NCBI RefSeq assembly: GCF_013122565.1
Contig: NZ_CP053258.1
DNA length: 64,000 nucleotides
Source: Escherichia coli
Lineage (GTDB): Bacteria > Pseudomonadota > Gammaproteobacteria > Enterobacterales > Enterobacteriaceae
Reading direction: 5' to 3' (one strand)
The notes under the pieces were generated by a model, which made no database searches, had not been told where the DNA came from, and saw nothing but the letters and a program-made list of their open reading frames with translations. Of this stretch, positions 1 to 64,000 are shown piece by piece. How positions within the stretch are numbered: the first letter of the stretch is position 1; each line of letters begins with the position of its first letter. The translations under genes and the position numbers were made by a program.

Positions 1-11
1 CCTCAGAGAAT

Positions 12-824
12 TCAGATGTAGGAAGGGCGATCGTTTTTCGGTGTATCGCCAAGAGTCGAAAGCACGGTTTTACCGATTTCGCGTGCGGAGATGACCGCCT
101 GGCGGACTGCGCCGGAGTCACCCGAGATAATCAGAATGACTTCATTGCTGTAGCTGGTGCCTTGAGCGGGGGAGCTGTATGCCACAACATCCACATTGGC
201 GGACTTCAGCGCGGTGTCGGCCATCAGAACACCCACAGCAGCCGGAGCGCCGACAATAACGCCGCAAGCCCGTCCCAATGGTGCACCAAACGCTTTTTCC
301 AGTGCATAGCTGGCGCGGGCGGTATATTGCAGCTCAAGATGTCCGGCTTCGTTGGCATAGACATCGCCAAAGGTCCGATCGAGTTCTTTCAGGGCGACTT
401 CAATACCGCGTTTCACGTCGGAAACATCGTTGCCACCTAAGAGGATCAATGAGCCATGCCCGGCACCGCCTTTAGTATCGCGAGGAAGTTCAATGCTAAT
501 AACTTCAGTGTTGGTGGCTTTTACCGCTTCATCAGCGGCCATAATGTGTGGCCCTGCGCCAATACGCGCACCCAGAATGCCAATGGAACGATAGCGTTTT
601 TCAAGTTTCATCGCGTCCAACAGGGCGCTATCAACGTTCGCAATGACCAGACCTACAGTGTCGCCAATAGCGGTGCCAACAAATTCTGTTAACGTGCAGC
701 TTTTTTCTGCCATAGCCGTCTCTCGTATTTGATGAGTGGTTTTCGGGAGAACCTCATGCTCTGGCGTCGCTACGCGAGCGATGACCTGCGCCATGATCTG
801 TTCGACCAGTTCATTGCTGCTCAT
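12..824 (-). CDS. pduB: Propanediol-utilisation microcompartment shell protein PduB (BMC tandem-domain)
   Basis: 270-aa ORF with N-terminus [14 protein letters not shown], typical PduB; immediately downstream of pduA on the same strand. Confidence 0.85.
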
Positions 825-1105
825 GGGTTAATTCCCTTTGGTAAGATTTTTTCGACATCGGTATGTGGTCGGGGAATAACGTGTACGGCTTTTACTTCGC
901 CGACGTTACGCGCAGCTGCGGCACCTGCGTCTGTTGCCGCTTTTACCGCCCCGACATCACCACGAACGATGACGGTCACCAGCCCGGAACCTATTTTTTC
1001 GTAGCCGACCAGCAAAACATTTGCTGACTTCACCATGGCGTCTGCGGCCTCTATGGCGGCAGTTAAGCCTTTGGTTTCTACCATTCCTAACGCTTCTTGT
1101 TGCAT
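821..1105 (-). CDS. pduA: Propanediol-utilisation microcompartment shell protein PduA (BMC domain)
   Basis: 94-aa [33 protein letters not shown], the canonical BMC-domain shell protein; first gene of a minus-strand operon divergent from pduF. Confidence 0.9.
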
Positions 1106-1617
1106 AAAGACCTCGTCTGGATTTTTTTGACGATATGACTATAAAAAAAAGCGAGGAAAAAGAATGGCTGACTTAATCGGCTAATGAGAAAAATTAATAG
1201 AGGGCAAATATTATAAAATTGCTTTTATGAACTATATGTTGTTAATTTATTAGTTGTTTTGTGGATATTTCAATGTGAATTAATTGCGTTGGCTGAGGAG
1301 GTTAATCGCGGATAAAATTTCGTTGGGTTTGGTTCGCGGAAGGGAATTGTGATATTTGTTTAAATTTTATTATATCATGATGACAATTTTTTATTGTAAA
1401 AGCTTGGCGGTAATTATTACTTTCAACACTGATTAACGCTGTGTTGCATGATTCTGCAATGACAATAATTTGTTATCTTAGCACGATTTTTACACGAGTC
1501 TGTCATGCATGTTGGCAATATTTTCTGCAGAGCAATTTTTTATAGTTGCGCTCGGTATACACAACAATCAGCGCATAGTTGGCTGATAAAGAAAAACTCC
1601 GTAAAGAAGGTGTCACT
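1106..1617. promoter_or_regulatory. Divergent pdu / pduF-pocR control region
   Basis: 512-bp AT-rich non-coding spacer between divergent pduA and pduF starts; in Salmonella this region holds PocR-dependent promoters (established knowledge); no motif confirmed here. Confidence 0.5.
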
Positions 1618-2427
1618 ATGAATGATTCACTCAAGGCGCAATGCGTTGCCGAGTTTTTGGGCACTGGACTGTTCCTCTTTTTTGGCATTGGTTGTTTGTG
1701 CGCCCTGAAAGTTGCCGGGGCAAGTCTGGGACTGTGGGAAATTTGTATCATTTGGGGGTTAGGGATTTCGCTTGCTGTTTACCTTACGGCAGGTATTTCC
1801 GGCGCTCATCTTAACCCGGCTGTTACCATTGCTCTGTGGCTGTTTGCCTCTTTCCCAGCCCGTAAAGTGCTGCCATTTTGTGTGGCGCAATTAGCGGGTG
1901 CCTTTGGTGGTGCGGTTCTGGCATATTCTCTATACAGCAATTTGTTTATCGATTTTGAATCTGCTCACAATATGGTGCGTGGTAGTGCAGAAAGTTTACA
2001 ACTCGCCAGTATCTTCAGTACTTATCCGGCAGCGGCGATTAATGTATGGCAAGCTGCGTTGGTCGAAGTGGTCATAACGTCCATGTTAATGGGGTTGATT
2101 ATGGCGTTGACCGATGACGGTAATGGCGTACCCAAAGGACCGCTTGCGCCTTTACTTATTGGTATTCTGGTTGCTGTTATTGGTGCTTCTACCGGACCAT
2201 TAACCGGTTTTGCCATGAATCCAGCGCGTGATTTTGGACCTAAGATTTTCACCTGGCTTGCGGGGTGGGGGGAAATTGCGATGACTGGTGGACGCAATAT
2301 TCCTTATTTCATTGTACCCATTATTGCACCGATCATTGGGGCATGTGTTGGTGCGGCGATTTATCGCTATCTCATTGCAAAGAATTTACCTGTCAATAGT
2401 GTAACGCCTAAAGAAATTAGCGAATAA
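1618..2427 (+). CDS. pduF: Propanediol diffusion facilitator (aquaglyceroporin/MIP family)
   Basis: ORF with ATG at 1618 preceded by aaagaagg RBS; MIP-family hallmarks (two NPA motifs: HLNPAVT and NPARD); the ORF track starts at a TTG at 1579. Confidence 0.85.
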   Translation: MNDSLKAQCVAEFLGTGLFLFFGIGCLCALKVAGASLGLWEICIIWGLGISLAVYLTAGISGAHLNPAVTIALWLFASFPARKVLPFCVAQLAGAFGGAVLAYSLYSNLFIDFESAHNMVRGSAESLQLASIFSTYPAAAINVWQAALVEVVITSMLMGLIMALTDDGNGVPKGPLAPLLIGILVAVIGASTGPLTGFAMNPARDFGPKIFTWLAGWGEIAMTGGRNIPYFIVPIIAPIIGACVGAAIYRYLIAKNLPVNSVTPKEISE

Positions 2428-2629
2428 CGAAATACTCTGGCAGTTATAAACGTTTATTTTTTTACTGTTTGTGATCTGCTTTCCGAACTTATTAAAAAGT
2501 CTCCCGCTTCACGGAGGCTTTTGTTATTGTCCTTTGTGCTTCTCGTCAGTAAATCATCAGGGATGATGTGAAGATTAAATGTAAAACAATTGTTTTGCTA
2601 TAACAATAAATTAACTGGGAGGTTTTATC

Positions 2630-3544
2630 ATGATTTCTGCGGCGACACTTAATTCAGAACTCATTAATAAAATCGCGCAGGATTTTGCGCAGGCGACCAG
2701 CCTTGCGGTTGTCGTGGTCAATATTCACGGCGATGAAATTTCCGAGCTGTTTAACTTCACTCCATTTTGTCAGATGATGCGGCAACACCCTCAGCTAAGC
2801 ACTCGATGTCGCATGAGTGATCGTTGTGGGGGCCTGGAAGCCTCTAAGTCCGATCAGCCTTGTATTTATCGCTGTCATGCCGGATTAACCGATTTCTCTA
2901 TTCCTCTGGTAATCGCCGGACATTTAGTTGGTTTTGTATTGTGCGGGCAAGTTCGTCTGCGTAATGATGATGTCGATTTGGTTGATATTCTGAATGTCGA
3001 TGATTGCTGGCAGGCAGATCCCGAATTACTTAATGAATTCCGCAAAGTCCCTGAGATGGATTACTCAAGAGTTATGGCCTCTGCTGATTTGTTGAAGTTG
3101 ATTGTGGAAAATTGCCTCAAAAAACAACTCAATTTTGTGGTTATTAAAGAAAACAAATCTCAGTCAGATTCGGTGCGCCAGACTCGTGCGCCTAATCCCC
3201 ACGACAATAAAATGAAAAAAGCTTTACGCTATATTGATGCACATTTATCAGACGATTTGCGTCTGGAGGATGTCGCCTCACATGTTTACCTAAGCCCTTA
3301 TTATTTCAGTAAGTTATTTAAGAAATACCATGGAATCGGGTTTAATGCGTGGGTAAACCAACAACGGATGGCCAGCGCTCGTGAGTTACTGTGCCATAGC
3401 GACTGGAGCATCGCCAGCATTGCGCGTAATTTAGGTTTTTCCCAAACCAGTTATTTTTGCAAAGTTTTCCGTCAGACTTATCAGGTTACGCCGCAGGTGT
3501 ATCGGCAGCAAGTGAATGAAAATGCGGCGATGGAAATGGTATAG
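2630..3544 (+). CDS. pocR: AraC-family transcriptional activator of pdu/cob regulon
   Basis: 304-aa ORF with C-terminal AraC-type HTH; position between pduF and the cob leader matches the Salmonella pocR arrangement. Confidence 0.85.
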   Translation: MISAATLNSELINKIAQDFAQATSLAVVVVNIHGDEISELFNFTPFCQMMRQHPQLSTRCRMSDRCGGLEASKSDQPCIYRCHAGLTDFSIPLVIAGHLVGFVLCGQVRLRNDDVDLVDILNVDDCWQADPELLNEFRKVPEMDYSRVMASADLLKLIVENCLKKQLNFVVIKENKSQSDSVRQTRAPNPHDNKMKKALRYIDAHLSDDLRLEDVASHVYLSPYYFSKLFKKYHGIGFNAWVNQQRMASARELLCHSDWSIASIARNLGFSQTSYFCKVFRQTYQVTPQVYRQQVNENAAMEMV

Positions 3545-3649
3545 AGTAAATGCCCCAAAAAAAGAGGACGGTTTAAATAAACTCTGGAATGAATAATTAA
3601 CGTTATTTACCTGTTATGGGAAAAGTAAAATCAGCTCATAACATACGCT

Positions 3650-3860
3650 GACAGGTGTGGCACATTTGTGCCTGGGAAGAGGGTGAAAATCCCTCGCAGC
3701 CCCCGCTGCTGTAATGCTGACAAACCCGAAAATGCCACTGATCGCGAGATTGGGAAGGTCGGGAGAGGATGACGCTAAGCCAGAAGACCAGTCTGTCAGT
3801 CAATACCAACAACTTCGGTGGGAAGTGGGTTGCCCGGAAGCGTTCGGTAGAGTACAGGCG
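3650..3860 (+). promoter_or_regulatory. Cobalamin (B12) riboswitch, cob-operon leader type
   Basis: Conserved elements read directly: cctgggaaga, ggtgaaaatccc, gcagcccccgctgctgtaa, aatgccactg, and a B12-box-like aagccagaagaccagtc at about 3776-3795; boundaries approximate. Confidence 0.7.
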
Positions 3861-4028
3861 CGTCTTTATACCCCTACCACCCTGAAAGGATCAGGGTATG
3901 GCGGCATCATTTAGTTCTTTCATCGCAGTGCCGACAGGCACCAGGGATGCATTCAAGGTGTGGCAATATTGTTTCATGGCTTATCAACCAGAGCGCCATT
4001 ACAGGAAATTAAGTGGAGGGCGAGAGGC

Positions 4029-4466
4029 ATGAAAACGATAAAACCCGAATCGATAGCTCTTTTTTGCCTCTTATCTGGAGATGTGGATCTGGCGAAACAT
4101 CTGGCGGAAATATTGCCAATAACCTGTTTTGTTGGTGAGGACTGGCAGCAAGATTTCCAGCCTCTTAACGGTGGGCCTGTGCAATCGTTATCAGATGCGT
4201 ATAGCGATTATTCAGTGCTGCTATTGATAGCAGCTGAAAGCGAGATATCCGTACCAGAATGGCTCGCTCATTCTGAGGGAACGACGGTAATTTTGATTGC
4301 AGAACACAATGCCCGTTTACTGACTGGTCCGGCTGGTGGGGCTGTAGCATTAATCCATTATCTGAATGAAATCTGTCATTCCAGAGAAACCGCTGTCAAT
4401 GACGCATTTTGTCATACGTTAACACGAGGAAGTCGGGCTATTCCACAATGCCATCTTCTTTCGTAA
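4029..4466 (+). CDS. Hypothetical protein, about 145 aa, downstream of the B12 riboswitch at the position where cbiA would lie
   Basis: ORF 3960..4466 in the track (GTG start); internal ATG at 4029 has a good RBS (ggaggg about 8 nt upstream); no family recognised. Confidence 0.45.
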   Translation: MKTIKPESIALFCLLSGDVDLAKHLAEILPITCFVGEDWQQDFQPLNGGPVQSLSDAYSDYSVLLLIAAESEISVPEWLAHSEGTTVILIAEHNARLLTGPAGGAVALIHYLNEICHSRETAVNDAFCHTLTRGSRAIPQCHLLS

Positions 4467-4599
4467 TGGATTGAGAATGCTGGATTTTTAATTATATTAC
4501 GCGCAGTATTAATCGTGTAAATGTTTTGCGGTCAGCAACGGTGGGGGATCCATTGTTCTGTTCAATGAATACCATCATACAATTGAATCAGGAGTCGGT

Positions 4600-5145
4600 A
4601 TGATGATTTTGGTGACGGGGGGCGCACGGAGCGGGAAGAGTCGCCACGCAGAGGCGCTTATTGGGAACTCTTCACAGGTTCTGTATATCGCCACCTCGCA
4701 AATCCTTGATGATGAGATGGCTGCACGGATAGAACATCATCGGCAAGGCCGTCCGGCGCATTGGCGCACGGTGGAGCGTTGGCAACATCTTGATGAATTA
4801 ATTCATGTAGACATTAACCCGCATGAAGCTGTGTTGCTGGAATGCGTTACCACAATGGTGACTAATCTGTTGTTTGATTATGGCGGCGATAAAGACCCTG
4901 ATGAATGGGATTATCAGGCGATGGAACAGGCGATTAATGCTGAGATTCAGTCGTTGATTGCCGCCTGCCAACGTTGCCCCGCAAAGGTTGTATTAGTGAC
5001 TAACGAAGTGGGAATGGGGATTGTGCCGGAGAGTCGTCTGGCACGACATTTTCGTGATATTGCCGGGCGGGTAAATCAGCAGCTGGCCGCTGCGGCAAAT
5101 GAAGTATGGCTGGTGGTTTCGGGTATTGGAGTAAAAATCAAATGA
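4600..5145 (+). CDS. cobU: Adenosylcobinamide kinase / adenosylcobinamide-phosphate guanylyltransferase
   Basis: 181 aa, [15 protein letters not shown]-loop N-terminus; matches CobU. Confidence 0.95.
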
Positions 5146-5885
5146 GTAAATTATTTTGGGCGATGCTCTCATTTATTACGCGTCTGCCTGTACCGCGTCG
5201 CTGGTCCCAGGGACTGGATTTCGAGCATTATTCTCGCGGTATTATTACTTTTCCTTTAATTGGATTATTGCTTGGCGCGATTAGCGGGCTGGTCTTCACG
5301 GTGCTGCAGGCATGGTGTGGCGTACCACTGGCGGCACTGTTTAGCGTGCTTGTGCTGGCGCTGATGACCGGGGGATTCCACCTGGACGGCCTCGCCGATA
5401 CCTGTGATGGCGTATTTTCTGCACGTAGCCGCGATCGCATGTTGGAAATCATGCGTGATAGCCGTTTAGGCACCCACGGCGGTCTGGCATTGATTTTTGT
5501 TGTACTGGCAAAGATTCTGGTGTTAAGCGAGTTGGCTCTGCGTGGCGAACCGATCCTTGCATCGCTGGCGGCAGCATGTGCGGTCAGCCGCGGGACTGCC
5601 GCATTATTGATGTATCGTCATCGTTATGCCCGGGAAGAAGGGCTTGGCAATGTGTTCATTGGCAAAATTGATGGGCGACAAACCTGCGTCACACTCGGCT
5701 TAGCCGCTATTTTTGCTGCCGTATTATTGCCGGGTATGCATGGTGTGGCTGCTATGGTGGTGACGGTGGTGGCGATTTTCATCCTCGGTCAGCTTCTCAA
5801 ACGTACGCTGGGCGGGCAAACCGGCGATACGCTGGGAGCTGCTATAGAGCTTGGTGAACTGGTCTTCCTGCTGGCACTGCTATAA
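5142..5885 (+). CDS. cobS: Cobalamin (5'-phosphate) synthase
   Basis: Start trimmed to [16 protein letters not shown] (ATG at 5142, overlapping the cobU stop); polytopic membrane protein. Confidence 0.9.
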
Positions 5886-5896
5886 AGAGACGTGAC

Positions 5897-6976
5897 ATGC
5901 AAACACTTGCCGATTTACTGAATACGATCCCTGCTATCGATCCTGCCGCTATGTCGCGTGCACAACGGCATATTGACGGGTTACTCAAACCTGTTGGTAG
6001 CCTTGGAAGGCTGGAGGCGCTTGCCATACAACTGGCAGGAATGCCGGGGTTGAATGGCATACCGTATGTGGGCAAAAAAGCGGTACTGGTTATGTGTGCC
6101 GATCACGGCGTCTGGGAGGAAGGGGTCGCTATTTCCCCAAAAGAAGTGACAGCCATTCAGGCTGAAAATATGACCCGCGGAACAACCGGCGTGTGTGTGC
6201 TGGCAGCACAAGCGGGCGCTAACGTCCACGTAATTGATGTTGGTATTGATACTGTTGAACCTATCCCCGGGCTTATCAACATGCGTGTCGCACGAGGTAG
6301 CGGCAATATTGCTTCAGCTCCGGCAATGAGTCGCCGTCAGGCTGAAAAGTTGCTTTTGGACGTCATATGTTATACGCGGGAGCTGGCAAAAAACGGTGTC
6401 ACGCTGTTTGGTGTAGGTGAACTGGGGATGGCAAACACGACACCGGCAGCGGCAATAGTCAGCACAATCACTGGCCGGGATCCTGAAGAAGTGGTTGGGA
6501 TTGGCGCAAACCTGCCGACAGATAAACTGGCTAATAAAATTGATGTTGTGCGCCGGGCGATTACGTTGAATCAACCAAATCCGCAGGATGGCGTTGATGT
6601 TCTGGCAAAAGTGGGGGGATTTGATTTGGTCGGAATGGCTGGCGTGATGTTAGGCGCTGCTTCCTGCGGTTTACCCGTGTTGCTGGATGGATTTCTTTCT
6701 TATGCTGCTGCGCTCGCAGCCTGCCAGATGTCTCCTGCAATCAAACCGTATCTCATTCCTTCTCACCTGTCGGCAGAAAAAGGGGCGCGTATAGCGCTGT
6801 CGCATTTGGGGCTGGAGCCTTATCTCAATATGGATATGCGTTTAGGTGAGGGGAGTGGCGCAGCTCTGGCGATGCCCATCATCGAAGCTGCTTGTGCGAT
6901 ATACAACAACATGGGCGAACTTGCTGCCAGTAATATTGTTCTACCGGGGAAAACGTCTTCTGATTTGAACAGTTAA
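5897..6976 (+). CDS. cobT: Nicotinate-nucleotide--dimethylbenzimidazole phosphoribosyltransferase
   Basis: 359 aa, [19 protein letters not shown]; third gene of cobUST. Confidence 0.95.
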
Positions 6977-7037
6977 AAACGAAAAGTCTGATAAAAGCTA
7001 TACTTAACGAACAGCTTTCGCGACTTAGGAAAGGGAC

Positions 7038-7964
7038 ATGATGCGTCGTGTAAATATTCTTTGCTCATTTGCTCTGCTTTTTGCCAGCCATACTAGCCTG
7101 GCGGTAACCTATCCATTACCTCCAGAGGGTAGCCGTTTAGTGGGGCAGTCGCTTACTGTAACTGTTCCTGATCACAATACCCAGCCGCTGGAGACTTTTG
7201 CCGCACAATACGGGCAAGGGTTAAGTAACATGCTTGAAGCGAACCCGGGCGCTGATGTTTTTTTGCCGAAGTCTGGCTCGCAACTCACCATTCCGCAGCA
7301 ACTGATTTTGCCCGCCACTGTTCGTAAAGGGATTGTGGTTAACGTCGCTGAGATGCGTCTTTATTACTACCCGCCAGACAGTAATACTGTGGAAGTCTTT
7401 CCTATTGGTATCGGCCAGGCTGGGCGAGAAACCCCGCGTAACTGGGTGACTACCGTTGAACGTAAACAAGAAGCACCAACCTGGACGCCAACGCCGAACA
7501 CTCGGCGCGAATATGCGAAACGAGGGGAGAGTTTGCCCGCATTTGTTCCTGCGGGGCCCGATAATCCCATGGGGCTGTACGCGATTTATATTGGCAGGTT
7601 GTATGCCATCCATGGTACCAATGCCAATTTTGGTATTGGACTTCGGGTAAGTCAGGGCTGTATTCGTCTGCGCAATGACGATATCAAGTATCTGTTTGAT
7701 AATGTTCCTGTAGGTACTCGTGTGCAAATTATCGACCAGCCAGTAAAATACACCACTGAACCAGATGGCTCGAACTGGCTGGAAGTTCATGAGCCGCTGT
7801 CGCGCAATCGTGCAGAATATGAGTCTGACCGAAAAGTGCCATTGCCTGTAACCCCATCTTTGCGGGCGTTTATCAACGGGCAAGAAGTTGATGTGAATCG
7901 CGCAAATGCTGCGTTGCAACGACGATCGGGAATGCCTGTGAATATCAACCGTAACGGATTTTGA
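7038..7964 (+). CDS. ldtA: L,D-transpeptidase (YkuD domain)
   Basis: 308 aa with signal peptide and catalytic-region motif [20 protein letters not shown]; synteny next to cobT as for erfK/ldtA. Confidence 0.9.
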
Positions 7965-8125
7965 CATTCAAAACGTCTGGTTTTTCGGTCTGAGTAAGCA
8001 TTACGTCATGCAGAACAGGTTGTTTCGAATCATACAAATCATAATTTTCTTCTCATATGCGCATCTCTTATGAGCATAATCGTTATACTCTTCTGATTTA
8101 TACATGTTTGCTGATGACATGATCA

Positions 8126-9103
8126 ATGGAAAAGAGAATGACGAAACAGAAAAAAAACAGCCGCTGGCAGGGTTACGATCCTCGCTACATATACTCGCTC
8201 GTGGTCAGACGTTATTTTGCGGATATGAAAACCAAGATTGAGATTGCAGAGGAGCTTGGCGTTTCCCGCTTTAAAGTTGCCAGATTGATCGATGAGGCGA
8301 TCGAACAGGATTACGTGAGGTTTATCTTCCCTAAGCAGCAAGCGATGGATGAAGAAATCGCCAATAATCTACGGAAAAAATTTCATCTGGAAGATGCAAT
8401 TGTTCTTTCAGTTGCTGAATCCTGGACGACGCAAGAAGAACTCAATCACAAATTGGGTGAAGTCACCGCTGAATATCTTATGCAATCTCTTCATGAAGGT
8501 ATGAAAGTGGGGATCGCCTGGGGACGTGTATTATCAAGCACGGTCAGTAAGTTGAGCAAGTTGCCTCCTTTAGACGTTGTGCAGTTATCTGGCGTACATC
8601 CGGGGATAGAGTTTAGTCAAGGGCCAATAGATCTTATTCATAAGATCGCTGCCATTTCGCAGGGAAAAGCGCACCCAATGTACGTGCCGATGTGGGTCGA
8701 TGACGAAGAGCTTGCTGCCAGACTGGCAGGTGATCCTGCGGTATTAGATACACAGCAATATTACTCACAGTTGGATGTGGTTATCACCGGGATAGGTGAC
8801 TGGAAATCAGGTTCTTCAAGCTTGTATAAAATATTTCCGGATACCTGGTGCGAAGCTTTGTTTCAACAAGATATCGCTGCGGATGTGTGTATCTCGTTGG
8901 TCAACAGGGAAGGGAAGATTCTTCATAGTCCTATTGAACGTCTGGGATTTGGCATTTCGACGGATCAACTACAAAAAGCCAAAAAAGTGATTGGTGTCGC
9001 TGGAGGAGAAGAAAAATATGAAGGCATTCTTGCTTCGCTGAAATCCGGACTTTTGAATGTCTTAATTACTGATTTTGATACGGCCATTAAACTTCTGGAT
9101 TAA
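8126..9103 (+). CDS. SorC/DeoR-family sugar-binding transcriptional regulator
   Basis: 325 aa; N-terminal HTH (IEIAEELGVSRFKVARLI) followed by a sugar-binding-like domain; true start may be 8138 (MTKQKK). Confidence 0.75.
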   Translation: MEKRMTKQKKNSRWQGYDPRYIYSLVVRRYFADMKTKIEIAEELGVSRFKVARLIDEAIEQDYVRFIFPKQQAMDEEIANNLRKKFHLEDAIVLSVAESWTTQEELNHKLGEVTAEYLMQSLHEGMKVGIAWGRVLSSTVSKLSKLPPLDVVQLSGVHPGIEFSQGPIDLIHKIAAISQGKAHPMYVPMWVDDEELAARLAGDPAVLDTQQYYSQLDVVITGIGDWKSGSSSLYKIFPDTWCEALFQQDIAADVCISLVNREGKILHSPIERLGFGISTDQLQKAKKVIGVAGGEEKYEGILASLKSGLLNVLITDFDTAIKLLD

Positions 9104-9154
9104 TAGCCATATCAGTGAAGAAAGGGCAGTACCGCTGATTCTGCCCTTTTAATT

Positions 9155-9613
9155 TCAGGATGCTGCGAGCGTATCCTCTACATATTTAGCCACGTGCGTT
9201 GCAGGTAAATTGCGGCAAGTCTCAACAAAGGCGTTATCCTGAAACAGTGTGAATAAACGACGCAATATCGACATATGTTGATCACTGGTGGCAAATGCCA
9301 GGTTAAACATAATGCTACAATCAACTGTTAAATCAGCATCTTCCATTTGCCCGAAAGTGACATCATTGGCGAAACGAACAATACTGATACTGTTTACATT
9401 TACCAGCGTGTAATCGGCATGGGGAATGGCGATACCCTGACCGTTTGCCATCATTAGTCCTGTCGGATAGCTTTTTTCACGTTCCAGGCAGGCGTCAATG
9501 TATTCTGCAGTGATGTAGCCTTTTTCCAATAATTGCGTACCGGCAAAGGTGATCGCAGTTTGATAGTCACTGATGCTGTTATCAACATCATTCACCAGAA
9601 TTTCAAGTTTCAT
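9155..9613 (-). CDS. PTS EIIA component (fructose/mannitol/galactitol type, EIIA-2)
   Basis: 152 aa with phospho-His region GQGIAIPHADY; last gene of a minus-strand PTS operon. Confidence 0.8.
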   Translation of the reverse strand: MKLEILVNDVDNSISDYQTAITFAGTQLLEKGYITAEYIDACLEREKSYPTGLMMANGQGIAIPHADYTLVNVNSISIVRFANDVTFGQMEDADLTVDCSIMFNLAFATSDQHMSILRRLFTLFQDNAFVETCRNLPATHVAKYVEDTLAAS

Positions 9614-9623
9614 TGCACACCTG

Positions 9624-9908
9624 TTATTTCAACATCTCTTCTTTAACTGCAGCGAAAATCTCATCTTCGCCCAGACCTGTCAGTAATCCAGCGCCAACGA
9701 TGACACGAGTAGTAATGGCCGGGTTATCGAGTTTGGTCGATGAAACCACCAGGTCATAGCTGTTGAAGGTATCGCTGGTGCATGCCATTAACGAAGATTT
9801 ATCGACTTGCGCTTCAATTTTCTCTTCTTTCAGGAAGTCCTGCAGTACAGAGACCATGATGGAAGATGAGGCAATTCCGTTTCCGCAAACTACTAAGATT
9901 TTTTTCAT
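9624..9908 (-). CDS. PTS EIIB component (galactitol/ascorbate-type)
   Basis: 94 aa, MKKILVVCGNGIASSS with the phospho-Cys motif. Confidence 0.8.
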   Translation of the reverse strand: MKKILVVCGNGIASSSIMVSVLQDFLKEEKIEAQVDKSSLMACTSDTFNSYDLVVSSTKLDNPAITTRVIVGAGLLTGLGEDEIFAAVKEEMLK

Positions 9909-9931
9909 TTGATTATTCCTCTGTAAAAGAT

Positions 9932-11302
9932 TTAAAGCGCTTTTTCCAAATCCGTTTCAATCTGGCGACGTGATTTTTGTTTAATTAAGTATCCAATAGA
10001 TAACAAAAGGATACCTGCCATCAAATAGCCAATGATTCCAACATGGCTCAGGGCGGCAAACAGACCAGTAAATGGATTCGCTGACGGGTTAAGTGAAGAG
10101 TACATTACGCTGGCATCCGGGTTTGTACCAAATTTCTGGAAGACTTCGTTGGTAGCCGGTGCCATCCACGACGCAATATACAGACCACCACCGAACAAAA
10201 TGATCGAGGTCACCCAGGTGCGAATAATGTTGCCATTAAAAACAGGTACCATGCAGGCAATAAAAAACACAAACTGAGAGAGGTCACCCAGTGGCATAAC
10301 GCGGTTGCCGGGCAAGATCACGGCGAGGATCACAATGACCGGGATCAGTAATAATGCAGGGGCGATAACTGATGGATGACCCACAATCAGAGCAGTGTCC
10401 ATACCAACAGTGATTTGACGATCCGGGAACCGTTTGACCAGTTTTTTGCGTGCTACGTTGGAAAGCGGAACAAGTCCTTCCATCATGATAGAGGTCATAC
10501 GTGGTAACAGAAGCATGACCGCAGCCAGATACATCCCTAACTGTAGGCTGGCGATTATGGTGTGGTATGGGGATTTCCAGCCATAACCACAAAAGCCCAA
10601 CAAAATACCAATAATAAAACCAACCATAGTTGGATCGCCGAGAATGCCAAACCGTTTTTGAATAGTTTCGGCGGTCACATTCAGATTACGGAAGCCTGGG
10701 ATGCGATCATAAATCCAGTTGAATGGATAAGCGAAAAGTAAGTAGGTATTGGCAACCGGGTGAGAGATCGCAACACCTTTTGGCAGGTTAAAGAATTTTT
10801 CGTTATTTTTAGCACCAAGATCGGCAGCGATCAGCGCCCAGACATGGAATAGCGCGGCGGTCAATGCGCCATACAGGAAACTACCAGAATAGACGCCAAC
10901 AATTGCCCCCATTGACGCATTTTGATGAAGGTTGAAAACATCAACGTTAACACAGTCAGTCAGGCGGGCGACCAGCATTGCAATATTTACCGCAACACAG
11001 AGGGGAATAATGATAGCGCCCATGCTGGAGCCAAATCCCATAACCGCAGTCGCTGCGCCACCAACATCGATGGCACTGAGCGAGGAACCTGTTGCTTCTG
11101 CTAATCCGGTGACTGCCGGTTGCATTTTTTCCAGCATCAGTTTGATGGTCATGGTTAGCGCAATGAAACCAATGCCTACTTTGATGGCAGACGAGATACA
11201 TTCAGAAAGAGGACGGCCAAGTATCTTCATCAGTACCAGGAAGATGACCGGGATAAATATAAAATTTCCCAGATCGTTTATAAATTGCGTGATCAGTTCC
11301 AT
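9932..11302 (-). CDS. PTS EIIC permease, galactitol (GatC) family
   Basis: 456-aa polytopic membrane protein between IIB and the isomerase gene. Confidence 0.8.
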   Translation of the reverse strand: MELITQFINDLGNFIFIPVIFLVLMKILGRPLSECISSAIKVGIGFIALTMTIKLMLEKMQPAVTGLAEATGSSLSAIDVGGAATAVMGFGSSMGAIIIPLCVAVNIAMLVARLTDCVNVDVFNLHQNASMGAIVGVYSGSFLYGALTAALFHVWALIAADLGAKNNEKFFNLPKGVAISHPVANTYLLFAYPFNWIYDRIPGFRNLNVTAETIQKRFGILGDPTMVGFIIGILLGFCGYGWKSPYHTIIASLQLGMYLAAVMLLLPRMTSIMMEGLVPLSNVARKKLVKRFPDRQITVGMDTALIVGHPSVIAPALLLIPVIVILAVILPGNRVMPLGDLSQFVFFIACMVPVFNGNIIRTWVTSIILFGGGLYIASWMAPATNEVFQKFGTNPDASVMYSSLNPSANPFTGLFAALSHVGIIGYLMAGILLLSIGYLIKQKSRRQIETDLEKAL

Positions 11303-11305
11303 ACA

Positions 11306-11842
11306 TTAACCCTCAGATTTTTCATCATCTGGTCGGAAACCCATATTCCAGCGTACATCAGCGGGCTTAACCAGCAATGCATTATCGTTACGTTCAGCTT
11401 CTAGTAAGTTCTTTTTAGAATTTTCTCTGGCGGTGGTGAAGTCGAATGGGTTATCCAACCATGCATCGACAATCATTTTGCTGTATTCGAGATCGTTGAC
11501 CCGGCAACCCAGTCCAATAACTTGTGCGTTATTGCTGAGTCGCGCCCGCTTTGCGGAGTAGGGGTTAGTAACCGCAACGGCTCTTATGCCCCAGTGTTTG
11601 TTGATCTGACAAGTAAAGCCAATGCCAGTCCCACAAATGTAAATTCCCAGACGGCACTCATCGCGTTGAATAATGCCTGCCATTTCGTCGGCCAGACGCG
11701 CGAAGTTATTGACACCTTGTTCCTTACATGTGACGGGATCGTACACGATCTCCATGTTTTTCTCTTCTATGAGGTATTTTTTTATCTCCTCTTTACGTGC
11801 AAAACCTACATCATCGCTTGCGATAGCAATCTTTGTTTTCAT
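11306..11842 (-). CDS. RpiB/LacA/LacB-family sugar-phosphate isomerase with C-terminal extension
   Basis: 178 aa, MKTKIAIASDDVGF...GIYICGTGIGF, typical of ribose-5-P isomerase B / allose-6-P / galactose-6-P isomerases; first gene of the operon. Confidence 0.75.
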   Translation of the reverse strand: MKTKIAIASDDVGFARKEEIKKYLIEEKNMEIVYDPVTCKEQGVNNFARLADEMAGIIQRDECRLGIYICGTGIGFTCQINKHWGIRAVAVTNPYSAKRARLSNNAQVIGLGCRVNDLEYSKMIVDAWLDNPFDFTTARENSKKNLLEAERNDNALLVKPADVRWNMGFRPDDEKSEG

Positions 11843-12190
11843 TTCATTTTGCCTGTCGTTAAGTAACTAAAGCCAAGTATGCTGTTGGTAAATATTGGTT
11901 GTCAATTGAGATCTAAATCACAAAATTTATAACTGATTGATTTTTAATGAATTAAAAACCAATAAAAACAAATAAAAAATAAATTAAGCCAATTAAAACA
12001 AAGTAGGCTTGCACAAGCACTTTGCAATTAATAATAAAAACACATTAAATATCAATCATATATATGAATTGCCAAACATTGTCTTTATTGGGCTTATTTG
12101 TACTTTCTACAGTTAGTGTTTGTTTTTGTTTGCATCATCTGTGCTATGCTTGGCGTTTTCTAAGATGGGCAATAGATTTCAGGAGGAAGG

Positions 12191-12946
12191 ATGTATCTGG
12201 TTGATGAAAGGCGAAAGTTAATACTTGAAGACTTAATGTCGGCAGGTACGGTCTATGTCAGTGATCTTGCACGAAAGTATGAAGTAACGTATGAGACCAT
12301 CAGGAAAGATTTGACCCATCTTGAACAAAAAGGGCTGCTGATCAAAAGCCATGGTGGGGCGACTTTAAAGCAAAGGGCCATAGAGCATCCCTTTCAGGTC
12401 AGGGAAAAAGAAAATAACTCTTATAAGAAGGCGATAGCTCGTAAAGCGCTTGATTTCATTCCGCCTAATAGTTCGATGATTATCGGTACGGGCAGTACCA
12501 CTTTTGAGCTGGCTAACCTGTTATGTATGAAGTCTGGGTTTAAAATCTTCACAGATTCGCTCCCCGTTGCCAGTGTGTTGATTGAATCTGACAATCAGGT
12601 TTTTCTCTTTGGCGGCGAACTGCGTAGAAAGAGTTCCTCAGTGTTTGGGGGGTGGGCGGTATCTATGATCAACGATATACATGTTGATCTCTGTTTCATT
12701 GGAACCGACGGCTTTAGTAACATGACTGGTCCATCGACGCCTTCTTCTTCTGATGCGTTTTTGGATCGCACGATAATTTCGCACTCAGACAAAAAATATA
12801 TCCTCGGTGATTACACCAAGTTTGAGCGCAGCAGTTTGTTTAAGATCTGCGACTGGTCGGAGATCACCGCCCTTATTACCAACGATCATGCCGACAAAGA
12901 GGGGATTGCCGAAGTCGCAAAATACACGTCAGTAATAACCTGTTAG
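12191..12946 (+). CDS. DeoR/GlpR-family transcriptional regulator
   Basis: 251 aa; N-terminal HTH (VYVSDLARKYEVTYETIRKDL) plus DeoR-type sugar-phosphate-binding C-domain; divergent from the first PTS operon. Confidence 0.8.
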   Translation: MYLVDERRKLILEDLMSAGTVYVSDLARKYEVTYETIRKDLTHLEQKGLLIKSHGGATLKQRAIEHPFQVREKENNSYKKAIARKALDFIPPNSSMIIGTGSTTFELANLLCMKSGFKIFTDSLPVASVLIESDNQVFLFGGELRRKSSSVFGGWAVSMINDIHVDLCFIGTDGFSNMTGPSTPSSSDAFLDRTIISHSDKKYILGDYTKFERSSLFKICDWSEITALITNDHADKEGIAEVAKYTSVITC

Positions 12947-13123
12947 AACTCCCTACAACACGCCTTCTCCCTTCGAATCAGCTTTGCCAAATGTAATCAT
13001 TTCCAAATTATCAAGTGAGCATCCATGGTGATGCTTGCTTAGCGCCCTTTATTGAATGCATCCTCTGCATATTGCCAGTTGCACCTCATTTTTTGCGAAG
13101 AAATCATTTTTTGAATCACGGTT

Positions 13124-13263
13124 TGCTCATATGAGCATAAATGCTGTCGCCATTATGTGCTTTTTTGTGATCTGGATTTAATTTCTCAGATCTCGTCATT
13201 TATCCACAGGATCGTTGTGCTATAACTGCTCATATGAATATTGTTCAATGCTCATGTGAGCAT
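13124..13263. promoter_or_regulatory. Candidate operator: palindromic tgctcatatgagca-type sites upstream of the second PTS operon
   Basis: Perfect 14-bp palindrome tgctcatatgagca at 13124-13137; related half-site tgctcatatgaa at 13227-13238 and near-palindrome tgctcatgtgagca at 13250-13263. Confidence 0.45.
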
Positions 13264-13284
13264 TGTGGGGTGAGGGGGAAGGAT

Positions 13285-13728
13285 ATGATATCGATCAGTG
13301 TTGCCGATGGTGCGGGACTACAGAACTACGATGCCGTGCTTGAACATATTTATAACACGCATCGTGAAACGAATACGGTGAAAGAGAGCTGGCTCAATGC
13401 TATGCGTAAACGCGAAGCGGAATATCCGACAGGAATAGAACTGGAAGGTTATTCTATCGCTATACCACACTGTGATAGTGAACATGCGAATCAACCGGCT
13501 ATTTATATCATCCGTCTGCCAGACGCAATACCTGTGAACAGGGCTGATGAAGATGGAATATTGTGGGTCAGACTCGTCGTTAATCTTATTGTTACGGATC
13601 CTGCTGACCAGCTTCGATTGTTAAAGTCATTATTTAACCATCTCCAAAATGAAGAATTTTACCAAAACTTACTGACACTTCCCGTCGATGATGCAAAAGC
13701 ACTTTTTGTGTCCAAAATAATCCAATAG
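13285..13728 (+). CDS. PTS EIIA component (EIIA-2 type)
   Basis: Phospho-His region YSIAIPHCD; start placed at the ATG at 13285 with a gggggaagga RBS; the track ORF starts at 13234 inside the palindromes. Confidence 0.75.
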   Translation: MISISVADGAGLQNYDAVLEHIYNTHRETNTVKESWLNAMRKREAEYPTGIELEGYSIAIPHCDSEHANQPAIYIIRLPDAIPVNRADEDGILWVRLVVNLIVTDPADQLRLLKSLFNHLQNEEFYQNLLTLPVDDAKALFVSKIIQ

Positions 13729-13746
13729 TAAAAACTGGAGTTTATT

Positions 13747-14040
13747 ATGATTAATATTCTTGTTGCTTGTGGTAGCGGTGTCGCTACATCTACGCTTGCT
13801 GCTGATGAAGTGAAGTCAGTATGTGCTGAATATGGTATTACGGCATTTAAAATCAACAAATGCAGTATGGCTGAACTTTCTTCTGAGATGGCTCATGCAG
13901 ATATTGTACTCACAACTAATAACTATAAAGGTGATATTGGGAAACCACATATGAGTGTTGCAGGTTTTGTAACGGGTATTAATGAAGGAGCATTACGCAA
14001 GAAATTAGGAGAGTTATTAACTGAATTAGCAAATAGCTAA
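13747..14040 (+). CDS. PTS EIIB component (galactitol-type)
   Basis: 97 aa, MINILVACGSGVATST phospho-Cys motif. Confidence 0.8.
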   Translation: MINILVACGSGVATSTLAADEVKSVCAEYGITAFKINKCSMAELSSEMAHADIVLTTNNYKGDIGKPHMSVAGFVTGINEGALRKKLGELLTELANS

Positions 14041-14060
14041 ACCTGACAGGAATAATAAAA

Positions 14061-15314
14061 ATGGAAATGTTGAAAAATTTAATGGAAACCATCACCGGAA
14101 TGGGGGCAACTGCAATACTGCCGCTGGTGATATTTATTTTAGGTCTGGTGTTCAGAATGAAACCAGGTGCCGCGATCAAGTCGGGCATCACAGTCGGTAT
14201 TGGTTTTATTGGTTTAGGTTTGGTTGTTGGTTTATTAAATAGTTCATTACAGCCAGCTATTGAGTATTACTCAAAAGTAGGTAGTGGTTTTACGGTTGCA
14301 GATATTGGTTGGCCAGCAGTCGGTGCTGCTGCATGGGTAGCACCTTTTGCCGCATTAGTGATACCAGTTGGCATCGTACTTAACCTGATACTGGTGCGCC
14401 TGAAATTAACCAAAACGTTAAATGTTGATATCTGGAACTATATGCATTTTTTAGTTCCGGGCGCTCTGGCATATTTTGTGTTCGACAGTTTTATCATCGG
14501 CTTCTCTGTCGCGGTGGCTTTGAGTATTGCGGCTCTGTTTATTGGCGATTTGATTGCGCCCAGATGGCAAAAATATTATGGACTCGAGGGAACAACCTGT
14601 ACCACGATGATTCATATCGGCTGGACTCTACCGTTCGCCTGGGTAGTAAATAAAATCATTGATTACATCCCAGGGTTAAATAAGTTAGATGTTGATTTAA
14701 ACAGCGTGCAAAAACGCCTGGGTGTCTTTGGTGAACCTGCAATTATCGGTGTTATCGTTGGCGCATTACTCGGAGTTTTAACGAAACAGGCAATTACCAC
14801 AATTGTTCCCATGGCGATGGGGGTTGCTGGCGTAATGGTATTATTGCCTAAAGTGGTCGGTGTGCTGATGGAAGGTCTTAACCCGATTGGGAAAAGTGCT
14901 AAAGAAATCATGCAAAAACAGATGGGTAAAGATGCAGAATTAAACATCGGTATGGATTGTGCACTGGCGTTGGGGGATCCGGCTACGGTCACCGTGACAG
15001 TAATTACCATTCCTTTAACCATGCTATGTGCTCTGGTATTACCTGATATTAAGATCTTCCCAATCGGCGTATTGATGTCAATTATTTATATGACCACCAT
15101 GACCGTAATGGCGAGCAACGGTAACGTGATTCGTTCGATTATCTCGACCTTGTTATTCTGCGTTGTAGTGATGTATTTAGGCGGTTATGTCGCACCAGGG
15201 GCAACGCAATTTTTAGCTGGAGCCGGTGTAGGCTTGCAAGGACAAGGTACTGATTTTGTATTAACCGGCCCGTGGGAAATTTTAACCTATTGGTTGAGTA
15301 CCGTATTACATTGA
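14061..15314 (+). CDS. PTS EIIC permease, galactitol (GatC) family
   Basis: 417-aa polytopic membrane protein following IIA and IIB. Confidence 0.8.
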   Translation: MEMLKNLMETITGMGATAILPLVIFILGLVFRMKPGAAIKSGITVGIGFIGLGLVVGLLNSSLQPAIEYYSKVGSGFTVADIGWPAVGAAAWVAPFAALVIPVGIVLNLILVRLKLTKTLNVDIWNYMHFLVPGALAYFVFDSFIIGFSVAVALSIAALFIGDLIAPRWQKYYGLEGTTCTTMIHIGWTLPFAWVVNKIIDYIPGLNKLDVDLNSVQKRLGVFGEPAIIGVIVGALLGVLTKQAITTIVPMAMGVAGVMVLLPKVVGVLMEGLNPIGKSAKEIMQKQMGKDAELNIGMDCALALGDPATVTVTVITIPLTMLCALVLPDIKIFPIGVLMSIIYMTTMTVMASNGNVIRSIISTLLFCVVVMYLGGYVAPGATQFLAGAGVGLQGQGTDFVLTGPWEILTYWLSTVLH

Positions 15315-15336
15315 TTTAATAATCTGGAGTTTTAAC

Positions 15337-15981
15337 ATGGCAAAAATATTACCTTCTATATTTGGCGCGGATATTTTACGCCTGAAAGATGAAATTCATT
15401 TTCTGGAAGAGGAACAAACCGAAATATTGCACGTTGATTTAATGGATGGCACTTATGTCAGTAATATTGCCTTTGGCCCAAATCAAATAGCAGCAATGAA
15501 AAAAGCCAGTTCGATGATCTTTGATGTGCACATGATGCTGGCAAATCCTGAGCGACATATTGATGATGTAATCAATACCGGGGCGGAGATGATTTCTGTA
15601 CATTATGAATCGACGCCACATGTACATTATATTATTCAAAAAATCAAAAAAGCGGGTCGCAAAGCAGGTGTTGTGCTTAATCCTGGGACACCTGAATCTG
15701 TCATCGAGTATTTATTAGATGATATTGATTATATATTGTTAATGACAATTAACCCAGGGCAACCAGGCCAGACATTTATTCATAAAAGTCTGGAGAAAAT
15801 CCGTAATACCAAAAAAATGATATCTGGCAGAGATATTCAAATTGAAGTGGATGGTGGCGTTAATCTTGATAATGTAAAACAAGTTAAAGAAGCAGGGGCT
15901 GACCTTATTGTTGTTGGTGGTGCCTTATTTAACAAACAGCCTCGTGAAAGTTATCAGGCATTGAAAATCGCTATTCAGTGA
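15337..15981 (+). CDS. Ribulose-phosphate 3-epimerase family protein (Rpe/AlsE-like ketose-phosphate 3-epimerase)
   Basis: 214 aa with the HVDLMDG signature and TIM-barrel epimerase layout. Confidence 0.8.
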   Translation: MAKILPSIFGADILRLKDEIHFLEEEQTEILHVDLMDGTYVSNIAFGPNQIAAMKKASSMIFDVHMMLANPERHIDDVINTGAEMISVHYESTPHVHYIIQKIKKAGRKAGVVLNPGTPESVIEYLLDDIDYILLMTINPGQPGQTFIHKSLEKIRNTKKMISGRDIQIEVDGGVNLDNVKQVKEAGADLIVVGGALFNKQPRESYQALKIAIQ

Positions 15982-16078
15982 TCACAATCTAAAAATTTCA
16001 CATCCAGTTAAGTGAGGTTTTCGATTTCATATCGGGAGGAAAACCTCAGCTAAAAAATGTCTTTAATGGAGAAAAGTA

Positions 16079-16831
16079 ATGAGTAATTTTGCAGGTAAAG
16101 TGGTTTTAGTTACCGGAGGTGCTCACGGTATTGGCAAAGGGATAGCTAAACAATTTGCTGATCGTGGTGCACATACTGTTATTGTTGACTATAACGAAGA
16201 GAACGGCAAGGCCACTGCAGCAGAGTTAACTTTTGGCGATGTTAAATCGCTGTTTGTTAAAACAGATGTCTCTGATCCACAGGCATTAGTGGATGTACGG
16301 GAAAAAGTATTTGCTACCTTTGGTCGTATTGATGTGTTGATATTAAATGCCGGTGTGGCATTTGCCAATAAAGTTAACAATATTTCTTTTGAGGAATGGA
16401 ATAAGACTATCGCAATTAATTTATCGGGATTATTTAATACCGTTAAGGCGTTTTATGATGATTTCCTGACAAATAAGGGATCTATTGTTTATATCTCATC
16501 GGGATCAGCACTTTCGGGGACTGGAGGCGGTGTGAGTTATCCAGCCAGTAAAGCGGGAGGCGAAGGGTTGATTCGCGGTCTGGCGAAGGAGTTAGGACCA
16601 AAAGGCGTCAATGTTAATGCGATTGCTCCCCGCTTAATAGACACCGGAGAGATGATGCGGGTCAACTATCCGACACAAGCCGATTTAGACGCTGTCCTGG
16701 AAAAAATACCCGTCCGTCGTCTGGGAACTATCGATGATGTGGCTAACCTGGCAATATTTTTGGCAGATAAAGATAACTCTTATATTCAGGGACAAACCAT
16801 TTTAATGGATGGTGGCCGGACTATTGCTTAA
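16079..16831 (+). CDS. Short-chain dehydrogenase/reductase (SDR) family oxidoreductase
   Basis: 250 aa with Rossmann motif TGGAHGIGKG and a YxxxK active-site region (YPASK). Confidence 0.8.
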   Translation: MSNFAGKVVLVTGGAHGIGKGIAKQFADRGAHTVIVDYNEENGKATAAELTFGDVKSLFVKTDVSDPQALVDVREKVFATFGRIDVLILNAGVAFANKVNNISFEEWNKTIAINLSGLFNTVKAFYDDFLTNKGSIVYISSGSALSGTGGGVSYPASKAGGEGLIRGLAKELGPKGVNVNAIAPRLIDTGEMMRVNYPTQADLDAVLEKIPVRRLGTIDDVANLAIFLADKDNSYIQGQTILMDGGRTIA

Positions 16832-16846
16832 AAAGGGAGAGAAAAA

Positions 16847-17407
16847 ATGAGTGTTCAGGAAAATACTATTAATATTCTGCATGAATTAGAGAGTAATGCG
16901 CTGAAGATTGACGATGCTCAGGCTTCACAGTTCATTTCGCAAATCAGAAATGCCCGGCATATTTTTTTGCAGGGAGCTGGTCGCAGTGGCATTGCTATTC
17001 GCGCTTTTGCTAATCGCTTGCTGCATTTAGGTTTTTCAGTAAGCGTTGTGGGAGAAATATCATCACCGCATACTCAACCTGGAGATCTATTAATTATTGG
17101 GTCAGGCAGTGGTGAAACTACCAGTTTGAAAAGTCTGGCACAAAAAGCAGTTGATAGCGGAGTAAACGTCGCTCTGGTAACTATGAAAGCTGATTCAACG
17201 ATCGGTAAATTAGCTCAATCTGTGTTGGTACTACCAGGAAGTGTGAAAGACGATAACAATCGTGTTGCAGGCGCTTTCGCGCAACCAATGGGCTCAGCTT
17301 TTGAGCAACTCTGCTTTATTACTTATGATGCAATTGTTCTGGAGTTGATGTCTGAACTGGGTGAAAGCAGTGCCACAATGTTTACCCGACACGCTGATCT
17401 GGAATGA
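16847..17407 (+). CDS. SIS-domain sugar-phosphate isomerase (6-phospho-3-hexuloisomerase-like)
   Basis: 186 aa; single SIS domain (FLQGAGRSGIA); size and layout resemble HxlB-type PHI. Confidence 0.7.
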   Translation: MSVQENTINILHELESNALKIDDAQASQFISQIRNARHIFLQGAGRSGIAIRAFANRLLHLGFSVSVVGEISSPHTQPGDLLIIGSGSGETTSLKSLAQKAVDSGVNVALVTMKADSTIGKLAQSVLVLPGSVKDDNNRVAGAFAQPMGSAFEQLCFITYDAIVLELMSELGESSATMFTRHADLE

Positions 17408-17431
17408 CTAAAAAGTTGGTAATTAGAAAGC

Positions 17432-17461
17432 AAAAAGCCTGCTAGAAAGCAGGCTTTTTTG
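17432..17461. terminator. Bidirectional rho-independent terminator between the island and asnV
   Basis: Hairpin agcctgc-tagaaa-gcaggct flanked by an A-run upstream and a T-run downstream. Confidence 0.6.
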
Positions 17462-17465
17462 AATT

Positions 17466-17541
17466 TGGCTCCTCTGACTGGACTCGAACCAGTGACATAC
17501 GGATTAACAGTCCGCCGTTCTACCGACTGAACTACAGAGGA
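17466..17541 (-). tRNA. asnV: tRNA-Asn (GUU)
   Basis: 76-nt reverse complement of the E. coli tRNA-Asn sequence; position between ldtA side and nac. Confidence 0.95.
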
Positions 17542-17795
17542 ATCGTGTGAACGGGGCGCATATTAATGGCAGTGCATGGTGATGTCAAAGGGTGAAATGC
17601 ATTTTTTTGTTTGTTTGCTGTCAATTTCAACAAAGTGATGAGATTTCAATCTTATTGGTTATGAACCATCGTGGTGCATACTCTCCTTTTATGGGGCAGG
17701 GGAACGCGATTGCTGATAAAAAGAACCAATGACGAATCTATCATAATCTCTTATTTGACAGTTGGTTAGCTTGTACATCAACGCCAAAATAAAAC

Positions 17796-17811
17796 TGGCA
17801 AGCATCTTGCA
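17796..17811 (+). promoter_or_regulatory. Sigma-54 (-24/-12) promoter of nac
   Basis: tggca-N6-ttgca about 55 nt upstream of the nac ATG; nac is known to be sigma-54/NtrC dependent. Confidence 0.6.
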
Positions 17812-17866
17812 ATCTGGTTGTAAGTAATGGCGGCACTTGGGCCGATTCTTAAAAACCGGAGGCAAC

Positions 17867-18784
17867 ATGAACTTCAGACGCCTGAAATACTTCGTAAAAA
17901 TTGTAGATATTGGTAGCCTGACGCAGGCTGCTGAAGTATTGCATATCGCACAACCAGCGCTCAGCCAGCAGGTTGCCACACTCGAAGGTGAGTTAAATCA
18001 ACAACTTTTGATTCGCACAAAACGGGGCGTTACGCCAACAGACGCCGGAAAAATTCTCTATACCCATGCGCGGGCCATTTTACGTCAGTGTGAGCAGGCC
18101 CAACTGGCGGTGCATAACGTTGGTCAGGCATTATCGGGGCAAGTCTCGATTGGCTTTGCGCCAGGAACCGCTGCGTCATCCATCACCATGCCCTTATTAC
18201 AGGCGGTTCGCGCTGAATTCCCGGAGATCGTTATCTATCTTCATGAAAATAGCGGTGCAGTGCTTAACGAAAAACTGATAAATCACCAACTCGATATGGC
18301 GGTAATTTATGAGCATTCCCCTGTGGCTGGGGTATCCAGTCAGGCTTTGCTGAAAGAAGATCTTTTCCTGGTAGGAACTCAAGATTGCCCGGGGCAAAGC
18401 GTCGATGTTAATGCTATTGCGCAAATGAACCTCTTTCTCCCCAGTGATTACAGTGCTGTTAGACTTCGTGTTGATGAGGCTTTTTCCCTACGGCGGCTCA
18501 CGGCAAAAGTCATTGGTGAAATTGAGTCTATTGCCACGCTTACCGCAGCGATTGCCAGCGGCATGGGCGTTGCAGTATTACCCGAATCGGCCGCGCGTTC
18601 GTTATGTGGCGCAGTAAATGGGTGGATGTCACGCATTACCACGCCTTCCATGAGTCTCTCTTTGTCATTAAATTTACCCGCCAGAGCGAACTTATCGCCA
18701 CAGGCACAGGCAGTGAAAGAGTTGTTAATGTCAGTGATTAGTTCCCCAGTGATGGAAAAAAGGCAGTGGCAATTGGTGAGCTAA
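17867..18784 (+). CDS. nac: Nitrogen assimilation control protein, LysR family
   Basis: Start trimmed to MNFRRLKYFVKIVDIGSLTQAAEVLHIAQPALSQQ. Confidence 0.95.
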   Translation: MNFRRLKYFVKIVDIGSLTQAAEVLHIAQPALSQQVATLEGELNQQLLIRTKRGVTPTDAGKILYTHARAILRQCEQAQLAVHNVGQALSGQVSIGFAPGTAASSITMPLLQAVRAEFPEIVIYLHENSGAVLNEKLINHQLDMAVIYEHSPVAGVSSQALLKEDLFLVGTQDCPGQSVDVNAIAQMNLFLPSDYSAVRLRVDEAFSLRRLTAKVIGEIESIATLTAAIASGMGVAVLPESAARSLCGAVNGWMSRITTPSMSLSLSLNLPARANLSPQAQAVKELLMSVISSPVMEKRQWQLVS

Positions 18785-18885
18785 GCGTTATATCGGGATG
18801 GAATAAGATGCGGGTTTTTATTATTTGTTATGCCGGGCATTAGACTTTAACAATAACGGGAAATCTGAACTGCCCGGAGTTTACC

Positions 18886-19836
18886 GTGAATTTCCAACAA
18901 CTAAAGATAATCCGCGAGGCTGCACGTCAGGATTACAACCTGACAGAGGTTGCGAATATGCTTTTTACCTCACAGTCAGGCGTCAGCCGTCATATTCGAG
19001 AACTGGAGGATGAACTTGGCATCGAAATATTTGTTCGACGAGGTAAGCGACTGCTGGGCATGACTGAACCGGGCAAAGCATTACTGGTCATTGCAGAACG
19101 TATTCTGAATGAAGCCAGTAATGTTCGTCGGCTTGCAGACCTGTTTACCAACGATACGTCTGGCGTTCTCACTATTGCAACGACGCATACTCAGGCACGT
19201 TATAGCCTGCCAGAGGTTATTAAAGCTTTTCGCGAACTTTTCCCGGAGGTTCGGCTCGAGCTAATCCAGGGGACGCCACAGGAAATTGCGACGTTGTTGC
19301 AAAATGGTGAAGCTGATATTGGTATCGCCAGCGAGCGTTTGAGTAATGACCCGCAGCTCGTCGCCTTCCCGTGGTTTCGTTGGCACCATAGTTTGCTTGT
19401 TCCACTCGATCATCCCTTGACGCAAATTACACCATTGACGCTGGAATCAATAGCGAAGTGGCCATTAATCACTTACCGACAGGGTATTACGGGGCGCTCA
19501 CGCATTGATGACGCATTTGCCCGCAAAGGTTTGCTGGCAGATATTGTATTAAGTGCGCAGGATTCTGATGTCATTAAAACCTATGTTGCTCTTGGGCTGG
19601 GGATCGGATTAGTTGCCGAACAATCCAGCGGTGAACAAGAGGAAAAGAATTTAATCCGCCTGGATACGCGGCATCTTTTCGATGCTAATACTGTCTGGTT
19701 GGGACTCAAGCGAGGACAACTTCAGCGTAACTATGTCTGGCGCTTTCTGGAACTTTGTAATGCAGGACTTTCAGTTGAGGATATCAAGCGGCAGGTGATG
19801 GAAAACAGTGAAGAGGAAATTGATTATCAGATATAG
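18886..19836 (+). CDS. cbl: CysB-like LysR-family regulator of sulfonate-sulfur utilisation
   Basis: 316 aa, MNFQQLKIIREAARQDYNLTEVANMLFTSQSGVSRHIRELEDELG. Confidence 0.95.
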   Translation: MNFQQLKIIREAARQDYNLTEVANMLFTSQSGVSRHIRELEDELGIEIFVRRGKRLLGMTEPGKALLVIAERILNEASNVRRLADLFTNDTSGVLTIATTHTQARYSLPEVIKAFRELFPEVRLELIQGTPQEIATLLQNGEADIGIASERLSNDPQLVAFPWFRWHHSLLVPLDHPLTQITPLTLESIAKWPLITYRQGITGRSRIDDAFARKGLLADIVLSAQDSDVIKTYVALGLGIGLVAEQSSGEQEEKNLIRLDTRHLFDANTVWLGLKRGQLQRNYVWRFLELCNAGLSVEDIKRQVMENSEEEIDYQI

Positions 19837-19837
19837 C

Positions 19838-19866
19838 AAAAAGCCCGCTATAAAAGCGGGCTTTTC
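19838..19866. terminator. Bidirectional rho-independent terminator between cbl and asnU
   Basis: Hairpin gcccgct-ataaaa-gcgggc followed by ttttc, preceded by aaaa. Confidence 0.6.
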
Positions 19867-19873
19867 AGAAATT

Positions 19874-19949
19874 TGGCTCCTCTGACTGGACTCGAACCAG
19901 TGACATACGGATTAACAGTCCGCCGTTCTACCGACTGAACTACAGAGGA
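19874..19949 (-). tRNA. asnU: tRNA-Asn (GUU)
   Basis: Identical 76-nt tRNA-Asn sequence (reverse complement). Confidence 0.95.
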
Positions 19950-20109
19950 ATCGCTGTTGAGGCACATCTTAACGGCGAAAAATCTTTTGTCAAACCCGAT
20001 TTTTAAATTTCCCAACTGTTTGCCGTTTCTATCAACAGTTTGTTGCATTTGCAGACAATTTGTTGGCGAAAATCTTTGCAGCTTTGCTGATTCTCCCTCA
20101 TTATTTGAA

Positions 20110-21597
20110 ATGTGGTTTCACTTTCTGCAATTAAGGTCGGCTTTGAATATCTCCTCTGCTTTACGCCAGGTTGTTCACGGCACTCGCTGGCACGCTAAAC
20201 GCAAGAGCTACAAAGTGTTGTTCTGGCGCGAGATAACCCCGCTTGCTGTTCCTATCTTCATGGAGAATGCCTGTGTCCTGTTGATGGGGGTTCTGAGCAC
20301 TTTTCTGGTCAGCTGGCTGGGAAAAGATGCGATGGCCGGCGTGGGATTGGCGGACAGCTTCAATATGGTCATTATGGCTTTTTTTGCAGCTATCGATCTT
20401 GGTACTACTGTCGTTGTGGCATTTAGTCTCGGTAAGCGGGATCGACGACGAGCGAGGGTGGCGACGCGGCAGTCATTGGTGATCATGACGTTGTTTGCCG
20501 TACTGTTGGCAACGCTTATTCATCATTTTGGCGAACAAATTATTGATTTCGTCGCGGGTGATGCCACGACAGAAGTTAAAGCACTGGCGTTGACTTATCT
20601 GGAGCTGACGGTACTCAGTTATCCAGCAGCTGCCATCACTCTTATTGGTAGCGGGGCACTTCGTGGTGCAGGGAATACGAAAATACCGCTATTGATTAAC
20701 GGTAGCCTGAATATTCTTAATATTATTATTAGCGGCATATTGATTTACGGCCTTTTCTCCTGGCCGGGACTGGGATTTGTCGGGGCTGGGTTGGGTTTAA
20801 CCATTTCTCGTTATATTGGCGCAGTTGCAATTTTGTGGGTGCTGGCGATTGGTTTTAATCCTGCGCTAAGGATTTCGTTAAAGAGCTATTTTAAACCGCT
20901 GAATTTTAGCATTATCTGGGAAGTCATGGGGATTGGTATTCCAGCAAGTGTCGAATCAGTATTATTTACCAGTGGTCGGTTATTAACCCAAATGTTCGTT
21001 GCCGGGATGGGAACCAGTGTTATTGCCGGAAATTTTATCGCGTTTTCAATTGCGGCTCTTATCAACTTACCCGGAAGTGCGCTCGGCTCTGCTTCTACGA
21101 TCATTACAGGCCGAAGGTTGGGAGTAGGGCAGATAGCTCAAGCAGAGATTCAGTTGCGGCATGTGTTCTGGCTGTCTACTCTTGGATTAACGGCCATCGC
21201 CTGGCTAACGGCTCCCTTTGCCGGGGTTATGGCATCGTTTTACACCCAGGATCCACAGGTTAAACATGTCGTTGTGATTCTGATTTGGCTAAATGCTTTA
21301 TTTATGCCTATTTGGTCCGCCTCATGGGTGCTACCCGCTGGATTTAAAGGTGCTCGTGATGCCCGTTACGCCATGTGGGTTTCGATGTTGAGCATGTGGG
21401 GTTGTCGGGTTGTAGTCGGTTATGTGCTGGGCATCATGCTTGGCTGGGGTGTGGTTGGTGTCTGGATGGGAATGTTTGCCGACTGGGCTGTGCGGGCCGT
21501 GCTGTTTTACTGGCGAATGGTTACTGGACGTTGGCTATGGAAATACCCTCGATCCGAGCCGCAAAAGTGTGAAAAAAAGCCAGTTGTGTCGGAATAA
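20110..21597 (+). CDS. yeeO: MATE-family efflux transporter
   Basis: Polytopic membrane protein; start trimmed to MWFHFLQ (495 aa) from the 546-aa track ORF, which begins just after the asnU tRNA. Confidence 0.85.
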   Translation: MWFHFLQLRSALNISSALRQVVHGTRWHAKRKSYKVLFWREITPLAVPIFMENACVLLMGVLSTFLVSWLGKDAMAGVGLADSFNMVIMAFFAAIDLGTTVVVAFSLGKRDRRRARVATRQSLVIMTLFAVLLATLIHHFGEQIIDFVAGDATTEVKALALTYLELTVLSYPAAAITLIGSGALRGAGNTKIPLLINGSLNILNIIISGILIYGLFSWPGLGFVGAGLGLTISRYIGAVAILWVLAIGFNPALRISLKSYFKPLNFSIIWEVMGIGIPASVESVLFTSGRLLTQMFVAGMGTSVIAGNFIAFSIAALINLPGSALGSASTIITGRRLGVGQIAQAEIQLRHVFWLSTLGLTAIAWLTAPFAGVMASFYTQDPQVKHVVVILIWLNALFMPIWSASWVLPAGFKGARDARYAMWVSMLSMWGCRVVVGYVLGIMLGWGVVGVWMGMFADWAVRAVLFYWRMVTGRWLWKYPRSEPQKCEKKPVVSE

Positions 21598-21697
21598 ACG
21601 ACAAAATGCAGATTATTTCAGCAAACGATTTCAAATTTAAAAAACAGGCTTTGACATTGTGGGTGGGCATCGCTAATATTCGCCTCGTTCTCACGAT

Positions 21698-21773
21698 TCC
21701 TCTGTAGTTCAGTCGGTAGAACGGCGGACTGTTAATCCGTATGTCACTGGTTCGAGTCCAGTCAGAGGAGCCA
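21698..21773 (+). tRNA. asnW: tRNA-Asn (GUU)
   Basis: TCCTCTGTAGTTCAGTCGGTAGAACGGCGGACTGTTAATCCG...GAGCCA read directly on the plus strand. Confidence 0.95.
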
Positions 21774-21834
21774 AATTTTAGTTTTGAGACATCTCTATGA
21801 GTCTCAAGGCAGTTAAAAAATAAAAATTATTTTT

Positions 21835-21871
21835 ACCCGGTTAGCTTGTAAAAAAGTGACCGGGTTTTTTG
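21835..21871 (+). terminator. Rho-independent terminator downstream of asnW
   Basis: cccggt...gtgaccggg hairpin followed by tttttt. Confidence 0.55.
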
Positions 21872-22223
21872 ATTTCTGTGTTTCGTGCGCTTAATCGAGT
21901 CTCATGTTTCATTGAGCAAATTGCCCCCAACAGACATCACGATTCGCAAGTTCAAAAACTTCGTTCCGTGAAGTACCGTACAAAGATAAAGAAAAAATAC
22001 CTTACGCGGGATGTCGCTGTCGCGTCTTTATCGGGAAACTATACGTAATTGCCACTTTGTCTTCGGTAATCAGAAAAAGAAGACCTGCCATATTAATAAA
22101 TATTATTTCTCTGGGGACGGAGATTTTTTATAAGCAATATGACGAGTTAAACATTATATTTTTTATAAGGATTATATGAGATTAAAGAAATCTGCCATAA
22201 AAACAGATTTCTTTAAAATATAA

Positions 22224-22940
22224 TTAGAGATTTGCGACGTTATGATAAACTTTTTGTACATCGTCGTCATCTTCAAGGGCATCAACAAGCCCTTCAAAGA
22301 TTTCTAAATCTTCTGGGGAAAGCTCAACTTCTGATTGAGCAATCATTTCTAATTCTGTTGTTGAGAACTCAGTGATTCCAGCTGCTTTTAGAGCCGCGAT
22401 TCCTTTATGAAGGTCAGTAGGTTCAGTATAAATAACAATGTTACCTTCTTCTTCAGTCACATCACGAACATCAACTTCAGCTTCAAGTAAAATTTCAAAA
22501 ATATGGTCAGGGTCTGTTCCTTTAAATACAATCACACCCGTATTGTCAAACATATAGCTGACAGAACCTGCCGCTCCGATATTGCCGCCTTTTTTATTGA
22601 AAATTGTGCGAACGTTAGCAATCGTACGGTTAACATTTGAAGTCAATGTCTCGGCGATAATCATTGAGCCATTAGGACCAAAGCCTTCATAACGGCCCTG
22701 CACGAACGTTTCATCTCCGCCGCCTTTGGCTTTATCAATTGCTTTATCAATAACGTGTTTTGGAACTTGTGCCTGCTTTGCACGTTCAATAACGAATTTT
22801 AAAGATGTGTTTAATTCTGGATCGGGTTCACCTTGTTTAGCAGCAGCATAGATTTCTACACCGAATTTTGCATAAATTTTAGACGTTGCACCGTCTTTAG
22901 CCGTTTTTTTAGCAACAATATTGGCCCATTTACGTCCCAC
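22224..22940 (-). CDS. yeeN: YebC/PmpR-family probable transcriptional regulator
   Basis: 238 aa, [42 protein letters not shown]. Confidence 0.9.
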
Positions 22941-23282
22941 TGGAATGATCTCCTCGAAAATTTATTTACATTACTGGTAAATCGTTAACATGTGTTAATT
23001 CGGCATATTATATCATAACAGGAAAAATCTCGTCTATTAGAAATAAAAATATTCTAAAGTCATAATCTTATATTTAATTTTATAAAAACTTATAATGTTG
23101 GTGGGGTTTTTTATAATTGTGTTTTGAAAGCATACTTGCTTTTAATATGTGGAAATCATTAAGACGATAATAAAACTCGTATCCGCCCAAGGAAGCAAAC
23201 AGCCCGCGTTTATTGCGGGCTATTTGCCAGATGTCTTACTTAATCCTTCACATCTATTTTTGATAAGAAGGTTCAGAACTTA

Positions 23283-24737
23283 TTATCGGAACGGCGGCTC
23301 ATTAAAGGTTCGTAATTTACGTGAATGCAGTCGGTCGCCTTCTGCGCGCAGCAAATCGATTGCCCGAATGCCAATTTGCAGGTGTTCGGAAATAGCGCCT
23401 TCATAAAAACGGTTAGCCTGGCCGGGAAGTTTAATCTCGCCATGCAACGGTTTATCTGAAACACACAGTAGTGTCCCGTATGGCACGCGGAAACGATATC
23501 CTTGCGCGGCAATGGTTGCACTTTCCATATCAATTGCCACGGCCCGGCTTAAGTTAAAACGAAGTGCAGAAGCTGAGTAACGTAATTCCCAGTTCCTGTC
23601 ATCTGTGGTTACCACAGTGCCAGTACGTAGCCGCTGTTTGACTTCCTCACCGGGTCTGCCGCTCACCAGCTTGGTGGCGTCATAAAGCGCACGTTGCACT
23701 TCAGCAATGCTCGGAATAGGAATATCGGGCGGCAGAACCGCATCAAGAACGTGGTCATCGCGTAAATAAGCGTGTGCAAGTACATAATCGCCAATGGCCT
23801 GACTTTCACGTAATCCGCCACAGTGACCAATCATCAACCAGACATCCGGGCGTAGCACTGCCAGATGATCGCAGATGGTTTTAGCATTTGACGGTCCCAC
23901 GCCAATATTCACCAGAGTAATACCCTGACCATCGGCGGTAATTAAATGCCATGCTGGCATCTGGTGTTTTTTCCATGCAAGGTCGGAAATGGCTTCTTCT
24001 GGCGCTTCGGTTTCGGCGGTGATCCAGTTCCCGCCAGCACAAGAAAGGGCAATGTAGGGACTATCAGGATCGAGGATCTGGCTGCATCCCCAACGAACGA
24101 ATTCATCCACATAACGTGTATAGTTGGTAAACAAGACGAACGGCTGAAAATGTTCAACTGGCGTACCGGTATAATGGCGCAACCGTGCGAGGGAAAAATC
24201 GACGCGGCGCGCATCAAAATGCGATAGCGGGGAGAATTCAGTTGGATGATAAATGCCGTCTGCAGTTTCATCGCCAATTTGCGCCAGTTCTGTTGTCGGG
24301 AAATAGCGAGTTAACCCAGCGCTCATTGAGCGATCAAGTGTCAATTCAGAGCCATCGATGACATAAGGATAAGGGATTTCATGCTGCGAGGGTTGCACAG
24401 AGATATGCGCACCATAATCCTGATACAGCAACGTAAGTTGTTCATTAAGATACGAACGAAAGAGAGTAGGGCGAGTAATCGTGGTGGTGTAGCTGCCTGC
24501 GTGAGTAAAACGACCAAATGCGCGCGTTTTGGGGGGATTTGTTGTGCCACCGTCCCAGGTTACGGTCAGTGATGGATAGACAAAAAGACCTTGTTTGCGG
24601 GCGTTTTCATCAGGTAATTCGCCACTTGTAATATAGTTGCCAATGGCGTTGCGTAATGCGACTACAGATTGCTCATACAGCGCGTCGAGTTTATCCAGTG
24701 CCTGAGCTGGGGTCAGACCGGAGCCCTTATTATTCAT
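23283..24737 (-). CDS. amn: AMP nucleosidase
   Basis: Start trimmed to MNNKGSGLTPAQALDKLDALYEQ (484 aa); the track ORF extends 52 codons further upstream. Confidence 0.9.
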   Translation of the reverse strand: MNNKGSGLTPAQALDKLDALYEQSVVALRNAIGNYITSGELPDENARKQGLFVYPSLTVTWDGGTTNPPKTRAFGRFTHAGSYTTTITRPTLFRSYLNEQLTLLYQDYGAHISVQPSQHEIPYPYVIDGSELTLDRSMSAGLTRYFPTTELAQIGDETADGIYHPTEFSPLSHFDARRVDFSLARLRHYTGTPVEHFQPFVLFTNYTRYVDEFVRWGCSQILDPDSPYIALSCAGGNWITAETEAPEEAISDLAWKKHQMPAWHLITADGQGITLVNIGVGPSNAKTICDHLAVLRPDVWLMIGHCGGLRESQAIGDYVLAHAYLRDDHVLDAVLPPDIPIPSIAEVQRALYDATKLVSGRPGEEVKQRLRTGTVVTTDDRNWELRYSASALRFNLSRAVAIDMESATIAAQGYRFRVPYGTLLCVSDKPLHGEIKLPGQANRFYEGAISEHLQIGIRAIDLLRAEGDRLHSRKLRTFNEPPFR

Positions 24738-24838
24738 GTGTGTCTCCTGTTCCATACAATTACCGCACATCCGATAGTATGTCACAGGAATGTGAAACAA
24801 AAGTGTAAGGCGAAGATCGGATGATCTTCGCCAGGCTA

Positions 24839-26155
24839 TCAAGCGCGTTGATTGTCTTTCATCAACAAAGCGGTTATTGCGGAAATCAGGCATCCAGCCA
24901 GCAAATAAATGGCGACGCTATGCCAGTTCCCGGCAAAGTAAGTGATGAGTGCAGCGGCAATAAAAGGTGTAAATCCACCACCAACCACACTGGCAACCTG
25001 ATAACCGACTCCAGCGCCACTATAGCGATAACTGGCACCAAACATTTCGGTAAACATCGGTTGTTGCACACACACCACCATGTCATGCGCAATGTTTGCC
25101 AGCATTATGGAGAAGAAAACTATCCAGAAAATAGATTGTGCTTCAAGCGCCATAAAGAAAGGAAATGCGCTCAACGTTCCGATTAACGCACCTGTGATAT
25201 AAACCCTGCGGCGACCAAAACGATCGGCAAGCCAGGCAAAACAGGGAATTGTCAGGCAGCTTAATCCACCTACCAGCAAACCAATATTAAGGAAAAGTTC
25301 GCGCGGTAACCCCATATTCTGGGTTGAATAATTAAGTGCAAAGGCGGTAACGATGTACATCGTCAGCAACTCGCACAGCCGTAGCGCAATAATCTTCAGG
25401 AAAGCACCGGGATGTCGTAACAGAGCTTCGATAACCGGGATGCGTTTTTTCGCGGCCGCTTGATTATGTTGCTGTTGTTCAAATTCCGCAGACTCCTCCA
25501 TGCCATTGCGCACCCACAATGCTCCCAGTACCAGTACGATGCTAAACAGGAAAGGAATGCGCCAGCCCCAGCTTAAAAACTGTTCGTCAGTCGTCATCAT
25601 ACTGATCAATGAAACCAGTCCGGTTGAAAGCAGTAAACCTACACCGTAGCCAACTTGTACACCGCTACTGTAAAAGGCTTTTTTATTTTTCGGTGCACTT
25701 TCAACGGAAAGCAACGCCGCGCCTCCCCATTCGCCGCCGACGGCAAATCCCTGAATGGCACGCAGCGTCACCAGTAAAATAGGTGCCCACCACCCAATGG
25801 TCGAGAATGAAGGAAGAATACCAATCAAGGCTGTCGCGATGCCCATCATCCAGACGGTCAGCATTAACATGCGCTTACGTCCCAGTCGGTCGCCAAAGTG
25901 ACCGAAAATGACACCGCCGAGCGGACGGAAAAGGAATCCGACGCCAAAGGTGGCAAATGCGGCGAGCGTTCCCATCGCCGGGCTTACTTGCGGGAAAAAC
26001 TCGCGATTAAACACCAGTGCGGCGGTGATGCCATAGAGTAAAAAATCATACCAGTCGACGACGGCACCAGCGAAACTGCCTAACGCAGCTCGTCGGGCGC
26101 GACTTAACGAAAGCGTCCCTTCATCGGGACGAGTGGAGATGAGCGTGGAGTCCAT
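24839..26155 (-). CDS. shiA: Shikimate/dehydroshikimate MFS transporter
   Basis: 438 aa, MDSTLISTRPDEGTLSLSRARRAALGSFAGAVVDWYDF; 12-TM MFS layout. Confidence 0.9.
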   Translation of the reverse strand: MDSTLISTRPDEGTLSLSRARRAALGSFAGAVVDWYDFLLYGITAALVFNREFFPQVSPAMGTLAAFATFGVGFLFRPLGGVIFGHFGDRLGRKRMLMLTVWMMGIATALIGILPSFSTIGWWAPILLVTLRAIQGFAVGGEWGGAALLSVESAPKNKKAFYSSGVQVGYGVGLLLSTGLVSLISMMTTDEQFLSWGWRIPFLFSIVLVLGALWVRNGMEESAEFEQQQHNQAAAKKRIPVIEALLRHPGAFLKIIALRLCELLTMYIVTAFALNYSTQNMGLPRELFLNIGLLVGGLSCLTIPCFAWLADRFGRRRVYITGALIGTLSAFPFFMALEAQSIFWIVFFSIMLANIAHDMVVCVQQPMFTEMFGASYRYSGAGVGYQVASVVGGGFTPFIAAALITYFAGNWHSVAIYLLAGCLISAITALLMKDNQRA

Positions 26156-26469
26156 AATGATCCTGTTTGTACTGTCTTTTTATAATTAGTATGGAAAAGG
26201 TAACTCACATTGCCGTCGATCTATAAACGAACCTTATGAGACTACCTCGACAGAGCGCATCTGCAAATGATTTTATGGCTGATTAGCGGCAACATGAAAA
26301 ATTCGCTGGAAGATGAAAGCGCGGGAGTTGCTGGTGTTGTTTAAGGATTAAGCAGAGGACCCACAGGTTCGAGATATGAAACATAAAAGTCCGCATATGC
26401 ACAAAATGGCACCCTGATGAGTCTGATAGACTGCATTGCATTATAACCAGTAGGGAGGCGAGGTTAGGT

Positions 26470-27522
26470 ATGTTTTTAGCATCATTGTTGAGACGTATTG
26501 CATTTAGTTACTACGATTATAAAGCTTATAATTTCAATATTGAAAAAACAGATTTTGTTGTCATCCATATTCCCGATCAGATTGGCGATGCTATGGCCAT
26601 CTTTCCTGTTATTCGGACGCTTGAGTTGCATAAAATTAAGCATCTACTAATTGTTACGTCGACAATTAATTTAGAAGTCTTTAATGCGCTCAAACTTGAA
26701 CAGACTAAATTAACATTAGTCACAATGACTATGCAGGATCACGCAACATTAAAAGAAATAAAAGATTTAGCGAAGAACATAACACAGCAATACGGTACGC
26801 CGGATCTTTGTATAGAGGCGATGCGTAAAAAGAACCTGAAAACGATGTTATTTATCAGTCAGTTGAAAGCAAAAACGAATTTTCAGGTTGTTGGTTTAAC
26901 CATGAATTGCTACTCCCCTTTGTGCAAGAACGCGTCCCGTATGGATCAGAAACTCCGGGCTCCCGTACCCATGACATGGGCATTTATGATGCGTGAGGCG
27001 GGTTTTCCAGCAGTCAGGCCAATATATGAATTGCCACTAAGTGAGGATGTACTCGATGAGGTGCGCGAGGAAATGCGATCGTTAGGATCTTACATTGCGT
27101 TCAATTTAGAAGGTAGCTCGCAGGAACGTACATTTTCATTATCGATTGCAGAAAATCTAATAGAAAAAATTCAAAGTGAAACAGATATACCAATAGTGAT
27201 CGTTCATGGACCAAAAGGGGAAGGTAAAGCCAGGGAACTAGTGAATAGTTATAATAATGTCTACCGTTTATCCTTGTCACCATCGATTAAACGTTCAGCA
27301 GCAATCATAAAAGATGCTTATATCGCAATAACTCCTGACACTTCAATATTACATATGGCAAGTGCCTATAATACCCCCGTTGTTGCAATTTATGCTGATT
27401 ACAAAACGCGATGGCCCGCAATGGCCGATGTTTCGGAGTCAGTCGTCGTTGGGCAAAAAATTAACAATATAAGTCTGGATGAATTCGCAAAGGCATTAAA
27501 AAGTGTTTTGGCGAGAATATGA
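26470..27522 (+). CDS. yeeL: Putative glycosyltransferase (heptosyltransferase-like), intact yeeL homologue
   Basis: 350-aa uninterrupted ORF in the yeeL position between shiA and yeeJ; AT-rich; family assignment from memory, weaker than the positional call. Confidence 0.6.
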   Translation: MFLASLLRRIAFSYYDYKAYNFNIEKTDFVVIHIPDQIGDAMAIFPVIRTLELHKIKHLLIVTSTINLEVFNALKLEQTKLTLVTMTMQDHATLKEIKDLAKNITQQYGTPDLCIEAMRKKNLKTMLFISQLKAKTNFQVVGLTMNCYSPLCKNASRMDQKLRAPVPMTWAFMMREAGFPAVRPIYELPLSEDVLDEVREEMRSLGSYIAFNLEGSSQERTFSLSIAENLIEKIQSETDIPIVIVHGPKGEGKARELVNSYNNVYRLSLSPSIKRSAAIIKDAYIAITPDTSILHMASAYNTPVVAIYADYKTRWPAMADVSESVVVGQKINNISLDEFAKALKSVLARI

Positions 27523-27732
27523 AGCAGTACGTATGCAAAGTAATGCCGATCTGTTATGAACGGTGGTGTCATCAATACTCTGAGGCTGGTCAATCATCAC
27601 AGAAAACCAGCCTTTGGATCAAAGCAGTACTCACCGGATACAACCATAGTCACACCGAACGCGAATCTGGCGGTATCGCATTTTTATTTATTCATTTTCT
27701 GTGAGAGAAGGGCTAGTTCTATAGAGGGAATG

Positions 27733-27762
27733 TAAAAAAGAGTGCCCCGAATGGAGCACTCT
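27733..27762 (-). terminator. Rho-independent terminator of yeeJ
   Basis: On the minus strand: hairpin agagtgctccattcggggcactct followed by ttttt, 20 nt past the yeeJ stop. Confidence 0.6.
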
Positions 27763-27783
27763 TTAAGAAATTATAACGGAAAA

Positions 27784-35766
<7,983 letters not shown>

Positions 35767-36079
35767 GCTTACCTTCCCTGAACGAGCTAACATAAATGCG
35801 CCCTTTCTAGCACAGCGAAAAAATGTAAATCCTGATAGCAATATGATTGAAAATTAATAACTTTTCGTTAGGCAGTTTTGGGTGTGAGTTGCAAGAGGGG
35901 AGACTACTGAATTACTCAAGTTTTATAATCGAGGGGAAAATGGTGATGGCGTCCATAGCAAAACGCCCTCAACCATTAAGGTCGAAGGCGCTTAAGATGT
36001 CAAAAACCCGCTATCCGTTAAAAAGCAATGCTCAACTAAGGTCAGTGACATTGCGCTAAAAAAGCGAATTTTTAGAATT

Positions 36080-36155
36080 TGGCTCCTCTGACTGGACTCG
36101 AACCAGTGACATACGGATTAACAGTCCGCCGTTCTACCGACTGAACTACAGAGGA
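36080..36155 (-). tRNA. asnT: tRNA-Asn (GUU)
   Basis: Identical 76-nt tRNA-Asn (reverse complement); upstream flank atcgtgtgaacggggcgcatatta is identical to that of asnV. Confidence 0.95.
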
Positions 36156-36255
36156 ATCGTGTGAACGGGGCGCATATTACTTAGCGGTACCTTGTCTGTC
36201 AACACTAAATTTCATAAGTCATTTCAATTGGTTAATTAATCTGCAAAGTTGTTAA

Positions 36256-37053
36256 TTAATGAACATTCGTCGCCGAAAACGAGTCTGTATCATTAGCGTG
36301 ATGCAGTCTCTGCAAAGGATCTTGTTGATAAAATTGGCAGAAACGTTGCCACAATGAAGGGAAACGAGGAGCAAAAAGTTCTGGGGCGCTAAAGAAATAT
36401 TCAGAAAGTACGGCAAAACATTCAGCAGGATCACTGGCAGCATAAGCATCAATGCTCGCCGCATTCTCGCCAACCAATTCGATTTCTTCCTGAATGTTGT
36501 TCATTGCAGCATGAAGATCGTGTTCCCAGCCAGCAACCTCACGCAACGGAATAAAGGGAACTCCGCTGGCGCGATCGCCGTTACGGGTGTCCAGCTTATG
36601 AGCGACTTCATGAATAATCAGGTTAAAACCAGAAGCATCAAAAGAATCTTGTATATCCAACCAGTTCAAAACGATAGGCCCTTGCTGCCAGCTCTGACCT
36701 GACTGAACAATACGTTGGTTATGCACCAGACCGATATCGTCTTCCCATTCATCATCGACCACAAATGGCGCAGGATAAATTAAGACTTCATGAAAACCAT
36801 CCAGCCATTCCAGTCCTAACTCCAGAACGGGTAGGGAAAATAGAAGTGCTATCCGGCAGCTTCTTAATGAATCCAGTTCAAAGCCCTGTAAAGGAACAAG
36901 CCGCTTTTGCTGTAAAAAACGTTCGGCAAGAGTGACTAATTTGCTTTGTTCCTGTTCCGTCAGACACGTTAAAAGGGGGATCGATAGTGCTTCCTGCCAG
37001 GGAAGGGCAGTTTGATGTGCTGATTCTTGTACTTTCCAGGGCCACTTAATCAT
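36256..37053 (-). CDS. mtfA: Mlc titration factor A (zinc-dependent peptidase-like)
   Basis: Start trimmed to [25 protein letters not shown] zinc-binding motif present. Confidence 0.9.
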
Positions 37054-37146
37054 CGTTTTGCTCGCAAACTCGTCACTTGAACAAAATTGCACGGACAGGG
37101 ACTGTTAAAATGCCAAATTTCCTGGCATCATGGCAACCATCTGAAC

Positions 37147-37236
37147 GGAGAGATGCCGGAGCGGCTGAACGGACCGGTCTCGAAAACCGGAGTAGGGGCA
37201 ACTCTACCGGGGGTTCAAATCCCCCTCTCTCCGCCA
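37147..37236 (+). tRNA. serU: tRNA-Ser (CGA)
   Basis: GGAGAGATGCCGGAGCGGCTGAACGGACCGGTCTCGAAAACCGG...TTCAAATCCCCCTCTCTCCGCCA read directly; 90 nt with a long variable arm. Confidence 0.9.
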
Positions 37237-37805
37237 CTTTATCAATGACTTATCTCCCGACTTCCCGCCTTGCTTTTCCTAAACAGAACAATCGTAGAAT
37301 ATTCTTGAAGGGTTAGATCGTCACTGTTTTCTGTTCGATACTGTGACATTCAGCACTTGATTCGCTATGGATCTGACAGGAAGGTTTCGAGCGAAAATGT
37401 GCAGTTATTCAGTCGTTTTCTTATCGCTCACCATTCTTCTTTTAGACATTCATCCTATGAAACTGCCGCAAAGTTGGTGGTGGGAACTGAAGTTGCGTAG
37501 AGAAGGGGTCAATAATTGAGCCAAAAAAGGAACGCGGCCGTCAGATTAAAGCCGCGGGACAAAGTCCATAATTTCCAAGAGTTGTTGAATTTCCCAGCTT
37601 TTTTGAAAGCCTTTGTATCATACTAACAAGTAAAAAAGGTTTAAATACCAAAATTAACCTGTATTTTTGATAAGTCTTACCATTGTACGATTTACACAGT
37701 TTCTGCTCCTCCTTGTTGATAGTGGAAAGAGTGCATTATGCACTTGCGTAAACATTTATGATGCGTTGATGTCCAGGGTTCACATTTCCTTGTCAGGGGA
37801 TCGAC

Positions 37806-38336
37806 TTATTTGCGGCGAGGCATCATTCGTAACAGAGTATTATCTTTCTGAATGTAGTGATGAAAGAGTGCTGCGCCAGCGTGAGCTGCGATTAAAAAGT
37901 AACCTATATTTGCCCAGGTTTCGTGAATATTTTTTATCAGTGCTTTAATTTCGCTGTTTGGGGTAACAAAGGGAGACACATTGAAACCAAGGAAACTCCA
38001 CGATTTTCCACTGTAAGCCATTAAAGCAATCCCCAGCAGAGGAAGCGCAAGGAAGGTTATATAAAGCATGATGTGCATTAGCGAAGCCGCTTTCATTTGC
38101 CAGGCAGGTGGCGGTGGCACAATAGAAGGATCACTATAACGGTGTTTTATAATCAGGCGTGAAAACATTAACACCCAAACGAATATACCCGCATTGTAAT
38201 GTGTTTCTCGCATCAGCAGATAAGTATTACTACCTTTAGGAAACCAGCCACGGAGTTCCATCGCGGCATAGGTTATTGCAACGAAAAGCAGCGTTATCCA
38301 ATGTAAATAAATTTGAGTTTTTGAGAATCGGTTCAT
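37806..38336 (-). CDS. yodB: Cytochrome b561 family protein
   Basis: Start trimmed to MNRFSKTQIYLHWITLLFVAITYAAMEL (176 aa); membrane di-haem b561 layout. Confidence 0.85.
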   Translation of the reverse strand: MNRFSKTQIYLHWITLLFVAITYAAMELRGWFPKGSNTYLLMRETHYNAGIFVWVLMFSRLIIKHRYSDPSIVPPPPAWQMKAASLMHIMLYITFLALPLLGIALMAYSGKSWSFLGFNVSPFVTPNSEIKALIKNIHETWANIGYFLIAAHAGAALFHHYIQKDNTLLRMMPRRK

Positions 38337-38678
38337 TTTTGTAGCTCCTGTAATTTTCACAGTCAAGCTATCCCACGAACCTTAAAAATTCCTTATACAG
38401 ATGTGGTTTTAAGAATTTGTTATTTAAAAAATTGATAGTGCACATTGTAACCAGCCAATATAAGCAATGGCGAGAGCACAGGTATCTAACTCTGTTGGCC
38501 GTATTGTGTATGGAATCCGTTATTGGTTAACTCAATGCGGGTTAGCTTATTAATATACAGACACGTCATAGTGATGAGCGTGTCTGTAGCTAGCTTGCGT
38601 TCAGTGGCGTTTATGGATGCACCAGTGGCAGTTATGATGACTTACTAAAGCGGCATCGAGACGTTATCATGAGAATAC

Positions 38679-39329
38679 TCAATGAGACATCATTTCCTCG
38701 ACCACTTCTTCGCTACTCAACTGATATGGATAATACGTTGGCCAGTTTTCCATTTCATTCAATAAAGATTGCTGTGAATCATTACCCATAAAAATGTGAA
38801 AATGAGATGATTTTCGTGGTGCAATTATATGATCGCTAAATTGTATATATTTAGGGGCTTTGCTTTTAGGATCTTTACATTCGAATAAGTAACGAACGCC
38901 TTTCTTGCCTGATTTATAGGTGAGTATTTTGTATCCATCGTAATCATATTTACAGGATGTTGTTTCATTATTTCTATGGAATTCAACAATGCCGTCCTCA
39001 ATGCCAATCATCTCGATATCTGTCGCATAACCTTTGTGATAATAATCTTTAATTTCAGCAAATATTTTAGTTTTATCTGCATCCGCTTTTTTCTGAAAGA
39101 CGGGGTCAAGTTTGCCACTTTGCAGTAAAGGATAAACGGATTGCCAGACTCCATCCCAGTCACTTAGCGTTCGGTTTTTTACATTGGCATCATCAAAAAC
39201 ACCATTAGCAGCTTTTTGTTCGATCTCTGTTAAAGGTTTACCGTGTGAGTGATGACCATGCGAAAAGGCAGGAGCGCTAACAATAAAGACACCTAAAGCA
39301 ATAGCCAGTTTATGAAGACGAATCGCCAA
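38679..39329 (-). CDS. zinT: Periplasmic zinc/cadmium-binding protein
   Basis: 216 aa with signal peptide followed by a His-rich HGHHSHG motif. Confidence 0.9.
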
Positions 39330-39504
39330 AACAGTTTCCTCCAGAGTTAATGTATATGATGTGTAATGTTATATTGTAACATATAACAAAATGCAACAAC
39401 TCTTAGGAGACAAGAGAATAGTTCTCTCAGGTGTGCTTATCTATCTTATTGAAATAAAATAAATTATGTTGGTAATTTGAGGTTGATGACAAACGAAACA
39501 TAAC

Positions 39505-39560
39505 CTGATGCGATCTGTGTATGCCGGATAGGGCGCTCGCGCCGCATCCGGCAGGGATAA
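39505..39560. repeat. REP (repetitive extragenic palindrome) element
   Basis: gccggatagggcgctcgcgccgcatccggc imperfect palindrome in the zinT-msrQ spacer. Confidence 0.6.
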
Positions 39561-39585
39561 CGCGTACTTTGTCGGCAATATGAAA

Positions 39586-40221
39586 TTATACAGATAATTT
39601 GTTGTGAACCTGCTTGCGTAACCGGTTAAAAAGGGAACGCAACTTCTTATACCGTAAGGCTAAAAGCAGTACAGCCAGCCCAGCGTAGATGAGCGGCTGC
39701 GGTGAAATAATCTTCACTGACCACAGATAATGTATTGGGGCCAGGATCGCGACAAGATAGACGAAATTATGCAACTGTTGCCAGTGCTTGCCGAGTTTTC
39801 GCTGCATCGCCTGGGTTGAAGTAAACGCTAAAGCAAGCAAAATAACCCAGCTGATAATTCCTAACGTTAAATAAGGCCGGGTAATTAACTCCTTGCCTAA
39901 TAACGCCAGATTATTCACGCCCAGCTCCAGCAATGCGTAACTGGTTAAATGCAGTGTCGCCCAGGCAAAGCACCATAAGCCTAACAGGCGGCGAGTGCGT
40001 ATCAATAACGGCTGTTTTGCGTAGCGTGCCAGAGGTGTGATTAACAAGGTCGCCAGCAAAAATTTCAGTGCAGTGCGACCGGTAAAATGCTGAATATCTT
40101 TCACCGGATCGGCACCCAGTCCACCGTGATTGATCGCCCAGACCAGCCAGAGAAACGGCAACAATCCGGCAAGATGCAGGCAAACTTTCAGCCATGTCAC
40201 CTGTTTTGCTGTCAGACGCAT
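39586..40221 (-). CDS. msrQ: Methionine sulfoxide reductase haem-binding membrane subunit
   Basis: 211 aa, [26 protein letters not shown]; directly downstream of msrP. Confidence 0.9.
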
Positions 40222-41232
<1,011 letters not shown>

Positions 41233-41334
41233 TCACACTTTTTTGTCGTTAGCCAGCAAGAGCCGTTTACTGTTAATCTGTCAGGGAGTGTCCTCCCTAA
41301 CAGTAGCAGAGATCTGCTTTTACATATTTATGCA

Positions 41335-41748
41335 TTAACTGCCACGATAGGTTGAATACCCATATTGGCTAAGTAATAAAGGCACATGATAATGCTCGTT
41401 CACTTTATTAATATGAAATTCAACGGGGATCTCAGGGAAGAAACTTTCAAGATTTTGTTTCTTGAAATAGTCCCCGGTTTTAAATACGACACGGTAATCG
41501 CCAGTAGTCGCAGTTTGCTCGGGCCACAGTGCCTTAATTCGTCCATCCTTATCTGTTTTGGCGGTATTAAGTTGTAACCAGCCGTTATCCGCCTTCTTTT
41601 CAAGAGTGACTGTCACGTCAGCAGCGGGTTTTCCTGTTTGCTGGTTCAAAATGTGCACGCTAAGAATGTTTTGTTGTGCAGCATAGACCAAAGAAGGTAA
41701 TGAAAATGCAGCCGTTACTACGGAGAGTACTAAATAACGCTTTAACAT
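41335..41748 (-). CDS. hiuH: 5-hydroxyisourate hydrolase (transthyretin-like)
   Basis: 137 aa with signal peptide and C-terminal YRGS motif. Confidence 0.9.
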
Positions 41749-41880
41749 GTTTATATCCTTGTCATGTGAATGAGTTTTGAGGATAGCGAAAAAGCGTCCA
41801 GGGTAACCTTACAGCAGCATTACAATTTTGTAATGAACCAGGCTGTTTCTATAACATATGATTTATGGCATATTATTTTC

Positions 41881-42552
41881 ATGAAGATTTTACTTATTGA
41901 AGATAATCAAAGGACCCAGGAATGGGTAACGCAGGGGCTTTCCGAAGCGGGTTATGTCATTGATGCCGTTTCTGATGGCAGAGATGGGCTTTATCTTGCG
42001 CTGAAGGATGATTATGCATTGATCATTCTGGATATTATGCTTCCGGGTATGGATGGCTGGCAGATCTTACAAACGTTAAGAACAGCAAAGCAAACCCCTG
42101 TTATTTGCCTTACTGCAAGGGATTCTGTCGATGACAGAGTCAGAGGGCTGGACAGTGGAGCAAATGATTATCTGGTAAAACCTTTTTCATTTTCTGAGTT
42201 GCTGGCAAGGGTTCGGGCACAATTAAGGCAACATCACGCTCTGAATTCAACATTAGAAATCAGTGGCTTAAGAATGGACTCTGTTAGTCAAAGTGTGAGC
42301 AGGGACAATATCAGTATTACACTGACGCGCAAGGAGTTTCAGTTACTTTGGCTACTGGCCTCCAGAGCTGGCGAAATTATCCCCAGAACGGTTATTGCGA
42401 GTGAAATTTGGGGAATCAACTTTGATAGTGATACCAATACGGTGGACGTCGCCATTCGCAGGCTCCGCGCAAAAGTTGATGATCCTTTTCCTGAAAAGCT
42501 AATTGCCACAATCCGTGGGATGGGATATTCATTCGTAGCGGTAAAAAAATAA
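41881..42552 (+). CDS. hprR: Two-component response regulator (OmpR family)
   Basis: Start trimmed to MKILLIEDNQRT (223 aa); receiver plus winged-helix domains; the track ORF extends upstream to 41770. Confidence 0.85.
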   Translation: MKILLIEDNQRTQEWVTQGLSEAGYVIDAVSDGRDGLYLALKDDYALIILDIMLPGMDGWQILQTLRTAKQTPVICLTARDSVDDRVRGLDSGANDYLVKPFSFSELLARVRAQLRQHHALNSTLEISGLRMDSVSQSVSRDNISITLTRKEFQLLWLLASRAGEIIPRTVIASEIWGINFDSDTNTVDVAIRRLRAKVDDPFPEKLIATIRGMGYSFVAVKK

Positions 42553-43910
42553 TGAAAAGATTGTCTATTACCGTCCGTTTAACCTTGCTTTTTATATTGC
42601 TGCTGTCTGTTGCTGGCGCTGGAATTGTCTGGACTCTCTATAATGGCCTCGCAAGTGAGTTGAAATGGCGCGATGATACAACACTCATTAACCGGACTGC
42701 GCAGATCAAGCAGTTGTTAATTGATGGGGTAAATCCAGATACGTTACCTGTATACTTTAACCGGATGATGGATGTTAGTCAGGATATCTTGATCATTCAT
42801 GGTGATGGCATCAATAAAATTGTTAACCGGACAAATGTCAGTGATGACATGTTAAATAACATACCTGCGACTGAAACAATCAGCGCAGCTGGCATTTACA
42901 GAAGCATTATTAATGACACAGAGATAGATGCTTTACGAATTAATATTGATGAAGTTTCGCCATCATTAACGGTTACTGTGGCTAAATTGGCTTCAGCCAG
43001 ACATAACATGCTTGAACAGTATAAAATCAATAGCATTATAATTTGCATTGTCGCCATTATACTGTGCTCAGTATTAAGTCCGCTGTTAATCAGAACGGGG
43101 TTACGAGAGATCAAAAAGTTGAGTGGTGTAACGGAAGCGCTGAATTATAACGATAGCCGGGAGCCTGTTGAGGTTAGCGCATTACCGAGAGAACTAAAAC
43201 CTCTTGGGCAGGCGTTGAATAAAATGCATCATGCTTTAGTCAAAGATTTCGAGCGTCTAAGTCAGTTTGCTGACGATCTCGCTCATGAACTTAGAACGCC
43301 AATTAATGCATTACTGGGTCAGAATCAGGTTACGCTCAGTCAAACCAGAAGTATCGCTGAATATCAAAAAACAATTGCCGGAAACATTGAAGAGCTGGAA
43401 AATATTTCGCGGTTAACAGAGAACATACTGTTTCTTGCCAGGGCAGATAAAAACAATGTTTTGGTGAAACTGGACTCGCTTTCTCTCAATAAGGAAGTCA
43501 AAAATTTGTTGGACTATCTTGAATACCTTTCAGACGAGAAAGAGATTTGCTTTAAGGTCGAGTGCAATCAGCAAATCTTTGCGGATAAAATTTTACTGCA
43601 ACGAATGTTATCGAATCTTATTGTTAACGCTATTCGATATTCGCCAGAAAAATCGCGCATTCAGATAACCAGTTTTCTTGATACCAACGGATCTCTTAAT
43701 ATTGATATCGCCAGCCCCGGAACGAAAATTCATGAGCCTGAAAAACTCTTCCGTAGATTTTGGCGGGGAGATAATTCGCGTCATTCCGTAGGTCAGGGAC
43801 TTGGCCTTTCTTTAGTCAAAGCGATTGCCGAATTACATGGGGGAAGTGCTACGTATCACTATCTCAATAAGCATAATGTGTTCCGGATTACGTTGCCGCA
43901 AAGAAATTAA
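42552..43910 (+). CDS. hprS: Two-component sensor histidine kinase
   Basis: 452 aa; two TM segments, H-box LAHELRTPINA and an ATPase domain; start overlaps the hprR stop. Confidence 0.85.
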   Translation: MKRLSITVRLTLLFILLLSVAGAGIVWTLYNGLASELKWRDDTTLINRTAQIKQLLIDGVNPDTLPVYFNRMMDVSQDILIIHGDGINKIVNRTNVSDDMLNNIPATETISAAGIYRSIINDTEIDALRINIDEVSPSLTVTVAKLASARHNMLEQYKINSIIICIVAIILCSVLSPLLIRTGLREIKKLSGVTEALNYNDSREPVEVSALPRELKPLGQALNKMHHALVKDFERLSQFADDLAHELRTPINALLGQNQVTLSQTRSIAEYQKTIAGNIEELENISRLTENILFLARADKNNVLVKLDSLSLNKEVKNLLDYLEYLSDEKEICFKVECNQQIFADKILLQRMLSNLIVNAIRYSPEKSRIQITSFLDTNGSLNIDIASPGTKIHEPEKLFRRFWRGDNSRHSVGQGLGLSLVKAIAELHGGSATYHYLNKHNVFRITLPQRN

Positions 43911-44016
43911 CATAGGCTTCAGTACGCCATAAATTAACCGTGAAAAAACGCAGCCACGTCGTGAGTACTAACGCAGCTGCGATTGATTATGCGCTTACAT
44001 TCAAACGTAACAGGGA

Positions 44017-44868
44017 TTAACCCGCGTAAGCTGCCAGCATTTCCTGCGCCGCCAGTTTACCCAACGCATTCGCTGCGAAAGGACTGTCGCCGGTGAGAAC
44101 TTTACGGTCCTTATGTACTCGCCCGGTGATGTCGTCATTAATAATGTTCATGCCCATTTTCTTCAGCTCTTCGCCGAAGTACCAGGTGAGATGACCCGGC
44201 ATATAGCCTATCTCTGGCGTTTGTTTGTCTGCGGCGTCTGGGAATGCGCAAATGGAATAACCATTCAGTGGGTTATCGCCGTGGCGAAGCGCCAGAAAAG
44301 CCGCCGGGCCGTGGCAAAGGGAGATAACAAAACGGTCATTTTTGATTGCCCACTGTAAAGCGGCAGCTACGTCCTGGCTTTCAGGTAAACCAATAAGTGC
44401 GCCATGACCACCAGGAACAAAGATTGCTGCATATTCGCTGTCTGCGTTGAGGCTGGCGACAACATCCGCGAGTTTCTTCGGATTGCGGAACAACGATTTA
44501 TGCTGCTCAAAGAATGGCATTACTTTTTCATCTTTGTGCGGCATAGCCCAGTATTCAAACTTGGTCATCAGACCGGAAATGGTCGCCACTTCGAATTCGA
44601 AACCTGCAGCATGGAGATGATACAACGGCAGCAACGTTTCAATCGGATGGTTACCGGTCGAGAACAGTTTTCCGTTATCGGTCGGCAAATAACGTTCGTC
44701 CGCGGCGATCACCAGAATTTTATGTTTACCGCGATACGGTTTTGGATAGTCCACGCCATCAAGATCAGAGACAGGACTGGTATATTGGCTAAGCGAATAT
44801 TCTGAAGGGAAGAATGCATTATCTTCAGCAATATCGACCTGCGGGTTTTTACTTGTTTGAACAGTCAT
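44017..44868 (-). CDS. hchA: Hsp31 chaperone / glyoxalase III (DJ-1/PfpI family)
   Basis: 283 aa, MTVQTSKNPQVDIAEDNAFFPSEYSLSQYTSPVSDLDG. Confidence 0.95.
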   Translation of the reverse strand: MTVQTSKNPQVDIAEDNAFFPSEYSLSQYTSPVSDLDGVDYPKPYRGKHKILVIAADERYLPTDNGKLFSTGNHPIETLLPLYHLHAAGFEFEVATISGLMTKFEYWAMPHKDEKVMPFFEQHKSLFRNPKKLADVVASLNADSEYAAIFVPGGHGALIGLPESQDVAAALQWAIKNDRFVISLCHGPAAFLALRHGDNPLNGYSICAFPDAADKQTPEIGYMPGHLTWYFGEELKKMGMNIINDDITGRVHKDRKVLTGDSPFAANALGKLAAQEMLAAYAG

Positions 44869-45378
44869 AGTGTATTCCTTATTGTTGCTTAGTTAGGGTA
44901 GTCACTATATTTGCGACTGAGCTGGTCGCTATTTTTAACCAGGCTGGAAAATTGAGTCAATATATCGAAAGCGGTAGTCGGCGGGTGTAAGTATGTAATG
45001 ATGATGCTGCACTGGTGTTGAATATTATTCACGCCAAATTTTCCTTATTGAGCTACGTCGTCGCAAGTGGCCTCAATGATTTTAGACCATTATCAGAGGT
45101 ACGGGGCGGCGGGGAGAGATTTAGTGCTGTGGAATATTGTGGTGCTGATGAATATTTATATCCTGGATTGGCAGAGAAAAAGCTTATTTCATGCACTATT
45201 TTTGCAAATATTTCTATATGGGAGGCGGTTTTGTTGCAGATTAATTCATAAAGAAATGCATTTGGGTCTTGGCTTTAAGAGTAGCTGGTTGATGTTATTA
45301 TGCCAGGAGGGGCAGGGTAATGTGCCGTAACGATATGCTTTGGCAATTGCGTGCGCCGCAGATGGAAATGAAATGCCA

Positions 45379-45417
45379 ATAAAAAAGCCTGAGTTCGATG
45401 AGGGACGAACTCAGGCT
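45379..45417 (-). terminator. Rho-independent terminator of yedS
   Basis: 12-bp stem agcctgagttcg / cgaactcaggct, followed on the minus strand by a T-run. Confidence 0.65.
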
Positions 45418-45459
45418 AGTGTTAAGTTTTACAGTAACACGCCGCAGCGAGTTGGCTGA

Positions 45460-46647
45460 TTAGAACTGGTAGACTAAGCCCACAGCAACGATATCATCGG
45501 TAGCGATGCCGTTTTCTTTGTAGAAGTCGTCGTCGTTGTCCAGCAGGTTGATTTTGTAATCAACATAGGTGGACATGTTTTTGTTGAAGTAGTAGGTCAT
45601 ACCAATATCAACATATTTAACCAGATCTTTGTTGGTGTAGTGATGATTACCCTGGCTGTCGAAGTTATCACTATTTACACCGCCTAAATCCTTACCTTTA
45701 GATTGCAGGTAAGCGATGGACGGGCGCAGGCCGAAGTCGAACTGATACTGAGCAACAACTTCAAAGTTTTGGGTTTTGTTAGCAATGGCATCAGCATCAC
45801 CGTAACCAGTCATGTTACGGGTTTCAGCATACATAGCTGCTAAGTAAACGTTATTAGCGTCGTATTTAGCACCAACGGTCCATGCTTCTGCTGTTTCACC
45901 GCCAGCAGTTGCATCGAAGCGATCTCCATAACGGGTGTTATGAGTATCTTTGTGAACCTGGTTATCGGTACGGTCAGAGTTAGAATAAGCAGCCCCCAGA
46001 CTTAAACCGAAGTCGAAGTCATAGGAAGTGGACATACCGAAGCCGTCACCGTTCTCTTTAGCTAACTTACGTCCATTACCGTTACCAGATCCTTCCTGAC
46101 CGAACGCTCCACTACCTTCATTATTACCCTGATATTGCAGAGCAAAGTTCAGGCCATCAACCTGACCGAAGAAGCCATTGTTACGGTAGGTTGCAACACC
46201 ATTGGTACGACCGTTCATGAAGTTGTCAGCACCAGCATAGGTATCGCCACCAAATTCTGGCAGCATATCGGTCCATGCTTCTACGTCATATACGACACCG
46301 TAGTTACGACCATAGTCGAAAGTACCATTCTGGCCAAAGCCTAAACCTGCAAATGCCAGACGCGTTGCGGTATTACCTTTGTCACTTTCAGGACCGTTTG
46401 CGCCAATGTTAAATTCCCACTGACCGTAACCAGTGAATTGGTCAGCGATCTGAGTTTCACCTTTGAAACCGATACGGGCATATGACATGTCGCCATCGCT
46501 GCCAGAATCATCAGAGAAGTAGTGCAGGCCCGCTACTTTTCCGTACAAATCCAGTTTATTACCATCTTTATTATAGACTTCAGCCGCATTTGCTGCGCCA
46601 GCAACTAATAACGCCGGGACCAGCATTGCCAGAACTTTTCTTTTCAT
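45460..46647 (-). CDS. yedS: Outer-membrane general porin (OmpC/OmpF/PhoE family), intact
   Basis: Start trimmed to [21 protein letters not shown] (395 aa); C-terminal VYQF; porin-like Gly/Tyr/Asp-rich composition. Confidence 0.8.
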
Positions 46648-46958
46648 TATGTATTCCCTTGTGATTATAATCTTCATGAATATATCAATAAGTGCCGTTA
46701 TCCAAAAAAAAGCACATTTGGATACTATTCTATGAAGTTCATTTTATTTTAAGAATTACATGTAACAAATGTATTTAAAAGATTTCAAAATGTTTCCAAT
46801 CTATTTAATATAATTCAGAATTATGAATTCTAAATATAAGCATTCATGAAAATTATAGCTGTATATCAATAATTTATGAGTTAACCGGAAAAATAGGTAT
46901 TGTCAATGATTGTTGCGCCAAACGGCAGGTGTGATCACGCGCACATTAATGAAGACAT

Positions 46959-47045
46959 AAAAAAAAGCCGGCATCATGCCGGCCCAAAAAATATAAACAA
47001 GACGATAAAAGGCTAATAACAGGGTTATCATGACATAGAAATCAA
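46959..47045 (-). ncRNA. Candidate small RNA ending at a strong intrinsic terminator (possibly RseX)
   Basis: Minus-strand terminator GCCGGCATGATGCCGGC followed by U8 at 46983 to 46959, with no CDS upstream; 5' end not determined; the RseX identification rests only on remembered map position. Confidence 0.3.
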
Positions 47046-47213
47046 AAAAGGTATAATTGTATTCAGTGCTAATATATTGTTTAGGTGAATTAATAAAACC
47101 ATTACCAAAGATATAAATAAATCTTTATTGCTGATTTTCCGGTAATTATTGCAGTTGCGCAAAATTTATCTATTTGTTCAAAAAATGATTGAGTCTTGAC
47201 TGGCTCATCCAAT

Positions 47214-47579
47214 GTGGAAAAATGTGACTTTTATCACATAATAGTACTAAGTCTGAATTTTCCGGGTTATCTCAAAATGGAATACGGTTCGACAAAGATG
47301 GAAGAGAGACTCTCTCGCAGCCCTGGCGGCAAATTGGCTTTGTGGGCTTTCTATACATGGTGTGGCTATTTCGTCTGGGCAATGGCGCGTTACATCTGGG
47401 TGATGAGCCGGATCCCCGATGCCCCGGTGTCGGGATTTGAAAGCGATTTAGGATCTACCGCGGGAAAGTGGTTAGGGGCACTGGTCGGATTTTTATTTAT
47501 GGCTCTGGTCGGGGCATTGTTAGGCAGCATTGCCTGGTACACCCGACCTCGTCCCGCACGTAGCAGACGCTATGAATAA
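47214..47579 (+). CDS. yedR: Small inner-membrane protein
   Basis: Contains ...MEYGSTKMEERLSRSPGGKLALWAFYTWCGYF...; start uncertain (GTG 47214, or ATG 47277 / 47298). Confidence 0.7.
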   Translation: MEKCDFYHIIVLSLNFPGYLKMEYGSTKMEERLSRSPGGKLALWAFYTWCGYFVWAMARYIWVMSRIPDAPVSGFESDLGSTAGKWLGALVGFLFMALVGALLGSIAWYTRPRPARSRRYE

Positions 47580-47618
47580 AAACTGCTAAGGTTGCGACTC
47601 TTTGGCAACGGAGCGCGT

Positions 47619-48314
47619 ATGGACTTACAACACTGGCAGGCAGAGTTCGAAAACTGGTTGAAAAACCATCATCAGCACCAGGACGCGGCCCATGACGTGT
47701 GTCATTTTCGCCGCGTCTGGGCTACGGCACAGAAGCTGGCGGCAGATGATGATGTCGATATGCTGGTGATTTTAACCGCCTGTTATTTTCACGATATTGT
47801 GAGCCTGGCGAAAAATCATCCGCAGCGGCAGCGTTCTTCAATCCTGGCGGCAGAAGAGACGCGTCGCCTGCTCCGTGAAGAGTTCGTGCAATTTCCGGCG
47901 GAGAAAATTGAGGCCGTTTGTCATGCCATTGCCGCTCACAGTTTCAGCGCGCAAATCGCCCCCTTAACCACGGAAGCTAAAATTGTCCAGGATGCGGATC
48001 GGCTGGAAGCCCTGGGGGCGATTGGCCTGGTGCGCGTGTTTGCCGTTTCAGGGGCATTGGGCGTGGCGCTGTTTGATGGCGAAGATCCGTTCGCACAGTA
48101 TCGCCCGCTTGATGATAAACGCTACGCGCTGGATCATTTCCAGACTAAGTTGCTGAAGCTACCGCAAACCATGCAAACCGTAAGAGGCAAGCAGCTGGCG
48201 CAGCACAACGCGCAATTTTTAGTCGAGTTTATGGCGAAGCTCAGTGCCGAACTGGCGGGGGAGAATGAAGGTGTCGATCACAAGGTGATAGATGCGTTTT
48301 CACCCGCGGGCTGA
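47619..48314 (+). CDS. yedJ: HD-domain phosphohydrolase
   Basis: Start trimmed to [13 protein letters not shown] (231 aa); HD motif CYFHDIV. Confidence 0.85.
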
Positions 48315-48380
48315 GCGCGTGGCCCTAAATGGCTGTAATTATGTTAACCTGTCGACCATCTCAGATGGCCGGTTAAATCT

Positions 48381-49799
48381 ATGCAGGAAAATATATCAGT
48401 AACCGATTCATACAGCACCGGGAATGCCGCACAGGCAATGCTGGAGAAACTGCTGCAAATTTATGATGTTAAAACGCTGGTGGCGCAGCTTAATGGTGTG
48501 GGTGAGAATCACTGGAGCGCGGCAATTTTAAAACGTGCACTGGCGAATGACTCGGCATGGCACCGTTTAAGTGAGAAAGAGTTCGCCCATCTGCAAACGT
48601 TATTACCCAAACCACCGGCACATCATCCGCATTATGCGTTTCGCTTTATCGATCTATTCGCCGGAATTGGCGGCATCCGTCGCGGTTTTGAATCGATTGG
48701 CGGACAGTGCGTGTTTACCAGCGAATGGAACAAACATGCGGTACGCACTTATAAAGCCAACCATTATTGCGACCCGGCGACGCATCATTTTAATGAAGAT
48801 ATCCGCGACATCACCCTCAGCCATAAAGAAGGCGTGAGTGATGAGGCGGCGGTGGAACATATTCGTCAACACATTCCTGAACACGATGTTTTACTGGCCG
48901 GTTTCCCTTGTCAGCCATTTTCGCTGGCTGGCGTATCGAAAAAGAACTCGCTCGGGCGGGCGCACGGTTTTGCCTGCGATACTCAGGGCACGTTGTTCTT
49001 TGATGTGGTGCGCATTATCGACGCGCGTCGTCCGGCGATGTTTGTGCTCGAAAACGTCAAAAACCTGAAAAGCCACGACCAGGGTAAAACGTTCCGCATC
49101 ATCATGCAGACGCTGGACGAACTGGGCTATGACGTGGCTGATGCAGAAGATAACGGGCCGGACGATCCGAAAATCATCGACGGCAAACATTTCCTGCCGC
49201 AGCACCGTGAACGCATCGTGCTGGTGGGTTTTCGTCGCGATCTGAATCTGAAAGCCGATTTTACTCTGCGTGATATCAACGGATGTTTCCCTGCGCAGCG
49301 AGTGACGCTGGCGCAGCTGTTGGACCCGATGGTCGAGGCGAAATATATCCTGACGCCGGTACTGTGGAAGTACCTCTATCGATATGCGAAAAAACATCAG
49401 GCGCGCGGTAACGGCTTCGGTTATGGAATGGTTTATCCGAACAATCCGCAAAGCGTCACCCGTACGCTGTCTGCGCGTTATTACAAAGATGGCGCGGAAA
49501 TTTTAATCGATCGCGGATGGGATATGGCCACGGGTGAAAAAGACTTTGACGATCCGCTGAATCAGCAACATCGTCCACGTCGGTTAACGCCTCGAGAATG
49601 CGCGCGCTTAATGGGTTTTGAAGCGCCGGGAGAAGCGAAATTCCGCATTCCGGTTTCGGACACTCAGGCCTATCGCCAGTTCGGTAACTCGGTGGTCGTG
49701 CCGGTCTTTGCCGCGGTGGCAAAACTGCTTGAGCCAAAAATCAAACAGGCGGTGGCGTTGCGTCAGCAAGAGGCACAACATGGTCGACGTTCACGATAA
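48381..49799 (+). CDS. dcm: DNA-cytosine C5 methyltransferase (CCWGG)
   Basis: 472 aa; C5-MTase motifs FAGIGG (motif I) and GFPCQPFS (motif IV). Confidence 0.95.
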
Positions 49800-50250
49800 G
49801 GCCACCCGCAGCAAAAATATGCGCGCGATTGCCACGCGTGATACGGCGATTGAGAAGCGCCTCGCCAGTATGTTAACCGGGCAGGGCCTGGCGTTTCGCG
49901 TTCAGGACGCCAGTCTGCCCGGACGCCCGGATTTTGTCGTTGATGAATATCGCTGCGTGATATTTACCCACGGCTGCTTCTGGCACCATCATCACTGCTA
50001 TCTGTTTAAAGTGCCTGCGACTCGAACCGAGTTCTGGCTGGAGAAGATAGGTAAAAATGTTGAGCGAGATCGCCGCGATATCAGTCGCTTGCAGGAACTC
50101 GGCTGGCGCGTATTGATTGTCTGGGAGTGTGCATTACGTGGGCGCGAGAAGCTGACGGATGAAGCGCTTAGCGAGCGTCTGGAAGAGTGGATCTGCGGCG
50201 AAGGTGCCAGCGCGCAGATCGACACGCAGGGGATTCATTTACTCGCTTGA
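49780..50250 (+). CDS. vsr: Very-short-patch repair endonuclease
   Basis: 156 aa from the ATG at 49780 ([17 protein letters not shown]); overlaps the dcm 3' end by 20 nt in another frame. Confidence 0.9.
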
Positions 50251-51159
50251 TGCGTCCTGAATAACTGGCGCAACTACGGGTTTTGCCGGGAAGAGATATT
50301 TTCCCAACGTGACCAGTACCACCGCGAAGACAATTACGCCGAGCGCCAGCCATTCAATCTTCGACAGCGTTTCTCCGCCCAGTCCCGTACCCAGCAAGAC
50401 CGCGACCACCGGGTTAACGTAGGCGTAGCTGGTGGCGAGAGCCGGACTGACGTTGCGGATTAAATACATATAAGCGTTGATGGCGATAATCGAACCAAAC
50501 AGCGCCAGATAGCCGACCGCAAGGAAGCCTGAAAGGGAAGGGAGCGCCGTCAGTTTTTCACCCGCAATCATCGACGCGATCATTAACACCATGCCTGCCG
50601 CCAGCATCTCAATCGCACCCGCCATCATCCCTACAGGTAAGGTAATGCGCGAGCCATAAACCGAGCCAAACGCCCAGCTAATCGAGCCGATTAAAATCAG
50701 AATCGCGCCCCACGGATTGCCGCTTAAATTTCCACCGCTATTGAGCATGATGATTCCGGCAAGCCCAATGGCGATACCCACCCATTCCAGTTTGCGCGTT
50801 TTAATGCCAAACAGGCGGCTGAAGCACAGGGTAAAGAGGGGCACGGTTGCAACCACAACGGCGGCGATGCCGGAAGGAACATTTTGATGTTCGGCAACCG
50901 TCACCATGCCATTACCGACAGCCAGCAATAACAGGCCAATCAGCGCGGCATTGAGCAGCGGACGTAGCGGGGGGAGCTTGTGTCCGCGTAGTAGCAAAAA
51001 TGCCAGCAATAAAATACCGGCTGCCAGGAATCGAACGCCCGCCATCATTAACGGAGGCCAGCTTTCCACGCCAATCCGAATGACAAAATAGGTTGAGCCC
51101 CAAATGATATACAACGCAAACAGCGCGCCAAAAAGCGGTAACAACTGGCGGAAACGCAT
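50239..51159 (-). CDS. yedA: EamA/DMT-family transporter
   Basis: 306 aa, ten predicted TM helices, two EamA-like halves. Confidence 0.85.
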   Translation of the reverse strand: MRFRQLLPLFGALFALYIIWGSTYFVIRIGVESWPPLMMAGVRFLAAGILLLAFLLLRGHKLPPLRPLLNAALIGLLLLAVGNGMVTVAEHQNVPSGIAAVVVATVPLFTLCFSRLFGIKTRKLEWVGIAIGLAGIIMLNSGGNLSGNPWGAILILIGSISWAFGSVYGSRITLPVGMMAGAIEMLAAGMVLMIASMIAGEKLTALPSLSGFLAVGYLALFGSIIAINAYMYLIRNVSPALATSYAYVNPVVAVLLGTGLGGETLSKIEWLALGVIVFAVVLVTLGKYLFPAKPVVAPVIQDASSE

Positions 51160-51331
51160 AATCCCTCACGGTGGAAATAAAAAGGTGGTTCATAGTAAAC
51201 GTGAAAATCATTCTGCTGGCGAGAGATATAATTGCACTTGATTGTTAAAAAAATGTTGACCTGTGAAGCAAGTATCAGAGCTGCCGTTTTTGCTTCATAC
51301 TTACACCCTTCAACAATAAAAATGAGAGGGA

Positions 51332-52249
51332 ATGCTTTTGGCCGGGAGTAGTTTACTGACGTTGCTCGATGATATCGCCACACTGCTGGACGATATCTCC
51401 GTGATGGGCAAACTGGCGGCGAAGAAAACCGCCGGTGTATTAGGGGATGACTTATCGCTCAATGCGCAACAAGTTTCAGGCGTGCGGGCCAACCGGGAAC
51501 TTCCCGTGGTCTGGGGCGTGGCGAAAGGATCGCTGATTAATAAAGTGATTCTGGTGCCGCTGGCGCTGATCATCAGTGCGTTTATCCCGTGGGCGATTAC
51601 GCCTCTGTTGATGATTGGTGGCGCGTTTCTCTGCTTTGAAGGGGTAGAGAAAGTGCTGCATATGCTGGAGGCGCGTAAACATAAAGAAGATCCGGCGCAG
51701 AGTCAGCAGCGTCTTGAGAAGCTGGCGGCGCAGGATCCGCTGAAGTTTGAAAAGGACAAAATAAAAGGGGCGATTCGTACCGATTTTATATTGTCTGCGG
51801 AAATCGTCGCCATCACGCTGGGGATTGTGGCCGAAGCGCCGTTGCTTAATCAGGTGCTGGTGCTTTCAGGCATCGCGCTGGTAGTGACCGTAGGCGTCTA
51901 CGGTCTGGTAGGGGTTATCGTTAAGATTGATGACCTGGGGTATTGGCTGGCGGAAAAATCCAGCACGCTGATGCAGGCATTAGGTAAAGGGTTATTGATC
52001 ATTGCGCCCTGGCTGATGAAAGCGTTATCGATTGTCGGCACGCTGGCGATGTTCCTCGTCGGCGGCGGGATTGTGGTACATGGTATTGCGCCGCTGCATC
52101 ACGCCATTGAACATTTCGCCGGGCAGCAAAGTGCAGTAGTGGCGATGATATTACCGACTGTTTTAAATCTGATTCTTGGATTTATCATCGGCGGCATTGT
52201 GGTGCTGGGAGTGAAAGCCGTAGCGAAAATACGCGGTCAGGCACATTAA
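51332..52249 (+). CDS. yedI: DUF808-family inner-membrane protein
   Basis: 305 aa; ...[38 protein letters not shown]. Confidence 0.85.
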
Positions 52250-52327
52250 TACTCGCACAGGCTATTATGCAAAATTCGCCATCTTCAACTAAGGTGAACA
52301 AGTTTCACTCGAAAAAAGGAGGCGAGT

Positions 52328-52510
52328 ATGAGCTTTATGGTTAGTGAGGAAGTTACGGTTAAAGAGGGCGGCCCGCGGATGATTGTCACTGGATACTCCA
52401 GCGGTATGGTTGAGTGTCGTTGGTATGACGGTTACGGGGTCAAGCGGGAAGCTTTTCATGAAACCGAGCTTGTTCCGGGGGAGGGGAGTCGTTCTGCGGA
52501 AGAAGTTTGA
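52328..52510 (+). CDS. yodC: Small protein, DUF2158 family
   Basis: 60 aa, MSFMVSEEVTVKEGGPRMIVTGYSSGMVECRWYDGYG. Confidence 0.8.
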   Translation: MSFMVSEEVTVKEGGPRMIVTGYSSGMVECRWYDGYGVKREAFHETELVPGEGSRSAEEV

Positions 52511-52515
52511 AAGGG

Positions 52516-52740
52516 TATCATAAACACCCGACCGGATGTGGTGCTCACGTCGCATCCGGTCGGGTGTGCCAGTGTTTGCACTGAATTGCCTGATGCGACG
52601 CTATCGCGTCTTATCATGCCTACGTTATAAAACTATCGAAGTCTGTCGCGTCTTATCATGCCACCATTATAAAATTATCGCTGTTTTGCGGTACGCTATC
52701 GCCAGGTTATGCCAGAATCATAAAAAAGCAGGTGGGGAGT
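52516..52740. repeat. BIME/REP cluster
   Basis: Palindrome ccgaccggatg...catccggtcgg followed by several gcctgatgcgacgct / cgcgtcttatcatgcc REP-like units. Confidence 0.55.
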
Positions 52741-52747
52741 CGTCAGG

Positions 52748-55272
<2,525 letters not shown>

Positions 55273-55451
55273 TTACCAGGATGATTCTCAAAACAGCACA
55301 AATTATCAAAGATGATTTTTTCGGGAGCGATCCCGCTGACGCCAGAGCCACCAAGGGGTGACGTGCGTCACATTTCTATTCATAAGTAGCGTTAATCATT
55401 CATATAGCGAATATTTTCTTGTCAGCGAAAAAAATTGCGGATAAGGTGATG

Positions 55452-55538
55452 AACACATCAGATTTCCTGGTGTAACGAATTTTTTAAGTGCTTCTTGCTT
55501 AAGCAAGTTTCATCCCGACCTCCTCAGGGTCGGGATTT
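55452..55538 (+). ncRNA. dsrA: DsrA small regulatory RNA
   Basis: AACACATCAGATTTCCTGGTGTAACGAATTTTTTAAGTGCTTCTTGCTTAAGCAAGTTTCATCCCGACC...CAGGGTCGGGATTT read directly, ending in an intrinsic terminator. Confidence 0.9.
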
Positions 55539-55551
55539 TTTTATTGTGCAT

Positions 55552-55779
55552 TCAACGATTCACTTCAGAGACGCTGAAGTCATGAATATCCAGTTCGAAG
55601 GCATCCGCCAATTCACGCCATGTATGATATTCACGTCCATCGACGCTAACGTGTTCAGAATCATTCTGGCTGCGATGAACTTCGCTTTCGCTAATTTCAT
55701 TGATCGCCGCCAGCAGGGCATCGACATCGACGCTGACCTCACGTTTTGCGGTATCGCTGTACTCTTTTGCGGTTTTCAT
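55552..55779 (-). CDS. yodD: Small stress-induced protein
   Basis: Start trimmed to MKTAKEYSDTAKREVSVDVDALLAAINE (75 aa). Confidence 0.8.
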   Translation of the reverse strand: MKTAKEYSDTAKREVSVDVDALLAAINEISESEVHRSQNDSEHVSVDGREYHTWRELADAFELDIHDFSVSEVNR

Positions 55780-55851
55780 CATCTTTCCTCGCAACCGTTA
55801 CTCTGTTGTTGCCGCCAGTCGTTAAGTCCGCCTGGTATCTCTTAAGTATAG

Positions 55852-56130
<279 letters not shown>

Positions 56131-56173
56131 TCTTATTCAGCCTGACTGGTGGGAAACCACCAGTCAGAATGTG

Positions 56174-56797
56174 TTAGCGCATGTTGACAAAAATACCATT
56201 AGTCACATTATCCGTCAGTCGGACGACATGGTAGATAACCTGTTTATTATGCGTTTTGATCTTACGTTTAATATTACCTTTATGCGATGAAACGGTCTTG
56301 GCTTTGATATTCATTTGGTCAGAGATTTGAATCGTTCCCTGACCTGCCATCCACATTCGCAACATACTCGATTCGGTTCGGCTCAATGATAACGTCGGCA
56401 TATTTAAAAACGAGGTTATCGTTGTCTCTTTTTTCAGAATATCGCCAAGGATATCGTCGAGAGATTCCGGTTTAATCGATTTAGAACTGATCAATAAATT
56501 TTTTCTGACCAATAGATATTCATCAAAATGAACATTGGCAATTGCCATAAAAACGATAAATAACGTATTGGGATGTTGATTAATGATGTGCTTGATGCGC
56601 TGACTGTTAGAAGCATCATGGATGAAACAGTCCTCATTAATAAACACCACTGAAGGGCGCTGTGAATCACAAGCTATGGCAAGGTCATCAACGGTTTCAA
56701 TGTCGTTGATTTCTCTTTTTTTAACCCCTCTACTCAACAGATACCCGGTTAAACCTAGTCGGGTGTAACTACATAAATCCATAATAATCGTTGACAT
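56174..56797 (-). CDS. rcsA: Capsule-synthesis transcriptional co-activator (LuxR-type HTH)
   Basis: 207 aa, [46 protein letters not shown]-rich gene. Confidence 0.95.
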
Positions 56798-57086
56798 GGC
56801 ATACCCTCACTCAATGCGTAACGATAATTCCCCTTACCTGAATATTTCATCATGACTAAACGGAACAACATGGGTCACCTAATGCGCCACTCTCGCGATT
56901 TTTCAGGCGGACTTACTATCCCGTAAAGTGTTGTATAATTTGCCTGGAATTGTCTTAAAGTAAAGTAAATGTTGCGATATGTGAGTGAGCTTAAAACAAA
57001 TATTTCGCCGCAGGAGTATCCTGGAAGATGTTCGCAGGTATTATTTTTCGGATAATCCTTAGGATAACATGATAAACGTTACGGAA

Positions 57087-57872
57087 TTATATTAATGGCA
57101 ATTCACTAATAATATCAGCCAGCAAATTAAAAATTTCACTGAATAAATGTTCGCAAAAAGGCGCAATTAACGGCATTAATGCCGCCATTAAAGAGATGCC
57201 GACAGTCAGAGTTAATGGAAATCCAATAACAAAAATGGATAATTGCGGGGCCATACGATTCAGTAAACCTAATGCCAGATTCAGGGTCAGCAGCAGAGTA
57301 ATGAGCGGTAACGCCAGCATCAGCCCGTTAAGGAAAATCAAACTCCCTGCTTTGGTGAGTGCCAGAAACGCATTGCTGTTCAACGGTTCGCCACCAATTG
57401 GCAGGGTGTGAAAGGTATCGACCAGCAGTGAAATCAACCATAAATGACCGTTAAATGTCAGGAACAGCAATAACGCCAGCATATCCATGATACGCGCTAG
57501 AACGGGCATATTGAGATGGCTGGCCGGATCGACAAACGTCGCAAATGACAGCCCCATTTGCAGACCGATAATTTCGCCAGCGGTTCGCACAGCGGCAAAG
57601 GCAAATTGCATGGTGAAACCAAGCGCAATGCCGATCAGGATCTGCTGCACGGCCAGCCACAGAGCAAAGAACGAAAAAACAGGAACATCGTTGGCAGGTA
57701 ATGATGGGGCAATAGCGAACGTGATCATCATTGCCAGACCCAGTTTTACCCGTTTCGGCACGCTGCGTTCGCTCAGAATTGGCGCGGTAGAAATGAGCGC
57801 CAGCACGCGCAGTAACGGCCAGAAGTACAGACTTAGCCAGGAAAGCCATTGATCGCTTGTCACCTGCATCAT
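57087..57872 (-). CDS. fliR: Flagellar export apparatus protein FliR
   Basis: 261-aa polytopic membrane protein, last gene of the fliL operon. Confidence 0.9.
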
Positions 57873-57880
57873 TGTACGGG

Positions 57881-58150
57881 CTACCCGATGATATACGGCA
57901 GGTTAGTGAACAAGGTGCGGACGTAATCCAGCAACAGATTGAGCATCCACGGTCCGGCAATAATAATGGCAATAAATACGGCGATGATTTTTGGAATAAA
58001 CGACAGCGTCATTTCGTTAATCTGCGTGGCGGCCTGCAAAATACTGATGATAAGACCCGTGACCAGCGCCACCAGCAACAGCGGGGCAGCCAGTGCCAGC
58101 GCGACTTTCATCGCTTCAGTCCCCATCATCATGACCGATTCAGGTGTCAT
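57881..58150 (-). CDS. fliQ: Flagellar export apparatus protein FliQ
   Basis: 89-aa two-TM protein. Confidence 0.9.
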
Positions 58151-58159
58151 TTTGCCTCT

Positions 58160-58897
58160 CTAGCTGTAAAAGCTCTGCGCCAGCGAACCGACCAGCAATT
58201 GCCAACCATCCACCAGTACAAACAGCATCAGTTTAAAGGGCAGAGCAATGGTGGCTGGGGGAACCATCATCATCCCCAATGCCATCAACACGCTGGCAAT
58301 CACCAGGTCGATAATCAAAAAAGGAATGAAAATCGTGAAGCCTATCTGAAATGCGGTTTTCAACTCGCTGGTCACGTAGGCCGGGAGCAAAATGCGCATC
58401 GGCACGGCTTCAGGTCCCTGCAACGGGCCGGTATTCGCCAGTCTGGCAAACAACCCTAAATCTGCCTCACGGGTCTGACGCAGCATAAACTCACGCAGCG
58501 GCTGCGCCCCTTTTTCCAGCGCCTCCTGCATTGATATTTTCTCTTCACTGAATGGCTGGTACGCATCGACATAAATTTTGTCGATCACTGGCGACATAAT
58601 AAAAAAGGTCAAAAACAGTGCCAGCCCCAGCAATACCTGGTTAGGTGGCGCGGAGGGTGTTCCCAGTGCGTTACGCAATAAACCAAAAACAATGATGATG
58701 CGGGTGAAACTGGTCATCATCAGTAAAATTGCCGGAATAAACGTCAACGAGGTGATGAACACCAGCGTCTGCACCGGGAGCGACCAGCTTTGTCCACCGC
58801 CAAGCAGCGGCTGGCTGGTGATACCCGGCAGTTGCGCGAAGGCGAGGGGCGTAATCAGCCAGAGAAGGACAGGTGCGACAGACAATAAACGACGCAT
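58160..58897 (-). CDS. fliP: Flagellar export apparatus protein FliP
   Basis: 245 aa with signal peptide. Confidence 0.9.
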
Positions 58898-59265
58898 CAG
58901 GATCTCCCACTACGCTTAAGCAAATTTTTCATGACCGACTGAAAATCGGTCTGCGGTATCTCTTCTGTTGGTGCTGAAGGGGGAAGTTTATGCAGCAGAT
59001 TGATTTGCCCTGCGGTAACGCCGAGCACCAGCCGTGCATCTTCCACATCGACCACCACGACCCGTTCACGCGCGCCCAGCGAAGTACTGGCACTAATTTT
59101 CAGACCGTTAACGCCAGTGCGTTTAGGGGCAAATCCCAGCCGTTTTACCAGCCAGGCAGCAGCGAGGATCAGGGCAATAATGGCGATGAGTGCGCCGCTC
59201 ACCTGCAGCAGTGGCGCAGCAGAAACCGGCGCGGAAGATTGCACAGTAGCGTGGTTATTCATCAC
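58897..59265 (-). CDS. fliO: Flagellar protein FliO
   Basis: 122-aa single-TM protein between fliN and fliP. Confidence 0.85.
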
Positions 59266-59678
59266 TAACGGCTCAGGCGGCGCATTCGCTCAGACGGAGT
59301 AATGATATCGGTGATCCGCACGCCATATTTATCGGCAACGACCACCACTTCGCCCTGGGCGATTAAATAACCGTTGATCAGAATATCCAGTGGTTCGCCC
59401 GCCAGACCGTCCAGCGCCACGACGGACCCTTGCGTCAGACGCAACAGCTCTTTGATGGTCATCCGCGTACGGCCCAGTTCGACGGTCAGCTTGACCGGAA
59501 TATCCATAATCAGGTCGATATCCTGCAACGTTCCGCTGACATCACCACCGCCAAATTGCTGGAACACCGCGTCGGCAGCGCTTTTGCTACTGGTTGATTT
59601 TTGTTCGCTCAACGCTTCAGCCCACAGATCGTCCATTGCGCCGTTGTTGTCATCGGCCGGATTATTCATGTCACTCAT
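59265..59678 (-). CDS. fliN: Flagellar motor switch protein FliN
   Basis: 137 aa, MSDMNNPADDNNGAMDDLWAEAL. Confidence 0.9.
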   Translation of the reverse strand: MSDMNNPADDNNGAMDDLWAEALSEQKSTSSKSAADAVFQQFGGGDVSGTLQDIDLIMDIPVKLTVELGRTRMTIKELLRLTQGSVVALDGLAGEPLDILINGYLIAQGEVVVVADKYGVRITDIITPSERMRRLSR

Positions 59679-60679
59679 TTGGGCTGTTCCTCGTTCAGAG
59701 AATTTAAAATCGGGTTAATCAAATGTTCTATCCGTAACGCATACTGACCGTTGAGGGTGCCGTACTGACTGGTCAGTACCGGAACGCCGTCAACATGAGC
59801 GATGATGCGATCGGGTTTTTCTATCGGCAGGACGTCACCGGGTTTCAGTTTTAAAATCTGCGACAGGCGTAGCGAGATATCGGCAAAGTTGGCGACCAGC
59901 TCCAGCTGTGAATGCTGCACCTGGCGCACCAGGTTATCGCGCCAGTTCTGATCTTCATTACGCGAGTTTTCCAGCGGCGGGTTAACCAACAATTCCCGTA
60001 GCGGCTCGATCATGCTGAAAGGCAGGCAGATATTAAATTCGCCGGTCAGGTTGCCAATCTCCACATGGAACGGCGTGTTAACCACAATGTCGTTCGGCGA
60101 GGTGGTGATATTGGTAAATTTCACCTGCATTTCCGAACGCACGTACTCAACTTCCAGCGGATTAATCGCCTTCCAGGCGTCGCTATAGCCTTCAAGCGCC
60201 AGCTTTAACATGCGGTTGATGACGCGCTGTTCGGTATGGGTAAACTCGCGACCTTCCACTTTGGTCGGGAAGCGTCCATCGCCGCCAAACAGGTTATCCA
60301 CGGCGATAAACACCAGACTCGGCGAGAATACCACCAGCCCTGTGCCGCGCAGCGGTTTCAGATGGATAAGGTTCAGGTTGGTCGGCACCGGCAGGTTGCG
60401 GGCAAATTCATGGTACGGCTGAATGCGGATGGCCCCGACGGTTATATCCGGGCTACGACGCAGCAGGTTGAACAGCCCCATACGAAAATGGCGGGCAAAG
60501 CGCTCATTAATGATTTCCAGCGCCTGCAAACGTTCGCGCACAACCCGTCGTTGGGTATTCGGATCGTACGGACGAATGTCACTTTCGCCGCTAACACTGG
60601 CTGTCGGTTCGTCTTTGACTTCGCTGTCACCATTCAACAGCGCATCAATTTCAGCTTGAGAAAGAATACTATCGCCCAT
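59675..60679 (-). CDS. fliM: Flagellar motor switch protein FliM
   Basis: Start trimmed to MGDSILSQAEIDALLNG (334 aa); the track ORF runs 34 codons further into fliL. Confidence 0.9.
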   Translation of the reverse strand: MGDSILSQAEIDALLNGDSEVKDEPTASVSGESDIRPYDPNTQRRVVRERLQALEIINERFARHFRMGLFNLLRRSPDITVGAIRIQPYHEFARNLPVPTNLNLIHLKPLRGTGLVVFSPSLVFIAVDNLFGGDGRFPTKVEGREFTHTEQRVINRMLKLALEGYSDAWKAINPLEVEYVRSEMQVKFTNITTSPNDIVVNTPFHVEIGNLTGEFNICLPFSMIEPLRELLVNPPLENSRNEDQNWRDNLVRQVQHSQLELVANFADISLRLSQILKLKPGDVLPIEKPDRIIAHVDGVPVLTSQYGTLNGQYALRIEHLINPILNSLNEEQPK

Positions 60680-60683
60680 GTCG

Positions 60684-61148
60684 TTATCGCAGAATAAAAG
60701 CGGTATACAGCACGTCGGTGACATCCTGTTTCGGTTGCCCGGCAACAAGCGGGGTGGAAAGCGTGGTTTTAATCTCGGCAATCAGGTTTTTCTTGCCTTC
60801 TTCTGTCGCCAGTACGGCAGCATCCTGACGCGAAAACAGTAACAGCAAACGGCTACGGACTTCCGGCAAATACTCACTCAGCCGCGAGCGGGTAGCTTCA
60901 TCTTTCAGGCGCAGGGTTATGCCGATATAAAGCACGCGATCCGCATCGCCCAAATTGACCGTGAAGGTATCCAGCGCATAGAAGACCGGTGAGGGCACGA
61001 CGCGTTGCTGCGCTTTGTCGTCAGCGGCAACCTGATGCGAATGCCAGTAGCTGTAACCTGCGCTGGCACAGGCCGCGAGGGTAATGAATACCAGAATCGG
61101 GATCCAAAGCGATCGCTTGCTTTTCTTGCTTATCGCGTAATCAGTCAT
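60684..61148 (-). CDS. fliL: Flagellar basal-body-associated protein FliL
   Basis: 154-aa single-TM protein, first gene of the fliLMNOPQR operon. Confidence 0.9.
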
Positions 61149-61252
61149 GTGTTGCGGTCTTCCTGTGTCGCTACTGCTTATCGGCTAATTATCCTGCGTC
61201 TTGAGCGCAACAAAGCGGGGAAAAGACGCGGATTACGGTGCTACCTCTGACG

Positions 61253-62380
61253 TTAGGCGAAAATATCAACGCCGCTGTTGCCTGTTACACGCCCTTGTAA
61301 AGAGACGGGAACCGGAAGCGTATCGTCGTCTTCCCCCGCCAGAGGTTCATGGTTTGCTGTGCGTTGGCTTTGCTGTTGCTGGGAAGCGGCCTGCTGCTGA
61401 CCACTAAAGCTTTCGCCACTGATGTTGCTTTGCCCTAACTGAATGCCACTTTCGGCCAGCTGCGTACGCAGTACCGGCAGCGCTGCTTCCAGGGCGGCGC
61501 GTACGTGCTGATGTGGTGAAACCATCTGGATTTGCGCCTGGTTATCATCCACTTTGAGGGAGATTTGCACTTCACCTAAATCCTGCGGGTGCAGACGCAA
61601 CTCTGCACTTTGTTGCCCCTGGCGGGTAAACAGCAAAATATGCTGGCTTAATGATTGTTGCCATTCGTGAGAACCCAGCGGTGCACTCAAAACAGGCGCG
61701 GCGGCGGTGGGCAGTGGCTGTGTCTGGTGTGGAGTGATTAGCGGGCTGGCGGCAGCGGTCACCGACGAAGGCGTGCTGATGACTTCCGCTTTACTCTGGG
61801 CTTCTGCTATCAGCGGTGTTAATGGCTGAGCTGGCGTGCCGGGGGCGTCATCAGGCTGTGCTGTTGTGAGTTGCGCAGAAGTCAGTTTTGTGAAAAGCGT
61901 TGGTTTCTCTGTCGGTAACACGGTTGACGGTGCATCAGTCACTTTGGGCGTATTGTCAAAACCCGGCAACATCGCAAAAAGGGCACTCAGGCTGGCGGTG
62001 ACGTCTTCATTCAGATCATCCGCTTTTTCGTCTTTTGCCGTATTGTTGTCAGCCGCCGCAGCCAACGTTATCGTCTGAGCGGTGGTTAACGGTGTCGATG
62101 TGGATTGTTCGTCGTTGATGACAGGCGGTGTTTCATCCACAGGGATCAGTAAATCCGCTTGTTGCGCGTCGGAAACAATATCGCTGACCAGCGGCTCGCC
62201 TTTTGTCGTGGGCTTATCTGTTGCCACCAGCAACTGGGGAGTCGCTTTGTCGGTTGTTGCCTCGCCTGTTAATGCTTCGCTCAACAACGCGAGAAAATCT
62301 TGTGCAGCATCGCTGGCTTTGCCGCCAGACAATGTGGTGTTATCAACGTCAGCGGTAATCAAGGGCGCTATGCGAATCAT
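61253..62380 (-). CDS. fliK: Flagellar hook-length control protein FliK
   Basis: 375 aa, Pro/Thr/Gln-rich. Confidence 0.9.
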
Positions 62381-62820
62381 TCAGGTTTCCTCATGGCGGC
62401 GCGCTGGGCGAACTCATCCATCTTTTTCTGATCGAGGCGGTTTTCTGCAAGCAGTGCCGCCGTGGATTGCCGTTCCTGCAGTGTCTGCCAGGCCTGCAAA
62501 CGTTGTTTCTTTTCTCGCCAGCTGTTCAGGGCAATGTCAACTTTCTGCGTCCACTGATTAAGTTGCTGGCGATGCTGAGTAATGGCTTTTTCCAGCGTCT
62601 GGATAAACTGCTGATAGTTGATCCAGCGGTTGCTGGTCATCCCGGCACTCATATCGCTGTTGAGGTTATTGCGATATTCATTCTGATAATCGATCAGCAT
62701 TTTGAGCTGTTCTTCCGCCTGCTGACATCCGCGACGCATTTCACCCAGCAGGCGCGCGGCATCCTCTACCTCTTTTTCTGCCAGATCTTTCAGGGTCGCC
62801 AGCGCGCCATGTTCTGTCAT
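62377..62820 (-). CDS. fliJ: Flagellar export chaperone FliJ
   Basis: 147-aa coiled-coil protein. Confidence 0.9.
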
Positions 62821-62838
62821 CTGCCGTTATCTCCTGGG

Positions 62839-64000
62839 TTATGACACTGTCGGGAAAATACGCTCCAGCCCCTGGAGAGACGCTTCCCAGTCCGCGCGTT
62901 CAAAAATGCCTTGTTGCAAATAGCCCTCCAGCTGCGGCCACAGGGCGATGGCTTTGTCGAGCATCGGATCGCTGCCTTTGGCATACGCGCCGACGCTAAC
63001 CAGATCGCGGTTACGCTGAAAACTCGACAACAGCTGTTTGAAGGTGCGCACTCGCGCGTAATGTTGCTCGCTGATCAACGCCGTCATTGCGCGGCTGATC
63101 GACGCTTCAATATCGATAGCCGGATAGTGCCCGGCTTCCGCCAGTCGGCGAGACAGCACAATGTGACCGTCGAGGATCGCCCGCGCGGAGTCTGCAATGG
63201 GGTCCTGCTGGTCATCGCCTTCAGTAAGCACGGTATAAAACGCGGTAATCGAGCCGCCGCCGCTAATGCCATTTCCGGCACGCTCGACCAGTGCCGGTAA
63301 TTTGGCAAACACCGACGGTGGATAACCTTTGGTGGCGGGTGGTTCGCCAATCGCCAGCGCAATTTCACGCTGGGCCATCGCGTAGCGGGTGAGGGAGTCC
63401 ATAATCAGCAACACATGCTGACCACGATCGCGAAAATCTTCGGCAATGCGCGTGGCATAGGCGGCACCTTGCATTCGCAGGAGCGGAGACACATCCGCCG
63501 GAGCGGCAATCACCACTGATCGTGCACGCCCTTCGGCACCGAGGATATTCTCAATAAAATCTTTTACTTCGCGCCCACGTTCACCAATCAAACCCACGAC
63601 AATGACATCGGCGCGGGTGTAACGTGCCATCATCCCCAGCAGCACACTTTTACCAACGCCGGACCCGGCAAACAGCCCCATACGCTGCCCACGCCCAACG
63701 GTAAGCAGGGCATTGATTGGGCGCACGCCGGTGTCCAGCACATGTTCAATCGGTGTACGTTGCAACGGGTTAAATGGCGGGGTAATCAGCGCACCGGTTT
63801 CCGTCGTATCGGGGGAGGGCAGGCCATCGAGCGGTTTACCGCTGCCGTCCAGAACGCGACCTAATAACGCCGGACCGAGCGGCAACTGCTTGCCGCTTTG
63901 CAGCCCTTCTGTCGAAATGTTTTTGGCATAAACACGCGCGCCGGGCAGGACACCTTCCACTTCCTCCAGCGGCATTAAAAACAGCCGTTGACCGTTAAAG
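62839..64000 (-). CDS. fliI: Flagellum-specific ATP synthase FliI (C-terminal about 85 percent; N-terminus lies beyond the window end)
   Basis: Walker [10 protein letters not shown] and Walker B region; frame stays open to position 64000. Confidence 0.9.

Follow-up and report, generated by a model that had tools for sequence, protein, structure and literature searches.

Hairpins with symmetric A/T flanks as probable terminators of the asnV and asnU tRNA genes of Escherichia coli, with possible activity in the convergent direction

The window, which is the whole 64 kb stretch of DNA analyzed here, is the asnT-asnW-asnU-asnV region of E. coli. The names asnV and asnU rest on synteny with K-12 (nac, cbl, ldtA, and cobUST). 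Each of these two tRNA genes faces a protein-coding gene tail to tail, and a hairpin lies between the convergent units in both cases (Table 1). The hxlB-like gene (+), the final gene of an accessory PTS/sugar islet, converges on asnV (-), and 24 nt separate its stop codon from the A-run of hairpin 1 (29 nt from the GC stem). Similarly, cbl (+) converges on asnU (-), and its stop codon, TAG at 19834-19836, lies 1 nt ahead of the A-run of hairpin 2. Because the TAG ends so close to this A-run, hairpin 2 is the sole 3' UTR of cbl. Additionally, the -35 and -10 elements of the promoter-like site of asnV are kept in an alignment of the four tRNA-Asn paralogs.

Table 1. Positions of the features discussed, in window coordinates
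Feature	Position	Strand	Evidence
asnV, tRNA-Asn(GTT)	17466..17541	-	ARAGORN; Rfam tRNA, 72.6 bits; K-12 synteny (asnV between nac and ldtA)
asnU, tRNA-Asn(GTT)	19874..19949	-	ARAGORN; Rfam; K-12 synteny (asnU beside cbl 3' end)
asnV promoter-like site, TTGACA-17-TAATAT	17560..17588	-	Consensus scan, 10/12 matches
asnU promoter-like site, TTGACA-16-TAAGAT	19966..19993	-	Consensus scan; paralog alignment
hxlB-like gene (6-phospho-3-hexuloisomerase)	16847..17407	+	ORF list; RefSeq annotation of a 98.4%-identical genome
cbl	18886..19836	+	ORF list, annotation, sequence
Hairpin 1, asnV intrinsic terminator with symmetric flanks	17432..17461	both strands	Sequence, folding
Hairpin 2, asnU intrinsic terminator	19838..19866	both strands	Sequence, folding
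A/U-rich trailer, CCA end to hairpin 1 (AAUUC including 17461)	17462..17465	-	Paralogs, family, Term-seq
Accessory sugar-PTS islet, ~9.4 kb, between ldtA 3' end and hairpin 1	7943..17414 (left limit approximate)		Genome comparison, K-12 alignment, annotation
Third copy of the terminator family, ancestral asnW terminator, orphaned	23201..23221	+	Pattern search, Escherichia alignment

Hairpin 1 consists of an A-run (17432-17436), the arm GCCTGCT (17437-17443), the loop AGAA (17444-17447), the arm AGCAGGC (17448-17454), and a T-run (17455-17460). Similarly, hairpin 2 comprises an A-run (19838-19842), the arms GCCCGCT (19843-19849) and AGCGGGC (19855-19861) around the loop ATAAA (19850-19854), and a T-run (19862-19865). 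Both possess perfect GC-rich 7-bp cores with 5-6 G-C pairs each. On the tRNA strand, the A/T-extended stem of hairpin 1 starts 5 nt past the CCA end of asnV, after the spacer AATTC, and hairpin 2 starts 8 nt past the CCA end of asnU. The earlier note had placed the hairpins about 5-8 nt from the tRNA 3' ends, each between an A-run and a T-run, and had called for terminator prediction on both strands. The distances agree with this description, and the flanks lie exactly at the positions of Table 1. As for the prediction, when the 64 kb was scanned for hairpins that have a perfect GC-rich stem and whose T-tail scores (TransTermHP type) reach at least 4 on each of the two strands, exactly these two hairpins passed.

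Upon folding, both hairpins give stems of 11-12 bp on either strand, with MFE values of -17.8 to -21.7 kcal/mol and z-scores of -2.0, -3.1, -3.35, and -3.96 against dinucleotide shuffles. As hairpins, they score -11.3 and -11.7 on a TransTermHP-type scale; the cut-offs of that program are -2 for the hairpin and -2.5 for the tail (PMC1852404). Tail scores were referred to random 15-mers (mean 2.15, 99th percentile 4.03). On the tRNA strand, the U-rich tracts right after the stems, UUUUUGCUUUCU and UUUUUGCUAUAU, score 5.06 for hairpin 1 and 4.86 for hairpin 2. On the + strand, the competence of hairpin 1 is good (UUUUUUGAAUUU, tail 5.22), and that of hairpin 2, with the short U-tract UUUUC, is moderate or marginal (UUUUCAGAAAUUU, tail 4.13). 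Hairpins of this bidirectional grade appeared in 0 of 30 simulated windows (Markov-1). A plain consensus terminator scan overlooked hairpin 2 and reported hairpin 1 solely on the - strand, since it counted the A:T pairs as stem and so lost the T-tail. In a search of Rfam at a permissive threshold, only the tRNAs passed; sub-threshold matches to leader and attenuator families were rejected as mere generic terminator shape.

That the hairpins can terminate the tRNAs, as had been proposed from the sequence, is borne out by published data, and the RNA 3'-end and reporter evidence comes entirely from K-12. In K-12, Term-seq 3' ends are located at asnV+37 and asnU+38/+41, within the U-tracts and in the tRNA direction (PMC7815308 supplementary file 1). 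The end at 2062372(+) maps to window position ~17429 at hairpin 1, and those at 2059964 and 2059967(+) map to ~19836 and ~19833 at hairpin 2. Moreover, the asnV intrinsic terminator, T3PE-605, was as effective in a reporter as rrnB T1, for which read-through is 0.009 (PMC9023263). Hairpin 1 is base-for-base identical to this K-12 terminator, without any difference. Both hairpins combine a stable GC-rich stem-loop, a U-tract 3' of the stem, a position at the 3' end of a transcription unit, and compensatory stem changes, all features of an intrinsic terminator. They also resemble the terminators of monocistronic E. coli tRNA genes (asnV T3PE-605; leuW, leuX, and pheU/V), in which a GC stem-loop and UUUUUGCU follow a few nucleotides after CCA. 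The hairpins are already characterized and are the normal stop signals of E. coli asnV and asnU. Taken as a whole, the interpretation that asnV and asnU are single-gene tRNA units and that the hairpins are their native Rho-independent terminators is very probably correct, and reverse activity is the part of it that we infer.

In K-12, with the same or nearly the same sequence, each tRNA has been shown to be transcribed from its own promoter, and RNA polymerase to stop in the UUUUUGCU tract past the 7-bp GC-rich stem, which A:U pairs lengthen to 11-12 bp. In the proposed mechanism, the terminator stub would be cut off in the A/U-rich trailer of 5-8 nt, and the end would then be trimmed to CCA. 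AAUU follows CCA in four of four tRNA-Asn paralogs, and an A/U-rich spacer is found in most of 120 tRNA-Asn genes. From what is known of tRNA processing in E. coli, we take the A/U-rich trailer of asnV to be the entry site of an endonuclease (RNase E). Two published observations concern these ends: an abundant Term-seq end lies at CCA+2 (PMC7815308), and polyadenylated asnV precursor ends have been detected (PMC5389530).

The window and K-12 alleles of hairpin 2 differ at 2 positions, and at one of these the K-12 base disrupts the outermost G-C pair (G.A mismatch). Based on the sequence, the asnU terminator of the window, with its perfect stem, is predicted to be tighter than the mismatched K-12 version. 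A strong Rho-termination region (score 35.9) lies 140 nt past the K-12 asnU terminator, antisense to cbl, and the downstream reads there number 25 without BCM versus 1209 with BCM (PMC7815308). From this signal, the mismatched K-12 allele (G.A) seems to leak in the tRNA direction.

Within E. coli, a 60-nt query covering hairpin 1 has a match in 5258 of 5426 genomes, and the corresponding query for hairpin 2 has a match in 4690 of them. Furthermore, a hairpin of this family stands behind ~100 of 120 tRNA-Asn genes (80 Enterobacteriaceae loci); the asnV-type loci were recognized by where they lie with respect to cbl (about -2366 nt). From CCA to the GC core the distance is 9-12 nt (98 tRNA-Asn genes), and the A:U extension starts ~5 nt sooner. 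In the stem alignment, where four core columns are fixed by the regex anchoring the arms, 99.4% of the cells hold a pair, and in 5 of 11 pairs both sides have changed (G-C/A-U/U-A; C-G/U-A/U-G). None of 500 shuffles scored as high, and slid controls were 35-61% paired. Between asnV and asnU themselves, the stems show a compensatory change from U-A to C-G. A search of the 64 kb with the family pattern gave 3 matches versus 0.04 expected, the third being the orphaned copy. In an alignment with other Escherichia lineages, the hairpin comes right after asnW, and amn comes next; a yeeN-containing insertion has moved the orphan copy 1.4 kb from asnW.

On the asnV side, the hxlB-asnV junction is spanned in 142 of the 5426 E. 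coli genomes, and the others match from window position 17415 on. The junction at 17414/17415 lies 17 nt outside hairpin 1 and 51 nt past the CCA end. In K-12, which is without the islet, hairpin 1 and the 17 nt upstream are 100% identical and stand between ldtA and asnV. By this comparison, hairpin 1 is core DNA and predates the islet. The islet inserted 17 nt beyond hairpin 1 and took over a terminator once shared with ldtA. Hairpin 1 had been described as insulating the accessory island from the tRNA; of this description, the island is real, as the 142 genomes attest, but the K-12 identity makes the hairpin older than the island.

Regarding the convergent direction, the A's 5' of the stem would make the opposite strand read as a hairpin and a U-tract as well, and the element would therefore be sequence-competent to stop convergent transcription. 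Hairpin 1 could stop the hxlB operon of the islet, or ldtA in K-12, and hairpin 2 could stop cbl. Termination of convergent hxlB and cbl by the hairpins is plausible, with hairpin 1 (6 U) the likelier candidate for reverse activity and hairpin 2 (4 U, then C) the less likely one. Supplementary file 1 of PMC7815308 (three conditions) lists no 3' end at these sites on the strand of cbl or ldtA; as both genes are probably poorly expressed in those conditions, this is weak evidence. Likewise, the 3' ends of cbl, ldtA, and erfK that were sought in the supplement of PMC9262186 gave no match. At tRNA-Asn loci, the reverse tail score is 4.19 with a convergent ORF (n=61) versus 4.10 without (n=36; p=0.45). 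As the reverse tails do not differ between the two groups, the A/T symmetry gives no ground for assuming selection for two-way termination. The A-run is a fixed part of the tRNA-Asn terminator family and is not tailored to the neighboring genes.

These data bear on a narrower reading, in which the hairpins stop tRNA transcripts only and the A-run serves for stem lengthening or as an A/U-rich processing site. In that case, cbl, hxlB, and ldtA would be ended otherwise, by Rho, by collision with polymerases from the very active tRNA promoter, or by antisense read-through and decay. The equal quality of the A-run with and without a convergent ORF fits such a role. Moreover, the purines of the A-run are always pair-compatible with the U-tract (A-U, G-U, G-C; 96-100% paired), as an extended stem predicts, and the forward T-tail is near-invariant (5.03 +/- 0.32), whereas the reverse tail scores lower and varies more (4.1-4.2 +/- 0.5). 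The absence of reverse-strand 3' ends from the PMC7815308 Term-seq table points the same way, and collision-driven termination of convergent genes is documented in E. coli (bioRxiv 10.1101/2022.10.23.513370). However, even the reverse tails score above the 99th percentile of random 15-mers, and the reverse tract of hairpin 1 holds six consecutive U's. Additionally, the cbl stop codon abuts hairpin 2 and thus leaves no room for another terminator ahead of the antisense tRNA, and the orphaned copy beside amn kept its stem long after the loss of its tRNA. On balance, we regard an exclusively one-way role as possible but unlikely.

Far less probable is an origin of hairpin 1 within the island, as a mark of integration into the tRNA gene. 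Its location at the island/tRNA boundary, the standing of tRNA-Asn genes as classic integration sites, and the island-type junctions found right after CCA at 18 of 120 tRNA-Asn genes would all agree with such an origin. Against it, the hairpin occurs in 5258 genomes and the island junction in 142 only, and the identity with island-free K-12 extends through the hairpin and the 17 nt upstream. An island-borne terminator or att-site remnant is ruled out by this identity together with the genome counts. Moreover, the islet carries no annotated integrase, and the tRNA 3' end is not repeated inside it, only the four tRNA genes matching; the attachment-site features of a tRNA-integrated island (a start inside or at the tRNA 3' end, a direct repeat of that end, and an integrase) are absent at asnV. 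Least credible of all is the proposal that the hairpins are chance palindromes or dispersed REP-like repeats without a role in transcription. Intergenic DNA often contains short A/T-flanked palindromes, and the Rfam matches were sub-threshold only. However, the simulated windows contained none, the stems covary across genera, the GC core keeps its fixed position after CCA, and the 64 kb holds only 3 copies, each tied to tRNA-Asn history. The mapped RNA 3' ends and the measured termination in K-12 refute this proposal.

The preferred reading, native tRNA terminators with possible reverse activity, can be set beside known systems. A/T-flanked hairpins between tail-to-tail genes are textbook bidirectional terminators (PMC1852404). 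Like those of TransTermHP (PMC1852404), the present hairpins lie between convergent units, carry an A-run 5' and a T-run 3', and have tails that pass the cut-off on both strands, hairpin 2 being marginal. Unlike them, one partner here is a tRNA rather than an mRNA, the symmetry is present even without a convergent gene, and two-way activity would be a prediction from sequence. Collision-dependent bidirectional terminators encode RNA unlike that of intrinsic terminators (Ju et al. 2019, as summarized in bioRxiv 10.1101/2022.10.23.513370). The convergent layout and the stem-loop between gene ends are shared with that class as described there, and heavy tRNA transcription would favor head-on collisions; in contrast, the asnV and asnU hairpins are canonical, with U-tracts, and thus fall outside it.

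Beyond correct annotation, the finding is of little importance; the E. coli terminators are already known, and one has been measured as a very strong part. A symmetric A/T flank alone is no proof of two-way termination. The hairpins are core DNA and mark the end of the asnV-side islet, and the alleles of the asnU terminator differ, with a perfect stem in the window strain and a mismatch in K-12. A further reading, which we offer only tentatively and consider doubtful, is that trailer and hairpin form a conserved module co-duplicating with tRNA-Asn. Its two-fold symmetry would be inherent, given that stem extension or processing requires the A-run, and each locus would be pre-equipped as a two-way insulator. 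If this is true, insertions that enter at the 3' end of the tRNA (HPI/ICE-type islands, or at asnW the yeeN segment) would strip the tRNA of its module and orphan it at the far end, and insertions beyond the hairpin (the PTS islet at asnV) would inherit a ready-made terminator. On this view, the landing site of the DNA with respect to the hairpin would determine whether transcription from a strong tRNA promoter enters the new segment.

Based on a megablast search of 5426 complete E. coli genomes and the K-12 annotation, the window corresponds to the asnT-asnW-asnU-asnV region of E. coli, oriented opposite to K-12, with the gene order cobUST, ldtA, accessory islet, asnV, nac, cbl, asnU, yeeO, asnW, yeeN, amn and shiA. 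The same data confirm the names asnV and asnU, as given in an earlier note. The two hairpins also lie where that note placed them, starting 5 nt (hairpin 1, asnV) and 8 nt (hairpin 2, asnU) past the CCA ends on the tRNA strand. Rfam finds tRNAs alone in the window.

Features of the asn region in the window
Feature	Coordinates	Strand	Description
tRNA-Asn(GTT)	17466-17541	-	one of five window tRNA genes
tRNA-Asn(GTT)	19874-19949	-	one of five window tRNA genes
tRNA-Asn(GTT)	21698-21773	+	one of five window tRNA genes
tRNA-Asn(GTT)	36080-36155	-	one of five window tRNA genes
tRNA-Ser	37147-37236		one of five window tRNA genes
Hairpin 1	17432-17460		AAAAA-GCCTGCT-AGAA-AGCAGGC-TTTTTT
Hairpin 2	19838-19865		AAAAA-GCCCGCT-ATAAA-AGCGGGC-TTTT
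Islet	~7943 to 17414		~9.4 kb, between ldtA and asnV terminator
Last islet operon	13234-17407	+	has taken over hairpin 1

Both hairpins fold on both strands into stems of 11-12 bp. The folding energies lie between -17.8 and -21.7 kcal/mol, and relative to dinucleotide shuffles the z-scores run from -2.0 to -4.0. By the TransTermHP formula for tails and its parameters for hairpins, the two hairpins score -11.3 and -11.7; hairpin 1 has tail scores of 5.06 (tRNA strand) and 5.22 (+ strand), and hairpin 2 has 4.86 and 4.13. The TransTermHP cut-offs are -2 (hairpin) and -2.5 (tail) (PMC1852404); for random 15-mers matched to the window in composition, the tail score averages 2.15 and its 99th percentile is 4.03. 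No other perfect GC-rich hairpin in the 64 kb has a tail score of 4 or more on each strand, and the same scan of 30 Markov-1 simulated windows found none. The paired A/T-flanked hairpins are real, far beyond chance; both belong to the canonical intrinsic-terminator class, and hairpin 1 is a specific, already known E. coli terminator that has been measured previously. Upstream of nac, the palindrome of TGGCAAGCATCTTGCA at 17796-17812 was flagged as 'terminator-like' on the - strand, probably a false positive; we take this sequence to fit the sigma-54 promoter pattern TGGCA-N7-TTGCA.

Termination in the tRNA direction is borne out by K-12 Term-seq 3' ends and an asnV reporter. The 'primary' ends are 2059964 and 2059967(+) for asnU and 2062372(+) for asnV (PMC7815308, supplementary file 1), that is, CCA+38, +41 and +37, inside UUUUUGCU. 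By homology, they correspond to window ~19836 and ~19833 (asnU) and ~17429 (asnV), and the asnU transcript therefore terminates inside the cbl stop codon. In the reporter, the asnV intrinsic terminator T3PE-605 was as effective as rrnB T1, whose own read-through fraction is 0.009 (PMC9023263). Additionally, poly(A) has been detected on asnV precursor ends (PMC5389530), and the four asn genes, treated jointly, show 3' trimming that depends on RNase T/PH, and their leaders are 6-8 nt long (PMC3378859, PMC7049720). One Term-seq end, at CCA+2, is very abundant and was assigned to asnW (PMC7815308), but all four asn genes share the sequence at this point. This end fits an endonucleolytic cut in the AAUU trailer, presumably by RNase E, followed by trimming.

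Within E. coli, a 60-nt query over hairpin 1 matches 5258 of 5426 genomes, and one over hairpin 2 matches 4690, with at least 99% identity to the window in 4021 of the latter. K-12 matches hairpin 1 and its preceding 17 nt at 100% identity; in K-12 this stretch separates the ldtA stop from asnV. Compared with K-12 (window 19843 and 19869; ~3931-3955 of L001, the K-12 locus in our comparison set), hairpin 2 carries two differences, one of which affects the outermost core pair: this is G-C in the window and in other Escherichia, and a G.A mismatch in K-12 (GCCCGC/GCGGGA). A strong Rho-termination region at 2060104(+) lies 140 nt beyond the K-12 asnU terminator, antisense to cbl, with 25 downstream reads without BCM and 1209 with BCM (score 35.9; PMC7815308). 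The K-12 asnU terminator may thus leak in the tRNA direction. The window strain lacks the K-12 stem mismatch.

Alignment together with the tRNA genes shows that hairpins 1 and 2 are paralogous and that a compensatory change (U-A to C-G) separates their stems. We gathered 80 Enterobacteriaceae loci with Cbl (Escherichia, Citrobacter, Enterobacter, Klebsiella, Kosakonia, Kluyvera, Leclercia and others) and took the sequence 3' of each tRNA-Asn gene. The family AAAAGCC[Y]GC-loop-GC[R]GGCTTTTTGCTTT is present at ~100 of 120 genes, its GC core beginning 9-12 nt past CCA. Pairing holds in 99.4% of cells, with both-side changes in 5 of 11 pairs (28 distinct arm combinations); the pair types are G-C/A-U/U-A, C-G/U-A/U-G and, in the flank, A-U/G-U/G-C. 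The observed covariation values were reached by 0 of 500 shuffles, and sliding the partner gave 35-61% pairing, where four core columns are fixed by the arm-anchoring regex and within-genome paralogs are not independent. In Kosakonia oryziphila (L056) and a soil MAG (L036), some tRNA-Asn genes carry a wholly different stem, GGGAAGCAGACGTTC…GACGTCTGCTTTCT, with position and flanks as in the family; here the terminator is replaced, not diverged.

The other tRNA-Asn flanks vary. asnW lacks the family terminator and has AATTTTAGTTTTGAGACATCTCTATGAGTCTCAAGG straight after CCA, a junction type that recurs 3' of tRNA-Asn in other genera (L007, L019, L065, L075). Its ancestral terminator lies 1.4 kb off at 23201-23221, adjoining the amn 3' end, with decayed A/T flanks and a degenerate tRNA 3'-end repeat ahead (23177-23198). 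In L003, L004 and L007, the hairpin comes immediately after asnW and amn comes next, without yeeN; so yeeN appears to belong to DNA inserted long ago at the 3' end of asnW (window 21774-23221). Of the family hairpin, the asnT flank (36010-36079, - strand) retains just the left half in degenerate form, AAAAATTCGCTTTTTTAGCG, with a 4-bp stem, and then a different hairpin, GCAATG…CATTGCTTTTT; this flank folds no better than shuffles (z -0.22). A second island-type junction, AATTCTTGTTTTCAKGC…TTCAATAAGTTAGCG, also recurs: in many genera it takes the place of the terminator 3' of the nac-proximal tRNA-Asn, directly after CCA at the asnV-type position (L005, L014, L017, L022, L032, L036; also L041, L054, L062, L070, L071, L081). 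No hairpin of any kind lies within 48 nt of these genes, and the junction presumably marks integrated HPI/ICE-type elements.

The islet, of sugar-PTS/pentose-type metabolism, holds two PTS IIA/IIB/IIC sets, SorC- and DeoR-type regulators, an RpiB/LacAB-type isomerase, rpe, an SDR oxidoreductase and hxlB, with no integrase annotated within it. Among the 5426 genomes, just 142 carry the hxlB-asnV junction; in all the rest, the alignment starts at window 17415. The islet replaces the final ~35 bp of K-12-type ldtA plus 4 nt, altering the LdtA C-terminus (…GMPVQISSGSRQMF* in K-12). Because other Escherichia lineages show the K-12 arrangement, the islet is the derived state. In the window, the hairpin scan finds no hairpin between ldtA and the next gene. 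Hairpin 1 does stand between islet and asnV, as the earlier note held in describing it as insulating the island from the tRNA. It is, however, the older terminator once shared by asnV and ldtA, identical in K-12.

In the reverse direction, the + strand tails of both hairpins pass the usual thresholds, with six U's in hairpin 1. An A/T-flanked hairpin between tail-to-tail genes is a recognised bidirectional-terminator signature (PMC1852404), and because the cbl stop abuts its A-run, hairpin 2 is the sole possible terminator ahead of the antisense tRNA. In anatomy, the hairpins resemble bidirectional intrinsic terminators, a class defined by two-strand 3' ends; the K-12 Term-seq tables contain no cbl- or ldtA-strand ends at either site (PMC7815308), which low expression likely explains. 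A collision-type bidirectional terminator was rejected, as that class is by definition unlike intrinsic terminators. Across tRNA-Asn loci, the forward tail is almost invariant (5.03 +/- 0.32), and the reverse tail scores 4.19 (n=61) where a convergent ORF lies no more than 120 nt away and 4.10 (n=36) where none does (Mann-Whitney p=0.45). The A-run purines are 96-100% pair-compatible with the U-tract, which fits a role as stem extension. Judged from sequence, two-way termination is likely, more so at hairpin 1 than at hairpin 2. Since the A-run is equally good with or without a convergent ORF and pair-compatible, we take the symmetry to be inherent in the tRNA-Asn terminator.

Follow-up and report, generated by a model that had tools for sequence, protein, structure and literature searches.

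Intact yeeL in an Escherichia coli genome and the predicted accessory glycosyltransferase that it encodes

The characterised glycosyltransferases of family 9 (GT9) are overwhelmingly dependent on ADP-heptose. Several enzymes serve here as points of comparison, i.e., WaaC (HepI) and WaaF (HepII), whose genes belong to the waa (rfa) cluster, WaaU (RfaK), and the bacterial autotransporter heptosyltransferases (BAHT) AAH and TibC, which modify AIDA-I and TibA. A further case to which YeeL can be likened is WaaH, an accessory modifier of the lipopolysaccharide (LPS) core that is encoded off-cluster.

We analysed the yeeL gene within a 64,000-nt stretch of Escherichia coli DNA (contig NZ_CP053258.1 of assembly GCF_013122565.1), referred to below as the window. 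A first-pass annotation of the window, made from its letters alone, had proposed that an uninterrupted 350-aa ORF occupies the yeeL position beside yeeJ, that this ORF is AT-rich and encodes a possibly functional glycosyltransferase, and that the K-12 copy of the gene is disrupted. The gene, its GT9 assignment, and the pseudogene status of the K-12 copy are all in RefSeq annotation, so an intact yeeL was already known, and the intact gene in the window, being the common allele, matters little as a finding. The accessible portions of the literature on yeeL concern K-12 strain engineering or unrelated topics and contained no biochemical or genetic data on YeeL; the metabolic-engineering papers that pair yeeL with the word "pseudogene" apparently use it, as far as their accessible portions go, as a neutral integration site.

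The yeeL locus and the K-12 allele

In the list of open reading frames for the window, yeeL is an uninterrupted ORF at positions 26470..27522 (+), encoding 350 aa followed by a stop codon, and its coding sequence can be annotated as that of an intact GT9-family glycosyltransferase. The ATG with which it begins is the first start codon downstream of the preceding in-frame stop. A Shine-Dalgarno-like GAGG read from the sequence (26460..26463, +) lies 6 nt before this ATG, with a second element, GGGAGG, just upstream of it (26453-26458, +). The GC content of yeeL is 38.7%, whereas the window as a whole has 47.2% and its genes amn, shiA, and yeeJ have 49.5-50.6%, in agreement with the AT-richness noted in the first-pass annotation; yeeL is in this respect similar to waaL and waaU, outer-core genes that are also AT-rich (31-32% GC).

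The shikimate transporter gene shiA (24839..26155, -; identified from the ORF list and the annotation of orthologous regions) is divergent from yeeL, and the 314-bp intergenic region between the two genes (26156..26469) presumably holds the yeeL promoter. A scan of this interval for consensus sigma-70 promoters found no site upstream of the yeeL ATG, and the whole scanned region gave three sites, against 4.7 expected from shuffles. On its other side, yeeL is convergent with the inverse-autotransporter adhesin gene yeeJ (ORF at 27784..35841, -, from the ORF list), and the spacer between them contains an intrinsic terminator belonging to yeeJ, a strong hairpin with a 12-bp stem followed by a T-run (27737..27764, -), which was found by a terminator scan and is visible in the sequence. 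The window copy of yeeJ is intact, with a probable ATG at 35766 that yields a 2660-aa product and an upstream TTG that would yield 2685 aa. Two yeeJ variants that differ by a 906-bp fragment have been described (PMC5595812), and by its size the window copy fits the long, UMN026-type variant with the extra 906 bp. Its passenger domain contains two long, near-identical blocks of Ig-like repeats. In many of the genomes sampled, yeeJ is a pseudogene. The window also carries four tRNA-Asn(GTT) genes and one tRNA-Ser(CGA) gene (17466-17541, 19874-19949, 21698-21773, 36080-36155, and 37147-37236). Of these, the tRNA-Asn gene at 36080-36155, immediately beyond the start of yeeJ, is the counterpart of asnT, which has been described as a hot spot of island integration (PMC5595812).

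The K-12 derivative DH1 has the same gene order as the window, amn-shiA-[1053-bp gene]-yeeJ, and RefSeq annotates its yeeL as a "glycosyltransferase family 9 protein" pseudogene with an "internal stop". When aligned, the window and K-12 genes are colinear over all 1053 bp, with no indels and 31 nucleotide differences (97% nucleotide identity). The only disabling difference is at codon 235 (27172..27174, +), which is CAA (Gln) in the window and TAA (stop) in K-12, B, and related strains. The synteny and colinearity thus confirm that the ORF stands at the yeeL position, and the disruption of the K-12 gene that the first-pass annotation had mentioned stems from one nonsense codon and not from a rearrangement. 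Besides Q235*, the K-12 sequence has 12 amino-acid substitutions relative to the window. A product of the K-12 gene would miss residues 235-350, including E251 and the donor-binding motif D290-T291...H295, and since the donor-binding segment is lost in its entirety, this allele is null.

To count the two alleles, we used 55-mers centred on the SNP, such that every 28-base megablast seed spans it. Of 5426 complete E. coli genomes, 5284 had the yeeL locus and 142 did not. The CAA (Gln235) allele was found in 4148 genomes, i.e., roughly 78% of locus carriers, and the TAA235 allele in 771 (about 15% of sequenced E. coli), among them K-12 derivatives, derivatives of E. coli B (ATCC 11303 and B95), and wild isolates of human, poultry, and pig origin and one from a frog. 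Ten non-K-12 genomes taken down the match ranking, including O157:H7, O104:H4, and APEC BEN2908, all had a 1053-bp yeeL with no pseudogene flag. Intact yeeL is therefore the majority state of E. coli, and K-12 is the exception. Lesions independent of Q235* were seen elsewhere, namely an IS1 insertion that splits the gene and an IS3-associated truncation.

RefSeq lists the exact 350-aa protein of the window under accession WP_171459244.1, with the name "glycosyltransferase family 9 protein [Escherichia coli]", and it belongs to a 90%-identity cluster with 10,923 E. coli member sequences. Among E. coli YeeL sequences, many have 346 aa instead of 350 but share both termini with the longer form, which implies an allele with an in-frame internal deletion of four codons.

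Family, fold, and conserved motifs

The Pfam model for this family, PF01075 (Glyco_transf_9), matched YeeL with an E-value of 3.7e-8 and a score of 33.4 bits, compared with a gathering score of 22; the match covers residues 177-323, in the C-terminal domain only. The AlphaFold model of YeeL shows a GT-B fold with two Rossmann domains (pLDDT 83.8, pTM 0.82), and the top Foldseek matches of this model are solved GT9 structures. The profile search that the first-pass annotation had suggested thus did return a glycosyltransferase family, and YeeL is probably a stand-alone cytoplasmic GT-B glycosyltransferase of CAZy/Pfam family 9.

Assigning individual residues was less direct. Searches of the PDB with phmmer and hmmsearch gave only marginal matches (E 0.08-0.97), confined to the D-T...H motif, and hhalign against single WaaC and WaaF sequences aligned only the C-terminal 85 or so residues. 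Because these direct comparisons were marginal or partial, motifs were mapped through a bridging alignment of 28 sequences that passes through intermediate homologues and includes WaaC, WaaF, and WaaU. In this alignment, G39-D40 of YeeL (26584..26589, +) corresponds to G12-D13 of WaaC, which holds the proposed catalytic base, and is invariant in all 28 sequences; within the YeeL family, the pair is likewise invariant and sits in the motif HIPDQIGDAM. R220 (27127..27129, +), invariant in the YeeL family, aligns with the lysine of the WaaC "TRDDK" segment and so replaces K192, which we take to be a phosphate-binding basic residue, conservatively. D290-T291-S292-I-L-H295 (27337..27354, +) was matched by HMMER and hhalign to D261-T262-G263...H266, the nucleotide-sugar motif of WaaC, with H295 invariant and D290 and T291 nearly invariant in the bridging alignment. 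The functions that we give to D13, K192, D261-T262, and H266 are those we take the structural literature on WaaC to have established. The column of WaaC E222 is occupied by glycine (G250) in YeeL, with a glutamate one residue further on (E251).

The N-terminal, acceptor-side domain is where YeeL stands apart. A loop specific to the YeeL family, residues 142-162 (26893..26955, +), was predicted with low confidence (pLDDT below 50) and aligns poorly with WaaC and WaaF; it contains C147 and C152, which are invariant in the YeeL family. C114 is the third invariant cysteine of the family. Possible roles for these cysteines are metal binding, acceptor recognition, or membrane association.

Relatives of YeeL and candidate functions

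In Escherichia and its close relatives, yeeL is an orphan whose surroundings vary and include no LPS genes. The E. albertii orthologue lies near tonB/yciA and that of Rosenbergiella adjoins an MFS transporter gene, while a 71%-identical homologue, a protein labelled E. coli on a human gut metagenome contig (L007, 10001-11059), sits between hchA and mtfA. On that contig, mtfA is followed directly by shiA-amn, so that the usual site lacks both yeeJ and yeeL and the family occupies a different slot nearby. In Erwinia aphidicola (CP188307.1; L003, 10001-11134), a 62%-identical orthologue lies on the opposite strand within the tail module of a P2-like prophage. Its neighbours are the tube gene on one side and a tail-fibre gene, which is truncated, on the other, and no sheath gene was called there. 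This orthologue is either cargo of the moron type or the result of insertion into a prophage in decay.

A profile search of 1.84 billion representatives returned further full-length relatives, with identities of 25-34%, and six of the seven that we examined adjoin genes of LPS or O-antigen type. In Carnimonas and its relatives, the neighbouring genes encode Wzy_C (ligase/polymerase), Bac_transf, WecG, GT2, and GT4 proteins and another GT9; two distant relatives adjoin GT8 transferases of core type. One relative is a natural Wzy_C-GT9 fusion of 780 aa (P0266; L023, 8001-10343), encoded in a cluster with hldE-like, rfaD-like, lpxL-like, GT2, and GT4 genes.

It is because these distant relatives stand beside LPS and O-antigen genes that we look to LPS for the acceptor of YeeL. 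The best explanation of the locus, and one that we consider probable, is that the window carries the ancestral, intact allele of yeeL and that this encodes an accessory, ADP-heptose-dependent glycosyltransferase of LPS type. Such an enzyme would transfer heptose from ADP-heptose with inversion, as other GT9 enzymes do. The divergent N-terminal domain would hold the acceptor, a hydroxyl of which would be deprotonated by D40, the counterpart of WaaC D13, and R220, D290-T291, and H295 would hold the ADP-sugar as their equivalents do in WaaC. The acceptor would most likely be an LPS core-type or related lipid-linked oligosaccharide, and YeeL would act as an accessory, non-essential, and probably conditionally expressed modifier of envelope glycans, not as WaaC, WaaF, or WaaQ. 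That the function is dispensable follows from the recurrent inactivation of the gene: Q235*, shared by K-12, B, and some 15% of sequenced E. coli, removes the donor-binding half, and other lineages have lost the gene through IS insertions.

Several points speak against this explanation. In sequence, the N-terminal acceptor domain is not recognisably similar to that of WaaC, WaaF, or WaaQ, the E222 column holds a glycine, and the promoter scan was empty. No LPS genes lie near yeeL in Escherichia and its close relatives, so that the argument for LPS comes from the relatives at 25-34% identity. To our knowledge, published E. coli core structures contain no obvious unassigned heptose. An active GT9 enzyme could instead work on another glycan (O-antigen or ECA intermediates, capsule, or another undecaprenyl-linked oligosaccharide) or use a donor other than ADP-heptose. 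The strong divergence of the acceptor domain, with its family-specific cysteine loop, would fit such an enzyme, as would the WaaC E222 column, which is not conserved, and the Wzy_C, Bac_transf, and WecG genes that flank distant relatives are as typical of Und-P-linked pathways as of the core. Nevertheless, the fusion relative lies beside ADP-heptose genes of hldE and rfaD type as well as an lpxL-like gene, the two GT8 neighbours are of core type, and YeeL keeps the D-T motif with which WaaC contacts heptose; a different donor would also depart from what is general among characterised GT9 enzymes. We therefore regard another glycan or donor as unlikely.

We also asked whether the ORF could be intact yet functionless, i.e., a silent, horizontally acquired, AT-rich relic in slow loss, of which K-12 shows one stage. 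The low GC content relative to the flanks and the empty promoter scan would agree with this, as would the dispensability of the gene in K-12 and B and its recurrent independent loss, whether through Q235* in 771 genomes, the IS1 split, the IS3-linked truncation, or the 142 absences. A relic of this kind, however, would be expected to decay quickly. With the base composition of yeeL, the probability of a stop is 0.069 per codon, or one stop per 14 codons or so, and a neutral AT-rich ORF of 1 kb would soon gain stops; the probability of 350 stop-free codons at this composition is about 1e-11, the longest stop-free run in 500 shuffles of the gene was 164 codons, and the remaining five frames of the region have at most 61 stop-free codons. 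The gene is exactly 1053 bp long, with no indels, in all 12 sampled genomes when K-12 DH1 is set aside and the window and strain 1368KP are counted. Across 13 yeeL alleles, mean dN/dS was 0.20 and third codon positions made up 59 of the 106 variable sites, both signs of constraint. Full-length orthologues at 53-72% identity were found in E. albertii, Pseudocitrobacter, Erwinia, and Rosenbergiella; their alignment has about 100 invariant residues, and the catalytic residues remain invariant across these genera and beyond. These data show that yeeL is a real gene under purifying selection, and together the dN/dS of about 0.2, the PF01075 score above threshold, and the conserved catalytic motifs make YeeL look functional, as the first-pass annotation had allowed. 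A decaying relic is, in our judgement, improbable.

The neighbouring adhesin gene raises a different possibility, namely that YeeL is a BAHT-like protein glycosyltransferase that heptosylates YeeJ or another autotransporter. This is attractive since the AAH/TibC heptosyltransferases pair with autotransporters. Against it, yeeL and yeeJ are convergent, with the terminator of yeeJ between them, and are thus not co-transcribed, and no inverse autotransporter was found near the yeeL orthologue in E. albertii, Erwinia, Rosenbergiella, or the 71%-identical relative. Many E. coli have an intact yeeL together with a yeeJ that is frameshifted, internally deleted, or IS-truncated, and intact yeeJ has been reported in only 35-40% of genomes (PMC5595812, PMC6714894), compared with the much higher share of locus carriers that have Gln235. 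Furthermore, YeeJ of the expected size (246 kDa) is displayed on the surface of MG1655, a yeeL-null strain, where it promotes biofilm formation. YeeL also lacks the iron finger and N-terminal beta-barrel of BAHT enzymes. On the grounds of orientation, unconserved linkage, the decay of yeeJ, the function of YeeJ in MG1655, and the missing BAHT hallmarks, we rejected a functional coupling of yeeL to yeeJ, and we hold heptosylation of an autotransporter by YeeL to be very unlikely.

Mobile-element collections were searched as well. A tblastn search of YeeL against 50,697 phage genomes gave no match, and neither did PADLOC; the eight yeeL matches in a plasmid collection are all Mb-sized or otherwise chromosome-like records, and an origin of yeeL on a phage or plasmid was rejected on these grounds. 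YeeL does match the PHROG family phrog_27389 (function unknown) over its full length with 756 bits, but this profile is essentially YeeL itself and was probably built from E. coli prophage predictions that extend too far. A phage-derived gene for lysogenic conversion or receptor masking that blocks phage adsorption, which the PHROG match, the Erwinia orthologue beside a tail-fibre gene, and an AT-rich gene near tRNA-Asn integration hot spots might evoke, is the least likely of the readings considered, given these searches, the degraded look of the Erwinia prophage around the insertion (the truncated fibre gene and the uncalled sheath gene), and the absence of flanking phage genes in E. coli, E. 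albertii, Rosenbergiella, and the 71%-identical relative.

A broader and more tentative proposal is that most natural E. coli might decorate the LPS core, or an envelope glycan related to it, with heptose or another sugar in a YeeL-dependent and conditionally expressed manner. Such a decoration could have been overlooked because K-12 and B, the two main laboratory lineages, share the Q235* null; these strains are natural yeeL nulls, and studies of envelope glycans in laboratory strains alone would miss the product of YeeL. The single-codon difference from K-12 offers a clean experimental handle on the substrate of YeeL. Were the proposal true, a new LPS modification would appear in K-12 once that codon is repaired, possibly with effects on phage, serum, or host recognition.

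Comparison with known heptosyltransferases

YeeL was considered as an equivalog of WaaC, WaaF, or WaaQ and rejected. Its scores against the corresponding NCBIfam equivalog models are far below the cutoffs (39.5 against 185.3 for WaaC, TIGR02193; 21.0 against 134.6 for WaaF, TIGR02195; and 16.3 against 170.2 for WaaQ, TIGR02201), the matches being partial and C-terminal only, and the gene lies between shiA and yeeJ, whereas the waa cluster is elsewhere in the chromosome. The solved structures of WaaC and WaaF (PDB 2H1F, 2H1H, 6DFE, and 1PSW) have 14-15% identity to YeeL, which differs from both in its N-terminal acceptor domain and in the extra cysteine-containing loop at residues 142-162. Unlike waaC and waaF, yeeL is outside the waa cluster and dispensable. 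Another GT9 protein of known structure, that of Veillonella parvula (PDB 3TOV, function uncharacterised), is from a different phylum and has 15% identity to YeeL.

The BAHT enzymes TibC and AAH share with YeeL a GT-B core of ADP-heptose type and an adhesin gene as neighbour. In TibC, the iron finger is built from cysteines 339, 342, 358, and 370. In contrast, the C-lobe of YeeL contains no cysteine; its only three cysteines, C114, C147, and C152, belong to the N-terminal domain, and the protein thus has no four-cysteine iron finger. The beta-hairpin thumb that accompanies the N-terminal beta-barrel in BAHT enzymes is likewise missing from YeeL, and the TibC chain is larger (381 residues). BAHT genes are coupled genetically to their autotransporter substrate, whereas yeeL is not coupled to yeeJ.

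Another parallel is WaaU. Like YeeL, it belongs to GT9 and has the G-D and D-T...H motifs, at 16% identity to YeeL, and its gene has a GC content of 31%. WaaU and WaaH are non-essential accessory glycosyltransferases with AT-rich genes that decorate the LPS core, a type to which YeeL would probably belong.

Follow-up and report, generated by a model that had tools for sequence, protein, structure and literature searches.

The DNA between serU and yodB in the window (the whole stretch analysed, 64,000 nucleotides of Escherichia coli DNA) probably holds a small RNA (sRNA) gene that is transcribed independently of its neighbours. No mobile element is inserted, and the region between these two convergent genes would be composite. 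The overall explanation that we favour, and consider reasonably likely to be right, is that the gap combines an empty phage attachment site (attB) with a Rho termination zone, an unannotated sRNA gene derived from a phage, and part of a variable segment that carries yodB. The sRNA gene would be a phage cassette that became fixed in the chromosome beside the attachment site and may now produce a trans-acting regulatory RNA, of which the mechanism and targets are conjectural. An earlier note on this DNA had treated the spacer as free of features. This does not hold, as the spacer contains the termination zone for serU readthrough, an RNA 3' end of K-12 that had been listed as an orphan, and a conserved sRNA-like gene. 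An unannotated spacer beside a tRNA gene is not to be taken as empty.

The serU-yodB gap

The gene order within the window is yeeJ, asnT, mtfA, serU, yodB and zinT. The gap extends from 37237 to 37805, and its counterpart in K-12 MG1655 (2,042,899-2,043,467) has the same length of 569 bp. Nothing is inserted in it, in agreement with the previous description of about 570 bp of non-coding, island-free DNA downstream of serU. That the gap is without annotation also stands: the curated MG1655 annotation places no features between yodB and serU, and PGAP annotations of thousands of other genomes leave the gap likewise blank. The features considered here are as follows.

37147-37236, plus strand: serU, tRNA-Ser(CGA), the 3' part of which is the attachment core (ARAGORN; Rfam tRNA, 57 bits)
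37175-37253, no strand: attB core of serU-specific lambdoid prophages (attR alignments, attL sequence)
37223-37236, no strand: 14-nt repeat of a second, ICE-like class of elements (matches from query position 124; annotated EC100 region)
37237-37480, plus strand: serU 3' trailer and Rho-dependent termination zone (published data of Adams et al. 2021; base composition)
37237-37514, no strand: host flank of 278 bp, carried by lambda-int phages behind a fossil serU attR (phage-record alignment)
37523-37611, minus strand: candidate small RNA of about 89 nt (covariance model, covariation, Term-seq 3' end, conservation)
37612-37687, minus strand: promoter-like region of the candidate RNA (promoter scan, comparison of copies)
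37688-37805, no strand: distal gap of 118 bp, the 3' flank of yodB (matches ending at query position 584; k-mer junction mapping)
37806-38336, minus strand: yodB, cytochrome b561 family, the convergent neighbour (ORF list; K-12 and PGAP annotation)

In the window strain the serU flank runs straight into yodB, as had been reported, but this is not so in about 44% of genomes, where yodB and the adjoining 118 bp of the gap are replaced. K-mer mapping of the junctions shows that a yodB-containing segment of ~990 bp (to ~38678), made up of the 118 bp of gap, yodB and the yodB-zinT spacer, gives way to ~220 bp of unrelated DNA in many genomes. The form with yodB is found in ~3058 of 5422 genomes, and the GF131 annotation is an example without it. 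The distal 118 bp of the gap belong to this variable segment.

The 3' end of serU is an unoccupied attachment site

The 3' half of serU in the window is an uninterrupted, empty attB, which we regard as practically certain. The tRNA gene is contiguous with its native flank, while in other strains the serU 3' segment is duplicated around integrase-bearing elements, and the earlier suggestion of an unoccupied attachment-type site is therefore borne out. Serine tRNA genes had been named as integration targets, and serU is indeed one. To type the junction, a 181-bp probe spanning serU and the adjoining flank was compared by megablast with 5,426 complete E. coli genomes. Of 5422 genomes, 3855 have a contiguous junction, as does the window strain, and the remaining 1567 (29%) have an interrupted one. 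Two of the interrupted genomes were examined, and these carry a lambdoid prophage and an ICE-like element, respectively.

The first of these elements is a 48.5-kb lambdoid prophage with nleC in strain 2013C-4361, with an intact serU on one side and a partial one on the other. The distance from the end of the integrase gene to the tRNA is 52 bp. The partial serU begins at the equivalent of window position 37175, giving a repeat of 62 nt, and the tRNA half supplied by the phage differs by a compensatory change of A-U to G-C in the variable arm. The SerU-LTIIb prophage (GenBank KU052038) has the same attR. Both prophages are integrated in the same tRNA gene with the same 62-nt 3' repeat; the window differs from them in having neither an insert nor a remnant. 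In the alignment the 62-nt block 37175-37236 is identical at attR, and the ~17 nt past the tRNA end form an imperfect extension of attB that resembles the phage P' arm. Matches to attL run to query position 113/114 with 94% identity. The second element, in strain EC100, is ICE-like, with pilV, TraD and, at the distal end, a tyrosine recombinase, and is bounded by the 14-nt repeat that starts at 37223. In other E. coli, serU is thus the target of both lambdoid prophages and an ICE-like element, and 37175-37236 plus ~17 nt is the attB that stands empty here. The previously proposed comparison with island junctions in other strains accordingly finds 62-nt and 14-nt serU repeats around the elements there, and these flanking repeats match the serU 3' end, a point on which the attB reading could have failed.

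The gap was searched for traces of a former occupant. The best local match of the last 62 nt of the tRNA is a stretch of 10 nt (score 18), and 107 of 500 shuffled sequences score as well, so a duplicated tRNA 3' end, which the note had not seen and had proposed to look for, does not rise above chance. A 19-nt repeat of 74% identity at 37776-37794, considered as an att remnant, is placed at chance level by the same shuffle test. Nor was an integrase remnant found, again as reported previously: a tblastn search with five integrase queries, some of them from elements that reside in serU, reached at best E = 0.18 (851-nt target), and a Pfam search of the ORFs in the gap returned no matches at E <= 1. 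The lack of both a second tRNA 3' end and an integrase fragment in the window supports an unoccupied site. Such an empty serU site is ordinary, and its only use is as a baseline against which prophages and islands borne by serU can be typed.

Rho-dependent termination and a phage-borne copy of the proximal gap

Rho-dependent termination downstream of stable-RNA genes is a known pattern, which simply accounts for the proximal half of the gap. As in other such cases, the serU trailer is untranslated and C-rich and readthrough is strongly bicyclomycin-sensitive; there is nothing unusual in this. The first 64 nt of the trailer are G-poor, with 19 C against 7 G (C:G 2.7), and no intrinsic terminator is predicted 3' of serU on the plus strand. 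In K-12, serU readthrough is ended by Rho: supplementary file 2 of Adams et al. 2021 (PMC7815308) lists a Rho termination region at 2,043,225 (-) with a Rho score of 38.97 (p = 2e-241), across which read coverage drops from 7705 to 24 when bicyclomycin is absent and from 9053 to 1099 when it is present. This position maps to 37479 of the window. Transcription that leaves serU, which has no intrinsic terminator, would be halted by Rho in 37237 to ~37480. Rho probably loads on the C-rich trailer, which is the likely rut site.

The same part of the gap has a relative in phages. The 278 bp from 37237 to 37514 are found with 96-97% identity in phages ev099, mEp332 and PhiR70_1 and in three phage-like "plasmid" records. 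In the three phages, the P arm of a serU attR is followed by the 62 nt of tRNA, and these by the 278 bp of chromosome; each has a canonical lambda attP beside int and a single serU fragment. It was considered whether these first 278 bp of the gap are a phage remnant in the host, and this was rejected: the carrier phages use lambda attP and int and have the segment behind a fossil attR, so that phages acquired it from the host.

A candidate small RNA gene on the yodB strand

Between 37645 and 37523 on the minus strand there would be an unannotated sRNA gene, leading from a predicted promoter through an RNA of ~89 nt to an intrinsic terminator. The RNA is divided as follows.

37611-37596, minus strand: 5' hairpin
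37595-37568, minus strand: single-stranded A/U-rich linker, formed by an 18-nt tandem duplication
37567-37557, minus strand: invariant hairpin GGACUUUGUCC
37556-37533, minus strand: terminator stem-loop, CGCGGC..GCCGCG
37532-37523, minus strand: U-tract UUCCUUUUUU

The terminator has a G+C stem of 6-7 bp, followed by UUCCUUUUUU. The promoter scan places a -10 element, TATGAT, at 37622-37617 and a -35 element, TTTAAA, at 37645-37640, with a spacer of 17 nt, and a conserved A/T-rich block continues upstream of the candidate RNA to ~37687. The arrangement TTTAAAC, 16-17 nt, TAnnnT is retained in the core, prophage and Citrobacter-plasmid copies described below, with different spacer sequences, and the hexamers are also present in genomes that lack yodB. 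Judged by sequence, a putative sigma-70-type promoter would drive the ~89-nt RNA. The layout suggests an RNA of the base-pairing type, in which a variable 5' seed part is set on a conserved 3' scaffold; such an RNA may act in trans, with the variable linker as seed and the conserved 3' part as the protein-binding scaffold.

Published K-12 data place an RNA 3' end precisely where the terminator predicts it. Supplementary file 1 of Adams et al. 2021 (PMC7815308) contains an "orphan" Term-seq 3' end at 2,043,181 (+), with the flank ...GGACTTTGTCCCGCGGCTTTAATCTGACGGCCGCGTTCCTTTTTT; this position equals window 37523, the final U of the tract in the prediction. The 3' end is supported by a modest 2241 reads, and it is missing from the list for LB OD 0.4 but present in a later tab of the file (PMC7815308), which by its position appears to be that for LB OD 2.0. 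The K-12 Term-seq data thus give the RNA a discrete 3' end defined by an intrinsic terminator and U tail, as is expected of a base-pairing sRNA. The EPEC RIL-seq tables contain neither a "yodB" nor a serU gene entry, and the eight core orphan Hfq peaks reported for O157 Sakai (Tree et al. 2014, PMC4104026) do not include this locus. A CAACAAC motif raised the idea of a sponge for GcvB, with mimicry as in AgvB; this was dropped, as the duplex energies of GcvB with the candidate RNA are no better than those of shuffled sequences.

It is extremely improbable that the conserved unit is instead a small protein, encoded for example by a 36-aa ORF at 37541-37651 (minus strand) or a 50-aa ORF at 37367-37519 (plus strand). 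ORFs of 33-50 aa do exist in the gap, and the 50-aa ORF has a hydrophobic stretch, but it lies in the most variable segment and its start is without a Shine-Dalgarno sequence. The ORFs have no Pfam matches. The core and phage copies run through the conserved GGACTTTGTCC-CGCGG block in different reading frames, which makes a peptide unlikely.

Homology to a lambdoid prophage cassette

The candidate RNA gene is homologous to a cassette of lambdoid prophages, and its structure is conserved. Weak blast matches of the module are found in a Salmonella IncF plasmid, a Citrobacter plasmid and phage vB_EcoS-683R6, and at least 120 contigs of IMG/VR, almost all of which are lambdoid prophages, contain the 16-mer CCGCGGGACAAAGTCC. 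In the 683R6 and SerU-LTIIb records this 16-mer is inside a module of ~160 bp, which has the Q antiterminator, tRNA genes and an STnc100-like RNA to one side of it and the holin gene to the other, and which is opposed to late transcription; in the IMG/VR loci that were checked the module is a few hundred bp from phage tRNA genes. Similarity between the window and the phage module covers ~157 bp (37524-37680). Besides those in prophages, copies are carried on two IncF plasmids. None was found in the K-12 cryptic prophages DLP12 and Qin.

The phage set comprised 33 unique phage-type RNA sequences, drawn from 56 unique extended segments of which 4 chance matches and 4 core-type copies were set aside. 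All 33 RNAs share one layout: conserved A/T-rich block, hexamers, 5' hairpin, variable A/U-rich linker, invariant GGACUUUGUCC hairpin and terminator. The 5' hairpin keeps its pairing while its sequence changes, being GUCCCC/GGGGGC or GUCUCC/GGAGAC in phage lineages, GGCUUU/AAAGCU in the core copy and GUUCCC/GGGAAC on the Citrobacter plasmid. A covariance model trained solely on 25 phage variants matches the window copy over its full length (37523-37613, minus strand, 52.1 bits, E = 1.4e-10), and also recovers the two plasmid copies and that of K-12, whose end falls at 2,043,181.

Covariation was assessed in a model-guided alignment of 30 distinct sequences. Paired cells amount to 96.8%, against about 43% (41-55%) when the partners are slid. 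Changes on both sides are seen in nine of the 17 pairs, where 3.2 are expected, and none of 500 shuffles reaches nine, figures to be read with the alignment having been fitted to the model. All six pairs of helix 1 change on both sides, and the U-G pairs fit the minus strand only. Hairpin 2 and five terminator pairs do not vary across the alignment; this invariance of hairpin 2 and the outer terminator is partly forced, as the phage copies were gathered with the exact 16-mer.

The hairpin and U-tract could alternatively be the distal terminator of yodB, at the end of a long 3' UTR, or a generic terminator cassette, with no independent sRNA; we consider this unlikely. The 3' end is on the yodB strand, 283 nt past the stop codon, directly after which there is only a weak hairpin, so that readthrough from yodB could yield it. 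Moreover, Term-seq is blind to the 5' end of an RNA, and no start site is found near the predicted position among the entries listed in the Cappable-seq supplement. On the other hand, the RNA module and the block upstream of it are retained in both the yodB form and the ~44% of genomes that lack the gene, which argues against the module being a mere end of yodB mRNA, and the prophage and plasmid homologues have no yodB upstream. Conservation also extends ~125 nt upstream of the terminator, across -35 and -10 hexamers of fixed spacing and a 5' hairpin with compensated changes, and a bare terminator would need neither conserved hexamers nor the hairpin.

Conservation within E. coli and origin

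The sequence of the 89-nt RNA is strongly conserved within E. coli. It is present in 5417 of 5426 complete genomes (99.8%), K-12 included, and identical in 4736 of these 5417 (87%). A control 89-mer only 55 nt away (37380-37468) is matched in only 3105 genomes and identical in none. Eight local haplotypes vary at one site within the RNA and at 19 sites within segment A, which is 286 nt long (Fisher p = 0.055). Phage-type copies are found in 221 of the 5426 E. coli genomes. Among 50,697 deposited phage records only two have such a copy, the SerU-LTIIb prophage and one other.

In the three outgroups sampled, the tRNA gene is present without the module beside it. The serU tRNA is identical at 90 of 90 positions in Salmonella, Citrobacter and one Escherichia relative (MtfA 90% identical), whereas the flank 3' of it is unrelated beyond ~17 nt in all three, and the covariance model has no match beside serU there. 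As far as sampled, the spacer with its RNA module is specific to E. coli. A strict, species-wide scan with a 28-mer recovered only two MAG contigs; as both are E. coli contamination, the scan is uninformative about other species.

Could the spacer be an empty attachment site followed by neutral filler, with nothing functional past the tRNA 3' end? The lack of K-12 or PGAP annotation and of an Rfam family would fit this, as would the restriction of the gap to E. coli with unrelated flanks in other genera. Neutral DNA is nevertheless hard to reconcile with a block that is identical in most genomes next to one that is identical in none, or with the fit of that block to a structured phage RNA model (E ~1e-10) through compensatory changes, and we think it very improbable.

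Given the homology to a lambdoid prophage cassette, the position adjoining a phage attB and the absence from the locus in other genera, the module could also be a decaying prophage relic, perhaps transcribed incidentally and without host function. The absence of the locus from the core orphan Hfq peaks of Sakai and the shuffle-level pairing with GcvB are compatible with this. A relic would, however, not be expected in nearly every genome with far less variation than the adjacent DNA, its three helices and promoter-like hexamers are all intact, and there is no other phage DNA around it. Decay is thus improbable in our judgement, and a retained sRNA gene is the reading we prefer. Its origin is most likely a phage cassette captured by the E. 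coli chromosome beside attB; capture from a phage is the likelier direction because the phage and plasmid copies are diverse and the location is next to a phage attachment site.

Comparison with known phage-borne small RNAs

The candidate is a plausible sRNA gene that had no name before, and it is absent from the K-12 annotation and from Rfam. No family of Rfam 15 matches the module in the window or at the phage loci, and no paper with the module sequence or the term "serU-yodB" was found in the searchable literature. The names yodE and RyeG do not apply, as both map elsewhere, and the locus is not in the EcOnc core list.

The homologues of the candidate RNA sit in a prophage slot that also houses sRNAs of the AgvB/AsxR and PasA/C types. 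The AgvB and AsxR anti-sRNAs of EHEC lambdoid prophages (Tree et al. 2014, PMC4104026; RF02702, RF02703) occupy the same slot as the phage homologues, downstream of PR', tRNAs and morons but still before the lysis genes, and convergent with an STnc100-like sRNA. This likeness of position, antisense to late genes, applies to the phage homologues only (683R6 and SerU-LTIIb), the window copy being chromosomal. A design of variable 5' part, conserved 3' part and intrinsic terminator is common to both families. The terminators differ, however (GCCCGAACCC..GGGC in AgvB/AsxR, CGCGGC..GCCGCG in the module), as do the lengths (51-60 nt against ~89 nt), and unlike AgvB/AsxR, the family in the window has a copy fixed in the core genome. 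Identity with AgvB or AsxR was rejected: there is no match to RF02702 or RF02703, and AgvB of Sakai Sp10 and AsxR of Sp5 do not align with the module.

The sRNAs of the PasA/PasC and EcOnc32 type (Pearl Mizrahi et al. 2021, PMC8550237; Zhu, Shabalina and Storz 2026 preprint) are ~80-110 nt long and resemble the phage cassette in lying immediately upstream of the holin gene on the opposite strand, near STnc100/PasD-like RNAs, and in having a conserved 3' end and a divergent 5' end. The Pas sRNAs are reported to be accessory and missing from K-12, whereas the RNA in the window is found in nearly all E. coli genomes. Comparison with the probe and seed sequences of PasA, PasB and PasC of E2348/69 (PMC8550237 supplement) shows that these three differ from the module, and the sequence of EcOnc32 from Sp3 differs as well.

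If confirmed, the gene would add a core-genome member to the repertoire of phage-borne sRNAs, and would provide a clean case of a phage cassette captured beside an attachment site. A more speculative role, to which we give little credence, is that the domesticated cassette beside serU lets the host act on incoming or resident lambdoid prophages in which the homologous cassette precedes the lysis genes, as a modulator of lysis or superinfection and not as an ordinary housekeeping sRNA. The shared scaffold of GGACUUUGUCC and terminator might then compete for the same protein partner, or the RNA might pair with phage late transcripts.

The covariance model has no match in the regions examined of Sakai Sp3, which contains EcOnc13, the homologue of PasD (~172 nt), and of Sp6. 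In Sp3 the pair EcOnc13/EcOnc32 occupies the same slot upstream of the holin gene with an RNA that differs from the module. As the Sp3 RNA, AgvB/AsxR and PasA-C all differ from the module, lambdoid phages appear to carry alternative small-RNA cassettes in this slot, of which the family represented in the window is one more.

Traces of serU prophages in phages and lysogens

Three free phages with a lambda int (ev099, mEp332 and PhiR70_1), and also three phage-like records described as plasmids, contain a fossil attR of a serU prophage. It lies in their b-region, about 2 kb from a canonical lambda attP and int, and is composed of the P arm, the 62 nt of the serU 3' part and a 278-bp piece of the E. 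coli chromosome. The counterpart of window 37237-37514 in these records is host DNA that has been captured by phage.

Fossil attR, with its chromosomal segment
37237-37514, window: the 278 bp of E. coli chromosome
3940-4278, L005: fossil attR in a phage locus
3940-4278, L004: fossil attR in a phage locus

In the lysogenic strain 2013C-4361, the 3' half of the serU gene at attL (L007 48968-49057) comes from the phage and differs in the stem of the variable arm by a compensatory change from A-U to G-C, at the equivalent of about 37190-37205 in the window. The tRNA-Ser(CGA) expressed by lysogens is therefore slightly different, and the crossover must fall 5' of the changed position.

Both Citrobacter and an Escherichia relative have DNA resembling a phage P' arm (GTCAGTGACACAnATCCC..TTGAGAAAA) just 3' of serU. 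An integrase is present at one of these flanks and missing from the other two, which suggests that serU of other species bears decayed attL remnants.

P' arm-like serU flanks
3600-3817, L139: without integrase
3600-3817, L144: without integrase
2714-3817, L143: with integrase

The neighbouring tRNA gene asnT (tRNA-Asn, window 36080-36155) likewise has nothing inserted in the window, whereas the yersiniabactin high-pathogenicity island, with its integrase, occupies it in strain GF131 (L002 3557-5056).

Diversity of the RNA module

In the core RNA copy, the linker consists of an 18-nt tandem duplication (window 37570-37605; units on the minus strand CAAAAAAGCTGGGAAATT and CAACAACTCTTGGAAATT), which explains why it is longer than in phage copies and gives it two UGGRAAAUU motifs. 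One prophage contig carries a second, more diverged copy (L025 1962-2050, minus strand, 58 bits), in which the terminator stem is altered (AGCGACC/GGUCGCG) and the 5' hairpin and the linker also differ; the RNA family therefore extends beyond the exact 16-mer used for collecting phage copies. The RNA model also gives a weak match at window 58432-58516 (plus strand, 16.9 bits, E = 0.033). Most of this alignment rests on a terminator-like stem and U-tract, and the site is probably a terminator unrelated to the module.

In phage 683R6 (L010 1222-1418, plus strand, and 1419-1500), the module faces a weak STnc100-like match (22.9 bits) in convergent orientation. Behind the module, on the minus strand, come a second terminator-like hairpin (CACGAG..CTCGTG, with a T-run after it) and a further copy of GGGACAAAGTCC, so tandem terminators may be present in the phage cassette.

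Polymorphism of the yodB segment

The segment made up of yodB and both its flanks (window about 37688-38678) is polymorphic, by presence/absence or by replacement. In about 44% of complete E. coli genomes its place is taken by about 220 bp of unrelated DNA, and agreement with the window resumes at the terminator and stop region of zinT.

Follow-up and report, generated by a model that had tools for sequence, protein, structure and literature searches.

The 64,000-nucleotide stretch of Escherichia coli DNA analysed here (hereafter, the window) carries an intact gene for a general porin, which is very likely an allele of yedS and the E. coli counterpart of ompS1, the quiescent porin gene of Salmonella. 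The gene lies on the minus strand, a point on which the initial annotation was silent, and consists of 1188 nt and 395 codons with no internal stop, from an ATG whose A is at position 46647 to a TAA at 45462-45460 (Table 1). The observation of an intact yedS holds, but is neither unusual nor new, since it agrees with what has been published on the pseudogene of K-12 and on functional alleles in clinical isolates.

Table 1. Position, strand and basis of the features described at the yedS locus (window coordinates).
Feature	Coordinates	Strand	Basis or remark
yedS coding sequence, 395-aa porin precursor	45460..46647, stop included	-	ORF, Pfam Porin_1, PDB matches, WP_171459248.1
Signal peptide coding region, 21 aa	46585..46647	-	Alignment to OmpC signal peptide; cleavage before AEVYNKDGN
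Shine-Dalgarno-like AAGGGA	46655..46660	-	Direct reading; 8 nt between GGG and ATG; inside block 100% identical to K-12
yedS intrinsic terminator	45377..45417	-	Terminator scan and fold
Conserved 5'UTR and promoter-proximal region	46648..46800	-	Identity to K-12 and other Escherichia
Candidate promoter, sigma-70-like hexamers TTGTTA-16-TAAAAT	46768..46741	-	Consensus match
Phased AAACA/TTACA repeats, OmpR-box-like	46796-46758	-	Resemblance
CRP-type palindrome TAATGTGCGCGTGATCACACC	46928..46948		Between rseX terminator and yedS
rseX small RNA gene	46960..47049	-	Rfam RF01401, 94.1 bits (gathering score 50); directly upstream of yedS, same strand
rseX terminator	46985..46965	-	Terminator scan

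An unbroken porin gene in the yedS slot

The gene order around the porin is hprR-hprS-hchA-[porin]-rseX-drpB-yedJ-dcm-vsr, which is the arrangement of yedS in K-12. The gene thus takes the position of yedS, between hchA and rseX-drpB(yedR)-yedJ-dcm, and in K-12 rseX likewise lies immediately upstream of yedS (K-12 annotation; PMC7648144). Its sequence is continuous with that of the K-12 pseudogene (b4496), with which it shares the slot, the leader and 5'UTR, and the allele class. The two are 89.6% identical in nucleotides over the gene and its flanks, and their coding sequences differ by 123 substitutions and five indels. As stated in the initial annotation, K-12 carries this gene as a pseudogene: MG1655 annotates b4496 in this way, with the RefSeq flag "frameshifted; internal stop". 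Alignment placed the K-12 lesions at codon 162, where CAG has become TAG, and at nt 663, where 1 nt is deleted. Neither occurs in the window gene, which has the CAG and the extra T. The 1188 nt contain neither an internal frameshift nor a premature stop, and the full-length 395-aa OmpC/F-family porin with a signal peptide proposed at this place from the sequence was borne out by the unbroken reading frame and by a full match to the family profile.

The program-made list of open reading frames extends the yedS frame to an in-frame ATG at 46677 (45460..46677, 405 aa). A Shine-Dalgarno sequence precedes the ATG at 46647 and the one at 46677 has no ribosome-binding site; RefSeq annotates the 1188-nt version in related genomes, with the start equivalent to 46647. 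The longer version, used in some database entries, places 10 residues ahead of the signal peptide and is likely a mis-annotation of the start site. WP_171459248.1 is the identical protein on record, from a single E. coli contig, and the exact Dcm protein of the window is recorded from the same contig. Among the 5,426 complete RefSeq genomes of E. coli, the best identity is 97.6% for the yedS coding sequence and 98.4% for the hprS-hchA flank, so the window appears to come from a lineage that they do not include. Among their alleles, that of PS10-3 comes nearest, its protein differing from the window YedS by 7 residues, mostly in loops.

By sequence, the protein has all the hallmarks of a general porin of the OmpC/OmpF family. 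Residues 27-395 match the Pfam profile Porin_1 (PF00267) over its entire length (positions 1-337 of 337; E 1.5e-141; 472 bits, cutoff 23.7). The N-terminus follows the plan of the OmpC signal peptide in an alignment with the OmpC, OmpF and OmpN precursors, with MKRK, a hydrophobic core and ANA|AE. The mature protein begins with the AE(V/I)YNKDGNK motif of the family, and the mature OmpC and OmpK36 chains in the PDB start at query residue 22. Of the 13 intact E. coli alleles under comparison, 12 share this signal peptide exactly and one carries V5D. All of the pore-lining residues K16, R42, R82, R132, D113 and E117 (OmpF numbering) are conserved, and correspond to K16, R37, R75, R126, D106 and E110 of mature YedS, in which the PEFGGD motif of loop L3 occupies positions 109-114. 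The C-terminus reads ...VGLVYQF, an ending with a terminal Phe that does not vary across the alignment.

Structural comparisons place YedS among the same proteins. The best match in the PDB is OmpK37 of Klebsiella pneumoniae (6v78; 493 bits, 64% identity, full length), followed over the full length by OmpK36 (~448 bits) and OmpC (419-437 bits), the OmpK36, Omp36 and OmpC variants together spanning 410-450 bits, and then by PhoE and OmpF. An AlphaFold model, computed from a shallow alignment of 20 sequences, has 16 strands and the L3 helix, with a moderate mean pLDDT of 65 and poorly modelled loops. Foldseek searches with this model retrieved OmpK37, OmpK36, OmpC and OmpF (E 1e-37 to 1e-43) at target-normalised TM-scores of 0.87-0.90, that of OmpK37, the closest solved structure, being 0.88. 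Mature YedS is longer than OmpC (374 residues vs 346), the surplus lying in the external loops L4, L5 and L7; compared with OmpK37, its L5 and L7 are longer by ~12 and ~10 residues.

The closest paralogue in E. coli is OmpN, 72% identical to YedS and with the same L3 and pore residues; its locus differs in that it adjoins micC and uspF. OmpN and OmpK37 are minor OmpC-type porins that are normally poorly expressed. YedS shares with OmpC, OmpF and PhoE the Pfam family, the 16-strand fold, the plan of the signal peptide, the PEFGGD loop and the C-terminal Phe, and differs from them in its locus, in the lack of a predicted pairing with MicF and in sequence (66%, 62% and 61% identity, respectively, to the K-12 proteins). 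A protein of this kind would be exported by Sec as the 395-aa precursor, cleaved after Ala21, and inserted by BAM as the 374-residue mature chain through its C-terminal ...VYQF signal. It would then form a trimeric 16-strand beta-barrel acting as a general diffusion pore, narrowed by L3, on which D106 and E110 are expected to face K16, R37, R75 and R126.

Allele classes at the slot

We compared the slot in 13 genomes of E. coli. The flanks, the 5'UTR and the signal peptide are ~97-100% identical among them, and the downstream terminator is near-identical. Divergence starts just past the signal peptide (at about 46590) and ends at the stop codon, and both boundaries are sharp. The mature proteins fall into at least four classes. 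Class A includes the window, K-12 and five others (87-98% identity to the window protein), class B includes UC4224 (72%), class C includes MRE162, NCTC9082 and the ST131 strain JJ1887 (about 61%), and class D includes ATCC 25922, ECSD228 and MS20653 (about 60%). The first two classes are of the OmpC/OmpN/OmpK37 type and the last two of the OmpF/OmpK35 type, and the identity between the two groups (55-62%) is comparable to the distances separating OmpC, OmpF and PhoE. Class C is nearest to OmpK35 (OmpF type, 491 bits) and has VEWGGD in L3 in place of PEFGGD. As a consequence, PGAP names the genes of classes A and B "ompC" but gives those of C and D no more than the name "porin". The window allele itself is a private variant, and its class also occurs in E. 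albertii, E. whittamii and cryptic Escherichia.

These patterns make it conceivable, as a tentative reading, that the yedS slot is a porin cassette subject to a long-maintained balanced polymorphism or to repeated gene conversion, and so far undescribed; we found no description of a class polymorphism at the slot among the open-access texts mentioning yedS that we consulted. If this reading were true, the "extra porin" of E. coli would differ in kind by lineage, with ST131 and ATCC 25922 unlike K-12 and the window, and the difference could matter for the entry of antibiotics and for phage or colicin receptors.

The distribution of the variation bears on what the protein does. It falls mainly in the external loops L1, L2 and L4-L8, the barrel strands and L3 being conserved, and this, together with the replacement of whole cassettes between strains, is what one would see if the main role of YedS were that of a variable surface receptor or antigen, involved in interactions with phages, colicins or the host, with the pore being incidental. 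A comparison with Salmonella points the same way: OmpS1 and OmpS2 are immunogenic porins whose mutants show attenuation in mice (PMC4264507). We nevertheless regard such a main role as unlikely. Neither the L3 motif nor any pore-lining residue departs from the family pattern in the window allele, an argument for selection on the channel itself. Variable loops are just as characteristic of true diffusion porins, OmpC among them, and a protein can be receptor and pore at once. A general diffusion pore remains the probable function of YedS.

Upstream region, expression and selection

The initial annotation gave the gene a strong terminator of its own, and folding agrees: the stem-loop (45417..45386, minus strand) lies 43 nt past the stop codon, has a perfectly paired stem of 12 bp and a loop of 8 nt, and is followed by the U-run in UUUUUUAUU. 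Its fold has an energy of -21.5 kcal/mol (z = -6.5), and 0 of 200 shuffled sequences fold as well. At the other end, the ~130-150 nt upstream of the ATG (from about 46777) are 100% identical to K-12. In E. albertii, E. whittamii and Escherichia sp. E1V33, identity is still 93-100% over this block but only 80-90% over the flanking genes. The block is thus conserved beyond its flanking genes, which indicates that the promoter and leader are constrained. The transcript would be monocistronic, probably starting ~90 nt upstream of the ATG and ending at the intrinsic terminator.

The repeats resembling OmpR boxes (Table 1) give at best 11-13 matches out of 20 to the boxes of ompC and ompF, no better than shuffled AT-rich sequence does; as references we used the C1-C3 and F1-F3 sites, confirmed in the DNA upstream of K-12 ompC and ompF. 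The palindrome TAATGTGCGCGTGATCACACC has a homologue in K-12, at position 2033766 (ggTGTGAtcaggcGCACAtta), from which it differs by one change in the spacer, and this K-12 site near yedS is listed among in vitro CRP footprints (PMC12871828).

We also predicted duplexes with two small RNAs. Nucleotides 1-33 of MicF pair with the yedS initiation region at -7.7 kcal/mol (z = +1.0), compared with -27.1 kcal/mol (z = -5.1) for the ompF control, so that the extended complementarity which marks a direct target of MicF is not predicted at the initiation region of yedS. Control of yedS by MicF has reportedly been described, in the abstract of a 2013 study by Warner; if this is right, the absence of a predicted seed pairing implies that the control is indirect or acts at another site. 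Duplex prediction with RseX likewise gave no pairing with yedS (z = 0.06; z = -2.6 for its known target, ompC).

The region upstream of yedS has a GC content of 21-35%. The neighbouring rseX is repressed by H-NS/StpA (PMC8313858). These proteins also silence OmpS1, the quiescent porin of Salmonella, which LeuO induces (PMC4264507). Considering this precedent together with the AT-rich upstream DNA and the repression of rseX, yedS most likely has a low basal expression and is induced conditionally. The AT-rich DNA and the OmpS1 precedent suggest that YedS is a quiescent porin, which may be largely silent in laboratory conditions, and silencing of the H-NS type acting on the upstream region would account for low expression in standard conditions. 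The porin transcripts lowered by induction of sigmaE include "yedS (ompS1)" (PMC2731931). In Salmonella, the attenuation of ompS1 mutants implies expression in vivo (PMC4264507).

The intact state is common. From the ranked list of all 5,426 complete E. coli genomes we took 22 at regular intervals, and by annotation 17 of them have an intact yedS (352-404 aa). The other five have pseudogenes. Besides K-12, these are two O157-type strains and BA92, all three disrupted by a frameshift, and CAVP819, where IS2 has inserted. A DNA-pattern search of the GTDB species representatives, with one genome per species, found 8 loci, all of them intact, in E. albertii, E. whittamii, two further Escherichia species, two species clusters labelled E. 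coli and two contigs of one metagenome-assembled genome (MAG) labelled Collinsella. In both surveys, then, intactness is the normal, wild-type state of yedS, not a peculiarity of this strain, and K-12 is the exception. The protein collection is also rich in full-length relatives of 395 aa; one of them occurs on 1000 contigs or more, and some bear the name "outer membrane protein yedS" or "outer membrane protein S1". The two contigs in the Collinsella bin are very probably contaminating E. coli DNA: one carries an allele 99% identical to the ST131-type and the other a 365-aa allele 73% identical to that of the window, two alleles in one sample.

The ratio dN/dS between yedS and its homologues in other Escherichia species is 0.04-0.15, over dS values of 0.2-0.5, and it is 0.04-0.07 relative to E1V33, E. 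whittamii and E. albertii. Within class A of E. coli, the values are 0.12-0.33. The low ratios between species show that yedS has been under long-term purifying selection. They speak against the idea that the frame is intact but the gene functionally dead, silenced for good or lately inactivated in its regulation, an incipient pseudogene like that of K-12 with no role in permeability. Such a state would fit the repeated decay of the locus, in which the five pseudogenes have independent lesions, the AT-rich upstream DNA and the quiescence of the Salmonella homologue in the laboratory (PMC4264507). Yet the block containing the 5'UTR and promoter-proximal region is conserved between species, most natural genomes keep the gene intact, and the surface loops are hypervariable, which points to exposure to selection by phages or immunity and, therefore, to expression in nature. 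We consider a dead gene quite improbable, and an intact gene expressed under particular conditions remains our preferred reading.

Antibiotic entry, naming and other features of the window

Functional YedS reportedly occurs in clinical isolates, where it is said to influence the susceptibility to carbapenems; the gene of these isolates is intact, as that of the window is. YedS and carbapenem resistance are the subject of Warner et al. 2013 (Antimicrob Agents Chemother 57:1935; cited in PMC8537846, PMC4048246 and PMC11267920). An intact yedS is a fourth or fifth general porin beside OmpC, OmpF, PhoE and OmpN. It would matter mainly once OmpC or OmpF is lost, or once silencing is relieved, and could then let small hydrophilic solutes, beta-lactams and carbapenems among them, enter by another way. 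In cells without OmpC and OmpF, a spare pore of this kind might decide the entry of carbapenems and cephalosporins, which is reportedly what the Warner study is about.

OmpS1 of Salmonella resembles YedS in belonging to the general porin family and in having an AT-rich upstream region. The two are equated by name, through the designation "yedS (ompS1)" (PMC2731931) and the database entries called "outer membrane protein S1". OmpS1 is repressed by H-NS/StpA and activated by LeuO and OmpR, and the resemblance of the yedS repeats to OmpR boxes is not significant.

The label given to such genes by automatic annotation requires a comment. NF007841, the "porin OmpC" subfamily, is the sole NCBIfam model that the window protein matches above its cutoff (545 vs 484 bits), and the protein scores below the cutoffs of the equivalogs for OmpF (449 vs 583) and PhoE (442 vs 599); PGAP labels homologous genes of related genomes "ompC: porin OmpC". 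That the window gene is ompC itself, the major osmoporin, is hardly credible and is refuted by position and identity, as the true K-12 ompC adjoins micF and rcsD at 2.31 Mb, the window gene sits between hchA and rseX-drpB, and its product is less similar to OmpC than to OmpN, without the near-identity of an orthologue. Nor does NF007841 discriminate between these proteins, since a genuine OmpN passes too, with 594 bits. It is a broad subfamily model, and the RefSeq/PGAP name derived from it results in genomes that carry two genes called ompC. The gene is effectively mislabelled by PGAP, and should be named yedS (ompS1-like) rather than ompC.

Over positions 47080-47140, just upstream of rseX toward drpB, identity to all 8 genomes of E. 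coli compared is 60-65%, against 80-100% in the flanking sequence to the left and right. By this comparison, the segment is a lineage-specific replacement on the promoter side of rseX. Elsewhere in the window, there is an open reading frame of 2685 aa (27784-35841), which we take to be yeeJ, and no large island is inserted, within the window, at the tRNA-Asn gene beside it. The tRNA genes of the window are four for tRNA-Asn (17466-17541, 19874-19949, 21698-21773 and 36080-36155) and one for tRNA-Ser(CGA) (37147-37236). Other RNA elements are a cobalamin riboswitch (3636-3810) and the sRNAs STnc230 (2486-2569) and DsrA (55452-55538).

Follow-up and report, generated by a model that had tools for sequence, protein, structure and literature searches.

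The small RNA gene rseX at an orphan Rho-independent terminator between drpB and an intact yedS-type porin gene of Escherichia coli

A strong Rho-independent terminator with no coding sequence in front of it raises the question of which transcript it brings to an end. Such a terminator is seen on the minus strand of the 64,000-nucleotide stretch of Escherichia coli DNA analyzed here, which we term the window (NCBI RefSeq assembly GCF_013122565.1, contig NZ_CP053258.1). An earlier note on this DNA had proposed a candidate small RNA at 46950-47060, between yedR and yedS, and had pointed to the porin-regulating RNA RseX, which maps to the same place in K-12. The genes surrounding the terminator are:

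45460..46647, minus strand: yedS-type porin gene, 395 aa (NF007841, OmpC subfamily, 544.9 bits)
47277..47579, plus strand: drpB (yedR), 100 aa (NF038392, 151.6 bits), divergent from rseX
47619-48314, plus strand: phosphohydrolase of the PRK10119 family (NCBIfam), yedJ in K-12

The identification of the two immediate neighbors as yedR and yedS is borne out by the NF038392 and OmpC-subfamily matches and by their position in K-12. The absence of an upstream coding sequence on the minus strand was likewise claimed correctly: between the terminator and drpB there are just mechanical open reading frames (ORFs) of 36-44 aa. The start codon of the window drpB corresponds to the 'ATG-22' of PMC7648144.

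Direct reading of the plus strand gives eight A residues (46959-46966) followed by GCCGGCATCATGCCGGC (46967-46983), which on the minus strand amounts to GCCGGCAUGAUGCCGGC, i.e. GCCGGC-ATGAT-GCCGGC (46983-46967), followed by U8. A terminator scan recovered a hairpin at 46985..46965 with 9 pairs (6 of them G-C), a loop of 3 and a T-rich tail, and this was by far the best of 5 terminator-like sites in the region 45500-48500, where 3.4 would be expected by chance. The same hairpin is present in both the MFE and centroid folds of the 92-nt transcript, whose fold as a whole has z = -2.56, with 3 of 200 shuffled sequences folding equally well. The sequence agrees exactly with the minus-strand terminator and its eight U that had been described for this site, and which can be delimited as follows:

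46959..46985, minus strand: Rho-independent terminator, core stem GCCGGC/GCCGGC at 46983-46967, G-U extension to 46985-46965

The U8 tail (46966-46959) is preceded by the U-rich stretch AUAUUUUUU, in a manner typical of the Hfq-binding 3' module, which usually comprises a U-rich stretch followed by the terminator and its U-tail.

The whole window was scanned against Rfam 15 at gathering thresholds, and alignment with the RseX model, which had been suggested as a check on the candidate, turned out positive. RF01401 (rseX, Hfq-binding RNA; gathering score 50) matches 47049-46960 on the minus strand over model positions 1-94 of 94, with 94.1 bits and E = 1.6e-11. K-12 MG1655 has an annotated ncRNA rseX (b4603, 2033649-2033739) in the interval from drpB (yedR) to the yedS pseudogene, in line with the earlier note. 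About 8 kb around rseX are collinear with K-12 in inverted orientation (8033 aligned columns, 95.8% identity), and the window gene occupies the orthologous slot in the drpB-yedS interval, co-oriented with yedS and divergent from drpB. The window and K-12 genes are identical at 81 of 91 nt with zero indels, and at all 62 of the 62 positions from nt 30 to nt 91. The full-length RF01401 match, along with the presence of K-12 rseX in the same interval, supports the guess that the candidate is RseX. We place at roughly 95% the probability that the locus is rseX, understood as a self-contained non-coding gene, 91 nt long, on the minus strand, with a putative sigma70-type promoter of its own and a Rho-independent terminator:

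46959..47049, minus strand: rseX small RNA gene, 91 nt, 5' end at 47049 and U-tail 3' end at 46959 (RF01401 match and collinearity with K-12)

The gene is already known, as the sRNA was described in 2002-2006 and is curated both in Rfam and in the K-12 annotation; the aspects that are mildly new are confined to a rare 5' allele and the pattern of conservation across the genus. Downstream of rseX, yedS is present in the window as an intact ORF of 395 codons, orthologous in position to K-12 yedS, whereas the K-12 copy is a pseudogene with 6 in-frame stops. Strain 162.2 has the identical rseX allele together with a frameshifted yedS.

Within the species, a match to the 92-nt sequence exists in 4879 of the 5426 complete E. 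coli genomes. The exact allele of the window is rare, being found at a level of at least 99% identity in 20 of these 5426 genomes; the neighboring 4-kb coding stretch yedJ-dcm-vsr-yedA-yedI shares 95-99% identity with nearly all E. coli, the best value being 98.8%, so that the window belongs to E. coli in the broad sense. When the GTDB r220 collection, in which each species is represented by one genome, was scanned for exact matches to the conserved core pattern, 6 loci were recovered. Five of these are from Escherichia, namely two E. coli representatives, Escherichia sp. E1V33, E. whittamii and Escherichia sp. MOD1-EC7003, and each scores 89.6-95.2 bits with RF01401. The sixth, from an uncultured MAG, has no Rfam rseX hit and was set aside as a chance match. 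Within the exact-match limits of this pattern scan, RseX appears to be confined to the genus Escherichia.

An alignment of 14 sequences, representing four or five Escherichia species, revealed a marked partitioning of the RNA. Neither the segment nt 30-58 nor the core terminator stem-loop varies, and the differences are concentrated at nt 6-9, 14, 21 and 24-29. The invariance of the terminator core encompasses 7 pairs and the loop in 14 of 14 sequences, with slight variation in the extension and the U-tail. Covariation was sought on the Rfam structure by counting pairs across the 14 sequences, and no compensatory change was found: 8 of the 9 pairs in the terminator are constant throughout, and 5 non-pairing cells, in a few alleles, occur in the two helices of stem-loop 1. 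As judged from these sequences, the comparative data would neither support nor refute the 5' hairpin fold. The invariance of nt 30-58 and of the core terminator, set against the variation of the flanks and of nt 6-29, points to purifying selection on the 3' two-thirds of the RNA.

In terms of its anatomy, RseX has a U-rich leader at its 5' end, then a weak stem-loop (nt 14-38), and a single-stranded middle stretch (nt ~37-64, GCCUUUUAUCGUCUUGUUUAUAUUUUUU). Two elements are of particular relevance for its alleles and targets:

47012..47036, minus strand: 5' stem-loop 1 of the Rfam model (nt 14-38), with loop nt 24-29 AACCCU (GCUUCC in K-12)
47000..47020, minus strand: predicted target-pairing core, RseX nt 30-50, GUUAUUAGCCUUUUAUCGUCU (from duplex prediction and invariance in Escherichia)

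The RNAs of the window and of K-12 share the drpB/yedR-rseX-yedS slot, the length of 91 nt, the strand relationship, the predicted +1, the terminator and nt 30-91, but differ by 10 substitutions, all of which lie in nt 6-29. The window has UGAU instead of AUUA at nt 6-9, A14 instead of G, the loop AACCCU instead of GCUUCC, and U29 instead of C; A14 and U29 of the window allele occur in no other sequence of the 14-sequence alignment.

A consensus scan of the minus strand at 47040-47110, where the earlier note had advised looking for a promoter, uncovered a match of the form TAAACA-16-TACAAT:

47056..47083, minus strand: candidate sigma70 promoter of rseX, -35 TAAACA at 47083-47078, spacer of 16 nt, -10 TACAAT at 47061-47056

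The candidate agrees with the consensus at 9 of 12 positions and places its -10 hexamer at -12 to -7 relative to 47049, and the predicted +1 at 47049 is the equivalent of the annotated 5' end of K-12 rseX. The interval originally proposed for the small RNA, 46950-47060, covers the RNA itself; the promoter falls outside it. K-12 rseX has a sigma70 consensus promoter, a primary 5' end supported by 5'-RACE and a Rho-independent terminator (PMC8313858), and the candidate promoter may, judging from its sequence, function in the window strain as well.

The opposite strand bears a sigma70 site of its own that is nearly consensus (11 of 12), composed of ATGACA (47030-47035), a 16-nt spacer and TATAAT (47052-47057). 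This site points toward drpB and shares positions with both the -10 region of rseX and nt 15-20 of RseX; its two hexamers are invariant in the 14-sequence alignment. We considered it as the drpB promoter and rejected this assignment, since PMC7648144 documents the promoter and TSS of drpB much closer to that gene, in the interval from the old GTG-1 to ATG-22, corresponding to 47214-47277 here. A scan site of the form TGGAAA-16-CATAAT at 47215-47242 agrees with the documented location.

The intergenic region has a G+C content of 21-35% versus 48-58% in the flanking genes, which is consistent with the published silencing and binding by H-NS. In wild-type K-12, RseX is undetectable, and deletion of hns gives rise to forms of ~91 nt and ~75 nt (PMC8313858); the gene may hence be silent in the window strain too. 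These properties bring up the alternative that the locus is a decayed or silent relic, i.e. an rseX homologue that no longer gives a functional RNA and is kept by the slow turnover of H-NS-coated intergenic DNA. Other observations that would fit such a relic, besides the undetectable native RNA, are that rseX is among the sRNAs that are variable or lost within E. coli and Shigella (PMC3318445), that about 10% of the complete E. coli genomes have no match, and that the promoter match is a modest one. However, decay of this kind is at odds with the invariance of nt 30-58 and the core terminator in 14 Escherichia sequences, alongside variable flanks and a variable nt 6-29, and with the intact state of the candidate promoter, the predicted +1 position and the terminator in the window. 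We accordingly regard the relic as very improbable.

Even less credible, to the point of being negligible, is a small hydrophobic peptide, made either alone or from a dual-function RNA and starting at the AUG of RseX nt 19-21 (47031) to give MITLLLAFYRLVYIF...: although there is a 42-aa ATG ORF at 47031..46903 on the minus strand, and its first 15 codons are largely inside the nearly invariant part of the RNA, no Shine-Dalgarno sequence precedes it (UUUCUAUGUC), it reads through the terminator so that the 91-nt transcript would have no stop codon, its ATG is ATC in 3 of 14 alleles, changes in the length of T-runs frameshift or truncate it in 6 of 14, and the invariance is at the level of nucleotides with no codon pattern, such that comparison of the ORF across the 14 alleles led us to reject it.

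Taking the locus as the sRNA gene rseX, we examined its potential targets. According to Douchin et al. 2006, as that work is related in PMC8313858 and PMC7648144, RseX was isolated through its ability, in multicopy, to suppress the essentiality of the protease RseP, and the K-12 RNA binds Hfq and depends on it for the post-transcriptional repression of ompA and ompC. K-12 RseX also binds and represses fimB and ihfB, for which an accessible toehold termed 'region 1' has been described, and its ompA site, 'region 5', is predicted and not mapped (PMC8313858). Unconstrained RNAduplex on long leaders yielded unrealistically long duplexes; instead, we used a windowed duplex search corrected for the opening cost of both RNAs, the resulting predictions being without shuffle control. 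The leaders of ompA and ompC were taken from K-12, as these genes of the window strain lie outside the window. The predicted pairings are:

ompA leader (K-12): RseX nt 37-50 with -21..-7, GAGG included; -14.0 kcal/mol for the window allele, -13.3 kcal/mol for the K-12 allele
ompC leader (K-12): RseX nt 28-44 with -15..+2, -9.3 kcal/mol for the window allele; -10.2 kcal/mol for the K-12 allele (nt 30-44 with -15..+1)
yedS leader (window): no convincing site; -4.9 kcal/mol for the window allele, -6.1 kcal/mol for the K-12 allele

The best pairings predicted at the ompA and ompC Shine-Dalgarno regions fall within the block that is invariant in the genus, and the sites predicted for the two alleles are essentially the same. 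On ompC, a marginally better alternative is predicted for the window allele, in which nt 25-42 pair with -28..-9 (-9.5 kcal/mol in total). The predicted ompA-pairing stretch is situated roughly where the published 'region 5' would be. Regulation of the adjacent yedS by RseX was also considered and is unsupported, given best leader duplexes of -4.9 and -6.1 versus -14 kcal/mol for ompA.

On these grounds, and with expression and activity in the window strain being matters that we infer, the following scheme may be proposed. The rseX gene would be transcribed from its own sigma70-type promoter, and the transcript ended by the Rho-independent terminator. RseX would probably act in trans as an Hfq-dependent base-pairing sRNA, the dependence on Hfq being taken from the literature on the K-12 orthologue, with its single-stranded nt ~30-50 predicted to pair with the ompA and ompC mRNAs over their Shine-Dalgarno regions. 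Such pairing would block translation and thereby lower porin synthesis; in K-12, fimB and ihfB are repressed as well. Owing to its location in AT-rich, H-NS-silenced DNA, the gene would normally be almost silent.

The 10 substitutions of the window allele are in or near the 'region 1' toehold for fimB and ihfB, if 'region 1' is taken as the 5' end of RseX, and this part of the regulon may differ as a consequence. A more elaborate proposal has two separate elements: 1) the 5' allele may alter targets that depend on the 5' end (e.g. fimB and ihfB), with the ompA/ompC core being kept; 2) the plus-strand sigma70 site perhaps competes with PrseX and adds to the silence of the RNA. We view this proposal as rather unlikely.

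Several other porin-repressing sRNAs offer a point of comparison. MicA, MicC, MicF, RybB and OmrA/B resemble RseX in being short trans-encoded RNAs with a Rho-independent terminator and an Hfq module, which pair with omp mRNAs at the ribosome-binding site or close to it. The ompA target is common to MicA and RseX, and the ompC target to MicC and RseX, as discussed in PMC8313858. In contrast, none of these RNAs has sequence homology with RseX. They are driven by sigmaE or EnvZ/OmpR, whereas RseX is silenced by H-NS and is without a known envelope-stress promoter (PMC8313858).

The significance of the locus is small beyond its correct annotation. In all 30 RefSeq/PGAP records listed, K-12-derived strains included, the rseX match is unannotated; it is annotated in the curated K-12 MG1655. 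For this reason the 'orphan terminator' will keep being rediscovered. The other point of use is that the core predicted to pair with ompA and ompC, together with the core terminator stem-loop, has stayed unchanged throughout the genus, the drift being in the 5' third, and this frozen core is the region to mutate for mapping the RseX-ompA site.

The scan of the window against Rfam also brought to light several other RNA elements. A full-length gene for the sRNA DsrA is present at 55452-55538 on the plus strand (RF00014, 100.2 bits), at a distance from rseX that we presume to be about that of K-12. Near the other end of the window are a cobalamin riboswitch at 3636-3810 on the plus strand (RF00174, 107.7 bits) and STnc230 at 2486-2569 on the minus strand (RF02075, 74.8 bits). 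The stretch containing the riboswitch and STnc230 is annotated elsewhere in E. coli as pocR, a cobalamin-biosynthesis remnant and cobUST, and coverage of at least 80% of this 4-kb pocR-cobUST stretch is reached in just 641 of the 5426 complete E. coli genomes. The stretch looks like a remnant of a Salmonella-type pdu/cob locus. Finally, the window has five tRNA genes, four for tRNA-Asn(GTT), whose Rfam scores are identical, and one for tRNA-Ser(CGA), at 17466-17541 (minus), 19874-19949 (minus), 21698-21773 (plus), 36080-36155 (minus) and 37147-37236 (plus). We take this set to be the asnV/asnU/asnW/asnT and serU cluster of the K-12 map; asn tRNA genes are known insertion sites of islands.

Follow-up and report, generated by a model that had tools for sequence, protein, structure and literature searches.

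The dcm-vsr junction

The window, a stretch of 64,000 nt from Escherichia coli (contig NZ_CP053258.1 of assembly GCF_013122565.1), carries dcm at 48381..49799 and vsr at 49780..50250, both on the plus strand. The dcm frame encodes 472 aa (ATG to TAA) and was assigned from the ORF list, the family profiles, and its identity to K-12. vsr, placed by the ORF list and a script, encodes 156 aa (ATG to TGA) and corresponds to the very-short-patch repair endonuclease. The two genes share 20 nt at 49780..49799 on the plus strand (ATGGTCGACGTTCACGATAA), made up of 17 nt of dcm sense codons plus the dcm stop and reaching over vsr codons 1-7. The vsr frame is +1 relative to dcm, since (49780 - 48381) mod 3 = 1 in a script check. 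The last codons of dcm are CAT GGT CGA CGT TCA CGA TAA (tail QHGRRSR, then the stop), the first codons of vsr are ATG GTC GAC GTT CAC GAT AAG (MVDVHDK), and the dcm TAA (49797..49799, plus strand) is embedded in the vsr codons for Asp6 and Lys7 (GAT AAG). The initial annotation had described an exact 20-nt overlap in different frames, with the vsr ATG inside the last dcm codons. The window sequence at 49600-49960, the ORF list, and the script all gave the same coordinates for the two genes, in full agreement with this description, and the ATG at 49780 sits 17 nt before the dcm TAA. A Shine-Dalgarno (SD)-like AAGAGG is found on the plus strand at 49768..49773, inside the dcm Gln-Glu codons and 6 nt upstream of the vsr ATG.

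Downstream, vsr runs into yedA, a minus-strand gene at 50239..51159 for an EamA-family transporter (Pfam EamA match). The plus-strand vsr and the minus-strand yedA converge with a 12-nt overlap of their 3' ends (50239..50250) and, therefore, there is no intergenic space for a terminator of either transcript. This 12-nt overlap is also present in K-12; in other genera (loci L031 and L038 of our survey), the genes abut without overlap. On the minus strand at 49822-49838, within the start of vsr, a hairpin and the T-run behind it resemble a terminator (CGCGTGGCAATCGCGCG CATATTTTTG). This is probably a chance match that arises from conserved vsr codons (...AAAAATATGCGCGCGATTGCCACGCG).

Identity of the two products

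Alignment to Dcm and Vsr proteins, the check proposed with the initial annotation, bore out both reading frames, with 469 of 472 residues identical to K-12 Dcm (99%) and 153 of 156 identical to K-12 Vsr (98%). The predicted dcm product is unambiguously a DNA-cytosine C5 methyltransferase of the Dcm type. It scored 259.2 bits against Pfam PF00145 (DNA_methylase; cut-off 22), 72.1 bits against PF18284 (DNA_meth_N; cut-off 25), 949.1 bits against NCBIfam NF007772 (PRK10458; cut-off 710), and 348.7 bits against TIGR00675. Enzymes of this class share motif I (F-x-G-x-G, for AdoMet), motif IV (the catalytic Pro-Cys), and motif VI (ENV). The translation holds AdoMet motif I, the Pro-Cys of motif IV, and the ENV of motif VI (within VLENVKN). 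Given 99% identity to the characterized K-12 enzyme, Dcm would be expected to methylate the inner C of CCWGG.

The predicted vsr product is equally unambiguous as a very-short-patch repair endonuclease (T:G mismatch endonuclease). It scored 133.3 bits against Pfam PF03852 (cut-off 27) and 181.7 bits against TIGR00632 (cut-off 97.85), and it matched the E. coli Vsr structures 1CW0 (E = 2.5e-105), 1VSR (E = 1.1e-92), and 1ODG. Past residue 2, two substitutions separate it from 1CW0, L31M and T131S. Asp51, His64, His69, Phe67, Trp68, Trp86, Cys66, His71, Cys73, and Cys117 are all present in the translation. We take these ten to be the catalytic, intercalating, and zinc-binding residues, in the roles assigned to them by Tsutakawa and colleagues in 1999. 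At 98% identity to the K-12 protein, Vsr is likely to nick 5' of the T in T:G mismatches within CTWGG/CCWGG.

Comparison with K-12 and other E. coli genomes

In the RefSeq annotation of MG1655 (locus L001 of our set), vsr lies at 1949..2419, dcm at 2400..3818, and yedA at 1040..1960, giving overlaps of 20 nt and 12 nt. The first of these is identical in length to the overlap in the window, and the initial annotation was right to call the arrangement a known one. The K-12 dcm-vsr operon (b1961-b1960) resembles the window in its flanks, with yedJ upstream and a convergent yedA downstream, as well as in the 20-nt overlap, the +1 frame, the AAGAGG, the TAA stop, and the near identity of the proteins. 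This operon was reportedly described by Sohail and co-workers in 1990. Strain 14EC033 also has a 20-nt overlap, and the 1870-bp dcm-vsr segment was found in 5367 of 5426 complete E. coli genomes, where the order of annotated genes was always dcm, vsr, yedA.

The sole difference from K-12 within the overlap is base 49784 (plus strand), which is T in the window and C in K-12. With T, the dcm codon still specifies Gly (GGC to GGT) and Ala2 of Vsr becomes Val (Ala2Val); elsewhere, Dcm differs from its K-12 counterpart at three residues and Vsr at two. The exact 71-nt junction with T at 49784 occurs in 1524 of the 5426 complete genomes (about 28%) and, thus, represents a common allele. The best identity of the window to these RefSeq genomes was 98.2% over positions 20000-44000 and 98.8% over 48381-50250 (dcm-vsr). 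The lineage of the window appears not to be closely represented among complete E. coli genomes, as for a divergent E. coli or a cryptic clade.

Conservation of the overlap across Enterobacteriaceae

Eighty loci encoding Vsr relatives, taken from one genome per species, were analyzed by scripts. The overlapping set comprised 60 loci, namely 59 that were fetched (58 from the scan and the annotated E. coli locus L002) and the window; K-12 (L001), where the overlap is the same, was left out of this count. The junction alignment was ungapped, and 61 sequences were used in the tests for upstream stops and structural pairs. The overlap measured 20 nt in 50 loci, 26 nt in three, 17 nt in three, 14 nt in two, and 23 nt and 35 nt in one each. 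The genera with an overlap include Escherichia, Salmonella, Citrobacter, Enterobacter, Lelliottia, Raoultella, Superficieibacter, Siccibacter, and Trabulsiella. In a single sequence, the chance of a stop falling exactly six codons past a given point is about 0.037, so the length of the overlap by itself is unremarkable. What exceeds chance is the conservation of that length, which is exactly 20 nt in 50/60 enterobacterial loci.

The three alignment columns of the dcm TAA (78-80) were each conserved in 56-58 of the 60 loci. The stop arises from Vsr codons 6-7, which read GAT followed by AAG or AAA, or else AAT AAG. Since these codons belong to a conserved V-H-D/N-K motif, the dcm stop is largely fixed by Vsr coding. 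The codon for Asp6 was GAT in 41 of 42 cases, compared to 59% GAT in the rest of these genes (p about 1e-8, uncorrected). However, GAT was also used in 9 of 10 vsr loci without an overlapping dcm, and the bias therefore cannot be attributed to the dcm stop with confidence. We regard it as weak proof of selection for that stop.

Loci with other dcm/vsr arrangements

The survey also contained loci in which the two genes are arranged differently. In Kosakonia, Phytobacter, and related genera, vsr comes right after the HD-domain gene yedJ and before yedA, with no dcm at the locus. This was seen in L031, L033, L037, L042, L054, L059, and L064, where vsr lies at about 3001-3465/3495; the E. coli counterpart is window 47592-50250. 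In these loci, a spacer of 10-18 nt separates yedJ from vsr, which has a strong SD. Here vsr is apparently an orphan, at the place that the dcm-vsr pair occupies in E. coli.

A spacer of 10-35 nt lies between the end of dcm and the vsr ATG in Cedecea, Dryocola, some Buttiauxella, and some 'Enterobacter sp.' genomes. Six loci have this layout (L057, L070, L071, L077, L079, and L081), with the junction near 2965-3001 and a strong GGAG-type SD in the spacer. With a spacer of 12 nt, as in L070, the stop codon of dcm shares the vsr frame. Stop loss and a change of frame could have turned such a spacer arrangement into the E. coli-type overlap, or the reverse may have happened. Five Buttiauxella loci (L038, L041, L047, L058, and L078) contain an extra segment that sets the end of dcm about 875-1024 nt apart from the downstream vsr. 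In L038, an ORF of 172 aa lies in this segment on the opposite strand (2185-2703); it matched no Pfam family.

Two loci had an altered dcm. In L003 (Escherichia sp. MOD1-EC7003), the ORF that overlaps vsr (2397-3020) has 207 codons and matches Dcm residues 307-472 only; dcm appears to be truncated or interrupted there, with vsr intact. In L029 (Klebsiella indica), only a dcm remnant at about 2940-3020 lies upstream of vsr, joined to the usual HGGRSR tail and its stop. This looks like an internal deletion of dcm that spared the overlapping junction and an intact vsr.

Ribosome-binding site, RNA structure, and transcript signals

The duplex of the window's AAGAGG with the 3' end of 16S rRNA was predicted to be of moderate strength, at -5.8 kcal/mol. 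The G and A of the GAG core (columns 51-52) were conserved in 56-59 of the 60 loci. Over the 60 overlapping loci, the predicted duplex also averaged -5.8 kcal/mol, with values as weak as about -3 in Citrobacter. A mean of -8.5 kcal/mol was obtained where vsr follows a dcm spacer (six loci) or yedJ, in a comparison that ignores phylogeny.

A hairpin predicted in the window (columns 30-90 of a 121-nt segment) takes in the SD, the ATG, and the TAA, and is not significantly stable, with a z score of -1.16. Its pairs were not conserved across the 61 sequences, as they could form in 69.6% of cases compared to 69.5% in shuffled sequences, and RNAalifold predicted no structure over the vsr ribosome-binding site. 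On these three results, we rejected a conserved RNA structure that masks this site as the basis of coupling.

A crude consensus scan of the plus strand from the dcm start to the vsr start found no sigma-70-like site. A similarly crude same-strand scan for terminators over this interval found only one terminator-like match, early in dcm (48670-48683). Co-transcription of vsr with dcm has been reported (PMC12907096).

Initiation of vsr and its dependence on dcm

On the alignment evidence, ATG 49780 is the true start of Vsr. The initial annotation had named a Vsr N-terminus aligning to a different start codon as the result that would count against it; the TIGR00632 profile, the 1CW0 structure, and the variation among orthologues all fit 49780. 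TIGR00632 aligned Vsr residues 1-118 to profile positions 1-119, and the Pfam Vsr profile aligned residues 3-74 to positions 2-73. The full-length 1CW0 chain (155 aa) begins at residue 2 and aligned from residue 2-3 onward. Among the 60 loci, nucleotide variation from the ATG onward sits on the third-codon positions of vsr, and positions 1-2 are essentially invariant. Vsr residues 3-5 and 9-12 are invariant in this set, and residues 3-12 as a whole are conserved with synonymous third-position variation. Upstream of the ATG, the periodicity is that of the dcm frame, and the 7 nt right before the ATG (columns 54-60) are unconstrained. The last seven residues of Dcm occur in 33 variants. Judging from these patterns, purifying selection within the overlap is on the vsr frame only, and the Dcm C-terminal tail is a variable passenger.

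The other start codons available to vsr do exist in frame, at Met14 (ATG 49819, which would abolish the overlap) and at TTG 49729, 49708, and 49618, and the 1VSR crystal is of a proteolytic Vsr fragment that lacks the first 20 residues. However, the family profiles begin at Met1, codons 3-13 are conserved with the third-position pattern of the vsr frame, and in 13 of 61 aligned sequences the 60 nt ahead of the ATG include a stop in the vsr frame, which directly adjoins the ATG in two of them. In addition, loss of the first 14 residues lowers the endonuclease and repair activity of Vsr (PMC2715241). Because of this impairment and the evidence for 49780, Met14 and the upstream TTGs were rejected, and the chance that Vsr starts elsewhere and that the overlap is mis-stated is practically nil. 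Only slightly less remote is the production of Vsr as a Dcm-Vsr fusion by +1 ribosomal frameshifting in the overlap. The vsr frame is indeed +1 to dcm and stays open for 57 codons upstream of the ATG. Nevertheless, all 60 loci retain an ATG or GTG start codon at the 49780 position or no more than two codons away from it, along with an SD core rich in purines, and in genera that have no dcm at the locus vsr stands alone with an unchanged N-terminus. The active recombinant and crystallized Vsr is the 156-residue form. The Vsr protein that is detected measures about 18 kDa. We judged the fusion to be very unlikely on the basis of the conserved start and SD core, the stand-alone vsr genes, and the active 156-residue form.

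With initiation at 49780, it is highly probable that the window holds the chromosomal E. coli dcm-vsr pair in its standard configuration, presumably with one mRNA and with efficient vsr initiation needing dcm translation. Translational coupling from dcm to vsr is the accepted reading in secondary citations, and our results support it only indirectly. From published work in K-12, the two genes would be read from one mRNA, and ribosomes translating dcm would be needed for efficient vsr initiation. The layout is that of a coupled pair, as the genes are on the same strand and both the vsr ATG and its AAGAGG lie inside dcm. An alternative that we find unlikely is that the overlap has no role in coupling, and that vsr initiates from its own SD while the overlap extends to the first dcm-frame stop, provided by the Asp6-Lys7 codons. 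The strength and 6-nt spacing of the AAGAGG would suit independent initiation, as would the result that no conserved occluding structure was found by z score, shuffling, or RNAalifold, the high variability of the Dcm tail, and the Kosakonia and Phytobacter loci in which vsr has its own SD directly after yedJ. Of 10 loci in which no dcm overlaps vsr, 9 likewise retain GATAA(A/G), so the TAA is largely a by-product of Vsr coding. On the other hand, the SD is weaker on average in the overlapping arrangements, most of all in Citrobacter, and a passage in PMC4444293 (citing Dar & Bhagwat 1993) states that dcm-6, a nonsense mutation at codon 45, eliminates vsr activity as well. The dcm-6 phenotype could equally reflect transcriptional (Rho-dependent) polarity rather than translational coupling. 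Dar and Bhagwat are also said to have concluded in 1993 that vsr expression depends on dcm translation, which likewise speaks against independent initiation.

Coupling could act by either of two routes. A ribosome that terminates at the TAA would reinitiate 17 nt upstream at the vsr ATG, or translation of dcm would keep the vsr ribosome-binding site accessible. If coupling operates, we infer that termination and reinitiation is the more plausible route, since coupling based on RNA structure received no support. VSP repair has been reported to be biased toward stationary phase, possibly with higher levels of Vsr, and the output of Dcm and Vsr would thus not be strictly locked together. Our literature search found no text linking 'translationally coupled' with vsr and dcm; the early primary papers were beyond its reach.

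A further reading is that the 20-nt overlap is a selected design feature across Enterobacteriaceae that fixes a low Vsr:Dcm ratio through backward reinitiation at a weak SD. We consider this possible, though doubtful. The constant position of the dcm stop in a dozen or more genera, 17 nt past the start of vsr, and the 41:1 preference for GAT could speak for it. Lineages that lost the overlap or dcm could then have compensated with a stronger SD (-8.5 compared to -5.8 kcal/mol). To our knowledge, no such comparative rule has been described before for the dcm-vsr operon.

Significance of the arrangement

Knowledge of the dcm-vsr overlap dates from about 1990, and the interpretation given to it here is standard. 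In biological terms, the gene that creates 5-methylcytosine is physically, and by this interpretation translationally, tied to a gene for T:G mismatch repair. If the two are coupled, a cell that makes the mutagenic 5-methylcytosine also makes the repair enzyme for its deamination product. What is mildly new here is the comparative survey of the 20-nt geometry, its variants, the genera that depart from it, and the vsr genes without dcm. The survey also adds comparative evidence for ATG 49780 as the true Vsr start.

Comparison with known systems

Linkage of a Vsr homologue to a methyltransferase gene varies among bacteria. The vsrA gene of Caulobacter is not linked to its methyltransferase, and in Neisseria a Vsr homologue is found next to a cytosine-5 methyltransferase (PMC12907096). 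C5-methyltransferase/Vsr pairs on plasmids of Pseudomonas, Acidiphilium, Agrobacterium, and Gemmobacter are like the window in that the Vsr homologue adjoins the methyltransferase. The Vsr proteins linked to plasmid and chromosomal restriction-modification systems differ from the window's Vsr, being only 30-48% identical, and they are often accompanied by a restriction endonuclease. In its layout, dcm-vsr resembles translationally coupled, overlapping operon pairs, in which the genes are on the same strand and the downstream start and its SD lie inside the upstream ORF. Most coupled operon overlaps are 1 or 4 nt (ATGA, TAATG). The dcm-vsr overlap is 20 nt and, therefore, a terminating ribosome would move back 17 nt to reach the vsr ATG.
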